Origin: Carcharhinus amblyrhynchos
Taxonomy: Eukaryota
DNA: 64,000 nucleotides
NCBI GenBank assembly: GCA_965287045.1
Contig: OZ336877.1
Span: 4,712,001-4,776,000, forward strand
Direction: 5' to 3'
How positions within the stretch are numbered: position 1 is the stretch's first letter; each line of letters starts with the position of its first letter. The notes below the pieces were generated by a model. That model was not told the origin of the DNA and made no database searches. It saw only the letters and a list, made by a program, of their open reading frames with translations. This document shows, in pieces, positions 1-64,000 of this stretch. A program made the translations under genes and the position numbers.

Positions 1-2169
1 ATGTGCCAACTCTAAAAGCTTCCAGCTGATATTCCCTGTACAAATACTGGCACCCTCACCAAAATGGCATATGATGTAGCTATCACCCAAAAAGTGTGCA
101 GGTGCCAGAGTTGCAATGTTGAAGCCATTAATATATATAAAAAAAAACAGACATGGCAGAGCTAAATATTGCAGCAATCGTACTTGACACACGATTCAGA
201 ACACATTGGTATTTCCAGCATGCAATACTCAGATATTGTGCAATCCCTGAACACTCATTTTCTTACGACTTTTTTTCCAAAAGGAAATCCCCAAATATAG
301 AGAAATACATACAGCCTTTCAATAGTCAAGGCACTGATGTATTTTAAAACTTGAAATGGTGTACAATGTACCAATTTTATTGAAGTATATAATGTTGTGA
401 TTACTTATTGCTATGGAGATTTCCATAATTTTGGGATTGGGGTGAATATAAATATAACTCACACATACATTTGAAAGTATTTTGTTACAAGATATTTCAA
501 TAAACCTTCCCGAGTGTTTTTTTGCACTGTTCTTTCTCAGAAGTTGCAGGCTTTTTTAGTGAAAGCTTTTTCTGGCATTTGCAGACATAGGTTTGAATTC
601 CTTCTAGAAAGCTACCTCACTGACATTTATAACAAAAAATAAACAACCTTTCAAAACTCAATCTATGAGAGTCTAAAAAAAAACTGAGCTAAATTTAAAA
701 ATACAATTCTATGCCCATGCAACATCAAAGTGAATTTTGATTGACAGTCTGCACCCACCTATACTCATCCAAAAATGTTGGCATCAGTTGACTTGCATGC
801 TGCATTTGGAATTATAGGGGTTAAAATGGATTTTAACATTTATAACCAAGAATACAGGGTTTCTTTTTAAACAAGACAAGCGAAGGAAGGATAGAACTAA
901 ATTCACAAAAGTCAAACTGGTTAAAAAAAATCCCTAAATCCCAGTTAATAAAAACGGAATTTGTCTTATTCAGTCACCATAAAGCAATGGCCCTCCTGCC
1001 CAGGGAATACCAAACCTTGTATATTATGGCCACAGTTGCTGGGTTTCCACTTCCATCAAAACAAAAATCAGGAGAATCAATGAAAATAATCTCCAAAATG
1101 CCGGTGCAAAAAATCCTGGTATTCCACACAATGAAAATGCCATTTTGACATTCACTCTTATTGAGGTTCTTCTGCTTTAGAGTCAGATGGATTAAATAGA
1201 ATAACTGCAGAAGCAGCCACACTGCAGCGAGGGAACGGTTTAATTCCTTGTGCAAAGTGCACTGGAAACAATCAAATGCTGCAATAAGACAAATCTCTGT
1301 TAGGATTCGAACCTCAAAAATATTCACAAGATTCTTCTAAACTCATTCTCATTGTGCCCCTGCTGGACTGGCAGTTGTTATGTGCAATTTAAGTATTCCC
1401 TATAGGTAACAGAAACTTGAATTAAGATTCTGATTTGGATGCTGAACACCGAAGCTTAAGTTATTGCGATTTTCATTTTGAGCTCAAGTAATTCTCATCT
1501 TGATACTGAAGTGGAATATTCTGGCCAGCAAAATTTCCCTTCTCCCAGTGTTGAGAGATAATAACTAACAAAGCACATCTTCGGAACGCTGAATGGGATG
1601 GAATTTCCCACTCTGCGGATTAAGTGCAGGAAAGTCAACGTCATTCACACTGGGTGGCAGATTAGAATTATTCGCTCAACTTTCATTAATTATGTGGAGG
1701 AACTTGTCGAATTTCACGGCAAGGATTCATCCACCCTATGGAGGTCAAAGGTCCTGGTGCCATACTTAAGTGCCACCCATGGAGACATTCACTCACCTCA
1801 CACCTGGCGCAGTGTAATCTTTGCTTTGCCACAGTATCCAAAAGATCAAAACCCTCCCTACCTCAGCGAGTGAGGCCTTCCTGGGATTTTCCACCACGCT
1901 GACCAAGAAAGACAGGAGGTCCTCTTTCCAAAGGATGGGAACAGGAGGTCCATCCACCTGACCACATTGACCTGACAGGAGGTCAGCAGACGAACCCGAA
2001 GGACTGCCCTGCAGTGCGGGAAAAGAATGAATGATCTGCTCTGCTCCATTAGGATAAGTGAAACTTCTATGTATTCCAGACTCTCGATCTCTTCAGGGTA
2101 TTAGGCTGTCTAAGCCCAGAGGGAGGTCATACACGTCAAGCAGATAAAACATCAGCACAGAACGTCTGT

Positions 2170-2490
2170 CAGCCACTTCAACATTTTGGCATCCACTACT
2201 TCCTGTGATACCAAATTCCACAGGTTCACCACTCTTTGGGTGAAAAAAAATGCCTCATCTCCACCCTAAATGGTCTACCCCGAATCCTCAAACTGTGACC
2301 CCTGGTTCTGAACTCCCTCACCATTGGGAACATCCTCCCTGAATCTACCCTGTCCAGTCCTGTTAGAATTTTCTAAGTCTCTATGAGATCCCTCCTCATT
2401 CATCTGAATGCCAGTGAAAACAACCCTAACCTCGTCAATCTCTCCTCATACATCAGTCCCACCATCCCAGAACCAGCCAGGTAAAACTTC
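2170..2490 (-). mobile_element. CR1-type LINE 3' fragment nested in the Harbinger remnant
   Basis: Reverse complement resembles the CR1 ORF2 C-terminus (RMRRDLIET.KIL.GLDRVD..RMFP..GE.RTRGHSLR). Confidence 0.8.
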
Positions 2491-3779
2491 GACATTATGA
2501 CAGAGTTTTTGGGAAAAGTAGTATTCATTGTTGAGCATTGTAGCCTTTCATGCTTCCCTGCAGCATTCTTTCATCTCCATGTTTCAGGAACGTTAATCCC
2601 TCCTTAGTTTCCACTCTTGCTACGCGTGACACTGAACGATGGAAATCGTTTCCACTGACATTTGAAATGCCTGCAAGAGTGTGCGATGTCTGATGTGTGT
2701 GCTGCCTACTTACCTGTGAGCATCTTACTTTGCCAGTTGCCTCGTGGTACTTTACTGAATCCTCCTGTGAAGGCACATTATGCAACTCAATCTGGAATTA
2801 ATTGCACAGCTGAGCACTCATTGACTCAGGGTAGATCGAAAGGTTTGGTTTGCGAGATGAACAATGTCGAGGAAATGTATTGCTACAAAAGCAACACTTC
2901 GGCACATCTCCTCAGCAGGGTCAATGAAAGAAGAACCATTCAGCGGCTGCTGTACGAATACTGACTAGGCCACACCTCCCCCAAATGCCAAGGTAGTGCA
3001 GAGCAGAGATTTGGCAGGCTTCTGATGAATGCAGGATCATGAGTATTTGTAAATAAGCATACAATTGGCCGTAAGCCACTCTCTGTGATGATAATTCACA
3101 GCTTTGGGTGTGTGCTGTCAAGTTCAAGTAACAGATCTCTGCATTCTGATGTCTGCTGCCATCTTGGGGCTCAGTAGCAAGATGAGGCCTCTGCAATACT
3201 CATGGGTTTGGAGAGCTAATGTTTGGAGAGACAGCACTGTCCAAATGTTGCTCTCAAGTGGTAATTATTGGCAAATGTTTTTCCTCTTACCTTGCTAAGC
3301 TGTTATCAGTCTGACACAAGTGCATTAAGAATGCAATGGCATTCCAGCTGCTCCAAAGTTGACATACCCCCTGACTGCTTGATGCCATGTTTGAAAGGGC
3401 TGGACTACGTGCAGTTGCTTAACAATGTGCACTCTTGGAGTGCTTAACACATTCCACAATGGCCACACGTTCTCTAGGCTACTGCATCTTCCAACGATGA
3501 CCCCATAGTGTGGGCTGAACGTCACTTACACTCCCGCTATGATCATTGTGAGATTGGTGACCTTTCACAATCTGTTGCTGCTGACAATAAGGGTTTCGTT
3601 ATATTCTCCGCATCAAGGAGAACCTTGATCGTGAAAATGTGTCTTTTCCTTATTCCTTGGCAGATTTTGTAGCTATGAGATTGTCATGAGCACGTCTGCC
3701 ATGTCCTGCCCGTACAATGCGACTGAATCAGCTGAATCCACCGCCGTTCCCCTCCCCCCCCCCAGGGCTCCTTGACAGT

Positions 3780-3897
3780 GTGGCCTCAGCCCCAAGATCG
3801 TCTCTTCAATGTACCCCCAACTGTCTGGCCTCAGCTCCAGGATAGTCTCTTATTCTTGCTTGGACAGTCCATACCGCTTGCTCCAGGACTGTCTTTC
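3780..3897. repeat. degenerate ~45-50 bp tandem repeat (3 partial units)
   Basis: tggcctcagccccaagatcgtctct (3781), tggcctcagctccaggatagtctct (3826), gctccaggactgtctt (3880). Confidence 0.55.
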
Positions 3898-5859
3898 ACT
3901 ACTCCACTCTATGTTTCTTGATTACCCACTAGCCCTGTCTCTGTGACCTCCTTGCCTCTTGATCCCCCCATGAGTCCTACCTTCATCTATGCCCTCACCA
4001 CTGGTCTTGCCAAACATTCCCAATCTCGGTGCGGTTTGTGATACAGGCACCCAATATCCTGCAGCAAGGCCATTAAAGATAGGCAAAAATCAGTGTTGAT
4101 GAAGTGAAGCTCATTGGGTCCATGCCACTCATGTTATAGACCATTCTACTTGTCCAGTTGTGGGCCACTTCATTTGGAGTTGGGACATAATGCTGGCAAG
4201 TTTGTCCTTTAATGCACATTCACGAGATGCGAATGTGGTTCCTGACATTAATCAGGGAGAAACTCGACCTGCCTTTAACCTGGCAAAAATCGGGAGAATG
4301 AAATTCCAAACTAGTTTCCTGCCAGTGGGAAACCGATGATGTGAAATCCACCCACCACCATTCCCATCACTGGCAGGAGTGGAACATTCCATCCATCGTG
4401 TCCGTGATGGATGAATTTTGCTATTTGAAAACATTCTCTAGCTGAATTTCAGGTGCTTCCACTGAACATGACAATACAACCTCAAACCATTACTGTGGGA
4501 TCCCTCCCTGGTTTCTCATTGAGATCTCTGTAGAAATGAAAATAACTAAAGGCTCAGATCCTGAACAAAAAAAAAAATCACAATTTTAGAATTTAATTTT
4601 TCACCATTTTTATCAAGATGTTTAGAAATAAATTCCAAATTTCACATACAATTCTTCCCCCACCAACACCTCATTTAACTTGGAGAAGTTCGCCTGAACA
4701 CTACCATTATCTGGCCATGGAGTGACTGGTGTTAAGCCTTTTGTCATTCGACGCAACTATACGAATCACCATTGCCAACCCAAAGTAGTCAGTCATGCCC
4801 ACACTCTTAGTGCTTCGTGTAATAACACTCAACCATAAGGTATTTTTTTAAAAATTGGATAGATTTTTTCTTTTTAATATCAATAAAGAAACTTAAATAG
4901 GTGCAACAAGAATCAAACCACATTTTGAGCCAACAGTGAAGATATTTTCCACTTTGTATATTCAGAATGGATAGGCGAGAAGGTTACCTAGGAAGCAGGG
5001 GTCTGTCGCATATTCATTTCAACGTTGATGGTTCTGAATGAAGAATGAACGGGTTCATCAGCACCGAGAGCTCTGAATGTGCATCAGGATAAGCATGCAA
5101 TTATTCCTTCTGTTCTGAAAGACCATATCAGATGATGTTTAGGGAATGCATGATGTGGAGCAAATGGGCTAATACAAAATGAAAAGCACCAGTGAGCATT
5201 CAAATAACTTACAAAGACACAGATATAAATGAAGGTCTACAGGAAATTAACGACCAAACGTAAGGATGAGATAAAGTGATCACTGTCAGTGTTAAGGGCA
5301 GACCCTGTTTATTAGCACAGTTTTAAAAGTAATACCCATCATGGGAACATGCCCTCAATTCTCAAGCAGAAAGGGAACTAACTGATGTCATAGCATATCA
5401 TTGTTCTTCTTGTACAACAATGCACAAGATCAGACTATTACTGCATCCTGACTGAAATCGTTTCTAGCATACTTCAACTAAAGTCCTGCAACTCCTTTAA
5501 GTTCAACCTTAAAGATACTCGATAACCTGCAAGTCCTTGACATTATTAATCACCGTTTGGAAAAGCTGCTCGCCCAGGGCCTCCACAATGCAGTAAATTC
5601 TGCAAGTGACAACGTCAGCTCTTTGCAGGCTCGAATATTCGGCTTTGATTGAAGACTTCAAATTTCATGGTTACTGATGCACGTTGGCGTGTTGCTGACT
5701 CTGTTTGAATCGCTGGCAATCAGCAAACCCGAACCTGCACATCGACTATTCCAATAAAGCCAAATGATTATTGAAACAACCAATCCGTACTTAACTACCT
5801 GATAATTGCAACATTACATCTATTGATAAACCTTGTCACTTTAGGAGCAAATTCCTAAA

Positions 5860-6540
5860 CCGATGGAGGACAGGAATCATTCGGCCTAAAATTCTTCACC
5901 CAGGACCATCCTAAAGTCAGTCCCGTTACATGTATTTGCTTTTTAAAATTAATCCTTTTTTTTTTATTACCACCACTCTGCTTGCAAACTTATTCCAAAT
6001 GTTAATCATTCTTTGTGAAGGTGAAAATCCTGATATCAGCTCCAACGTTAGCTTTTGCTAGTTTCCACCAGTGTCCCCCTGCTCTGTTGCTGCTGCTTCT
6101 TTAAAGTAGTTTTCTGAATTTGTCTTTTCTCCAATGGCTTAAAAAGTCTCTATAGGAATGTCTCAGACAGCCCGAAAAACCCAAGTGTAACTCCAGTCTC
6201 AACTTATACCTTCAGCCTTTGATACATTTCTCTGTACTGCCTTCAGCACTTGACTGTATCCCTCATTTATCAGAGATGTGTATTCAAGGTGCATTCTGAC
6301 AGAAGTGGTATTTAGTTTGATCAAGTCCTGTGAATTATACACTATTGTTTTTGGCCATGTAGTTTAACATTCGATGAGCTTTGATGACTGCTGATCTGAA
6401 ATGCTTGGAAAAGATGTGCATACCAACCTTCTTGGCCATTCCAAATCTGCTAATTAAGTTCAATGACTCATCCATTTTTCCTTCCTATGTAATACTGAGC
6501 ACTTGTACACATTAAACATTATTTGTCATTGTTTGGCCTA
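5860..6540 (-). mobile_element. old, highly degraded CR1-type LINE fragment
   Basis: Residual antisense CR1 3'-end motifs (cattcggcc, accactctg..ttattccaaatgttaatcattctttgtgaa, ctctgtactgccttcag). Confidence 0.45.
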
Positions 6541-7384
6541 TTTGAATTTCATTTTACAAAATTAAGAGTTACAAAATGGCTCTCAGTTCTTCTCTAGATT
6601 TACTTCAATCTTTTCATCTGGAAATAGCCAGGGTTTCTTCACAGTTTTCCACTGCAGGATAATAAAAAAGAACCAAAGTTTTTTGGTGCTTGAATGGTTT
6701 TGACACTTAGTGTTTGCTTTGAGAAACAGCATAAACAAGTGCGCCCATTGTTCCAAATTTAACATGCTTATTAGCTGTACCAATATTGTAGCACTTTTAA
6801 GATTAACACTCAATCTGAGGCTGAGACACTGTTGCACACTTCTAATTAATTGAAAATGTTAGAGCTGAAAGCACTGCTTGTAAAAATAATTTGTAGTAAA
6901 CTTCACTTAATTCCAACCAACGCCTTCCCACATTGCCATCTGAATGCCAGCTTTCCATTTTTTGAGACCATGAGGAAAAAGTCTATTATAAGATCTTTCT
7001 GTAGGCCATTGTGAAGACTGACCGGTCAGCGAAGAGTAAGGGGTCAACGTGTGCCCATCTTCTGAAGTTACAGTGCTGCCTTCTTACCACAGGTCAGCAT
7101 AACTTAGCAGTCAGCGGAACTTAAAAATAAGCAAACGTTCACTAAGATCAGTTTGTTCGTCGTGTATCAAGTATCAAACTCAAAAGTGGCTGGGGAAATA
7201 TGCTCCAATGTAATAAATGGCTTAATATGTTCAACTAAGGCCAACAACCACTCTAAGAACATTTTAAGTACTCTAAAATATACACAGATATTATTGCTTG
7301 GGCATGTTAAGATGAACTTGACAAATCAGTGGTGAGTCAAAACCCATCTAACTAATGATATATGATCTCTGTAATGTTCAGCTA

Positions 7385-7725
7385 TGTATAGCGCACCATA
7401 GCCTGGATAGAATGGACATGGAGAAGATGTTTCCATTTGTAGGACAGACAAGCATCCGAGGGCACAGCCTCAGAGTAAAGGGACAGAGTAAAGGGGTCTT
7501 TAGAACTGAGATGAGGAGAAATTTCTTCAGCCAGATAGTTCACTGCCACAGAAGGCTGTAGAGGCCAGGTCACTGAGTGCATTTAAGGCAGAGATAGATA
7601 GGTTCTTGATTGGCAAAGGAATCAAAGGCTGCGAGGAAAAGGCAGGAGAATGGGGTTGAGGAACATATCGGCCATTGGAGCAGAGTCAATGGGCCGAATG
7701 GCCTAATTCTACTCCTGTATCTTTA
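7385..7725 (+). mobile_element. CR1 (HER1-like) LINE 3' end
   Basis: Reads LDRMDMEKMFPFVGQTSIRGHSLRVKG..FRTEMRRNFFSQ, followed by the typical tail gggccgaatggcctaattctactcct. Confidence 0.85.
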
Positions 7726-8590
7726 TGGGTCTCATTACGGCTTAAAACCATCCACTTAACCTTTCGTAGGGACCGGAAACCTGAAGTGTTACTAAAGAGT
7801 CAATACGCCAAACAAAAATAAAGAATATCTTACAGACAAAACAGTTACAAAAACAGTCCCAGGGATCAGAATCCATGTACGGCAGTTTTTACGAGTGCTT
7901 AGTTACCCCATGACAGATAGCCTGCCTAGTCCTGGAAAATCTGCTTATTGTCACCATCTGTCAACAGCGTTCTTCTTCAAGCAGCGATATGGGCGGATGC
8001 TGTGGATTCTGCTGTGTGTAGGCTCAGTCGTGACTGCGCTAATGAGACTTTTGAAAAGCTACTGATCTGTTCCTGCCACAAAACCTTTGGTTGTCACATA
8101 ATATAAAGTATTGAATCTTACTTACAAGAGTTTTACAAAAATAACCAGTTTAAACCAGAATATTGACAGCGGAGAAGAATAATAAATGCAGGCCTCCAGG
8201 CAACAGCAAAGCTCTAACCTGCTTCAACACCTACTGTAGTCCTTCAGAGAATATGGAAGTGCTTGTAAAATTAATAGGGTATTGACTGCTCTCGCACCTT
8301 GAAACTGAGAGTTTATTGCTATTCAAGGGCTGAACATCATAAGCTTATCAGTTACACACATTTCAGTTCCAGACAATTAATTGCAGAAACCATCCTCCAG
8401 TTTGTATTTTTCCAGATAAACGTGTCCGCACTTAAGTTTTCTGCGGGCAATTACTTCACCGTTTGCAGAGAGAACTCAAACGGCAGTTGTGACGTGAACG
8501 AAAATCGTAAGCGGGGCGAAAGCAAGGAGGTGGGCAGGAACAGCTTGCTCACCGCATCAGGAAACTTCACTTGAATACTTTTGGTAAAAC

Positions 8591-8596
8591 TTTATT
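8591..8596 (-). promoter_or_regulatory. candidate polyadenylation signal AATAAA (proximal)
   Basis: Plus strand reads TTTATT, about 970 nt after the stop codon. Its use is not demonstrated. Confidence 0.35.
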
Positions 8597-9339
8597 ATTC
8601 AAGTTTAGATGTAAATGACCTCATTTCTGTCTGAAAGAGTTTTCATGGACGATACAGAAAGAACGTGTAGGTGTGATAAAACAAAGAAATAAACATCACA
8701 AAATTACATGCATGATGAAGGTCAGGAACATGTCCCAGTCACTTTAAAGGCAGAGGCAGTGGTTCCCGCTGCTTTCCTCAGGATTTGGGTCTTTTTAAAA
8801 CAATGGATAATATTGAAAGATTTGGAAACCAGAAAAACTGTAAAAGCTATGATTCATTTTCAGATTCCTAGAATGATTTGTTTTGTTTTTAAATTTCAGC
8901 TCCTGGAAGCACTGCCTCTGCACTGAAACAAGACTGTTTTTCATTATAAGACTCATGTATGATTCCACTGGAAAATGCAATAAACAAAGTCAACAGTAAA
9001 CAGCGATTCCAACATCACTTGATAAGAACCATCAACTTTCAAACCGTTTCACTTGAAACATAATATTGAAAAGCAATTAACAAATGTGCATATAGTCTTT
9101 TCAAGCTTAACAATATGAATTAAGAGCTTTGATAGATAACACAAGGTACATTAATATTAAGTGGAATGCATAGTGCTACCCTCTTTTCCCCCTATTTAAG
9201 CATGAAGATACGTTCAGCTACTTTTCATCCATACTTTGCATTAGCAACGACCGTATTTGTTTCATCTTGGTATTCAGGGCTACTAGGTGAAAGAAAAAAA
9301 AATCTAAAGAAATAGAAATAGGTGCTTCATTACTTATTT

Positions 9340-9347
9340 TGCTACAT
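9340..9347 (-). promoter_or_regulatory. miR-221/222 8mer target site (AUGUAGCA)
   Basis: Plus strand TGCTACAT gives mRNA ATGTAGCA, about 220 nt after the stop. It is complementary to the miR-221/222 seed GCUACAU, with the A1 anchor. Confidence 0.6.
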
Positions 9348-9567
9348 TTGCACATGTAAACAGCTAGAAAAGAATCAGTATTCTGACTCTAAAGCATAAT
9401 GCAATATTTTTTGTTGCATACTTTATAGAAAAAAATTATACAATGTGTCAGGCACCATCATTTTCAAATGTTTTACATTTACTCTTTTTTAGAAAAATAA
9501 TATTCTGATTGTTCTCCCAAATTCTAAAATGCAACATGTACGCATTGTGTTACAGTACTAAAAAGTT

Positions 9568-10617
9568 CTATTCTTTAGGTTTGCAATTTTTATCAGATTG
9601 CACATTTCTATGCAGGCCCCTCTGAATGTGTGTCATAAAGTCATACTTGTCTGTACAGAAATGCTGGCATATGCTACACTGGAAAGGTCCACTTTCACCA
9701 TGGCAACTCATATGCAATGCGTACATCACTTCATCCATAAACAGAATGCTGCAATGAACACACTTCGTCAGTGATTCATCTTGCGTGCCTTGGTCCACTT
9801 TGTCCGGGGATTTGACCACATTCTCTACGCTCTCCTCCGCCGTGGTTACCGAGGCGTTAACTTTGTCCTTCGCGGCGTCGTTTGCGGCTGGTCCTGACCT
9901 GGAATGTTTCGTGGCCAGATCCAAAGGAATGTCATTATCAGAACCAACAGACGAGAAAGTCGGAGGCAGGTTAAAGGCAGGATAAGGCACAAAGTTTTGG
10001 CAAGGGTTTGGTAGGCCAGGCACATGGTAGTGTGGATTCCCAGCGACAGACAATTTATATTTACTCCAGAACCTCAGCCAATCTGCTTCATTTTGTAAAT
10101 CACTATGCACAAACTGAAATCCAAACAAAGGATACTGGTACTTTTCAATAGGGCTTCCCGGAGGCGAGTAATTTGGGTGCTTTGTAGGTCGAAGGTATTT
10201 TTCAATCGGGCTTCCGCGTTCCGAACTTCCTTTCCCTTCTGCTACAGGCAAACAATTTCCTGGCTCTACACTGCTTTCCTGAGGGCTCTTTACTTGAACG
10301 TGCAGTGGCTGCATTCTTCTGTGAAGGTCCACAGTCTGGCCAACCACTAACGTGGGCTGGCTCTGGTGTGACTTATTCACCGACCCATAGAGATCAAGTT
10401 TGCTCAGATTAGGCTGCTCCCGGTGCTGACTCTCTGCCGAGTGCTCCTCCGATTTCCTTTCTAGCGAGCTGTCGTTCAGTTGCTCCTCGTTGCCCACTCT
10501 CTGCTGCTTATTGACTTGCTCTGGCTGGAGTACCTCCGGGTTAAGACGCTTCCTTGTCCGTCTTCGGATGATCTGCTCCCCGTTGCTTTGCTTTATAATA
10601 TTTAAAGGGCGCGGAGT
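9568..10617 (-). CDS. trps1: TRPS1 (zinc finger transcription factor Trps1), last coding exon, 349 aa + TAG
   Basis: Minus-strand acceptor ttgtttgtttctag|ACT CCG CGC opens [27 protein letters not shown]..., in frame with the 309-aa track ORF. It contains the NLS RRRTRKR (10546-10566), duplicated GSPIEKY, PLDLA (9913-9927), two Ikaros-like fingers CVHC..HMSCH / CSIC..HIQRGLH (9610-9762) and the C-terminus KPKE*. The 1050 nt equal 350 codons. Confidence 0.97.
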
Positions 10618-11076
10618 CTAGAAACAAACAAAGAATAGGCAGACCTTAATTTAGACTTGCACAACTCATGCTATTTATCATTAATTGTAACTCGCTACAC
10701 ATTGTGAGGACTGGAAGAGAAGTCTTCATTTTGGGGAAACAAACAACAAGTTCATTCAAGTCCAGAAAACAAGGGAATTTTACATCTATATAACTGATCT
10801 CATTTTTTTTGCATAGCAGGTAGTACAAGTTCATACTTGCTCTATTTGTTTAAAAACACCTTGCATCAGCGTGAAGTAACCAGACAAATAAATAGATGGA
10901 TTTGGAACAAAGGATGGGCAAGGTCAGAACCAGAATTCTGACGTGATAGAACACAGATTAGGAAGACACATTTTAATTATTTGCCTTTCTGAAGAAAATC
11001 AGGAGTCTGCACAACTGAAGATGCAGTATTAATTGTACTTATAGCCATGACTCATATGATAACTGTGAACACACTC

Positions 11077-11165
11077 ATCATAGAATCCCTACACTGCAGA
11101 AGGATGCCATTCATGTCAGCGCCGACTCTCTCACAGAGCATCCCGCCCAGGTCCTATCACCTATC
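11077..11165 (-). mobile_element. HE1 V-SINE / CR1-derived 3' tail fragment
   Basis: atcatagaatccctacactgcagaagga is the reverse complement of the SINE tail seen at 40740-40775 and 48095-48130. Confidence 0.65.
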
Positions 11166-11309
11166 TACAGTGGTGAAGAACACACTGTACAACGGCTGCA
11201 GATGCACTCAGTGCAGCATCAGCAGGAAGGACAACTATCGACCGAGAAATGGGCAACATGGACCCAAGAAATGCAAAATTACTGAGTGAATCAAAGTTGA
11301 AGTGTTGCT

Positions 11310-11999
11310 CACACGGGATTTTTCCTCAGGCTTTGGGACCCTGCTGTTGGGACAAAATCGGGGTCCTGAGCCCACCCTTACTAGCGACAGACCCAGTAGC
11401 GCAATCTTGATTAAGAGGGCCTCTTAACTTGCTTCCTTTGCTCTCTCTGTCCTCGCAGCTCTCAATGCTGTTGACCCAATCAGGAAGCTGATAGATCTGG
11501 AGCCTCGGCAACCCCATCAGGAGAGGCTGGAGCTGCCAAGGCAGACAGGAGCCTCCGGGACACCTTCAACACGGAGATGCTCTCAGAGGAACGCACTGAG
11601 TATTCAGATTATTAGGGCCGAAAGTGGAGGGGAAACCCCCGGAGGTGTACTCTTTGAGCTGGAGGTCCACCTTTCTTGCCAGAGGCTCCCTCTTTTGGGC
11701 CACAGAACTTCTGGTTCTAATCACCTACCCTGAGCTGCTGTAGGGTAACCATCTCCATGAAGCTGGAGGTGTCTGCATTTGGAGAAAAGCTGCTCCAGCA
11801 GTGGTTAAAAAGCCCCCAGTTGGGTGAAGATAATCAGCTTACTTGTCTACCTGTCTTTCAGGCAACTGATCTGAGCCCATGCATTACCTTAGGAATCTTC
11901 TCCACGGGTGCGAATGCATTGGGGAGCCATCCCAACGCAGCTCCTCCTATTTTCCTGTCCCCCTCCCCCCACCAACATCAAGACTGGGAAAATTCGGCC
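11310..11999. mobile_element. GC-rich non-autonomous DNA transposon (MITE-like, possibly Harbinger-derived)
   Basis: A GC-rich block bounded by cgggatttttcc ... gggaaaattcggcc termini, of the type repeated elsewhere in the window. Confidence 0.45.
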
Positions 12000-12325
12000 T
12001 TTATTCTTTCATGGGATGTCGGCATCGCTGATTTGTTGCCAATCTCTAATTGCCTCTGAGTTTCTCACTTTTGGAGAATAAAGCACCTTGCTGTAGGTCT
12101 GGAGTCACATTTCCAACGGCATATTTCCTACCTCAAGGACATTAGTGGGTTTGTACAATAATCAATAATGGTCCCATGGTTATCACCAGACTTTTAATTC
12201 CAGATTTTTCTTGCATTTAAATTTCACCATCTGCCACGGTAGGATGTGAACCCAGGTCCCCAGAGGACTACCCTGTGAAGTTGAGTGACTAGCTGAGTGA
12301 CAGTAGCACTATGCTGCTGCCTCCT
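12000..12325 (-). mobile_element. tRNA-derived SINE (family also at 42385 and 44995)
   Basis: Reverse complement matches 42385-42730 (gggttcacatcctaccgtggcagatggtgaaatttaaat...aaaatctggaattaa...cactaatgtcctt...gtgactccaga). Confidence 0.75.
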
Positions 12326-14754
12326 CTGTAGCAGTGTCAGTATCTGTAGGTGTGACACTGATAAGCCTCAAAGTCTATGATGCACATACGCATTAGATGG
12401 TGTCCACATTAAAGGGAAAGCCTGTTCCTTCCCTCAATCCAACCCCATTCCCTCCAAGTCAACGGATGGCCCTGGGTCATTGGAAGATTTTCCTCCCAGC
12501 TTCTCGCTGCTTCCTGGAAGGTAAAGGCAGGTTTGGTAGTAAACGCCCAGTGAAATTTTCCCAATGAGACCATGGGACATTTCCTAACTGCACCTTACCG
12601 TGTCAATGGGTTTAGTGAGGAGAAACAACAAGCTTCCTTGGGAAATTCCAAATCCACACCAGATAACAGGGAAAGACTCTGTTAAGCCTGAGAGTAGACA
12701 TTATAGACACTGGAATGCAAAGGTGGATGTGGACAACTAACCTCTTGAGGGGAATTATACCTCCTGACAGGCCACTAACAATACTTAGGGATATTGATTC
12801 AGGCGAGACTCCTATACTGGGTCAGAGTAGCATAACTTTGCCCCGATTTCCTTGGTTTTCAGTGAGGCTAAGTCATGAGTGATTTCCCCTTTTGGTGTCA
12901 ATGCCGTGCCCCAAATATGATTATGATCCAGTGCCCCACATGAGGGGTGGGCAGGTACATGTCCATCTCTGAGGCATTCAGGACATATATTCTTATGCAT
13001 ACAGCAGATGGAATGTGTGTATCCATTGGCAATGGGGACGGTTAACATTTTTGGAATTCTATGTTCAACATTACTGTAAGTGCAGCTGCTGTCCCCTACA
13101 AACTGGACACCAATATCCAAACACAATTAGTCAGAGTTAGGAGACTGACAGAGAAAGCTTTCTGTACTCTATACTGTTAGGCATATCACATGCCACTGAA
13201 CGGCTGAGTCTATTTTGGTAGCTGGATGAATTGCTTGACCCACTAAACAGTTTGAAACCCTCAACGGTGGGCCAGATGGATCCCCATCCACGTCAAACTG
13301 AAGCAATTCATCACCATATAAGCACAAGCCTTTACGGACCATGCATTGTGTCTGCCTTATTGCGAGTCGTGTATATCAGCGAAGCCTTTTCTATGACCTG
13401 CAGAAACAGCAGCCAGCTGTGATCAATTTTACCTTGCGTCCGTACGTGCTGTAAGCAGCAGGACAAGAAATCCAATAACTAATCCATCTTGCACTCCTTA
13501 TGCAAGAGCAAATAATGCCTCAGCAGCATCGAATCACTAGTTTGCTGTTGTTACTGCAATGAAAGACTAGACTTTTAACCAACATTTCAATGATTACTAT
13601 CTGCTTGTGTGAACTCTCATCAAAAAAAATTACCGATAAACCTTGAACAATGCAATGTCAGATTGCGCAAGAGTGCGTAGGGCCAGCTTGGAGGGGGAGG
13701 AAACTTGCTGGATCCAGCACCACTCGGCCCATTTCGCCCATCAGCTATTTTGTTTGGTTGCATATTTCATGTGAATAAATAATACATCCACGAGATTTTG
13801 CTGAGGGAAATGTATTTCATCTGAATCAATATGCTACATGAGAGATCACTAAGACCTTGATGGGAGAGGATAGAGACAGTCAAAGATGGTTCTGGCACTC
13901 GAGACCTGGCAAGATTTGCAAGATTTAAAAACATATATTTTTCACTTTCAACTTCTCCCCAGAAGTACTTTATCCTCAGAGGTTCCAATATTTGCCAAAA
14001 GAGGCTTGTGGGGGAGGCAAGGTCAGAAAAGACGCTGCTCGGGGATGAACGGGGAACGGCAGGTACTTGTGAAGATTTGAGCAGGTTGAGTGATACCATT
14101 GTGGACGGGTTCCCAGGCAGGGAGGGTGCGTAGGTCGCAAGGCTAAATATAACGTACTGCGCGAGTGGATTTCTCATGCTGGGGCTCTTGAGAAAGAGTC
14201 CCAGTCAGATTATTAATCATCAATGTTACCTTACCGAAAAGCTGTTATTCGAGCTGTTTGCATTCCACTAAATGGATACGAGAGTTGCACTTTGTAGCAA
14301 AATAATCATTCGCTTCAATGAATCACTTGAACCACTCTGCAATGTGGAGCTCCTCCAGCACTGGAATTATAGGCTTAAACCGTTTACATTCTATAATGGA
14401 TCCAAAATATTGGCATCAACTGCGAGTTCTATGCTTCCCCCTTATTATCAAGGGAAGTGACCTCCAGGTTAGCAATACACAAAGACCCGCTTAAATGGAT
14501 TCGACTGCTTAAGCGGCCAATCTTAACTGGCCTGCAGCAGGGAAATATCTGTAATTCTGAAACTTTGTACGCTACCTCATTGCAATGCCTCCAGTGGCAT
14601 GGCTCGTCATAGTATACAAGCCCATTTCCAATTTGTATTTAACATGAGAATATTGAGTATTACACAATGTGAAAATTTCCGAGGATATCTTGTGATATTT
14701 GCTTTGTCATGTGCAAAAATAATTTGTTTGTGACACTGTTTGTGTATGGTTCAG

Positions 14755-15245
14755 CTCATCTGCTACTGCAACCCTCATTCGTGACTTTATCACCGCAATG
14801 CATTCCTGGACGGTCCCCCACATTTTATCCTCTGTAAACTCGAGGTCACCCAGAACACTGCTGCCCTCGTCTTAACTCGCAGCAAGTCCCATTCTCCCCA
14901 TGTTCTCTACCCTACATTGGGTCCTGGTCATGCAACATTCTGGGCCTGGTTTTCTGGCTCCACCAAGATCTTGCCCTTCCCTGACTCTGTGCTCTCCTAC
15001 AGTCCTTGAAGTACTTTGGGATATCGGCGTTCCTCTAATTCTAATGCTCTTAAGCAATCCAGATTTTGGTTGCTCCACCCCAAGCTACCACTCTTTGAAG
15101 CCCTCCTTAGGGTCTTTTGACCAAATTGTTGGCCATCTGAGCTGATTCTTTCACGTAGCTTGCTATCAAAGTTTGTCTTTGATGCTCCTGTGAAGGACCT
15201 TGGGACGTTTCATTCAGTTTGAGGCAGTATATTGTCACTGTTGAA
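14755..15245 (+). mobile_element. L2 LINE 3' end, degraded
   Basis: Reads FLDGPP..LCKLEVTQNTAALVLTRSKSHSP..LHWVLV (L2 ORF2 C-terminus), with the tail gctcctgtgaaggaccttgggacgttt. Confidence 0.7.
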
Positions 15246-15805
15246 ATGAAAGCCAGGTTTTCGTTGCTGATTCTGCCTCATCCAATGGAAAAATACATGT
15301 TTATATGTCTAAGTGAATCAAAGCAGAACGCAGTGCTTGGGTAACTTAATCTAACATTGTTTTGATGCTGCAGTATTTAAAATATTATGTAAGTATCCAT
15401 GTATTCTCTTAACGAAGCATTTTCTATCACCCGGACTGACTCTGGGTTCAGGGAGAACCCCTGTTCCAAATTGCCATCAAATGTCAACTTCTGGAAGGTC
15501 ATGTGAGTTGACATCAAGCGAGAACAGGATTAACCGTAGTCATGATGTTTCCCATGGAGGAATAGTTTAGTAACACTAAGTACTGTGAGTGTCTTCATGC
15601 TGGTTATGAGAAACCTTGCCTGCTGTCAATGTAATTCAGAAAGTCACAGGTACATTGTCCGCAATTTTCCATTCATGGGATACAACGAATGGAAAATCAG
15701 AGCCACCGCTCCTGAGGTTTTCAGATACACACTGGCAGCAGGCGAGGTTCCTCACCACCAGCAGACACTTGGGAAAACCCAGGCCTTGGTGTCCAGGCTA
15801 ACACA

Positions 15806-15950
15806 CAGAGAACAAAAAAAGTGCTGGAAAATCCCGGCAAGTCTGACAGTGTCTGTGGAGAGAGGACAGGGCCGACGTTTGGAGACTGGATGACCCGATC
15901 TGCCGAGATTTTCTGTTCTTGTTTCAGATTCCACCATCCACAGCATTTTA
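15806..15950. mobile_element. Penelope pLTR-derived fold-back element
   Basis: gtgctggaaaatcccggcaagtctg...gacccgatctgccgagattttctg...tttcagattccaccatccacagc has inverted arms of the family at 46660, 53340 and 59237. Confidence 0.65.
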
Positions 15951-16647
15951 CAATGAACAGAAACCTGGGGGCGGGGGAAGGATGCTGGAGACAGAGCCTT
16001 GACCTACACCATCCAAGTGAATGTTTCAGAGGAGAACACTAAAAAAGGTGGGCAGCAGAATCTTCACAAATGGTCCTGAATTTGACTTTTTCTTTCTATC
16101 ACCTCAAACCTAGAACAACCATTCAAAATGCTTTATTACCATTACTTGACAACAATTCAAACAGATAAGCCCAGATCTTTTTTTTAAAACTGCAGTGCTT
16201 TCTTTTGTAATTGCTACATACATAATGATCACGTGTTATATGATACCACAATCTATCCCCTCATTGTTCAACAAAAGGATTAATATATAGGTCATTCCAT
16301 CAGAAACAAGGTCACAAAATACAGTGTAACCCTTTTTACTGCAGTGGAAATTTGGCAGTGACATCCACAGACAGCTTAGTTATTAAAAGTGTCTCAGTGT
16401 TCTTTTCAGGTTCAACAACAACTAGTTCTTACTGACAGCAATGCTGAAATGCCAATGAGAGTTCTGGTAGCTGCCCTGAGGAAAAACAGAATTGCGTGAG
16501 ATCATTTTACTTGGATTGGCCGACTCGCATGCTGTGACAGAAGGGAAGGAGAAAAAGGAACAAAAAAGAGAGGAGGAGGAGGGAAGGCAAGGATAAATGA
16601 GAAGAAGAAAGATTGATCAAAGCAACCAAAACAGATGCATTAAGGCA

Positions 16648-16720
16648 AGTACAGTAAGAAGTCTGACAATGCCAGGTTAAAGTCCAAGAGGTTTATTTGG
16701 CAGCACTAGCTTTTGGGGTC
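16648..16720 (-). mobile_element. truncated Penelope-like short element (family at 35036 and 61474)
   Basis: Reverse complement reads ccaaaagctagtgctgccaaataaacctcttggactttaacctggcattgtcagacttcttactgt. Confidence 0.75.
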
Positions 16721-16727
16721 TCAAACT

Positions 16728-16803
16728 AGGAATTGAACCTGGCATCAAACCTGGGTCCCTGGCACTGAGAGGCAGTAGTGCCTACCACTGTGCCACCCTG
16801 CCC
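16728..16803 (-). mobile_element. V-SINE tRNA-derived head fragment
   Basis: Reverse complement reads gggtggcacagtggtaggcactactgcctctcagtgccagggacccaggtttgat (A/B boxes). Confidence 0.7.
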
Positions 16804-17892
16804 TCTCATAAGGAACTTCTTTATGAAAAGCGTGAAACATGTCTAGATCCTTAAATACTAGTTGGGTTTCTGTGTCAATGGAATTGTGGCAGAATTGGAC
16901 AGCCAGAGGTGTAGAGCTGGTCTGAAATTTTGGGAACACATCATCAGTGTGGGCAGAAGATGGCTGGAAGGGCACAGAGGAGCTCGTTCCAACAGCAGTG
17001 TGGGAAACTGGACCATGCATCATGAGAGAGGAAGAGATCCTCGAACAGGAATGGATTCTGCTTTCGTATCTCAGCAGCCAAAAGGAAAAGATAATTGATC
17101 TCTTCTGGGTTTGATTACCTCCATTCATTACAGGTTTGGGGCCTTTCTGAGCACACGGCCGCTTTTGATTGATAAATCTCCATCGAACCTTACAAAAAGG
17201 TACACTGGATGAATTCCTAGGGTTGCACTTGATATCTCCCATTCACGTGGGAGCAGCATAAGGGAGACATGCACACATTACTCCCAGTCCACCCACGTTT
17301 CCTCCTCCACCCCATGTCACTAGCAATTCGGAGCTTCTTCCGCAGGGTAAAATCCTAACAGAGCTGCGTTCTGCCTCCACAACGTGCATTCTTTCCAGTA
17401 CCCAAAACTGTTAGAGAAATTCAACATACTCTGGGATTTAAAACACTAATAAAGTTTACTAGAACCAAGTGGGTTAATTTTGGATAAGAATTACAGCCTA
17501 TGTTAAAAAATACTAGACATACTGTCTGCATAGAAACACATATAACCACATTAAACATGTATTTTGGATTTGAACAAATATTTTGGATTTAAATATTATT
17601 TTGGATTTGATTTCTGTACACTTTGGCCAAAATGCAGGCTGCCTTGAAGCATAATGGGAAAGAAGCTAGCTAAGCAAAATTGCATTCTTTTCGAACAATG
17701 TAGGCACAGAGTACAATTTGTTATCAGTGTTGGTCAGGGAAAGTGCAGGTTCTCAGATTCTAAAATAGGATTATTCATTTTTACTGATAAAAGTAGGTCA
17801 TCAAAGCAATGCAAACAGAAATTTTTGACCCTATGATTTGCGTAATAGAAGTTGCTAAGAGACAGGGCAGGGGCAGTGGGGGGCGGGGGGGG

Positions 17893-18279
17893 TGTTGTTA
17901 CCTCTGAACTCTATAATTAGCATTTTAGGAGTTGCTAGGAGACCAGACGGGAAGGAGGTTCTGGATTCTATGGACCAATGAACTCCCAATCGTGTCAGGG
18001 GGTGGGATGTAGTTGGCCAAAGTACATGGCATGCATTGACAATGATTGATCTGTATCATTGATGGTTGGTTCATATCCAGCGAAGATGGAGCAATAAGTG
18101 GGAGAAGCTAACTTTGGAAATGTATCAGTGTGTTGACAAACGCAACGTACTTCAGAAATCGCAGTCAGACTACCTGACTATGTATTTTCTCCCAGTACCT
18201 ATTGGTCAATAAAAAGAAACATCTTTAACCAGGATACTGCCTTTGTGAGTCCTTGTATCTGCTAAAATTTGGTAATACA
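17893..18279 (+). mobile_element. candidate LTR (387 bp) preceded by a polypurine-rich tract
   Basis: TGTTGTTACC...GGTAATACA terminal inverted ends, an internal AATAAA near 18208, and a G/purine run at 17858-17892 immediately 5'. No TSD is seen. Confidence 0.4.
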
Positions 18280-18747
18280 CGGTCTCTGAAAAACCCCCAC
18301 TGCAGTCACAAACATTACAGGGCTTAAAAAAGCATTTCAACGCTTAAAGCAGAGAGTTAGAACATTAGTGGAATGTACTTTAGTAGGCTGAGTCGCTTTT
18401 GTCATCTTTTGACTTACGTTCAATATCACAGCCAATAGCAAAACTGTCACATAAAGTGTTCCCGTACAGACTAATAAAATCTCACTCCAAACGTCAACCA
18501 CTGCCATTCTTCCCTACAGTCAATTGCTAACAACCAGGCATAAAATTCTTAGACATTAATGGTGATCACTGCTATTGCCAAGTTATTACTTCCAGCTGCA
18601 GACAATACATTATGAAATGCAAGTGCCAAAGTTTAAATAAAATAGAAAAGGCTGATGTAACAGCCAGCTCAGAAAAGTGGAACATGTGTCTCACAACTAG
18701 ATGGTAGAGTCATTTTTTGTACCACTCATCACTCAAATATACTTACA

Positions 18748-19365
18748 GGGCAGAAGTTGCGGACGCTGGAATCGGAAACAAAAACAGAGAAAGCTTGAAA
18801 AATCTAGTGGATCTGGCTGGGACTCTATTCACTGCTCCCAATACAGTCTCCTCTAAACTGGGGAGACTAAATGCAGACAGGGTGGCTACTTTACAGAGTA
18901 CCTTTGCTCAATCCACAACCTTCCTGTTGCTACTCATTTTAAATCAGCACCTTGCGACCATGCCCATCTGTCCAGCCTTGGCCTTTTGCAATGCTCCAGT
19001 GAAACTTAATGCAAACTGAAGGGACAGCATCTCAGCTTCTGATTACGCACGTTACAGCACTTGGGACTCGAGATTGAGTTTGACAACTATAGACTGTGAC
19101 ATCTCCCCTCTCTCTTTACCTTTTTTAATATCCCAACCACTGTTTTGTTCTGATGCAAAAATCCTTCCTCCCTCACCAGGCCATTTATCACTTTTTTTCC
19201 ATTACTCATCACTGTTCCAGTAGTTTCACCCACTCACATCTAATCATATTTTTCCCCTCGCTTTAACTCTGGAAAACAGTCAGGTGGACTCAAAATGTTA
19301 ACTCTGTTTTCTCTCCCTTGGACGCTGCCAGACCTGCTGAGTTTTTCCAACTTTTTCTGACTTTG
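18748..19365 (+). mobile_element. degenerate Penelope-like element: inverted 5' pLTR, GIY-YIG endonuclease remnant, 3' pLTR
   Basis: From ~18827 it reads IHCSQYSLL*TGETKCRQGGYFTEYLCS and, at 19010-19093, CKLKGQHLSF*LRTLQHLGLEIEFDNYR. These match the Penelope GIY-YIG pattern (IRCSQCGLLYIGETKRRLGDRFAEH...KLEEQHLIFRLGTLQP.GLNIEF). 18748-18820 is an inverted copy of 19300-19365. Confidence 0.8.
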
Positions 19366-19371
19366 ACTGAA

Positions 19372-19672
19372 ATTTAGTTTTCGTTTAGTTTTAGTTTATT
19401 TATTCGTGTCACAAGTAGGCTTACATTAACACTGCAATGAAGTTAACGTGAAAATCCCCTCGTCGCCACGCTCCGGCTCCTGAGGGAGAATTTAGCACGA
19501 CCAATGCACCTAACCAGCATGTCTTTCGGACTTTGAGAGGAAACCAGAGTACCCGGAGGAAACCCATGTTCACCTGGGGAAAATGTGCAGTCTGTGACCC
19601 AAGCTCGGAATTGAACCCAGGTCCCTGGCGCGATGAGGCAGCAGCATTAACCCTTGTGCCACCATGCCGCCC
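19372..19672 (-). mobile_element. V-SINE (HE1-related, alternative 3' tail), near full length
   Basis: tRNA head plus V-domain (ggtttcctccgggtactctggtttcctc..gtccgaaagacatgctggttagg), and tail ggggattttcac..cttcattgcagtgttaatgtaagcctacttgtgac. Confidence 0.85.
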
Positions 19673-19764
19673 CACATTGGTGCTCTTCCATGAATCGGAG
19701 AATAGACGGAACATATTCTTGTAGGTACCGATCAGATACCAATGATACAAATAAATTTTGCCTT

Positions 19765-20490
19765 TCAAGTTTATTGGCCCAGATTTTAAGACTCTCAGCA
19801 GTGAAGAGGATCAGAAGGACCTTGGGGTCCGGGTCCATAGGACTCTTAAATCAGCCTCGCAGGTAGAGGATGTGGTTAAGAAGGCGTATGGTGTTCTGGC
19901 CTTCATCAATCGAGGGATTGAGTTGAGGAGTTGGGAGATAATGCTGCAGCCTTACAAAGACCCTAGTCAGACCTCTCTTGGACCACTGTGCTCAGTTCTG
20001 GTCGCCTCATTACAGGAGGGACGTGGAAGCTATTGAAAGGGTGCAGAGGAGATTTACAAGGATGTTGCCTGGATTGGGTGGCATGCCTTATGAGGATAGG
20101 TTGAGGGAGCTCGGTCTTTTCTCCTTGGAGAGACGAAGGATGAGAGGTGTATAAGATGTTGAGAGGTATATAGATCAGGTGGATTCTCAGAGGCTTTTCC
20201 CCAGGGCTGAAATGGTTGCTATGAGAGGACACAGGTTTAAGGTGCTGGGGAGTAGGTACAGAGGAGATATCAGGGGTAAGTTTTTCACTGAGGGTAGTGG
20301 GTGAGTGGAATCGGCTGCCATCGGTGGTGGTGGAGGTGAATTCCCTTATTCATTAAGGAGGGTATTCTGGATGAGTACCTGGGACTTAATAGGATTGACG
20401 GTCAAAGATCAGCCTGGTGGGTATGGATATGATCGGCGCAACTTGTGGGCCGAAGGGCCTGTTTGCGCTGTAGTTTTTCTATGTTCTATT
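19765..20490 (+). mobile_element. CR1 LINE 3' portion (ORF2 remnant + 3'UTR)
   Basis: Reads EDQKDLGVRVHRTLKSASQVEDVVKKAYGVLAFINRGIE..., then FWSPHYRRDVEAIERVQRRFTRMLPGL in a shifted frame. Tail gggccgaagggcctgtttg. Confidence 0.9.
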
Positions 20491-21559
20491 TCAGGGTCAC
20501 GTGGAAGGCAAGCACTTGGTATTCTTCACACTGACAGCCACCTACAAGACTTGACCACATTCTGAGGGTTAACATTCACCATGGCGTCCTCCACTGGAGA
20601 TCAGTGGCTTGTGCCAGAAGGGTAAGAGTCAGAGTGGTTCTTCGACAGATTGGATTGAAGCATCCTCACACAGCCATGCAGAGTCTCAGCCAGGAAGTGT
20701 AAATTCAAATATTTAATTCATTGCAAAAATCATGCACAGAATGCATATTAAGGAAAGAAATTTTGGATTAAGAACGAGTCAGACAAAAAGAGCCAGGAAG
20801 AGTTAGTTGAAAAAAGCTTTAGTGCTAAATCACCAACACAAAATAAATACTGAAAGAATAAAACTTAACACTTGTAAAATTAAATTATCACTGCCAAGGC
20901 TGTTTGGCAGTAATAAGAGAGCACACCATTAAAAATAAAATCACTTACACCTGAATGTACCTCCCCAAATTTTTCTACTGTCTTTCACAGGTAATTAGTG
21001 GGGAAGTACAACAACCTCACATCCTTACACAGATTTTAATGTGAATTCGATTGGCAAGATACCGGTGTTACAAAGCTTCTGGAAGAGCAGTTTAAAAATT
21101 AGACTGCACTTCCTCTGTTTCTTCATTTAACTGTGCGATGCAAACTTTCAGCTGCTTCTCAATTTTCTCCATAATAAATACGAATGTTGAGAGCCTCAGT
21201 ATTCACACATAACTAGACCAATGTATAAGTGCTCAAATGTGAGAATTCTCATCACAAAATAACTGGGCCTATCAGTAGTAGTGATGGCAATCCAGGCAGC
21301 ACGAGAGCACCAGAAGAGGAAGACAGGTGAGGCTCATGCTCAGATTGGAAATAACAAATTTGTGGGGACTTAAAACAAGATTAGTAGACTTGCCAGCTTT
21401 AGCAAGAGAAAGCCGTCTCCAGGAAAACTTGCACCGTGAAAGACATTTTTGGAACGAAAGGTTTTCAGATTGAGTAAGGAAAAGATCCAAAGTAAACCCT
21501 CAGAGGAATCAGTTTGGACACATTTTAGGAGAAAACCAATCTAATGACCCTCGAACCTA

Positions 21560-21905
21560 AACTATTCCAATGTTATCCATATGCCTTTCCACTGATCATT
21601 TGAACACCCTTAAAGTTGGCGAGTCCACAACTGCTGCAGGCAGGGCATTCCACGCCCTTACTACCCTCTGAGTAAAGAGCCTACCTCTGACATCCGTCCT
21701 ATAACTACCACCCCTCAATTTAAAGCTATGTCCCCTCGTGTTAGCCATCACCATCCGAGGAAAAAGGCTCTTACTATCCACCCTATCTAACCCTCTGGTC
21801 ATCTTGTATGCCTCAATTAGGTCACCTCTTAACCTTCTTCTCTCTAACGAAAATAAACTCAAGTCCCTCAGCCTTTCCTGCTAAGACCTTGCCACCATAC
21901 CAGGA
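21560..21905 (-). mobile_element. CR1 LINE fragment inserted in the 5' LTR region of the Gypsy element
   Basis: ORF 21596-21862 reads SLFSLERRRLRGDLIEAYKMTRGLDRVDSKSLFPRMVMANTRGHSFKLRGGSYRTDVRGRLFTQRVVRAWNALP. Confidence 0.92.
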
Positions 21906-23174
21906 TTGAGGATTCTTTACAGGATTTTAAATCCACAGGCTGAGATGAGTACACTGGGCTTGGCCAGAGTTTAAACAAGCAAGATTTTGGTGTGAACATT
22001 GCTGTATTTGTTGGAAAGTTAAAACGGCTATGGCTTTTTCTGAATATCTTTCCTCAAGAGAGAGCTATCATCTTTTCAGTTTACCAAAGTTAATTTAAAA
22101 ACAGTGGCAGAAGAGTTGGAAATAGATTTAAAAGTGAAGAAAGTAAACAACCATTGAGGTATTGGCTCGATACTGGGCCTTGAGGAAGAAAAAGGCAGTC
22201 CAGATAAAACTCAGTGTGTGTTGGCTAGGACCCAGTGCAAATGAAACAACCGGAACTGGTGTCAGAGGAATAAGGAAAGAGATAGACAGCAGGAAACCCA
22301 AAACCAGAAAATCCCACCTGAGTCAATGCACCTTAGCATTGTTCCTTCCATTGCTACTTCACAGCAGGACAGGAAAACTCTGTCCCGAGAGTTTCAAAAA
22401 GTAAAACAAAGAGAAACTCGGAATTGCGAAGCAAAAGCAAAGTCAGGAAATTTGAACTGGACAGGCTTCAATGACGTGAATAGGGAGTAGCAGGCAGACT
22501 TGACAATGGGAGTGATTTAACTCCTGCTTTTGACTTGGCAAGAATATTTGCCAAGTTACTAAATTCAGTGAGGAAGGAATCGAAATGTCGATGTAAATTA
22601 CTATGAAGTTAGAGTAGCCAAAAAATAATTTGGGCAATTCTATCTCAGTGTTTTAGCAGAAAAAGCCTTGTGGAGGTTCATTCAACCCTTCAGGGTGAAC
22701 ATTTGCAGACTAGGATATAGTGAAGGTATCTGTGTCTTTGTGGATGAGATTGTTCCGAAAGCTTTTTGACAGAACTTAGCTGAGGAAGAGACACAATCAG
22801 GGTTTTGTGGAATTTGCTAGAGAGAAGAACGATGTTTGAATGATGGTACAGGGCAATGATACTTGATCAAGATTTTCAAAACCTGAGAAAGATGTTACTA
22901 CTGGAAGATTTTGCCAATGTTATTCATTTAGGGGTCAGATCCAAGCACGAAAACTATCAAGTTTTTAAAATAATGGAAGCTTTCATTAAGGAAGCAGCAA
23001 ACTTTTGCTTGCAAACCCACAGAGAAGCTGGCGGGATAAATGAGTTGATAATGAACAAAACAATATTTGGGGAATGGCAAAATTAATAAAGATGCTTCTC
23101 CGACTCGGGAATGAGACAAGGTGGGAAATAAATACAATTCAACGAGACCAACGCGTTACTTTTACCATAAGGTA

Positions 23175-24133
23175 AGGTGAGAGTGAATGCCGTTGACATC
23201 AAGGCAGCATTTGGCTGACTGAAGTCAGTGGAAATCAGGGGAAACGTTCTCCATTCTCCAAGATCATTCAAATAAATCTCTTCATGAGTTCGCCCCAACA
23301 ATCTTCAGCTGCTTAAGCAATGACCTTCCCTCTGTCATAAGCTCACAAACGTGGATAGTTGCTGAAGAGTGCATTATTTTCGGCAGCATTTGAGAATCCT
23401 CAGATAGTGAAACAGTTCTATCCATATGTACTATGATCTGGGCAACATTCAGGTATGGGCTGATAAGTGACAAGTAACATCTTGCCACGCAAATGCCAGG
23501 AAATGACATGACACAAGAAGAGAGAATCCAACCATTTCTCCTTGCCATTAAATGACGTTACTGCTTCTCTGGCTAACAATGCCCTGAAAATTACCATTGA
23601 CCTGAAACTGAACCGGACGAGCCGTATGAGCACTGTGGCTACAACAGCAGGTCAGAGGTTGGGAATTCTGTGATGGATAGCTCACTTCCTGTTCACAGTC
23701 AGGACTGTGACTCATGATGCAAAACCCACCAATTCACTGGAAAAGGGCGGCTCCAACACCATACAAGCAGCTGGACACCATCCAGGACAATGCAGCCTGT
23801 TTGACTGCTACCCCAACCAGGATTTCAAACATTCAGTCCATGCACAGCAGCAACAGTTTGTATCAATTACAAAATGCACCGCAAAAACTCATCAAGGATT
23901 CTTCGACAGCACTTTCCAAAACTGTGACCTTTACCATTTAGGAGGACAAGGATAGTAGATGCATGGGAACACCAACAACTCAAGCCCCCTAAAAGGCAGG
24001 CCATCCTAACTTGGAACAATCCTTCACTTGTCACTGGGTCAGAGTCCTGGAACGCCTTTCCAAGGGCAATAAGGGATGAGCAAGAAATGCGGGCCTAGCC
24101 TGCGGTGCCACATTCAGTGAAATAAATAAAAAA
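23175..24133 (+). mobile_element. CR1/L2-superclade (Crack-like) LINE 3' part inserted in the Gypsy gag zinc knuckle
   Basis: RT remnants VRVNAVDIKAAF, PTIFSCLSNDLPSVI, DLGNIQVWADK*QVT and APTPYKQLDTIQDNAACL. A-rich tail at 24121-24133. Confidence 0.8.
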
Positions 24134-26738
24134 GTCAAAGCATATGAAAGCCAGCTGCAAGAAATTGAAGACGAAGCCAGTAGCGTTTGTGGGCGTGTCT
24201 ATTGCTTCTCCAGAAAATGCTGCATCAGTGAATGAAACTTGTGATGAACTGACATATCCAATATATTTACAGCGAGTGTAAATCAGGACATAAAAGATGA
24301 TGGGAGTTCTACATGAGAGTGCAGTAACTCTGGTTGGGGAGTCAAAAACGTCATCATTCTTTGCATTACAGGATGGGTACAAATAGTTGATGTCAGCAAA
24401 AGACGTACTTTCCTCCAGAGAGTTTTCTAAATATAAGTATATTGACATAGAGTATTGACAGAAACCGTTTGCCTTTTCCATTGTGTAAGGTGAATTTAAA
24501 CTGTGCTTTGATCAATGGGGTTGTTATTGTTGGAGAGATGTTGAAATTACCTATTAAAGTTATTGACTTCATGACAGGGAAAGACCTAGCGGGAGATAGA
24601 ATGCTGACATCTCCAGGGATGGTAGGCAAGTCCATTAAACTGACAGCATACAAAAGAAATCAGGGACTATTTGTAATCCCGCTGTAGAGAGTTTTGTTTT
24701 GACTAAAGATATCTCCAAGGAATCAAAGTCCAAACTTCTGAAGTTGAAAGTATACTGGAGCTTCAAATTGACAGAAAAAAAAAACTTTGAACCATCTCGT
24801 AATGAGCTGAACTTGCCTGCAGACCCTAAGTCACAGGTGTTAAGATGGGATTCAGCTGCAGAATCTCATGCTAATGGGGAAAGAGACAGTGCTTTCAACC
24901 ACAATCACTTGCCTCTAAGTGATCCCGTTACTGTGAAAGTAAAAGGATAGATGTGAGCCTGAGAATGGAAAATAAAACTTCAAAACGAAACTGCTGCGAC
25001 TCTTGTTCAAAAGAAGTTGGACAAAACTGGTTCTGAATGGGACGGTGGAAAACAAAAATAAAGTTAAAAGAATATCAGGATTTAAAAAAAAAATCAGAAT
25101 CACAAAATATCTCAATGAGATTTTTAAAGCAGCAATGGAACTCAGTAATCCTGGGTTTAAATAGGAGAAAGAAGACATGGCTAGTTTGCTGAGTTTTAAA
25201 AATGTGAATATGAAACAGTCTTCTCCTAAAGAGAATGACTGAGTTAAAATGGCAACACCCTGATGACAATGGGTCTCCTTTTGACACTAAAAAGAATACT
25301 GAATCCAGAGGGTCAAAAGCTGTTCCGACCGAGAATTTGTTTTTGTCTATTGTTTACACCTGTCAGTACGCAGAAGCCAGGGGAACTATCAGTAGTCAGC
25401 AATATTGTTCCTGACAAAGTTAACCAAACCAGACCAAGGATACAGTTGTCTAACCAAGGATTAGGAAACAATGTGAACTTTAATCACCATGAGAAAGGAG
25501 ATATACTCTGATGCGTCTTGCAAAGTGAAGCCATTAGCAGCTAAATAAATTCTCAACGTGAGAAGAACAACTTTAAAATTTGACATAGTGGACTTTCGTT
25601 CCTAATCATTACAGGCATTTCGTTGATACAGGTTAAACTTCATGATGCTGCCAAGGTGAACAGTTTAATCGGAAATGTGACTGCACAGGGAGGGGGGGAA
25701 GATTATTGCTTGTACTATATGTAGTAAGTGAGCTGTTCAAGTGCAGAGAGTGTTATAAGTTGTTACATTTTGGATTGTCATCACTATGGTGTGAACTTCA
25801 CATTCTTTACAGGGCAGGTATTATAATTATGAGGTTTATAAGAGGAAGAAATCACCAGAAAACTCACACCATGAAAGACAGTTCTGGAGTTTAAAGTTTC
25901 CAGGCTAGAAAAGGAAAAATTCAGAAATAAATCCTCAGAATCTTAGTAGTATTTTGGACAGGTTCTGGGAGAACTGAATGACTCCTTAAAGGACGGTGTG
26001 TACCTGTGAAGTGCATGGATATATCTTCTATAAAGATAGTATTTAGTCAATAGTGACCTTAGTTTTTTGTTACAATAAATGACTTAGTCCATCAAACCTC
26101 ACTTTATCATTCTTTCAGCCATTAACTGGAATTTTCTACTTCTTTTTAAAAAGCCATCAGTCGAAATGAAGATCATAACAAAAGCAAATATATAGAGTAG
26201 ACTAGATAGGAGGGGAAGGGAATAGAGGGTGACAATGGTATATGGGAAGATGCTTGAATGAAGCACAAATGCCAGAATGGGCCAAGTGGCCAGTTTCTCT
26301 GCCATATATCCGGAGTATGGATACCTATGCAGAGAGGTTCACAGATTGCTTTGATTCTGTGGGCAGAGATACACAAAATGAGTCACAGAAACTTAAAATT
26401 GTTAACTTTTGACTGCTTCCAAATCCACAATTAACAGCTGCCACGAAACGCTCCACTGAAAGTAAGTTAAGTGTTAAAAGAACGTCGCAAAACACTACAA
26501 TAAATACTTCTGTTCAAGTTTTTGACTTTTTTCCATTCAAACAACCTTCTCTGTTTTTCATCTGAACTAATTAAATGCAACAATACACACATGCACGATT
26601 TGCAGTTTTAGTTGTAGCTTAATGAAATACATCTGATTTTCAGGTGACCCATAGTGGGAAGCCCCCTTTAAGGGAATTAATTGCAGGGAAAGCAGTGGGA
26701 TCTGATCATATGGAACTGGATCACATCTGGCCAATTTA

Positions 26739-26936
<198 letters not shown>

Positions 26937-27589
26937 TCATGTGATCTGTGAAGTTAGAACAAATCAACACAAGAGTTTTGTTTCCCTTCTGGCAGCAATA
27001 ACCAAGGAAACAAGTTGCTCACACTAAGGTCATTTTTAATTGTGCTTCTTCACAATAATTGAGTCTCGTTATAATAAATCAGTGACAGATTTAGCATAGA
27101 AATCACAGAAAAGCATTATGATAGCAAATGCAAATTCCAGCAAAGGTGCTCAAATTAATTTGTCTCGTGCCTTGCAAAACGTTCATCGTTTAAGCCAAGC
27201 TCAACTAATTTCGATTTAGCAGCTCTGCACGTAAAAAAAACTGGCAAAGCAATTTAATTTGGATGCTTTAAGTATAATGGTGAGAGGTGTACCCTGCTTC
27301 AACTTTAATTAACTGTTTGTCAAACTTTAGCGATGAAACAATGCAAGTGGCCCGCACGTTCCAAATCCAAGAGTTACAGCCCTCACGTTGCAAATAAAAT
27401 TGTGTGTTTTTAATGACAGCTTTTCAAATGGCAGTGACAACTGTGGAGTCGGTATTCTAAATAGTTCAATATAACTGGTGAAAAGTTACAGGATGAGTTA
27501 CTGTGCAAGGCACTCAAGCACAAACATATAACCAATCCCGCAGCTACTTGCCCAGATTCAATTTTAACCTTCTGTCCTGCCCAGGATGG

Positions 27590-28090
27590 AACTTAAAATC
27601 TCATTCGATTTATTAACCTTTATCAATCACTTATTTTCACATCAGCAGCATCGACCACCTCTGCTACCACCATTCCCCCAATCCTGCACCCCTTCCCATT
27701 CTTCCTCCGTTATCAGATGGGACTTATTCAATACCTTTCTTATTCGGTCATAGCCTTCATTCGTCATCTCAAATGATTCAATCTGACATTCACTGAGATG
27801 TGCCAACCTATCGGTCTGTAATTAAAGACCTATTCCGGCTCGCTCACAGGTCAAATTATAAATAACTAATACTCACTTGCCAATTCCTTCATGGGATCAA
27901 ATTGCTCCTCTCTGCATCGACAATCTCCAGTTCTCTGACTCCAACCTTCCTTGGTGATAAAGCCTTCAGTGGTCTCAAACCCACATCCTAAAACCTTCCT
28001 CCTCTCTAACTCTCTTCCTATCTTCACTTCTCCTGACCTTCCTGCTAAGATTTCGAGTCTCCTCTATGAAGCAACTCAAAGTCTGTTGGC
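27590..28090 (+). mobile_element. very degraded L2 LINE fragment
   Basis: Pyrimidine-rich sequence with remnants tcagcagcatcgaccacc and ccttccttggtgataaagccttcagt...cttcct typical of L2. Confidence 0.4.
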
Positions 28091-28109
28091 ATGTTGACAG
28101 CAATTTTTT

Positions 28110-28545
28110 AATGCATGAACCTACATTTATGTAATGCCTTTCTTGACCTCAGGGTATATTAAAGCACTTCACAGTTTATCAAATATTTTCGGAACTTTGG
28201 TTATACCTGTACTGTAGGAAATGTGGCAGTCAATTTGGGTACTGCAAGATGCCATAAACTGCAATGTGATTTTGGCCAGATAAACCTGTTTGTGATATTG
28301 GTTAAGGAATAAATATTGACTGGGACATCAGGGAGAACTCCCCAGCTCTTCTGTTAATACTGCACTGGAAACATTTACATTTACCCGAGAGGACAAAGGA
28401 AGCCTCAATTTAAAATCTCATTGAGAGAAGGCATTTCTGATGTTGCAGCACTCCCTCATTACTGCACTCAAATGTCAAGTCAGCTAATGTGCTCAAATTT
28501 CTGGAGTGGAATTTGAACTTACAATCTTCTGACTCGGAGGACTGA
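28110..28545 (-). mobile_element. DeuSINE (SacSINE1/AmnSINE1-related), near full length
   Basis: Reverse complement shows a tRNA-like head, the Deu domain (gtgcagtaatgagggagtgctgca...gagattttaaattgagg...agaagagctggggagttctccc.gatgtcccagtcaatatttattcc) and an L2-like tail (aaggcattacataaatgtagg). Confidence 0.8.
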
Positions 28546-29125
28546 ATTCTTCTGGTTCCGTAAGGCAAGCTAGAAGGTGGGAGTTGGAAAACTGCATGTT
28601 GGGACGGCCATCAAAGGAGTTCCTAGTTCTGAGTGATCTTGCAAGAGGTGAGGTCAACACAGCAGAAGCTACCCCGCCAGGGGCTTCTAGTTACTGGTTC
28701 GGCCCAATAATGGGCCAATCTTCCTGGCAGAGGAAATGCACCGATATCTCCTCTCACTCTTCCCAGCACAGGCTCGCCAACATTCAACAGCCACAATCAC
28801 AAGCCATCATGGTTTACACCCCCACAACGATGCAATGACAGCTACCGTCACGCATAATTTTTCATTTTTCACAGCGCTGAAGAGCGTGCCCACATTCTGA
28901 GCCATGCTCATGGTCTCAGCCGTGCCCGCAACTCCCTTTGGGGCCTTCCTACTGGGTCTCCAGCATCGTTACGCTCCTGGCCATCCTTAAGTGGGTGGGG
29001 CGTGGCGAGAGAGTCATTTATTTGGCTACCTCCAGAAAGACTGTGACCATCTCCCCGCTGTAGCTACTTGCGAGTTTCAGAGCCAGGATTGGTCCTGATC
29101 GCAACGCAATCAGGAAAAATCAATC
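28538..29125. mobile_element. GC-rich MITE-like DNA transposon remnant
   Basis: GC-rich block with gactgaattcttctgg ... caggaaaaatcaatc termini. Confidence 0.4.
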
Positions 29126-29734
29126 TCGAATGTCACCACTGGACCAAAGCCTACACCATCTATTTTCACAAAGGCATTCTCTTTTAAAACAGGTTGCTAC
29201 TTCTGTAAAAATTGCAGACTGAGGAAATTTATACGGATATATAAAATGGTCATATGTTTATATTACAGTGAGAGAGACAATTACTCATCCTTCAGCAGCC
29301 CCAGTGCATCTTTATTTTCCATTTGCCCCTGAAAAACAGGTTTCCATTACTACAGAAAAATGAAATATGGAATTTAAGGATTAAAAACTTTAAGTCTTTC
29401 TTTGTTTAAAAATTTAGAAGCAAGTATTTGAATTTTTCACGCATGAAAACAGGTTACAGAACCTATCACTTTCTGCAGCTTTGTAGGGTCAATGGAATTG
29501 AAGATCTGGTATCACATCATTGGTGATTATTTAGAATTTTTTTGTTGCCTACCTTTGAACAAAATGGGTTTTCCTCCAAATATTTGCTAACAACTCAATA
29601 CCCAAATATAATTCCATTTCAAATCATTCTGACATCAATTTTTCCTCAATATAGTGAACATAGAGTATATAGACTGAGCAGAATGATTTGCACCACACAC
29701 ACATATATACTATATATACACCCCTACTCATTGT

Positions 29735-30320
29735 TATTCAGTCATTGGATTTGGGCTTCACTGGCTGTACCAGCATTTATTCCCAATCCTAATTGCCCTG
29801 GAGAAAATGGTAGTGAACTACTTTCTCGAATGACCGTGGTCTGTCTTGTGATAGTAACAACACCCTACTGTGAAGGATAGAATTCCAGGTGTTAACCCCG
29901 GGAACAGTGAAGGGACAGTGATATATTTCCAAATCAGGATGACGTATAACTTAGAAGCAACGCGCCCTTTAAGTTACCACTGCGCTTCTTGGCAGGAGAG
30001 GATGTGGATTTTGAAAGGGATGGTTGAGGAAGCCTTGGTGAGTTGCGACAGTGCATCCTGTAGATGGTGCTCACTGTAGCCATGGTGAGGTGATGGTAGA
30101 GCAAGTGAATGTTTAATATGGTGGATGGGTTGGCAATGAAGCACGCTGCTTTGTCCTGGATTGTCACTGGAGCTGCACTCATCCAGGCAAGTGAAGGATG
30201 TTCCATCACACCTCTGACTTTTGCCTTGTAGATGATGGACAGGCTTCAGGGAGTCAGGTGATGAGTTACTCACCATAGAATGTCCAGTCTCTGACTTGCT
30301 CTTGTAGCCACAGTGTTTAT
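29735..30320 (-). mobile_element. Crack-like LINE 3' end (same family as 23175-24133)
   Basis: ORF 29934-30209 reads MEHPSLAWMSAAPVTIQDKAACFIANPSTILNIHLLYH..., and the tail gggaataaatgctgg is shared. Confidence 0.8.
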
Positions 30321-31989
30321 ACAGTAATAATGTATACAGTATATATGCAGGTTATGCACATCAAAACTGCACTGAAAGATTTGATTGCCATGAACCTATT
30401 GCAGGCTTTTTATAGACTTTCACCCCTTTTAACATTCCTGATTTTACACACAGACAAGAATGAAACCATTGTTCATCAAATTATCTACGTTCAAGATTTT
30501 TAGATGTATATGTGAACAAATTGTGGTCTCATTCTGTCCTATTGTTAAGTTCCAGATTCAGGTAAAGTTAGTGACATGGCAGGGTAACATACTGCCTTTT
30601 CTTTTCCACAATCAGAGGTTAAAGTCCTACATTCGAATGTCTTCTCTCTGCTGACTAAGCCGCTATGTGGAATAAGCTTAGGCAATCTCAACCGAGTTCT
30701 AACGAAGGGGGATGGAAATATAGCCAAAGTTACGGGGAATACAGAATAGCAATGAAAATTGTGCACTCAGTGTGGGGACAGAAGAAATTATTAAAATACC
30801 TTCAAAGACTGCTGCGGCATTGAAACACAAATAAAATCTTGGAATAATATCTTAAATATGAGCTCCTTCAACATGTCCAACAATAGGATTCTTGTACTTG
30901 AAGTATTTGTGACATCCAAAGCTCCTAAACTTCCCAAAGTTTATTGTACGTATAGATTAAAAGGTTCTTATCTCTGCAAGGTTTAAATGCACAGCCTACA
31001 CACTTACTCTTCCAGGGTATACAACATAATGCCAAATAGTGTACTTCATTTCATGAGAAGTGTAATTTATGATAGAACAAACTATGCAAATATTTTATTA
31101 GATTATAATAAGCCATTTGCATTTCTCAGGACAATTTTAGTTTGGCCAGAAACACAGATGTAAATTTTCAATAATTGCAGCATCAAGCCTTTTGTATAAG
31201 TCTTCAGGACAAATATCTGTTCACCTCCCTTGCAAATTCTTCTTTCTTTTCCCAAGTGATAATAACCATTTTTTTAAAAAATTGCTCACTAATATTATTT
31301 ACATTTCTAAAGGGTGAAAACAGTGACAGAGAAGTTTGGCTTTAACTTCAGCGACAATCCATTATAAAACTGTTAGTTAACCTTCCGATAATGCAGTCGA
31401 TGAAACATTAAAACCACACAAGTACAAAGCCGACATATCAAGTGATATAAAATGTCCTCCCGTTGGTTTGTAGGTAAGCAATTCTGAGAAAGTTGAGTAA
31501 TGAAACTCTAATGCCATTGTGTAAATTGAGGCTTTTTCAGAACCATTCCTGGTCTAAGAATCACAATCTTTCAAAAGTACAGAACCCACTGTTCACAAAG
31601 CAGAAAAACAGACTTTTTCAATCCACGTCTAATTCTCCCAATGATTTGTGTAGCTCTTACAATAAAAAGTAAAAGGTTCCACACAAAGACTTTCTTTTCA
31701 CTTCTGTAAATACATTTCAAACATTAAAACGTGTAAATAAACCGTCAAAAAGAATGTATAAACTGCTTAAGAATCGAAAATTTTTGAAGGCCTTTCCTTA
31801 CAACTGGAGTGTTGACCAAAAATAACCAGACAGAGTACAATGCTAATAATTGTACTCAGATATATTCAAAGTGGAAGGCTTTTATAGGCATATTTCTGCC
31901 TTCAAGACTCAAGCAGTTTTTTGGAACAAAAAAGCACTTGATTCATCTGGCGTTTCACAATGTATTACAGAGAGAAAAAAAATCCTGGT

Positions 31990-32830
31990 GAGCAGCCAGT
32001 TCCCTATAGGGTAATTTTTCCATCCAGATGCAAGTGCCATTGAAGGACTCGTCAGCTAAACTAATTACAATCTCGCATTTGCTGATGCCTGCTCACTCCA
32101 ACATTCAACATCGTCCATTAATCATTGATACAAGGAAAAATGAATGTAGCCAAAAGCACTGAGCACTGGTAGACTGCGCAGCCATAAAACTTGAAATGAC
32201 TGTAATAATTTAGTTTGAATCTAGAAATATTTTCAGTTAGCAATAAACAGTCGAAAACTCAAGTCGCACAATGACCCTTTCAATACGAGAACACTTCAGC
32301 CCTTCCACTGTCCCCGCCCTCCACTCCCCAACCCCATTCCTTCAAATGGTTGCGCCACACTAGTCACTTAATGGGAAAGAAGTCAATACTTTCACTGAAC
32401 TACACTACAATGAGAATTACAGCGCAATTGTTTGCAACTTTCAAATCGAGAGAAAAAAAATGGACCAGATCCTATTACTGGCATGGTAATTATTAATCTA
32501 ATTAACAAACGATTGCCCATGAGAAAGGATCTTTCCCCAAGCTTGAGTTTATGCTCACAAACAATGATAGGGAAAATGAATTTCCTCGAGGACCCTGCTC
32601 TCTTTCTCCTCCCTCTTTTTGCAGAAAATAATGCAGTCAGTAAAACTCCAACAGATCTAATTACACCCTTTGTGACAGCAAGCAGCCAAAACAAAATTAG
32701 CATAGCTCAAGCAACAATATTAGCTGCTGTGTAATCACTTACTGAAATATCATCGGATATTAACCTTTCATTTAGAATGTCAGTAATGCACAAACCAGTA
32801 AGTCACACAGAATGTTTAAATTGTTCCTTT
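31990..32830. promoter_or_regulatory. candidate conserved non-coding element / enhancer cluster
   Basis: Lies in a ~4-kb TE-free stretch. It carries dense TAAT/TAATTA homeodomain motifs, CCATAAAA (32182-32189), AACAATG (32560-32566) and TGATAG (32565-32570). Conservation is not verified. Confidence 0.5.
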
Positions 32831-34424
32831 GTGTGAATGAACAGTCATTACAGTGGAACACGTTAGGAGAAATAGGTTTTGTGCTTCTGGTGATAAAACT
32901 AACTGTGTGATATTATTTATGATGTTAAATACGAGTGTCAGAAAGTTTTTTTTAAATAAAACAAGGATAATCCAGTAACTTGGCAGTACCGAACTTCTGA
33001 GCCTTGTTCTGTAGAAAAACACAGAACCTGGTTCTAACAGAATGGCTTTGTGCGGCTGCATCCTATGCACTGGCAGGAATTTAGTCAAGTACTCGGGAGG
33101 AAAAAAACGGAATAATTTCTCATTATACAGAAGTAAAGGGGGTCTCAGGAGTGATTAGGCCAGCTAAGTGAGGTAATAGGCTATCCCCATCAAATACCTC
33201 ACGTATGCTACTTCCTGTTCAATTATCAACTTGTCTGCACTGCCATCTGCAAAAACTAATACATATCTTGTTCTGCCAGTTTCTGCTTTTGCAGTTTTGT
33301 TAGCTGGCTGCAGCTGCTGTAGAAGAAAGCTCCAATTGTCTTTCTTTTCCCCTGTGCAAGCTCATTTTTCTCCCTGTCACAAACATCATTTCAAGGTACA
33401 GCACTGCTTGCAGTGGGGTGCGGAGCAAAGCAAAGTCATTCTGCTCAGTCTGACCCCGTTGTTTCTTTCCCTCCACGTTGCCGCGTGTTCACCGTGTGCA
33501 GAATAGTGTTCCACGTCTGCTACAGTCCAGCTCATACCACGCTTGACTCACCAATTTCAGATACAGGGTGGTGAGTGGACTTGTCAACTCTCCAAACGGT
33601 CTTAACATGAGTTCGGATATTGTCTGATTTAAAGACATTTTCCCCAGAAGAAAGGATCAAGACATACTGAAGCCAGTGCTGCAAAACATCTGGCTACAAT
33701 ATTGGATATCAGTTTCCAGCCATCGAGTCCTTTCACCTGGGAATGGTTTGTGAATGATTCACTCCCTTAATTTTTCCCCTTAAAGCACATATCTTTGTTT
33801 TTCACATTACAGCATGATATGTTGAAATGTCAATCCAATATCTTTTATGATGTGAACAGACATCGGACATCATGTCAAATGTCAGTTGTTCAGACTCCAG
33901 ATGTTTTTTTGTGTCCAGACTTACTTTACATTCGTTTTTTTCTTTAATTATGAGGTTGTTGCACATTGCAGTTCCAAACTTTTTAGCAACATTTTTACAT
34001 CATGCAAATGTAATACTTTTGAACTCCTGTAACATTTATATTTTTAATTTAAATTTCACAAGCACATTGATGTCCTCGATGCTTTTAAATTTTCTGAAGT
34101 TTACTAATAGAAGTGGTGACAGTCAGATTAAACCAAGTAAAATTGTTCCATTTGTAGTGGGGACAGCAATTGCAAGGATCTGCCAATGTCTCTAATCCTG
34201 ACTTGTCTTCAGGAAGCCAGCAAAGGCTACTTCTGCCTCCACAAGGAACTGGGAATTAAAAGGTGCATCTTTGTAAGGGACTTTATATCAACAGGTGTCT
34301 CCTTCACAAAAGCCAGATTAATTAAAAGCTTTCACAAGTATATTGCGTTACCTTGTTTTTCATTAGCATCAATCTGTTAAACTTGTAGTGATGTAGATTA
34401 TAACAAAATTCCTTTCAACTTCTT

Positions 34425-34925
34425 ATATCATAGCTTGATATGACTTGTGCTCTGTCCAAGACCACAGGAAACTATGAATGAAGCCCAGTCCATCACACAA
34501 ACCAACCTCCCATCCATTGACTGTCTACACTTCCCACTGCCTCGGAAAAGCAGCCAGCATAATCAAGCACTCCACACACCCCAGGCATACTCTCTTCTAC
34601 CTTCTTCCATCAGGAAAAGGATTCAAAAGTCTGAGGTCACGTACCAACCAACAGCTTCTTCCCTGTTGCCATCAGGCTTTTCAAAGGACCTACCTTATAT
34701 TAAGCTGATCTTTCACTACATCTTAGCTATGACTGTAACGCTACATTCTGCACCCTTTCCTTTCCTTCTCTATCTATGTTATGCTTTGACTGTAGAGCAC
34801 ACAAGAAACAATATTTTTCACTATATACTAATACATGTGACAATAATAAATTTAAAGACTGCAAGAAACTAGAAAGAGTCATGAAAGAAGCCCAGCCCAT
34901 CAGGCAAACCAGCCTCCCATCCCAT
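34425..34925 (+). mobile_element. Rex1/Babar LINE 3' end plus a short tandem re-start
   Basis: Reads NEAQSITQTNLPSID / YTSHCLGKAASIIKHSTHPRHTLFYLLPSGKGFKSLRSRTN, with tail tgtgacaataataaat. 34855-34925 repeats the 5' part. Confidence 0.85.
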
Positions 34926-35035
34926 CAAAGTCCTCTATTTTAAAAATTACTTTACTCATATATCCTAAGTGTGAAAGTTGCTTTTTTCCCACTTAAGGCA
35001 AGATATATAGTATTGAGAATACAACTGAGAGATTC

Positions 35036-35165
35036 TCACGTGACAAAGGAGCAGCGCTCCAAAAGCTAGTGGCGTTTGCCACCAAATAAACCTGTTGGAC
35101 TTTAACCTGGTGTTGTGAGACTCCTTAGTGTATTTACCCCAGTCCAACGCCGGCATCTCCACATC
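35036..35165 (+). mobile_element. Penelope-like short element with a decayed hammerhead-ribozyme fold
   Basis: TCAC-GTGACAA-A-GGAGC-AGC-GCTCC-AAAA-GC-TA-GTGG, followed by ccaaataaacctgttggactttaacctggtgttgtgagact...cagtccaacgccggcatctccacatc. Confidence 0.75.
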
Positions 35166-35394
35166 AAGACATAACACAGCCAGGCACAGAGTAACCAGTT
35201 CACTTGCTGTTCCCAGCAATTCACCCACTCTAACTTGGACCACCGCATGCATGCTCTAAACCATTCTCTTCAGCATCACCAATTCAGTAGATATCATAAC
35301 TGCCCTGTTCCTTAGACGTGCATTATCTTTTGTCTCTCCTGGTGCTTTAACAAGCCCTTTAAACAGACTCCACTTGGGATTTCCAGAACGCGCT

Positions 35395-36090
35395 TATCAG
35401 AAATTATTGTAAAGAAAAAGAGAAGATTGGCTGGCTAGCAGAAAACAGAGTATGCATAAATGGGTCTTTAATTGGAAGGATGTGGTGAGTGCAGTGCTGC
35501 AGGGATCTGTTCAGGCCTTGAACTTTTTATCATTTATAACAATGACTTAGATGAGGGGAGTGGAGCAATGGGAGCTGAATGTGCAGATGAAGAAAAATAG
35601 GTGGGAAAGTATGTTGTGAAGAAGATATATAGGGTTTGCAGAAAGGTACAGATAGGTTGTGGGAGCGCGCAATCATCTCCCAGATTGAATATGATGTGGG
35701 AAAGCGTGAAGTTGCTCACTTTGGCAGGAGGAATAACAAAGCAGAGTGTTACTTCAACAGAGAATGCTGAAGTGCAAAGGGATTGAGGTGTTATTGTGCA
35801 TGACTCACAAAACGTTAGTACGTAGGTGCAGCAAGAAGGCTAATGGAATGTTATTCTTCATTATGAGAGGGATTGAACATAAAACGTAAGGGCATTACGT
35901 GGTTTGGAATTCTCTGCCTCAGGAGGGGCTGGAAGCAGGGTCACTGAATATTTTTAAAGCAGAGATGGATAGTTTCTTGTTGGGCAAGGAAGCCAAAGGT
36001 TATTGGGGGGTAGACAGGAATGTGGAACTCACCACATGATCTTACTGAGCAGCAGAGTAGACCTGGGAACTGAATGGTCCACTTCTCTTC
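35395..36090 (+). mobile_element. CR1 LINE fragment (RT region to 3' end, internally deleted)
   Basis: gtgctgcagggatctgtt (VPQGSV-like), tttataacaatgacttagatg, gcagatgaagaaaaatag (ADDTKI-like), and a CR1 tail ctgaatggtccacttct. Confidence 0.7.
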
Positions 36091-37614
36091 TTATTTTGCA
36101 TATCCATATATCTTTCTTCCTTTCCCTTCATCACAATCATAAATTCAAAGACTCTTGAATGCCAGACAACCCAAATCCTCTCTATTTCTCTCGACTTTAA
36201 CCATCTCCTTTCTAATTTCACCCATTGCCACATTTTCACTGTGCTCACTTTGACTATTTCCTTTTTGAACTTTAACGATCAGTCCTCAGGCAAAGCGAGT
36301 TTCATCACCACCTTAATTAATTTCATATTCAACGGAGAGCTGAACTCTTTTGTCACGTTCACCTTCACGTCTTTGCGTTTCTGGTCAGATGCCCACCTCC
36401 TACCCCCTAACACGAACCTATACTCCAAATCCTCCTAGAAGCCACCAGCTTTGGCTTTGTGCCTTCTGTCTACCCCTTCATTGAGAATTGCTGCTCGTTC
36501 AGTTTTCCGACTCTGTTTCTGCATTCTTTTTAAATCTACCTTGCTGTAAACATGGAACTGTGCCTTCTCTTTATTCCTTCATAGACCACGCGCGTAAGTG
36601 CATTTATTGAACATCCCTTATTACTCCGAGAAGGTGCAGGAGAACTGTTTAAACCTCGGGTCATCAAACTTGCTGAGAAAAGGGATGCATGTTATGTAAC
36701 AAAGAGCCTCTACCTGACTTTGGGGGATTGCTTACTCTCCAATGGCTTTTCTTTCCCACTAGACTGTGGCCTCACCACCAAATGCCAAATCCTTATTTAC
36801 CAGACTGTGACCAATCTTATTTATTCCAGTGATCCATTCCATATTGTCTGCAATTCAGAGTTCCTTAGCCTCACAGAACGGATTTCTCCGTCTCCTCAAA
36901 ATACATAAACAGATCTTTCTTGGTGGATCAATTGTTTACCTTGTCCTGTCCTACCAAATTCATTTCCTCTTACCTTCCCACACTCCTATTTAGTCTTTAT
37001 CCATCGACCCATATTACAATGAAATAAACTGCCAACCCACAATGCCTCATCTGGACATGCGTAATTACGTCTTTGGTGAACAAAATAGATGTTGGGTGAG
37101 TCCAAAATTGAACTTGAGAGTTCAGAATAGAAGCAGGGCAAAGTTTGAGATTTGATATTTGTTTTTTTTAATATCTGGGAAGTTGGCTGAAGGTCTTATC
37201 CCTGTCATAACATCAAACACAGAAGTGGAAGAAACTAGTTCCACTCTAAAAATCTGATTTGGAATATCCAGTCCTGGCCTCAGACGTTTTCTGATAGACA
37301 ACTCAAAAGCAGGTGTTTGGACTTGGTCAAGCACCGTGTCAGCCTTCACCTCGGGAAGCAGGAGTTCCACTCTGGCTCAGAAGCATGGAATGATAGGACT
37401 TGCTCTGGGCAGGCTTCACCCAGTCCCGAGTGACCATGGGCTTGCATGTGAAGCTGGCCCTGTTGCAGCATTAACTGGGAATATGCCACGCTTAAGGATG
37501 TTTGATTTATGCATTGGAAAATTGATACACTGCTGTACGAGGAGTTACAGCGGAGGCAGATTGTTCATGTGGACTGGCGAGAGCTTCTGTTCTGCAACTT
37601 AGGTTTTCTAATAA

Positions 37615-37762
37615 GAACATAAGAACCAGGAGCAGGAGTAGGCCATTTGCCCTTCGAGCCTGCCTCACCATTCAATAAGATCACAGCTGATCTGAAGTGG
37701 ATGAGTTCCACTTACCCGCCTGCTCCCCGTAACCCTTAATTCCCTTATCGATCAGAAATCTA
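37615..37762 (-). mobile_element. CR1 3' tail (young subfamily, as at 44330 and 63430)
   Basis: aagaacataagaaccaggagcaggagtaggccatt...gctgatctgaagtggatgagttccac. Confidence 0.85.
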
Positions 37763-37821
37763 ATTATGTAGTTCTGTAATTCTGTACCTCACTGGGTGGA
37801 AACTAGAAGATTGAAATTTCA

Positions 37822-37942
37822 AGGCCGGAATTTTACCGCCCCACCCATCACAGGAATGGGAGCGAGCGAGGGGGCGGAAGGTCTGTTGATTTTGGGCGGG
37901 ATTTTAGTTTTGGGACGAGCGAGGCCATAAAATCCCACCCCC
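37822..37942. mobile_element. short GC-rich MITE-like element
   Basis: ggccggaattttac ... ataaaatcccaccc imperfect TIRs around a CpG-rich core; a related element sits at ~49210-49352. Confidence 0.5.
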
Positions 37943-40459
37943 AAGTGTTCCGTTTCCCAGAACTGGCTTCCTTCAAATTGAGCACTTGAACTGCCTAGTC
38001 CAAAACCAGACAGGTGGCAATTCCAGCAGGAGCCGCACATCCTGTGATACCATCACAGAGGAAGGCGATGCACAAAAACTGGTCAGAAACAAAGCACTTA
38101 TAACAAAAAAAAAGGACTGAAGATCTGTTAATGAAACCATGCTGGAGGAAGGGGGCAGAAGTTTTCTGTACTATCCTTAAATACGTTCGGTTACCACATT
38201 TCACAGCCAATGATACAGTATTTATTTTAAACTGTAAAGGCAGCGATAGACAGAGAAATGGATAACACATGGACTGAGGAGATGGTTTCCAGCACTAACA
38301 ATATTCACGTAAAGAACATCTGTAATTACTGTGGCCACAATTCCATATCCTGAATACTAACTCCAACTCAGGGGCAAAGGAGGCGGGCCGGGGGGGAAGA
38401 GACCTGAAAGAAATCCTTTAAATTAATAAAAAATGATTTACCACTGATAGTCATTATGGATTCAATTTCAGCTTACAGGGAACTGGTTGCCCTGAATGCT
38501 CTGTGACAAATTCAATAACTAGTCTGCTTCCAATTACAGATTGCCTGTTCTAGCACTGAAGGAAGTCCCTTGCTGACTGAAGACTGATGTGCACAAATTA
38601 TCCTACTATACAGATGCAATACTACATCCAGAACAATTTCAATCGGCCTGAGCCGCTGACCCCTCCTCATTAGTTGAGTTCCACATTATTAAGCACTTGT
38701 ACGTAACAATTACACATTTAAAGTTGCATATTCATGGGGAATTTAATTTAAAAATGTGAGAAAGTGTTTTTCTTAAAATCAGCTTTTAACTTTGCAATTA
38801 CTCCCTAGTGTTTGCCCTCTTTTTTTTACAACCATTGCTCAAACTTTGAGATATTCTTTTGAAATTTTAAACCAGGCCATTTTTGCTTCTGCTCTCCTCT
38901 ATTTTTGCCAAACTGCAAATGTGCTGTTGAACTTTGAAGCTTTTCTGTGAAGTTTTGGAGATTTTACATAGAGGGCAACTAATGTTATAACAAAGCTCCT
39001 GTATTTTAATGGGGTCCATGTGTTCTAATTAGCTGTGGTGGATAATCTGTAAGACAATGAAATGGCTCCCCCAACACTGAAATAGCACAAAATGGAGTTG
39101 GCTCTTGAAATGTCACGTGCATAACATTTGGGATAAAGATTGGTATGAGTTGCATATGTTTGATCAAGTCTGCGCTCAATCTGTGCAGTATCCGTTTAAC
39201 TACTCAATGCGTGCAGCCCATTTCTGGTTACACTGCTGACTAAAGGATCCCGTTCCAAAATCAGTCAGCAACAAGCTGGGGTAGGTGTCAGGCCGAGCCA
39301 ACTTCGAATTCTTCAGCAGCTCATGCTGCTGCCAACTACAGGCAACATATTAAAAACAAGGTCTTTATATAAACCTTCCTTTGGATCTTGGAGAGGAGCA
39401 GGTGTTTGCCTCCACAGCTGGTGCCCCAACAATCACCACCCAATTTACCATTTGTCCCGGCTCCTCGGTGTGCCGAACTGCTGCGGTTCTCAGGAGCGGC
39501 AGCCGTTGCCGGGCGCGGGGCTGGCATCAGGGCATTGCCAGCCATTTGATTGGGCAGCAGCTCTCCGAGGAGGGACTTTGTACCCCAGGAGAAGGTGGGA
39601 CCAATTAACGTCCTCTCTGAGCATTGGATCCCTGCTGAGTGAATCGCCAGAGCAGGGCGACTCACCTCAGCTTCTATAACTTGCTCCAATCCTCCTCGAA
39701 TCTCATCAGAAAACTGTTGCCAGCGTCACGATGGCCCACTGATTTGCACTTCAATGGTGGACTGTTGATTTAATTCAAATTCAAAACCCTTTGTGTTCAA
39801 ATGTTTACTGGAAGAAGGAAAACCTTAATTATTAGCTGATTTTTCTATGTCACAGGAATTCAGATGATATGCTTTTCAAAAAGAACGCAACGTTACACCA
39901 TACAGTACGTATTATTATTTTGGTACTAAATGGAAACTGCGATCAAGCCCAAGTCTAACGCCGTTAAGTAAACAATGGGTGAGGTCAGTGTTTTATTGCT
40001 TCTGAAAGACACAGGTCAGATCTCCGGTGGTCTGTTGTTATTTGTCGACCCGTGATCTCGCTCTCTCAATTCAATTATCAATTCCTGAAGGATTGTGTCA
40101 TATTTTTCTTTATTTAAGGATGACAGAAAGGAACGGCACAATCTCTGGACCTTTTTATGAAGTTGATTTTACGTAGTATTAAAAATAAGGAGCTGATGTC
40201 TCACTTGGAAGATTTTAGATTAAAAAAATAAATTTACCTTTCCTTTCTCCTTCAATTACCTTCCTGTTTCTCTCGAAGGAAATGTTTTTACTTGGAATAT
40301 GGTTCCAATGATGTGATAAACCTCCAATACCTCACCCAAAGGGCTTTTTCTCATCTGAGTTTTGGCAGTCAATAACAAATGATATTCAATCAGTCCCTCT
40401 TCCAACCTCTTTAACCTGCTCCAGTTCTACAACCCTCTGATATCTGAATGCCTCTCATT

Positions 40460-40775
40460 TGGGTGGCACAGTCGCTCGCATTGCTGCCTCACAGCGCAGG
40501 AACCCGGGTTTGATTCCTGGCTTGGGTCACTGACTGCAGAATTTGCATGTTCTCCCATTGTCTGCTTGGGTTTCCTCCGGATGCCCCAGTTTCCTCCCAC
40601 ACTCCAAAGATGTGCAGATTAGCTTGATTGCCCATGCTAAATTGCCCCCTTCGTGTCAGTCAGTTAGTAGGATAAATAAGTGGGGTTATGGGGATAGATC
40701 CTGGGTGGGATTGTGGTCGGTATAGACTCAGTGGACTGAATGGCCTCCTTCTGCTCTGTAGGGTTTCTATGATTC
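40460..40775 (+). mobile_element. HE1-type V-SINE, full length, inserted in an L2 tail (40400-41000)
   Basis: tRNA head (ggtggcacagt..cccgggtttgattcc), V-domain (ttctcccattgtctgcttgggtttcctccgg..ctccaaagatgtgcag) and CR1-derived tail (ctgaatggcctccttctgctctgtagggtttctatgatt). Confidence 0.9.
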
Positions 40776-42384
40776 GGTGAATTCTGACCTCCCACTGACC
40801 ATTCCCAACTCCCCCATTGGTTGGCTGTGCCTTCAGCATCTCCATCTCCCCATCAGTTTTCTAGACATTCCTTGAAAAGTGCCTCTGTAACCAACACCTC
40901 AGTATCTGTGTGATTCATCAACTTCTGTTGATAAAGCTCCTATGAGCCTCTTTAGGACATTTAGCTATGTTAAAAGAGCCATATAACTACAAGTTGCTGT
41001 GTTGCAGTCCTCACTACTGAGCCCAATCCTTTTTAGTTTATTCTAATAAATGTATCTGGTTTGCGCTGTGAAGAGGGAAGCATTGCTGCACCTTTAAGAC
41101 TGAGGTGCCAAGACAAATACTAGAATACCAACTGCTGGCCTAGCTACAGTCGGTGACTGAGGGTCAAATTTAGGCCTGAGCACTATATCATACGGTATAT
41201 TTAGACAGTGTATAAAGGACTGGCTGAAACGCTTAATCATTATTTTACCTCAGTAAACAAAGAATGATGAAGACGAAGACTGCAGGAGCACTGGAGGAGA
41301 AACCAGGAAGAGATGTACTTATTACAAAGGAAACTGTGTGGAACACGGCAGTGGGATGCAAGGAACCATACCCAGAGTACAGCAATCAAATATAGATGTA
41401 CAATCCAAAGCTTTCCAGAACCTTTTGGAAACTGAATGAACTAAAGGGAGAGAGGTGGGCAATGTCACATCCCTGCTCAAAAAAAAGGATAAGCAGGCAA
41501 CTGCAGAACAGTCTGCCTTGTGTTAGTAACAACTGCTCTACTATAATGGATACTGCTAATAAAAACAGTAAAAACGCCTGCGCTAATCCGGCACAGTCAC
41601 TGACTAACACAAGGGGAGGCATGGTGGGCCAAATAGCCTTTCTATGTTGAGATTTTTAGGATGCTACCATTTGTCCATCAAGCCGTCTGCGAAGATCTCT
41701 ATGGCAAAAATATAGATTTTTACTGTACCAAATTTCGTTTTCATCCAATTTTCTTTGAGATTATGAACTTGAATTCCCTTCCAGTTGGACTTAAGAAGAA
41801 CTGTTGAAACTCGTCTCATTTAATCAAATTCTTTCTGGAAATTCCCAAGGGTACAATCAAAGCGGACACAGTAAATGCGACATACTTGGATTTGGTGAAA
41901 TGCAACACAAGAGACTTATTGCCACGTTCAAGAAATTTAACTGATTTGAGAGAGCGATTGCTAAAGAATAAAATGCAGAAATTCAGATTTTAAAAATACT
42001 TCCCGGATTTCTGGTATAAAGGATTGGTTTTGGAATTTTGTTCTGCAGATATTTAAAGTCATTCGTATTTGGAAGAGAACAAATATCAACAATTTTCAAC
42101 AAGACTACAAGCTGTAAGGACAAGTATGCAAGACTGCAGGATACAAGGATATTGTGAAACGGGCAGTCACACGGTAAATACAGTTCAGTGTATTTTGAGG
42201 GTAAAAAGGGAACAGCAAACCTCATAATGCAGTGTTGAATGAACGAGATCAAAGAATACAATTGAAGAAATTTTTAAATGCAAAATTACAAGTGGAAGAA
42301 GCTAACCAAGCAGCAGGTAGAGGGTTTACATCAGGCTTGACATAAATAGCTTTCGAATACGAGAACCAAGTTAAATAGGAGAGG

Positions 42385-42730
42385 TGATGGCCTATTACTA
42401 AACTATTCATCTAGAAACTCAGTTAACGTTCCGAGGGACCTAGGTTCGAATCCTGCCACAGCAGATGATGAAATTTGAATTCAATAAGAAAAAATCTGGA
42501 ATTTAGAGTCTACTGATGATCATGAAACCACTGTCAATTGTTGGAAAAACCCATCTGGTTCACTAATGTCCTTTAGGACAGGAAATCTACAATCTTTACC
42601 CAGTCTGGCCTATATGTGACTCTAAAACTACAGCCATGTGGATGTCTCTCAACTGCCCCCTGCAACTCGGGGTGGGGAATAAATGCTGGCCAGTCAGCGA
42701 TGTCCACGTACCAAAAGTGAATCAAAAAAA
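42385..42730 (+). mobile_element. tRNA-derived SINE with a Crack-like LINE tail
   Basis: B box ggttcgaatcc, body aaaacccatctggttcactaatgtcctttagg, and tail gggaataaatgctggccagtcagcgatgtccac...aaaaaaa. Confidence 0.8.
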
Positions 42731-43219
42731 TACACATACACGGAGATTAAGAGAGAATCTTGGGCAATTTTGGGTGTGAGGGGTAGTTCAGCCATAGAAA
42801 AGATATAATGAAATTTTGCTTGCATTATCAATGATAGGGAAATTGTAAAGGTGGGGAGGCCGCTGAAATAAAAAATTTGGCTGTGTTCATTAAATCAGAG
42901 GTTAGTGTTAGCAGGGACCTAATAGGTGTGTTCAAAACTCAAAAAGTAAATACTGAAAGATCAATTGTATATTATCTTGAGATAGCCTGAAAATAATGAA
43001 GGGTGTAGGGAAAAGGACAGAAAAAGCTTTAGTGGAAACAATTCCAATATAAAACCAAGACTAACATGAATAGCCTCTTTGTGTTGAGAGTTTTTGGGAT
43101 GCGACAATTTATCCATCTTGCCAACTCCGGAGACAAAAAAAAATACAGATCTTTAATGTAACAAATTTAGATTTAATCTGACATTTCTTTCAGGTGAATA
43201 AGATTATAACCTGCAGTTT

Positions 43220-43590
43220 CGTAGAACACTACAGCAGAAACAGGCCCTTCGGCCCACAAGTTGCACCGATCACATCTATACCTACCAAGCCATAGAACTA
43301 TCTGTAACTTCCAATGCCATTAGATCCCATATACTCATCCAGAAGTCTTTTAAAAGACCCCAGCGAGTTTGCCTCTACCACCACCGACGGCAGCCGATTC
43401 CACTCACTCAGCCACCACCCTCTGAGTGAAAAACCTACCCCTAACATCTCCTCTGTACTTGCTTCCCAGCACCTTAAACCTGTGTCCTCTCGTAACGGCC
43501 ATTTCAGCCCTGGGAAACAGCCTCCGAGAATCCACCTTATCTATTCCTCTCAACGTCTTATAAATCTCCATCAGGTCTCCTCTCAGCCTT
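43220..43590 (-). mobile_element. CR1 LINE 3' end
   Basis: Reads RLRGDLMEIYKTLRGIDKVDSRRLFPRAEMAVTRGHRFKVLGSKYRGDVRGRFFTQRVV; same subfamily as 20130-20490. Confidence 0.9.
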
Positions 43591-44054
43591 CCAATTGCAC
43601 CCACTCTGTCACTGGAAATTCATCAAACATACCACAGGAATCTCTTTTTCACTAGGTCTGTAAAATTATGTTGGTCGAGGGGGACTAAACCTGAAAAAAT
43701 GTGGCCAAAATTACATTTCATGTTAACTGGAAAGTGTGGAGAAGCTACAGATAGCCAGGAACTTGCACCTGTAATTCCTTCACCATTTCTATGTGAGGGC
43801 AGTGCAAATATTATTCTTTCATCAATCTAAATGAAAGATCATTGGTCTTTCTGTTTGCTCAGATAGATAATTTTATTTGACAGTCTGGTGGTAGGAAAAT
43901 TGGAATATCAGTACCTCTTCCAAAGGGCACAATGCTCCTTTAAACATCAAGAGGAATTCTGTTCTTTTAAGCAGGTGGCATAGTGGCAAGCACTGCTACA
44001 TCAAAGTGCCAGGGGCTAAGTCTTGATTCTGGCCATGAGTTACATTCATAAGGC

Positions 44055-44330
44055 ATGAGATTTACATTCATATAACACTTCTCACAGCCTCAGGCCAGTG
44101 ACGTACTTCAAAAATGTAGCTGTTGTTGTAATGTTGGCAAACTGGACTGCTAACCTACACACAGCAAGATCCTATCAACAATAATCAGAATCGTGACCAG
44201 GGTCCCTTCAGTAGCTTTGGAGAGGGGAGAAATATTAGCCAGGACACCAGAAGAATTCTCTGCTTCTCTGAAAAGTCTCACGAGTTCTGTTGCATCCATT
44301 CAAGAGTGCAGATAGAGCTTTGATTAACCT
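44055..44330 (-). mobile_element. DeuSINE (SacSINE1-type) partial copy
   Basis: Aligns with 28110-28420 (gtacttcaaaaatgtagc..gttgtaatgt..cacagcaagatcc..aaatattagccaggacaccagaagaattctctgcttct). Confidence 0.7.
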
Positions 44331-44332
44331 TA

Positions 44333-44710
44333 TGGGGATCTTATAGAGACGTACAAGATAATGAAGGAGCTAGATAGGGGAGAGGTAAAGAGATTCTTCC
44401 CGCTTACAAAGGATAGCAGAACTAGAGGGCACAGCCTCAAAATAAGGGGAGGGCAGTTTAGAACAGAGTTGAGGAGGGACTTCTTCACTCAAAGGGTGGT
44501 GAATCTCTGGAATTCTCTGCCCGTTGAGGTGGTGGAGGCTACCTCACTGGTAGATAGGTTTCTGATAGACAGGGGAATTAAGGGTTATGGGGAGAAAGCG
44601 GGAAAGTGGAACTGATCCACTTCAGATCAGCCATGATCTTATTCAATGGCGGGGCAGGCTCGAAGGGCTGGATGGCCTACTCCTGCTCCTATTTCTTATG
44701 TTCTTATGTT
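44333..44710 (+). mobile_element. CR1 LINE 3' end (young subfamily)
   Basis: Reads MKELDRGEVKRFFPLTKDSRTRGHSLKIRGGQFRTELRRDFFTQRVVNLWNSLP, with tail ctcctatttcttatgttcttatg. Confidence 0.92.
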
Positions 44711-44994
44711 TTTAAAAGACAGCATGTACAATTTTGAAACACTCCCTCTGCTGTCAAATGTGTTTCCGAGCAAACTCTGCAAGTGTGCACGTTTGTGTTC
44801 CTTAGCTACCAGGGGAGGTAGTTCAATGTACTCAATCCCAGGTTGAATCCCAGTGTTGATGGCAAAATAGTGAATCAGTATAAAATGACTGTTAGTATGA
44901 AGTTCATGTCTCCATTCTATTGTGTGGGCCTGTGATGTGCATCAAATGTATACTTGCCTAATGGAGACATAAGAATGTGAGGTCTGATCTGGGT

Positions 44995-45362
44995 ATGGTA
45001 GCATCGTGGCTACATTACTGACTCCAGAAGACACAGGTCAGAAGTAATGATCCAGAAATGAGAGTTGAACTCCCACCACAGTGACTGGGGAAATTAAATT
45101 CAGTTAACCAAATATGTTTGAAATATATTAAAAAAAAAGTATCAGTAAAGAGGAAACTACTGAATAGCTCTGTAAATCCACCTGGTTCACGAATAACCTG
45201 TAGGGAAGCGCTCTTCCCAGCCTCCTCTATATCTGCCTCCAGCCCCAACGCAATGTGGTTGTTCTTGAAATGACTGAGCAAGCCAGTCGTACCTCAAAGT
45301 CAGTTCGGGATAATAAGTGCTGAGCTTGTCAGCGATGCCCACGTTCTGTGAGTGAATAGAAA
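44995..45362 (+). mobile_element. tRNA-derived SINE (family of 42385), older copy
   Basis: gtaatgatccaga..gagttgaactcccaccacag..tccacctggttcac..tagggaag..ctccagccccaacgcaatgtggttgttcttgaaatg..gtcagcgatgcccac. Confidence 0.65.
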
Positions 45363-46659
45363 GCCGAGTTCTAGATGGACGCATCATAGCTAACGGGCAG
45401 GGGAGCAACAGCGCAGTTTCTTGTGACAGTCAGTGGAAAAAAATACGTGGCCCACTTATGGCAGCTGGGTACTGCACGTGAACAGATCTACGCTGTCTGG
45501 CTTTTTCAGAGGAATGGATACGCATCTAATTCATTAATGCAGAGTGGGAGCACCTCACAGCGCAAGCCTGATCCAAAGTGGCCTCTATGTATGCACATCC
45601 ATGCTTCATGGCTATCAGGAAAGGAAGTTGGTACACATTCAATTCCTGATGTTTAATAAGCTAGCCAATTGCCAGGGCTCCTTGGCAGTCAGGCAGCAAT
45701 TCAATCTCCGCGATAATCTGTGACCAAACTCCCTATTCTGAATCGTTGACTTGTGGGTCTCTGGAACTGCAATGTTACCCCCTCATCTCCCCCTAAAACC
45801 ATTAATATAGTTGCAGCAGTGAGGACTATTCAAAATAGATCATTGGTTCTAATGCACTTTAGGGCGCCCTGAGATTATGAAAAGCATTATACGAGTGGAA
45901 GTTTCATTCTCTCTTTTCTGTCAATTCCATTGGTGACCGTTTGCCCCGACAATCCCCGTGATATTGCTTTGTGACTCGCTCGTTTATTAACTCTCAGGAC
46001 TCCAAAACAGAACCACTTTTTTGTCAAGTTGTTAATGATGATTCACAAGTTCAAATGGTCAGAAATTCAGCTGTGAGTACGCATAATTCATTATCTTTTA
46101 TTGCCCAAGCTGCCAGAAACTCAATGTTTACTTCTCATCACATTCAACGCAGAAATCCAGTTACAAAAATCCACAACAAATCTCACTCCCAAACAATTCA
46201 GGGTGCTTCAGACCAGCTGCCAGTGTCTCATCCATGCTGACCCTGACAGCAGAAAGCTGCTTCCACATACATGCAGCTCACTCAAGGCCTGCTGGCTCCA
46301 TCCCAAGAATTCCTCATTTCTATTTCACTTCTCTATTTGGTACCCTCACCAAGCTGCAAGTTCAGGAGAGAAAGCTGGACCTGCTGAGCCCAGAATATTG
46401 GTCAAAGAGGAGGCCAATGCCTGAGCGCCCCAGGTCAAGTTACATTTTTCAATGGTTACAGCAGAATTATACGCCGGACACACTGGAAGAAATTGCTTAC
46501 GACATCCGGTCTGACGTGAATGCAATGTGACTTTTCTCTCTTTGAGGTGGTGTTTTAAGTTAAAACAAATGTCATAACTTAAGCAAAAAATCAAATTTAA
46601 AGAACTGCAGTTGTTTGATGTCATTTTGCAGGCACGATCTAAACCTGATTAATTTTTGG

Positions 46660-46885
46660 AATCAAACAGAAAATGCTGAAAATACTCGGCAGTCTGGCTG
46701 CATCTGTGGAGAGAGAGAGAGAAAGTGAGTTGATCAGGTCAGTGACCCTTCCTCGGAACTGCACCAGATCTGATGAAACGTTAACCCTTTCTCGCTCAGC
46801 GGCTGATTCCTGCTGAATATTTTCTGCATATTTTGGGTTTTCATTCAGATTTCCAGCAGCACCTGCAGTACTTTCCGCTTCATTA
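46660..46885. mobile_element. Penelope pLTR-derived fold-back element
   Basis: cagaaaatgctgaaaatactcggcag..catctgtggagagag ... ctgatgaaacgttaac..cctgctgaatattttctgcatatttt. Confidence 0.7.
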
Positions 46886-46965
46886 TTATCTGATGTGGGG
46901 ATTTTCATTAGCGAGGCCTGAAATTTAGCATGTCCGCCACGACTCTCTCCAATTTTTTTTAACAG

Positions 46966-47448
46966 ATGAACCATAGAAAGCATCTTTTCTGGATGTATCA
47001 CAGCTTGGTATGGCTCCTGCTCTGATCAAGACTGCGAGAAATGACAAAGGGTTGTGAACATAGCCTAGTGCATCGTGCACAACAGCCTCCCATCCATTGA
47101 CTCAGTCTATACTTCCCAATGCCTTGGAAAAGCAGCCACATAATCAAGAACCCCACGCACCCCGCACATACTCTCTTCCATCTCAAACAAGATTCAAAAG
47201 TCTAAAGTCGCGTACCAACCAACACAAGAACAGCTTCTCCTCTGCCGCCATCAGACTTTTGAATGGACCTAACACACATTAAGCTGATCTTTCTCTCCAC
47301 CCTAGCTTTGGCTGTAAATACTATATTTTGCACCCTCTCCCTTCTTTCTCCTCTATGCACTCTACGAGCGGTATGTTTTGCCGGTACAGCGCACAAGAAA
47401 CAATACTTTCCACTGTGAATCAATACGTGACAATAATAAACCAAATCA
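46966..47448 (+). mobile_element. Rex1/Babar LINE 3' end
   Basis: Reads TIESIFSGCITAWYGSCSDQDCEK*QRVVN... and RFKSLKSRTNQHKNSFSSAAIRLLN, with tail gtgacaataataaaccaaatcaaa. Confidence 0.88.
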
Positions 47449-47837
47449 AAGGTGCAGTTAACGAGTTTTTTTAAGCATTGCTCTCTCTTGCCCAGTTTCA
47501 ATTAACTTGTGGATTACATTTTTAAAATTAATTTGAACGTATACCTCTATGGAGGGAATGCAAACTAACATTTTGGCTCTAATTTGATATGCCTCACTTC
47601 TTTCTAAATGATTGAAAGCAAACGACTGCTGTCATTTTATCAAGCAATGCTTGTCATGTCTGTGCATCTGGCTTTTTGAGCTGCCTACCCGGTAGTGTAG
47701 GAGTGACATAGCCCACCAGAGCCTGGAGATTGCAAAACAGTAAAAGGAAAGGGTATTTAAGGAGATATAATCAACTGGATCAATAATAAAGAGAAGTGAC
47801 ATAAAAATAAAGGAGTTAGTGAAAAGAAAAAGGAAAT

Positions 47838-48130
47838 ACGGCATGGTGATAAACACTGTTGCCTCTCAGCGCTGGGTTCAATTCTGGCCTCGGGTGACTA
47901 TCTATGTGGAGTTTTCACATGTCTATGTGTGCTTTTTCAGGTGCTCTGGTTTCCTCCCAGAGGCCAAAGATGTACGTGTTAGGTCAACTGACCATGCAAA
48001 GTTGCCCCTTGGTGTCAGTCGGACGAGAGTAAATACATGGGATTACAGAGATAGTGCCTGAGTGGGATTGTTGCCGCTCCAAGTTCAATGGGCCAAATGG
48101 CCTCCTTCTGATCTGTAGGGATTCTATGAT
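47838..48130 (+). mobile_element. HE1-type V-SINE
   Basis: Head, V-domain and tail as at 40460. Confidence 0.85.
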
Positions 48131-48319
48131 AAGGATGAAAATGAGAAAATAAAAAAGCAACAAAAGGAAGTAGAATATATTTTACAATGGGGGGGACACA
48201 TTTTCAAAAGCCACTTACAGCAACAATCTATTTTGTTATATATTGTTGTGAACTCTGTATTTAGTCTCATTGACAATGATTTTCAATGTATGCAGGATCC
48301 ATGATGGATTCAGTGATAA

Positions 48320-49795
48320 AATATGCAGTTTAGGAGGAAACTACTTGGCCCATTGTGTGTTTACCAGCCAAGAAAGCGCTACCCAGCCTAATCCCACTTT
48401 CCAGTTCTGAGTCCACGGCTCTGTAGATTACAGCACTTTCAGGTTCTGATTGGAATTAGGATTTCTGCCTCTACCACTTCTTTTGGCGATGAGTTTCAGT
48501 CCTCCACAACCCAACGCGCAAAATTATTTCTCCTTGCAATGACTCAGGAAGCCTGACTGGGAAGGAACATAGTTTATTACAGAATGCAAAGCAAAACCAC
48601 TGCCGTGGTGCACACATACTAATCCCTGCCTGGGACTAAAAGACTCAGGTAAGGAGCTCCAGCTGGACAGGTCACTGTCTGTTACCAGGGGAACTCGTAT
48701 TCAGTGCACTCCACAGGGACGCCAATCAGTGATTGCCCACGGACCTTGTGGGGATTATCACACTCTTCAACTCTTCTCTAATCCTGCTGCCATCACTTTT
48801 GATCTAAGCCCCCGAGTCACGGACATTTTTGCTCACGAAAATGACTCCTTCCTATCCACATTACCCAGCCCCTCATAATTTTTTTGTACCTTAATTCAAT
48901 CTCCTCTGCTCCAAAACTAAAAACTATCATCGCCTATCCCATCTTTCCTCATGGCTAAAGTTCTTCACTCCTGGCAACATCCCTGTGAATCTCATCTGCA
49001 CCCTCTCCAGTGTGTTCACATCTTTCCTGCAATGCGGTGGGCAAAATTGTTCTCAGCACTCAAGCTGTGGTCTAACTAGTGTATTTCTAAATTACATTCT
49101 ATGCATTGGAGAATAAGTATCCCACTTGGCTCCCTAACCACCTTATTTACCTACCCTGTTATCTGAATAGGATTGGGGGTGGAGCGGGGGGGGCGGGCGG
49201 TGGAAATCAGGCCAGAATTTTCCCATTCTGCCTGCCACTGGAATTCTAGCGGGGGGGGGGGGGGGAGGGGGGGCGGCGGATCATGTAAAGTTCCATTGAA
49301 GTCATGCAGGAATCTCTGGTTTTCAGGTGAGCGCGGCCGGAGAATCCCACCTGTCGAGTCCCAGTTCCCGACCATTTATCGTACTTTCCTTTGCCCTCCC
49401 AAATGCGTGACTTCACACTTCACCAGACCGAATTCCATTTGTGATTTTTCTGCCCACAGTCTGTCTTCCTGCAGTTCGCAACTTTCTTCCTCGCTATCAA
49501 ACGTATGGCCAATTTTTATATCATTTTCAAACTTCTGAATCATGCCCCCTACATCTAAAATTTAACTCACTGTTAAACACCACAAACAGCAAGGGGCCCA
49601 AGATTGAATCCTGCGGAATCTCACTGGGAACACCTTCCAACCCCAAAAACAGCATCGAACTTTTGCGGCCTGCCAATTTTGGATCCAATTTGTCAGTCGC
49701 CTTTAGAACCCTTCTTTTCCTGACCACTATACCATCTGGAACATTGTGAAAAGCTTTGTGGGATGTAGGCTGCATTAACTATCCTCATCAATCCT
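48320..49795 (-). mobile_element. degraded CR1 LINE with nested insertions (solo LTR, GC-rich MITE)
   Basis: Minus-strand RT motif GVPSEIPQDSILGPLLFVVF (ORF 49527-49775); CR1 C-terminal and tail motifs at 48330-49140. Confidence 0.7.
48535..48762 (-). mobile_element. solo LTR (228 bp)
   Basis: TG...CA ends (minus strand: TGTGATAA...TCATTGCA), a 5-bp target-site duplication CTCCT/CTCTT and an internal AATAAA. It interrupts a CR1. Confidence 0.7.
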
Positions 49796-49884
49796 CCTTT
49801 TTATCTCCTGAAAATGAATATGTTGGATTTGTTTATGAATGAGGCTGACAGTTATAAATTCACCCATCAGGAAAAAATCCCATT

Positions 49885-50300
49885 TGATAGGCATCCCATT
49901 CACCACTTTCAACACTTAGTCCACCACCGATGCATAGTAGCAGCACTGCATACCATCTACAAAGCACACTGCAGAAACTCAAGAAGACTCCTTTGACAGC
50001 ACCTTCCAACCCCCCAGTATCGAGAAGAACAAGGGCAGCAGACCCATCAGAACACCATGACTTGCAAGTTCCCCTCCAAGCCATTCACCTTCCTACCTTG
50101 GAAATACATCACCATTGCTTCACTGTCACTGGGTCAAAATCATGGAACTCCCTCTCCAATAGCCCTGTGGGTGTACCAATATCTGAGGGACTGCAGTGGT
50201 TCAAGGCGGCGGCTCACCAACACCTTCTCAACGGCAATTCAGGATGGGAAATGAATGCTGGCCTCGCAACACCAACATCCCATGAAAGAATTACAAAAAG
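49885..50300 (+). mobile_element. Crack-like LINE 3' end
   Basis: Reads HHRCIVAALHTIYKAHCRNSRRLL, TCKFPSKPFTFLPWKYI and GSKSWNSLSNSPVGVPISEGLQWFKAAAHQHLL, with the shared tail gggaaatgaatgctggcct. Confidence 0.85.
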
Positions 50301-51669
50301 ATTTTTCAACAGGATACGCTATGAACAGACAAATGTAATTGGACTCACAAACACAATTTCAGAAAGCAGCAGGTAGATTTTAACGAGTTCCTGAGATTTC
50401 AAGGACCCAAGAGGGGTGTTGTACATATAACAATTATCTACAAGGCTGCAGGTTAACACTTCGGTTCAAAATTCTTCCTTGTTATTTTCAGGAGATAGAG
50501 AATAGAACTTGGACAGGTATTTTGCTAAGATTCACTTACTCATAATTTAACAGTCAAATCCTAAAACAAAGTCCATCGCTTATCAAGGACTGAAGATTGA
50601 TCTGTTGGAAGCCTAGCAATAATTCTAGTGGTTTAAAAATAATTAACATGGATTTGTGTGCTCATTATTCCAAACGCGACTCTGAACATTTATCTGGATT
50701 GAGAGGCTGGTGCAGACATTTCTGAAGACCGACAGAATTAGGATTCACCTCGTAGAACGAGCAAAGATTCAACGACTGACAAAGTTTAGATCAAATGTAA
50801 AATGATTGAAAAACATGGCCCAGTCAGATGCTACTATCAAGTACCAGGAACACAGAGGCATACTCCCTCCATTTCCCGTTTTCCAGGCGGTGAGGAGGCC
50901 ACACACGGTCACATAACTCATCGGATTTTAGCTAGAGATCAAGTGGACAAATGATAACGCTGAGGCAACATGCTTTTACTAACGACAGCATCAGGAAACC
51001 AATTAATCATCCTAGATTTCTCACGTAGCTCTGCATGTTGAGTCGGAAGGGTATAAAGCTACAGCAAAGGTGCAACTACACCTAATGACTGCAGTTTATA
51101 TGTAGTGTCATCAGGGCTTGCTGGCATGGGGAATTTACATTGCAACTAATTACACGGGCATTTTCACTGTTCAATGTTGACATAAAAAGCATACCTAAAA
51201 ATCATGCCAGCAAAGTCAAGTTTGTAGATGGTGAATGAATGCAGGATTCCGGATTATAATATTGCTTTGAAAAGGTTTCAATTTTGCTTGACAATATCTT
51301 TCACAAAATATATTCCTACAAGAGGATCCACAAAAGCTGTGAGACACCTTAAAGCTGAGGCAAGGGCAGAGAAAAGGATTGTATCCATCTCCACATGGAC
51401 ATTGTAATATTTAGTTTAAAATTCAGAGAGTAAATTGTTAAATTAGGAAACATTTGAGTTTCAGATTTAGTCTTGGCGCCGAGCTTTTTTCTATTACTTT
51501 AGATTTACCAACTTTCTCCAGTAATTTCTCCCCATACATCACAAATCAACAGGTTTAATGTCTTTTCATGCAGAGACCTGCAAATGCAGCACGTTTAGTT
51601 GTTCCTAATAAATGCTTTGTCATCAACAGTGGAGTATTTGAACTGACTTGCAACTGAGTGCTGATAAAA

Positions 51670-51868
51670 TTATTGGACAGTTACAGCGCAGAGGGACGCC
51701 ATACAGTCCATGACATCTGTACTCGTGCTCTGCAAAGGTAACTCAACTAGTCCAACTTCACTGCTTTTGCCACGCGTTTTCTTCTTCAAATAACTAATCA
51801 ATTCCCTTTTGAAAACCGCAATTGAATCAACCTCCACTGCAATCTCGGGCAATGCATTCCGGTCATGA
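51670..51868 (-). mobile_element. CR1 3' tail fragment
   Basis: Minus strand reads NALPEIAVEVDSIAVFKRELISYLK. Confidence 0.7.
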
Positions 51869-51871
51869 CAC

Positions 51872-52086
51872 GTTAGCACAGTTAGCACTGCTGTATCACG
51901 GTGCCAGGGACCCAGGTTCGATTCTCGGCTTGGGTCACTGCCTGTGTGGAGTTTGCTCATTCTCCCTGTGTCTGCGTAGGTTTCCTCTGGGGACAACGTG
52001 CAGACTCCACACAGTCACTCGAGGTTAGAATTGAACCCAGCTCCCTGGCACTGGGAGGCAGCAGCACTCTGCCACTGTGCTGCCCA
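51872..52086. mobile_element. fold-back pair of V-SINE 5' halves
   Basis: A plus-strand head/V-domain (51872-51991) is joined at GGG to a minus-strand head (51988-52086). Confidence 0.8.
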
Positions 52087-52996
52087 TCAGATGTTATTTA
52101 ATAAACCTTTCTTTTCAATATCTCAGATCAAATGAATTTACGTAACAGCTATTACGGGAAGCATCTTATTTTGTAAGTTTAGGGGGAGCTAATGAACCAA
52201 ACAGAAATTCCAAAGTTTGTCCATTTGAAGCAAGTTTGCAAACTAAATTGGGTGTAAAATTGTGACCAATTATCATTTAAAAGAGGATAAAATGTCTAAT
52301 TTAACTTGGTAATTGTAGTCGAAGTCAAGACATTAACTGGAGGCAAACAGAATTGGATGAACTGAGCCAAGAACGCACTGGTTCAAATCTACCAGCCCTA
52401 CCTCCCGCCTGGACCTGGAGTTAATGACGGGAGGCTGACAAGCAAGGGGAAAGGTGATAGTGGCGGAAGATTACAGTTCGGGACAACGCTGTCCCTTGCA
52501 CTCAGTTAAGTGGATGGTGAGCAGTGGCCGTTCTTCTGGGTCTGTCCTCCCATGGCACTGGGTGTGCCTGGCAAGACTGGCACCAGGTGCCAATCTCACA
52601 AAACGAAGTTAAAATATCAGGGGCTGGTTCATACTTTGAATCACAATGAAAGGCTGGTCTGCCTTGGCTGAGTTCTTCGCACATTGCCAACAATGAACTT
52701 TTGACAGTGGCACCATGAAACATTGAACTGATGGAAATCTCTCTGCAGATATTTTAAACCTTACTCCACATTTACATCAGGCATGGGCATGGGGTTTAAG
52801 ATCAAAATGAGGCAATCTATATAATAACAACAGAACATAATTTCATCTTTTCTTCCAGAACCTGAAGAAATGTTTTTCGCCATCAATATCAGTGCAGGTT
52901 AGAATTGCTCAAAGACAGTAGTCTGAATTCAACGTGCTGCTTTCCTCATGTTGTAATGCCATACTCATACTGAAATTTCAAAATACAAAAGCCCCA

Positions 52997-53325
52997 GGGT
53001 AGCCTAATGGTTAGCACTGCTGCCTCTCAGTTCCAGGGACCTGGGTTCGATTTCTGGCTTGGGTCACTGTCTATGTGGAGTTTGCACATTCTCCTCGTGT
53101 CTGCATGCGTTTCCTCTGTGCGCTCTGGTTTTCCTCCCACAGTCCAAAGATGCGTGGATTAGGTTAATATTTGGCCATGCTAAATTGCCCCTTAGTGTCC
53201 CAGGGTGTGTACGTTAAAGGGATCAGCAGGGTAAATACGTGGGGTTACGGGGGTAGCATTGTTGTCAGTGCAGGCTCGATGAGCCAAATGGCCTCCTCCT
53301 GTACCGTAGGGATTTTGTTACTCTA
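52997..53325 (+). mobile_element. HE1-type V-SINE
   Basis: tggttagcactgctgcctctcagttccagggacctgggttcgatt...V-domain...gagccaaatggcctcctcctgtaccgtaggga. Confidence 0.9.
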
Positions 53326-53337
53326 TGAAAAGTCAAC

Positions 53338-53545
53338 TACTGCAGCTGCTGGAATCCGAAACAGAAACAGAAAATCTCAGCAGGTCTGACAGCGTCTGTG
53401 GAGAGAGAATGGAGGGAACGTTTTGAAATCAGGATGACTGTTCATTGTGGAGGGCCACCCAGGCTCAAAACAGTTGCATCCACGGAAAGACAACAGAGGC
53501 TGTCAAGCCTGCTGAGATTTTCCAGCATTTCCAGTTTGCGCTTGA
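53338..53545. mobile_element. Penelope pLTR-derived fold-back element
   Basis: aaaatctcagcaggtctgacagcgtctgtg ... acagaggctgtcaagcctgctgagattttcc inverted arms. Confidence 0.75.
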
Positions 53546-53799
53546 AATTTCATTTCTGCATTTGTGTCTATTTTTTTTGCTGCCAAGCTGGCGACAGCCG
53601 TACGCAACCAAATCTTTTCCATACGCCGGAGGCAATGGAGGGTGAGTTTTATTTGCATATTAGTCACACGAGTAGTAATAAAAGGGAGCAGACAAGAAAA
53701 AAAGTGTTTACTCAGGAACCTTGCACGAAAAATCACAAAATTCCTGAAAACGGGGTTTTTATAATTTAATACTGAACTCCCAATCACAATTTAGTGTGC

Positions 53800-54330
53800 A
53801 TTTCTCACCAAGTGCCTAACTCTAGATTCTTAAAGCACCATCTTCGCTGAATCTCCAATCCTTCATTAGCTGTCCACTATATCCACAGAAGTGGTGGATT
53901 CCAGCTATATAATTTTGTGCGTGTCACTTTGAGCTGAATATTAATTACCAGCTTTGATTTGTTGAGTCAAGCGCCCAAGCTGATGGTGTAAACAACATTC
54001 TGAACAGTTGTCTTTCAATAACACTTCAAATACTGCAATAATTCAGACTAACTCCGATCCCCGGTGAATAATGATGCCTTGCGTTGGCCCACGCTTTTAA
54101 TTATTGTGTCACAGAATTCGCGTTGGAAATTAACAAAGTGCCATCTTCATGATTCTGAATTCTGACCTTCACGCAAACAGATGGCCAATGGCACACAGTT
54201 TTCTGAAGCAGCAGATTTTATTTGCCATTACTTCATTTTTCTTTTCTCTCCTTTTCTGCTCATCATCAGGAAATCAAAGTCTTATTCTCAGTTAAATTAC
54301 AGTGTCTACGGTCCATGCTTGGGCAAGTCA
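53800..54330. promoter_or_regulatory. candidate conserved non-coding element / enhancer
   Basis: TE-free block with TCF/LEF CTTTGAT (53952-53958) and ATCAAAG (54273-54279), AP-1 TGAGTCA (53963-53969), FOX GTAAACA (53988-53994), E-box CAGATGG (54178-54184) and TAATTA motifs. Confidence 0.45.
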
Positions 54331-55449
54331 AGGGACAAAAGAAGCCAAGCTCAACACGACTGTCTGGCTCAATGTGAAGAAGAGGTGAGGTAAGAATGAG
54401 CTGGAGGGAGTGGCAAACTTAAAACCTGCAGGAACCGAACAATGTTTACCCGAGCCACTCCTGAGGATTTGCAAGATTATCAGGAACAGACAGTGCAAGG
54501 CAAGGTCCAATGTTTATGTCGCAAAAGACGGCTAAGAAAGGCACTAAACTTATCAGGGCAAATTAATTCAATCAGGATGTTCTTATATTACAATTGTGAC
54601 CTGTGCAGAAATATTTGTCACTGATTATTAAGCATGTGCACTAGGATGCATTTCAGTCAGTGTGAAAGAACCATGGTAGGTGAGACAGCTTTTGGTGTGT
54701 TGCTTATGCTGTTTACCGCTGGATTATTCCTTCTTTGTTCGGCCAAGTCCACAGTGAGGGAAACTGAACACCGTCACAAGAGTAGAGCACCAAAGATTGA
54801 AAGAGTGAGACCTAAGAAGATAATCCATGGGCTTCCTAATTAACAGGGAAGGCAAGAGTAAAGCAAAAAATACATGCACCCGAAGAGAGAGGCAGAAAAT
54901 CTAGGGTGGTATCTGTGATAGTAACACTCTGTTATAATTTGACTATTCCCAATCATTCAGTAATACATCTGGTGTGCAGTGTGATCCCCAGCCACACGGA
55001 GCCTTTTGGGTCCAACTTTAACTTCTGGTCTATGCGATGCGGTGGGATTTAAGATTGATCAACAACAGGAACATGCTGGATTCTGTATTCTTAATCTTGT
55101 GTAGGCAAATAGAAGGAAGATGCAGCACTGTTGATCATTATCCACTGGCCCCATACTGAAAGCTGCACATAGTCAGATGCCAAGGATGGCCCATTCAGCC
55201 AAGGAGGTGATGGTGTGCCAGACTGAATAGAGCAGCACCACTAATGATACCTCAAAAATCATTATCCACTCGGAGGCCAGGGGCTGAGATACCGAAGAGA
55301 CGTCGGCACTCAAACGTAACTCAATGCTAGTTCATCGTGGTTAAGAGAAATGGTGAAGAGAGCAAAAATCAAGAGGAGGAAAAAGAAAAGCTGAAACTTT
55401 ATCTCCCAGCCATCTAAGAACTCTCGTTTCGGGATAATTAACTGAAGGA

Positions 55450-55790
55450 TGAATGATACAAATCTATAAAGGGGTCCTGACGGGGTTGAGATGGAGAGGA
55501 TGTTTCCTCTTGTGGGAGAGTCTAGTTCTTGGGGCCTTTATTTAAAAATAAAGGGACGCCCATTTAAGACAGATGAGAAGTTTTATTTTCTCTCCAGTTG
55601 GAACTCACTTTCTCAAAAGGCACTGGAATCAAAATATTTGAATATTTTTAAGGCTGAGATCGATAGATTCCTGGTAAGCAAGGGGTGAAAAGTTATTGGG
55701 AGAAGGCAAAAATGTGGAGTTGAGGTTATATTCAGATCAGCTGTGTTCTTATTGAATGTCCATCAAGCCTGCTCCGCCAAAGTGCCTCCT
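55450..55790 (+). mobile_element. CR1 LINE 3' end
   Basis: Reads MERMFPLVGESSSWGLYLKIKGRPFKT..WNSLSQKALE..LNIFKAEIDRFL. Confidence 0.85.
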
Positions 55791-55834
55791 TATTCATTTT
55801 TGTGTGTGCATGAGTATAAAAGAGTTTCTGAAGA

Positions 55835-56585
55835 AAGTCCTTGTGATGAGTTACAGAAAACTAGAATGCAGGTACAGCAGATAATAAAGAAAGCAAAAGG
55901 AATGTTGGCATGTATAGTTAAAAGAATATAAAGATGAGGAAGTATTGTTGCAACTATACAAGTCGTTGGTGAGACCGCACCTGGAGTGTTGTGCACAGTT
56001 TTGGTCCCCTTATTTGAGGGAAGATGTAGTGGCACTGGAGGTTCACTAGATTGATTCTAGAAAATGAGGGGTTTGTCATATGAATCATCATAGAACCCCA
56101 CAGTGCAGAAAGAGGCCCTTCGGCCCATCAAGTCTGCACCGAATACAATCCCATTGATGAAGAGAGACTGAACAGTTTAGGCCTATACGCTCTGGAATTT
56201 AAAAGAATGAGAGGAGGTCAAATTGAGGTATACAAGATGAAAAAAGGTATGGATAAAGTAGGAATGGATCGGATGCTTCCTCTTGCGGGGCATGCTGGGA
56301 AGAGAGGTCATAATCTTAGACTGAGGGGTAGCGAATTTAAAACAGAGTTGAGGAGAAACAACTTCTCCCAAATGGTTGTGAATCTGTGGAATTCCAAAGT
56401 GCAGTGGATGCTGGGACACTGAGGAACTTTGAGAAGGAGTTAGGCAGATCCTTAATTGATAATGAGTTGGAGGGTTATGGGGAGAAGGCAGGAAAATGGT
56501 AATGAGGAGCATATGAACCATGATCAAATGGCAGAGCAGACATTGGGCCAAATGGCCTAATTTTGCTCCTGTAACTAATGAACTT
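55835..56585 (+). mobile_element. CR1 LINE 3' portion with an antisense SINE tail inserted at ~56084-56155
   Basis: Reads QVQQIIKKAKGMLACI, LQLYKSLVRPHLECCAQFWSPY and RGHNLRLRGSEFKTELRRNNFSQMVVNLWNS. The insert is flanked by ATGAA/ATGAA. Confidence 0.88.
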
Positions 56586-57394
56586 GTGCTGTTAATTAGA
56601 TCACTCTCTCAAAAGCTAAGACTATCTGTGAATAATTTACATTTTCACTCATTGTGCATCAGTGGACTGGATGACCTGCCCATTGTGCAATCGATCTGAT
56701 CGCCATTCACTTCCACTGATTGTACTGAACTGGTACAGGTCCCCAGCCCCAGAATGCAATGACCTTGCTGCAACACTGTTCCATTACCGACAATGAGCCT
56801 CATCAGCCCAAGATTTATTTCCAATAGAAACAACGATGTGCTGAGCAAATCTCATCTGGGCACAATATTCTGTAAGGGATGTAGGCGCAGGGCGATTCAG
56901 ATCTATATCCATTTGACAGAAGGTTTCCAAGACTGTTGCACCACCTTTGGATGGCCTTGAAGAACGGTTTTCTGATTTTTCATTACAGAGATGATTGCAA
57001 TCGGTCAGTCTTCAAATTTTATAAGTGTTGTAAATTTATTCAGTACCAGAGCTTCTTTCTCTCCAAGGTCAAAAAATATGAGACATCAATACAGAGTACA
57101 GCAATGGGGCCATTAATAACCTGATATTGCTTTGCTTTCCAGTTTCAGACTTAGCGCTGGGCAACTTTAGACTGCTAGTTGATCAAAAGGTTACTTAATG
57201 TCTGTTTCAGAGTAGAGTGCACATTTGCAAAACTGGGTGACAAGTTGGAAGGGCGCTGTAAATTATTGAGTCAAGTACTCCTCCACATGAAGGATCAAAA
57301 AGGCGGAGCCAGGTCTCTGTGAATGCCATTTGGCTGGACTTGACGAGAGATGACATAGTGAATTGTTGCCTTGCATCTGTAACTAAAATAATAA

Positions 57395-57568
57395 ATGCAC
57401 TACTGAATCTAGACAGAGATAGACAGGTCCTTGACTGGTAAGGGAATCAAAGATTATGGACGTAAGGTGGGAAAATACAGTTGAGAAACGTATCAGTCAT
57501 GCTCGGATGGTGGAGAAGACTTAATGGGCTGAATGGCCTAATTCTGTTCCTATATCTCATGTCCTCAT
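57395..57568 (+). mobile_element. CR1 3' tail
   Basis: gacagagatagacaggtccttga..gggaatcaaagattatgg..gggctgaatggcctaattctgttcctatatctcatg. Confidence 0.75.
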
Positions 57569-58227
57569 GGTCCATCTCGACCACCATCCAATCAATGTAT
57601 TTGTCAAGTGCAGGAGAACTGCTGGGAGAAACGAAATTAGTACTGAAAGATTTCTGAATTCAATCAAGGGCTATTGTAAGAGTGGATTATTATACACCAT
57701 ATTGAGGCTAAGAGACTCATTAGGGAAAGGAAGGAGCTTCAATGGGTTGGATTCATCCAAAGGGTCATGCAATTCAACAAAAAGATCCTTGTGAAGTTTT
57801 ACCCTGAACCAAAACTTCTTTACAGCCATGATCAAAAGATTCCTTAAGGCGACTGTCCACCAACCTGTGTGGGTATCCATGGGGTCTAGAACAAAGCACC
57901 ACGCTGAGCGAACGCAGCAGCTCCATTAAGGACCCACCTGCATGAGGTCAGCAAAAACTGGTAAACTATACAGTTGTAAGTAGGAGGGCGATGGGAGAAA
58001 GTGGAGCCTGCTGAGCTCACTGTGGAACAGCAGGCATGAAGAGTATCCACAATTAATTCCCACAAGAGGTCATGCACACTTCACATCAGACGCAGAGAAA
58101 TCCTACACCTTAATTTCCCAGTCATAATGGGTTTAGAGATTCCAACATACCAATGAGGTTTCTGCAATGTCACACCCGACTATAAAAAAACAATTTATAC
58201 CAGTACAGACAATGCAGCAGTGTTTGC

Positions 58228-58566
58228 GTAGAATTACTACAATGCTACAGGGGGCCATTTGGCCCATCGTATCTGCACTGAAGCTCCATTACAGCATCTC
58301 ACCCAAGCCAGGCCCACCCCCTGTCCTATCCCTGCACATTTATTCTGCTAACTCATCTAACCAACACATCTTTGTGACACTATGCGTCAACTCAGAATGG
58401 CCAGTCCATCTAACCTGCACACCACTGGACTATGGGAGTAAACCGGAGCACCCAGAGGAAACCCAGACAGCCACAGGAAGAACGTGCAAAATGCACACAG
58501 TCACCCAAGGCCAGAATTGAACCCAGGCCCCTGGAGCTGAGAGGCAGCAGTGCTAACCGCTGTGCA
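58228..58566 (-). mobile_element. HE1-type V-SINE
   Basis: Reverse complement shows the head gcacagcggttagcactgctgcctctcagctccagggg..., the V-domain, and a CR1-derived tail. Confidence 0.85.
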
Positions 58567-59236
58567 AGCACGCAGCCCCAAGAATGTGGACAACGCACCT
58601 GCATTTGATGTACTGTCTTTACAGCAGGCAGATAGAGATAACACCCCACCTATAAATCCCAACTGGAGTTAAACCCACGCCCCCAACATGACCAGTGTCT
58701 ACTCCGGTGGGCACCAGATCCTTCAGTGGTCATTCTTAAACCTAGTTCACTTGGCTGGAATGGTTAAAAAAAAAATGCACTGTATAAATATTAAATGGCC
58801 CATCATTTGGGCTTCAGCTTCTCTGAAGTACACAGCGAGGCAAAATCAATTGCAAGCAAACAGCTGATATCTTCAATAACAGACAATCATCCTTGCTGTT
58901 ACGCAGATTGAAACAACATCAAGGTTTTTAAACAAGTTTAAGATGATCTGCCTCTGAAAAAAATTAACTGAGATAACAGCAATCACATTAGAAAACAGTT
59001 GTACATTTTCTCTCCTATAGAATTTGATGGAAAGCCAGTAGTGGCAAAACTGCTAGTATACAAAATTATATTGTAATAAAAAGTTACAGTTGGATTCTAT
59101 AATGTTGCAACCTTAGACTGGACTATTACATAAACGTGGTGATGAAGGATTCAAGCATTTTTGACCACAAAAGCACTTTTGAAGTCAAAAATGTTGAATC
59201 CTCCTTTAGATAAAATCTAGGTTAGGTCCTGGATGA

Positions 59237-59388
59237 AAGCAAATCACTGCAGATGCTGGAATCTGAAACCAGAAGTGCTGGAAAATCTCAGCAAGTCTGG
59301 CAGCATCTCGAAGAGAAAAGAGCTCTTTTTCTCTCCTTTCTGATGCTGCCAGACCCGCTGAGATTTTCCAGCATTTTCTCTTTTGATT
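59237..59388. mobile_element. Penelope pLTR-derived near-perfect hairpin element
   Basis: tgctggaaaatctcagcaagtctggcagcatc (59276-59307) is inverted with gatgctgccagacccgctgagattttccagca (59342-59373). The centre gagaaaagagctctttttctc is also palindromic. Confidence 0.8.
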
Positions 59389-59391
59389 CTA

Positions 59392-59532
59392 AGTTCGTTG
59401 CATTGGCCTGCTAAATTCTCCCCCAGTGTACCCGAGCCGGCACTGGAGTGTGGTGACTAGGGGATTTTCACAGTAACTCCATTGCAGTGTTAATGTAAGC
59501 CTACTGTGACACTAATAAACAAACTTAAACTT
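59392..59532 (+). mobile_element. V-SINE 3' tail (alternative-tail subfamily)
   Basis: ctaaattctccc...ggagtgtggtgactaggggattttcacagtaactccattgcagtgttaatgtaagcctactgtgacactaataaacaaacttaaac. Confidence 0.85.
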
Positions 59533-59651
59533 AGATATGTAACACATAAAACTGCCACAAGGAACATAATGAAAGTCAAATTCTATTTCAACGAACATCC
59601 GGAAATAAATCGCTAAAAGATAAAAATTAAAATGGGGTTGAAAAACAGCAG

Positions 59652-59948
59652 AGTTTAAGTTTAAAAGATTATTTATTAGTGCCATAAGTAGACTCACATG
59701 AACACTGCAATGAAGCCACTGTGAAAATCCCCTAGTCACCAACTCCGGTGCCTGAGGGAGAATTTAGCATGGCCAATGCACTGAACCAGCACGTCTATCA
59801 AACTATGGGAGGAAACTAGAGCACCCAGAGGAACCCCACACAGACACTGGGAGAACATGCCGACTCCACACAGATAGTGACCCAAGCCAGGAATCGAACC
59901 TGGGTTCCTGGCACTGTGAGGCAGCAGTGCTGACCACTACGCTGCCCA
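59652..59948 (-). mobile_element. V-SINE (alternative-tail subfamily), full length
   Basis: Reverse complement shows head, V-domain and the same tail as 59392-59532 and 19372-19672. Confidence 0.88.
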
Positions 59949-60169
59949 CAGCTATCTAAAAGATTAACAATTGAAATATTGGTCAGAATTCCCCAGTCTC
60001 AGACGCTCTACTATTGCTACCAGTGAGAACAGGGTAGTTGACTCTCAGCTGAGCTTCTGGTCACAACAGCAGGACTGGATAATCCCAGCCACTTGCAAGG
60101 TCGGAGAATTCTGACTATCGTCAGAGAGGTAACCTCCACTTTTCTTCCTTCGTAGCTGTGGTGATTTTA

Positions 60170-60655
60170 CATCATAAGAACGTAATAGGAGCCAGGAATA
60201 AACCATCGTGGCACACTCACAGCTCGTCACAAGATCATTGCTGATCCTCAAATTCGTTGCCACATTCCTGCCCAATCCCCAAGCCTTTAATTGTTTTAAG
60301 GGTTCAAAATTCCACCTTTGTTTTGAAACTGCTCCATGACGAAGCAGCCCCAGCCATCTGGGATGGAGGATCCCAACAATCCACAACCCTCCCAATCTCA
60401 GTCTTAAATCACTGATCCCTCATCCCGAGACTGTATCCTGTAGTTCTCAAATCTCCAGCAATCAGAAACAGCCTCTCAATGTCTACACTGTAAAGACCTC
60501 TCAGAATCTTCTGTTTCAATGGGCTTGCCTCTCGTTCTTCTAAACTGAAGGGAGCATACGCTCATTCCACTCCATCTCTCCTCATATCCCTCTTACCCCG
60601 AGAATCAATCTAATGAACATTCATTGCATCCTCTGCGTGAGAAGTATTTCCTTCC
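60170..60655 (-). mobile_element. degraded CR1 3' end
   Basis: cataagaacgtaataggagc..caagatcattgctgatc..ctcagtcttaaat..ctgtatcctgtagttct..ctctcgttcttctaaact. Confidence 0.7.
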
Positions 60656-60699
60656 TTTAGCGATGGTTCAGTCGATTCAGATGAAGTGCTAGGGAGCTG

Positions 60700-61060
60700 C
60701 TCCGATGGCTTAACAGCTAACAGCTCGTGCAATACAATAATACGCACACCAAAAGGCTCGTGGTCAAAATGCAGTGTGTGCTGAATTAACAGATCTTAGC
60801 CGAGCTGTAGCCAGAGTGCTCCAAATGGGACAAAGACACCTGAACAAGGGATAAGGAAAACAAAACCACTTTGGTTTAGGACACGCAGCTGCTTTGCAGT
60901 TATCCTTTTTGGAAAAAAGAGTAGGCACGGATGTCAAGAATTGACAGTTTTGGTCCGAATATCATGTCTTGCACGAATATCTCACCAGTGCTCAATGTCA
61001 AGGCTCTCAAATGGAGAATAATCCCCCTGAGTAGAGATACTGGAGGGCAAAGGTCTCCAA
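60700..61060 (+). mobile_element. old degraded SINE-like repeat (possibly related copies at ~41060-41380 and ~54960-55320)
   Basis: Shared blocks such as tgtgtgctgaattaacagatcttagc and gagatactggaggg / gagcactggagg / gagataccgaagag. Family not named. Confidence 0.35.
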
Positions 61061-61473
61061 TCCTTCACAACTTCAGGAGAAAATGGTTCAACAAATACTA
61101 AATGTTTGCAGGGAGGAAAGATCAGATCCAAAAAAAGGTTTCAGCCGTGCCTTTTGCGGTTTTTTTTTTATGAATATGTTGTCCAGTGACAGAAATCCAG
61201 CTGCCACTTGGTGATGAAATGTAAATTGTACCAATCTTAAAAGAGGCGTGGTCATTTCAGGCAGGAAGTATTGGGCAGGCCTGATGCCACGTTGGCTGCT
61301 GTGGTAACCTAGTGCTTCCTGTGGCGTAAACTGTTTTCAAGGCATTTGTTTTGGATAAAATAAATTAATAGCAGCCAACATAACAAAACCATATTTGACA
61401 AAGGCCTTGGGGTGAACTTAGTTTGGCGACAAAGTCGGGGCAATTCTCCACAGCCTGTTTCTCAGAACTCTCC

Positions 61474-61570
61474 ATTCACCTGACAAAGAGGGAGTCCCCT
61501 CGAAAGCTTGTGAGTTTCCTATCAAATAAATCGGTTGGACTGAAACCTGGTGTTGTCGGACTTCTTACAA
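61474..61570 (+). mobile_element. Penelope-like short element with a minimal type I hammerhead fold (G8 mutated)
   Basis: ATTCAC-CTGACAA-A-GAGGG-AGTC-CCCTC-GAAA-GC-TT-GTGAGT, followed by caaataaatcggttggactgaaacctggtgttgtcggacttcttac. Confidence 0.8.
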
Positions 61571-61686
61571 CAGGTGACTGACAGGGGAGAGATTTGGCAG
61601 GCAAACTGAACAATCCTTTGACATCCAACCACAGCCTGATCCAATTGTCAGGCAGGCAATTAAATGGTTGCCTAAAACAAGTGTCT

Positions 61687-61688
<2 letters not shown>

Positions 61689-61740
<52 letters not shown>
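61689..61740. repeat. (GT)26 microsatellite
   Basis: Perfect dinucleotide run. Confidence 0.98.
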
Positions 61741-61745
<5 letters not shown>

Positions 61746-61769
61746 GTCTGTAAATTGGAGTCCCACAAC

Positions 61770-63390
61770 AAAATTTCGACTTACAATGCAAACCCAAGTA
61801 ACATCCTAAAGCGCTTCACACGAGTGTTATAATATAAAGTGTGACACCAAGTCACTTAGAGATGTCCAGTCAGATAACTAAATATTTGACTAAAGGAGGA
61901 GGTTTTAAGGAGTGTCTTAAAGAAGGAAAGCAAGTCCAAGAGGCACAAAGGTATAAGGAGGATATCCTGGAGCTTGATTTGATTTATTTTCACATGTATT
62001 GGGATATACAGACAAAGCATATTGTTCAAAGAGTACATACGGGAGAAGGAAAGAAGTGGGTGCAGAATGTAGTGTTATAATCATAGCTCGGGCGTAGAGA
62101 AAGATCAACTCAATATAAGGTCTTGGGACTGAGCATAGCAGCTGAAAGCATGGCTAGCAAATGGTGGAGCAGTTAAAAATGCACAAGAGGTCCGAATTAG
62201 AGGAGCATAGATATCCCAGAGGGTCAAGACGCTGAAGCAAACTACAGAGATAGGGAAGAGAGAGGCCATGGAGAGATCTGAAAACAACTTTGAGAATTTT
62301 AAATTCAAGGCATGGCCTGGATAGGAGCAGCATAGGTCAGCGAGAACAGCGCTGATAGGGGAACGGGACTTGCTGCGAGTTAAGATGCTGGCAGGAGAAT
62401 TTTGGGTGATGTCAGGAATACAGAACATAGGATGTGGGAGGCCATCCTGAAGTGCATCAAAATTGTCAAGTCCAGAGGTAACAGAGGCATGGAGGATTTG
62501 AACAGCAGGTGAGCTGAGGCAAGTTTGAATATTACGGGGGATATTCCAGAGGTAGAAATAGGTGGTCTTAATGATGGCAAGAATATGAGGTTAGAAGTTC
62601 ATCTTGGCATCAAATGTGACACCAAGGTTGGGACAGACCGGCATAATCTCAGACTGCAGTTGGTGGCTAGGGACAAAACTTCCCTATATTTATTTGAGGG
62701 AAATTTTTGCTCATTGCACACTGGATGTAAGGCAATATATGTTATATATTTAAGTGGCTGCTTGATTGCTTTCAGAACCAGGCACATGATCTGATGGGTG
62801 ATGTCATTGGGGTGTTTCACAGGCCCCTGTTTCATTTCATTTTCTACTCTGCACAGGCAACAGCTCCTACAATCAATCTGTCGTCATTATTTTGAGTCTA
62901 CAAATTGAATGTGCAAACCACATCTTTTTATTTTTGTGTAAAACCCATAACTCCTAACTTAATTCTGCCATTTTAAGTAACCTGATAATTTAGCAATGTG
63001 GCATTGTCAAGAGGTTGTGGTGAGGTAGGGTTCAGTGTTGTCCACATGTGTGTAAAAAGTAACACTGCATCTTCAGATGATTCTGCTGAGGAAGTAGCAT
63101 GTCACTAAGACATGGGGAGGAAAGAAGGGAGGGAGAGCAAGGATGGATCCTTGAGGGACACTAGAGATAAAGATGTGGGAACAGCAAGAGGAGCCATTGC
63201 AAATGATTCTCTTGCCCCAATTAAATAGATATGAAGGGAGCCAGGTGAGGATAGTCCCACCGAGCTAGATTACATTGGATAGGCTTTGGATGTGGGTGGT
63301 GTCGTTGACGGTGTCAAAGGTTGCAGACAGGTCAAGAAATATGAAGACGTTTACCTCTGACACAATCACAAAGGATGTCCCATGTGATTG
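61770..63390 (-). mobile_element. L2 LINE remnant (RT to 3' end) with an inserted Rex1 tail at ~61975-62120
   Basis: Minus strand reads FIFLDLSATFDTVND, gtgtccctcaaggatccatcct (VPQGSIL) and TQNSPASILTRSKSRSPISAVLADL. The insert matches the Rex1 tail at 47280-47448 in antisense. Confidence 0.8.
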
Positions 63391-63429
63391 TAGGATCCGA
63401 TTTTCATGTGTAAATTCACATAGCTTTAT

Positions 63430-63952
63430 AGAGACAAAAGAATTAGGAGCAGGAGTAGGCCATCTAGCCCCACCATTCAATAAGATCATGGCTGATCTGA
63501 AGTGGATCAGTTCCACCTTCCTGCCTTCTCCCCACAACCCTTAATTCCCTTGTCTATCAGAAACCTATCTACCCATGACTTAAACATATTCAACGAGGTA
63601 GCCTCCACCACTTCATGGGCAGAGAATTCCAGAGATTCACCACCCTTTGAGTGAAGAAGTTCCTCCTCAATTCTGATCTAAACTGCCCCCCCCCCTCTAT
63701 TTTGAGGCTGTGCCCTCTCGTTCTGATACCCTAAGCGGGAAGAATCTCTCTACCTCTCCCCTATCTAGCCCCTTCATTATCTTGCACGTCTTTATAAGAT
63801 CCCTCCTCAGCCTTCTAAACTCCAACGAGTACAGGCCCAATCTACTCTATCTCTCCTCATAAGCTCACCCCCTCATCTCCACTATCAGCCTGGTGAACCT
63901 TCTCTGTACTCCCTCCAAGGCCAATGTACCCTTACGCATACAAGGGGACCAT
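63430..63952 (-). mobile_element. CR1 LINE 3' portion (young subfamily)
   Basis: Closely matching reverse complement of 44333-44700, extending into LEGVQRRFTRLI..SYEER*SRLGLYSLEFRRLRRDLI. Confidence 0.92.
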
Positions 63953-64000
63953 TTATATGCTAAGCTAAGTTACACGAGGCATTCGGCTACCTAATATATT

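What the first reader, a model, noticed from the sequence alone, without database searches (positions are those of the whole stretch)
61474..61515. Minimal type I hammerhead ribozyme fold in a short Penelope-derived element, one substitution from the consensus core
Seen in sequence: helix I ATTCAC/GTGAGT (6 bp, one G-U), core CTGACAA plus an extra A, a perfect helix II GAGGG-AGTC-CCCTC, GAAA, a palindromic AGCT in place of helix III, and cleavage triplet CUU. Established knowledge: Penelope-like retroelements carry minimal type I hammerheads with a palindromic helix III that fold and cleave as dimers, and G8 of CUGANGA is catalytic. Inference: this copy is inactive through G8-to-A (a CpG-type change), but the family consensus should self-cleave. 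The family may spread as a small non-coding retrozyme-like element in sharks. The motif lies antisense to trps1, so it would not cut the trps1 pre-mRNA.
Basis: partly seen in the sequence, partly recalled or inferred. Interest (0 to 1): 0.7.

Follow-up and report, generated by a model that had tools for sequence, protein, structure and literature searches.

The report
Broken hammerhead in Penelope retrotransposon stub
This is a real copy of the small self-cutting RNA motif already known from Penelope-like jumping genes, carried on a 106-base stub of a protein-coding element with over 20,000 copies in this genome; this copy is likely dead, but where such stubs stop may mark where the element's RNA begins.

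Summary
The motif is in the sequence as described and is not chance (0 hits in 200 shuffles). It is the known minimal hammerhead of Penelope-like elements (PLEs). It lies in a 106-nt end fragment (61463-61568) of a young, autonomous PLE: 3,026-nt unit, intact 893-aa RT/GIY-YIG ORF, at least 20,372 copies. The family keeps G8 (950 of 1,029 in this sublineage). A8 here is a CpG change made after insertion. Helix II covaries; helix I is only conserved. The motif is antisense in a trps1 intron. The non-coding retrozyme idea is not supported: the copies are 5'-truncated pieces of the coding element. Copies end about 60 or 97 nt past the cut site, so most templates were uncut or re-joined. Of 74 insertions sampled without regard to their 5' end, 10 stop 39-52 nt before the cut (1.7 expected), as this copy does (-47). 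That may mark the RNA start. Only 2 of 74 begin cleanly at the cut. Cleavage is untested. The scan has noted this kind before (259 findings, at least 25 genomes).

The parts
61463..61568 (+). 106-nt terminal (pseudo-LTR) fragment of a Neptune-type Penelope-like retrotransposon; runs from -47 to +59 relative to the predicted cut; tail-less end; no inverted partner and no target-site duplication found
   Evidence: 5 differences in 106 nt from a natural G8 copy in L130
61474..61479 (+). hammerhead helix I, 5' strand
61480..61487 (+). core CUGANGA with A at position 8 (61485, the G of a CpG in the family) plus the extra A between positions 9 and 10.1
61488..61501 (+). helix II (5 bp, 4-nt loop); varies among sublineages with pairing kept
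61502..61509 (+). GAAA box, palindrome AGCU (61505-61508) in place of helix III, triplet CUU; predicted cut after 61509
   Evidence: numbering follows PMC4209133
61510..61515 (+). helix I, 3' strand
61516..61568 (+). sequence that forms the 5' leader in full-length elements (start codon 96 nt after the cut); the copy ends at the upstream one of two preferred 3' ends
26787..26885 (-). GATA zinc-finger exon of the host gene (trps1 by domain layout); the motif lies in the intron upstream of it, antisense
9568..10617 (-). last coding exon of the host gene, Ikaros-like double zinc finger

Best explanation
The motif is the minimal hammerhead of a Penelope-like retrotransposon's end repeat, on a 106-base 5'-truncated insertion that likely lost activity after insertion through a CpG G8-to-A change and is likely inert in its antisense intronic place. 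Shown: the parent is a 3,026-nt unit with an 893-aa RT plus GIY-YIG ORF; the predicted cut lies 248 nt after the stop codon and 96 nt before the next start codon; copies end about 60 or 97 nt past the cut and begin at variable points upstream. Inferred: the element's protein nicks DNA and starts reverse transcription inside its RNA at one of these two points, as shown in vitro for the anole element, and copies an RNA whose cut site is intact, so cleavage is not needed for most insertions. Inferred, less sure (about 0.5): stubs like this one are run-off copies of the 5' leader of an RNA that starts about 46 nt before the cut. In intact elements the ribozyme likely cuts weakly, as a pair or with protein help, and is kept by selection on source elements.
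For: Family size: 21,236 and 20,372 exact-anchor matches, controls 0. Five intact 893-aa ORFs in 18 regions, two regions with head-to-tail units; two ORFs 99% identical; RVT_1 E 1.4e-9; GIY-YIG E 5e-4 in a partial ORF, below the curated cut-off. G8 in 950 of 1,029. All 72 A8 copies follow a C; the mirror change C7-to-T is in 10 of the first 100 listed; the neighbouring CpG decays equally (G8A 4 of 30, G12A 4 of 30). In 13 of 15 inverted insertions with an A8 arm the other arm has G8. Helix II: 3 of 4 pairs change on both sides, 95.8% of cells paired; slid controls 23-59%. 3' ends: 81 of 162 at +58 to +68, 68 of 162 at +93 to +107, none within 5 nt of the cut, matching the PLE tail (PMC8557442, PMC11167929). 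G8C abolishes cleavage of the anole PLE hammerhead and does not affect insertion in vitro (PMC11167929).
Against: No cleavage or RNA-end data were obtained. G8A itself was not assayed; loss of activity is inferred from G8C and general hammerhead knowledge. Helix I has no two-sided change, and rows are related, so the covariation is a few events. ViennaRNA does not favour the double hammerhead: -25.5 kcal/mol against -26.4 for two monomer folds and -31.8 for the best dimer. Two of 15 arm pairs are A8/A8 and one insertion has C8 in all four repeats, so some changes predate or accompany insertion. All 10 insertions in the -52 to -39 peak are fold-backs, so the peak could come from fold-back rather than an RNA end.
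Confidence: 0.87

Rival explanations
1. The short copies are an independent non-coding retrozyme or SINE-like family that spreads through circular RNA using PLE enzymes.
For: Non-LTR retrozymes derive from PLE end repeats and occur in the one chondrichthyan sampled (bioRxiv 10.64898/2026.07.22.740005). Stubs with 5' ends at -52 to -39 are over-represented (10 of 74). One 48-nt local triplication of the motif's 5' part exists.
Against: 5' ends form a continuum from beyond -1,300 to +53. The window's helix II type is attached to long ORF pieces (L062-L065, L124, L125, L130). No tandem array of short complete units was seen in the loci fetched; the tandems found are full 3-kb coding units. The window copy is single.
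Confidence: 0.05
2. The ribozyme cuts a minority of templates in vivo, and copies that begin at the cut site record this.
For: 2 of 74 insertions begin cleanly at the cut (G000 C1 near 2,705,584, direct with a target duplication; C8 near 4,917,457, fold-back). One more arm (L233) begins there. The core is unchanged across sublineages while helix II varies. Earlier scan notes report the same in other genomes (leads only).
Against: Expected by chance 0.37 in a 3-nt window, so 2 is not significant. Three of the five BLAST calls within 4 nt of the cut failed on inspection. None of 36 ORF-containing segments that begin upstream of the start codon begins within 5 nt of the cut. No reads beginning or ending at the cut were found for the anole element (PMC11167929). 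This rival can hold beside the best explanation.
Confidence: 0.4
3. This particular copy has a host function, for example in regulating trps1.
For: It lies inside the gene.
Against: Antisense, core broken, young (5 differences in 106 nt), one of more than 20,000; about 20 other pieces of this or older families lie in the same 264 kb.
Confidence: 0.02

Closest known systems
Minimal hammerheads (min-HHR) in pLTRs of metazoan PLEs (Cervera and De la Pena 2014, PMC4209133; parts 1-2 of 4 read)
   Same: Type I layout without helix III, palindrome at 15.1-16.1, extra base between 9 and 10.1, G10.1-C11.1, thousands of dispersed single copies from truncated PLEs, opposite-strand pairs, highly variable sequence.
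   Different: Copy number here (over 20,000 for one family) exceeds the 4,000 and 9,000 given for coelacanth and Xenopus. This copy has A8 with C3, not the U3-A8 covariant of Schistosoma. No shark is named in the parts read.
Poseidon element of the green anole (Frangieh et al. 2024, PMC11167929; parts 1-2 of 4 read)
   Same: Hammerhead near the pLTR-ORF junction, two reverse-transcription start points that define the tail, uncut RNA as main template.
   Different: There the cut is 26 nt inside the ORF and the start points 111-118 nt into it; here the cut is 96 nt before the start codon and the tail ends at the start codon. This element has the CX4CXXC linker of Neptune/Nematis.
Canonical EN+ PLEs, Neptune/Nematis type (Craig et al. 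2021, PMC8557442; passages read)
   Same: Single ORF with RT, DKG motif, zinc-finger linker and C-terminal GIY-YIG; partial tandems; inverted 5'-truncated copy; 30-40 nt tail at one end.
   Different: None found; clade not placed on a tree here.
Non-LTR retrozymes (bioRxiv 10.64898/2026.07.22.740005, parts 1 and 3 and passages read; PMC7229834, listing only)
   Same: Type I hammerhead related to PLE pLTRs.
   Different: Retrozymes are non-coding tandem repeats with a hammerhead in each unit; this is a single truncated piece of a coding element.

Membership tests
min-HHR of metazoan PLEs | CUGANGA and GAAA boxes | tested here: met
   Met by the family (G8 in 950 of 1,029). This copy fails at G8, so it is a decayed member.
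min-HHR of metazoan PLEs | Helices I and II, extra base after A9, G10.1-C11.1 pair | tested here: met
min-HHR of metazoan PLEs | Palindrome in place of helix III | tested here: met
   AGCU at 61505-61508; kept in 29 of 30 copies picked by anchors outside the motif
min-HHR of metazoan PLEs | Located in the pLTR of a PLE | tested here: met
   Present on both sides of intact ORFs in L119-L121 and L134
min-HHR of metazoan PLEs | Double-hammerhead fold favoured | tested here: inconclusive
   Possible but not the lowest-energy dimer in ViennaRNA
min-HHR of metazoan PLEs | Self-cleavage | not testable with these tools
   No raw RNA reads were available
EN+ PLE, Neptune/Nematis type | Single ORF with RT and C-terminal GIY-YIG endonuclease | tested here: met
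   893 aa; RVT_1; GIY-YIG weak, below cut-off
EN+ PLE, Neptune/Nematis type | CX2-5CxxC linker and DKG motif | tested here: met
   C755-X4-C760-X2-C763 and DKG at 298-300, read; definition from PMC8557442
EN+ PLE, Neptune/Nematis type | Partial tandems, inverted 5'-truncated copy, 30-40 nt tail | tested here: met
EN+ PLE, Neptune/Nematis type | Placement in Neptune rather than Nematis on an RT tree | not tested
   No named reference proteins were fetched; 'Neptune' rests on the linker and on Neptune and Poseidon being the vertebrate groups in the 2026 preprint
Non-LTR retrozyme | Non-coding tandem units, each with a complete hammerhead | tested here: not met
   Single copy; tandems found are 3-kb coding units; the 48-nt triplication has two incomplete units and C8. 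Only fetched loci were examined.
Non-LTR retrozyme | Circular RNA | not testable with these tools
   Only contigs available

The most novel reading that the evidence does not exclude
The 5' ends of this family's insertions are a fossil map of the PLE RNA: a main stop about 46 nt before the cut marks the transcription start of a vertebrate Neptune element (so stubs like this one are run-off copies of the 5' leader, primed internally), and a few percent that start at the cut record ribozyme cleavage in vivo. With intact tandem copies and over 20,000 insertions, the family would make the open question of what PLE hammerheads do testable.
Probability: 0.35. Interest if true: 0.55.

Novelty: new member of a known kind. 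Interest (0 to 1): 0.27.

Why it matters
The copy itself matters little: it is one decayed stub among tens of thousands of a described kind. The family has some value. The role of PLE hammerheads is stated to be unclear (PMC8557442), and the anole work found no RNA reads at the cut. A young family with intact elements, many helix II sublineages and clustered insertion ends allows a large statistical test of where the RNA starts and whether cut RNA is ever copied.

Tried and rejected
Rfam: no hammerhead match for the window copy or a natural G8 copy; the curated models do not pick up this minimal form, so this is no evidence either way. RNA evidence: no RNA holder on record was listed; four runs guessed to be RNA cover the element but are contigs and cannot show ends or strand. 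Three searches with downstream stretches of other sublineages returned nothing, probably because their words are too common, so the sample unbiased for 5' ends is 74 insertions only, and no genome-wide count of 5' ends was made. U3-A8 covariant subfamily: 1 of 79 non-G8 copies, rejected. An A8 source lineage: rejected by CpG symmetry and discordant arms. Target-site duplication at the window copy: none; only a 6-nt inverted match between the flanks; the right flank is unique in the genome. Exact snap-back microhomology as cause of the -46 peak: no excess (mean 2.9 nt against 3.1-3.4 upstream), imperfect pairing not tested. Three of five apparent cut-site starts were dropped on inspection. No covariance model was built; pair counts on an alignment were used. 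Paper searches: 'shark + Penelope + hammerhead ribozyme' gave one review, not read; no listed title or abstract start dealt with 5' ends of PLE copies at the hammerhead. Most listed papers were seen as listings only, and no supplements were read, so shark motifs may be in the supplements of PMC4209133 or the 2026 preprint.

Full report
Observation. The predicted fold has both helices. A strict descriptor with position 8 free finds only this site in the window and nothing in 200 shuffles. Rfam does not report a hammerhead here or in a natural G8 copy. Positions below are relative to the predicted cut (0 = first base after it).

Host gene. A GATA zinc-finger exon at 26787-26885 and an Ikaros-like last exon at 9568-10617 lie on the minus strand. 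Large zinc-finger exons on the same strand lie about 140 kb beyond the window's end. This layout is that of trps1 (name recalled). Small exons between were not looked for.

What carries it. The motif is part of a 106-nt piece, 61463-61568 (-47 to +59), of a repeat. Longer copies run upstream into a reverse transcriptase and GIY-YIG ORF. Five intact 893-aa ORFs were seen in 18 regions, two regions holding head-to-tail units. The unit is 3,026 nt; the cut lies 248 nt after the stop codon and 96 nt before the next start codon. The protein has an RT domain, a DKG motif and a CX4CXXC linker (read), which PMC8557442 gives for Neptune and Nematis PLEs. Two intact ORFs are 99% identical. Exact-anchor searches give 21,236 and 20,372 copies, lower bounds. 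Many insertions have an inverted 5'-truncated arm and a 37-nt tail at one end, the known PLE form. So this is a truncated piece of an autonomous element, not a separate non-coding family.

The G8 change. In the window's sublineage 950 of 1,029 copies keep G8; the other 79 are 72 A, 4 C and 3 T. Every A8 follows a C. The mirror change C7-to-T is in 10 of the first 100 listed. Among 30 copies picked by anchors outside the motif, G8A and G12A, both in CpG, each occur 4 times. In 15 inverted insertions with an A8 arm and a scorable partner of the same sublineage, 13 partners have G8 and 2 have A8 (three loci whose partner lacked the position or was of another sublineage were left out). A8 is therefore ordinary decay after insertion. 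It is the only difference from a natural G8 copy within the motif. G8C abolishes cleavage in the anole PLE hammerhead (PMC11167929), so the copy is likely inactive as a catalyst; this is inferred.

Is the structure under selection? Helix II comes in at least ten recurring sublineage forms, while the core is constant apart from CpG decay and one deletion. On 30 distinct rows (of 39 aligned, including five older-family copies), 3 of 4 helix II pairs change on both sides and 95.8% of cells pair; helix I pairs in 92.1% with no two-sided change; slid controls pair in 23-59%. The rows are related, so these are few events. The pattern fits selection on source elements and matches the variability that PMC4209133 describes. 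The double-hammerhead dimer is possible but not the lowest-energy state in ViennaRNA. This agrees with the low cleavage of minimal dimers in PMC4209133, the need for protein in PMC11167929, and cleavage in 1 of 9 Xenopus dimers in the 2026 preprint.

Ends of copies. Of 162 segments holding the motif's 5' half, 81 end at +58 to +68 and 68 at +93 to +107; none ends within 5 nt of the cut. These two points match the two internal start points of reverse transcription that define the tail in the anole element (PMC11167929). Templates thus mostly had an intact cut site, either uncut or re-joined; these data cannot tell which. Of 36 ORF-containing segments that begin upstream of the start codon (5 limited by the locus edge), none begins within 5 nt of the cut.

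For 5' ends I used 74 insertions not chosen by their upstream part: 40 from a search with sequence downstream of the cut and 34 from a census of 1.06 Mb, seed copy and groups under 86% identity left out. The four C1 census blocks were picked because they were dense in copies. The furthest 5' point falls at -52 to -39 in 10 of 74 (1.7 expected, P about 1e-5). That interval was first seen in a biased set that shares three of these insertions; the 40 independent ones give 6, against about 1.2 by my arithmetic. The window copy starts at -47. All ten are fold-back insertions. Direct copies with target duplications starting at -45 to -49 exist (L019, L023, L025) but come from the biased set. Exact snap-back homology is not raised there. 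My reading is that an RNA starts near -46 from a promoter in the end repeat, as Drosophila Penelope has an internal promoter (PMC2377424, passages), and that internal priming in the leader runs off this end. This is inferred, about even odds. Five insertions mapped within 4 nt of the cut; on inspection two are clean, against 0.37 expected in 3 nt, which is suggestive only.

RNA data. No run on record as RNA was listed, and the four laid are contigs, so expression, ends and circles remain open.

Comparison and verdict. This works like, and is a decayed member of, the minimal hammerheads of metazoan PLE end repeats (PMC4209133). It fails the retrozyme test of non-coding tandem units. Earlier notes of this scan describe the same kind in at least 25 genomes; two of their leads, a fixed start and starts at the cut, prompted my 5'-end tests, and they are not counted as support. 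Interest 0.27.

Noticed in passing
window 35021-35166 (+): Tail-bearing stub of an older PLE subfamily with a decayed hammerhead (changes at C3, G8 and G12; different helix II).
   Followed up: partly
window 16651-16720 (-): Short tail-less relic of an older PLE subfamily holding only the 3' part of the hammerhead.
   Followed up: partly
L123:2830-3155 (G000 C7 near 33,567,928): Fold-back insertion with a 48-nt triplication of the motif's 5' part; all four repeats have C at position 8, so the change arose in the template or during copying.
   Followed up: partly
L119-L120 (G000 C23) and L121-L122 (G000 C6): Head-to-tail full-length units of about 3,025 nt, with three intact 893-aa ORFs; candidates for active source loci and consistent with more-than-unit-length copying.
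   Followed up: partly
(genome-wide): Helix II and its loop vary in length and sequence among sublineages, some with GNRA loops, although ORFs of two elements are 99% identical.
   Followed up: partly
G000 C1:144536068: One copy with U3 and A8, the covariant core described in Schistosoma; single among 79, probably two separate decays.
   Followed up: no
window 59273-59376 and 59393-59786: A 35-bp-arm hairpin (weak microRNA-family matches, all below gathering scores) next to nested inverted repeats with arms up to 55 bp; probably inverted repeat-element insertions.
   Followed up: no
window 58429-58561 and 59802-59938: Two copies, about 80% alike, of a repeat that looks like a SINE (label recalled).
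   Followed up: no
window 26886 to about 138 kb beyond the window's end: The trps1 intron that holds the motif appears to be about 175 kb long and contains many PLE pieces on both strands, one of which begins at the cut site (L083).
   Followed up: partly
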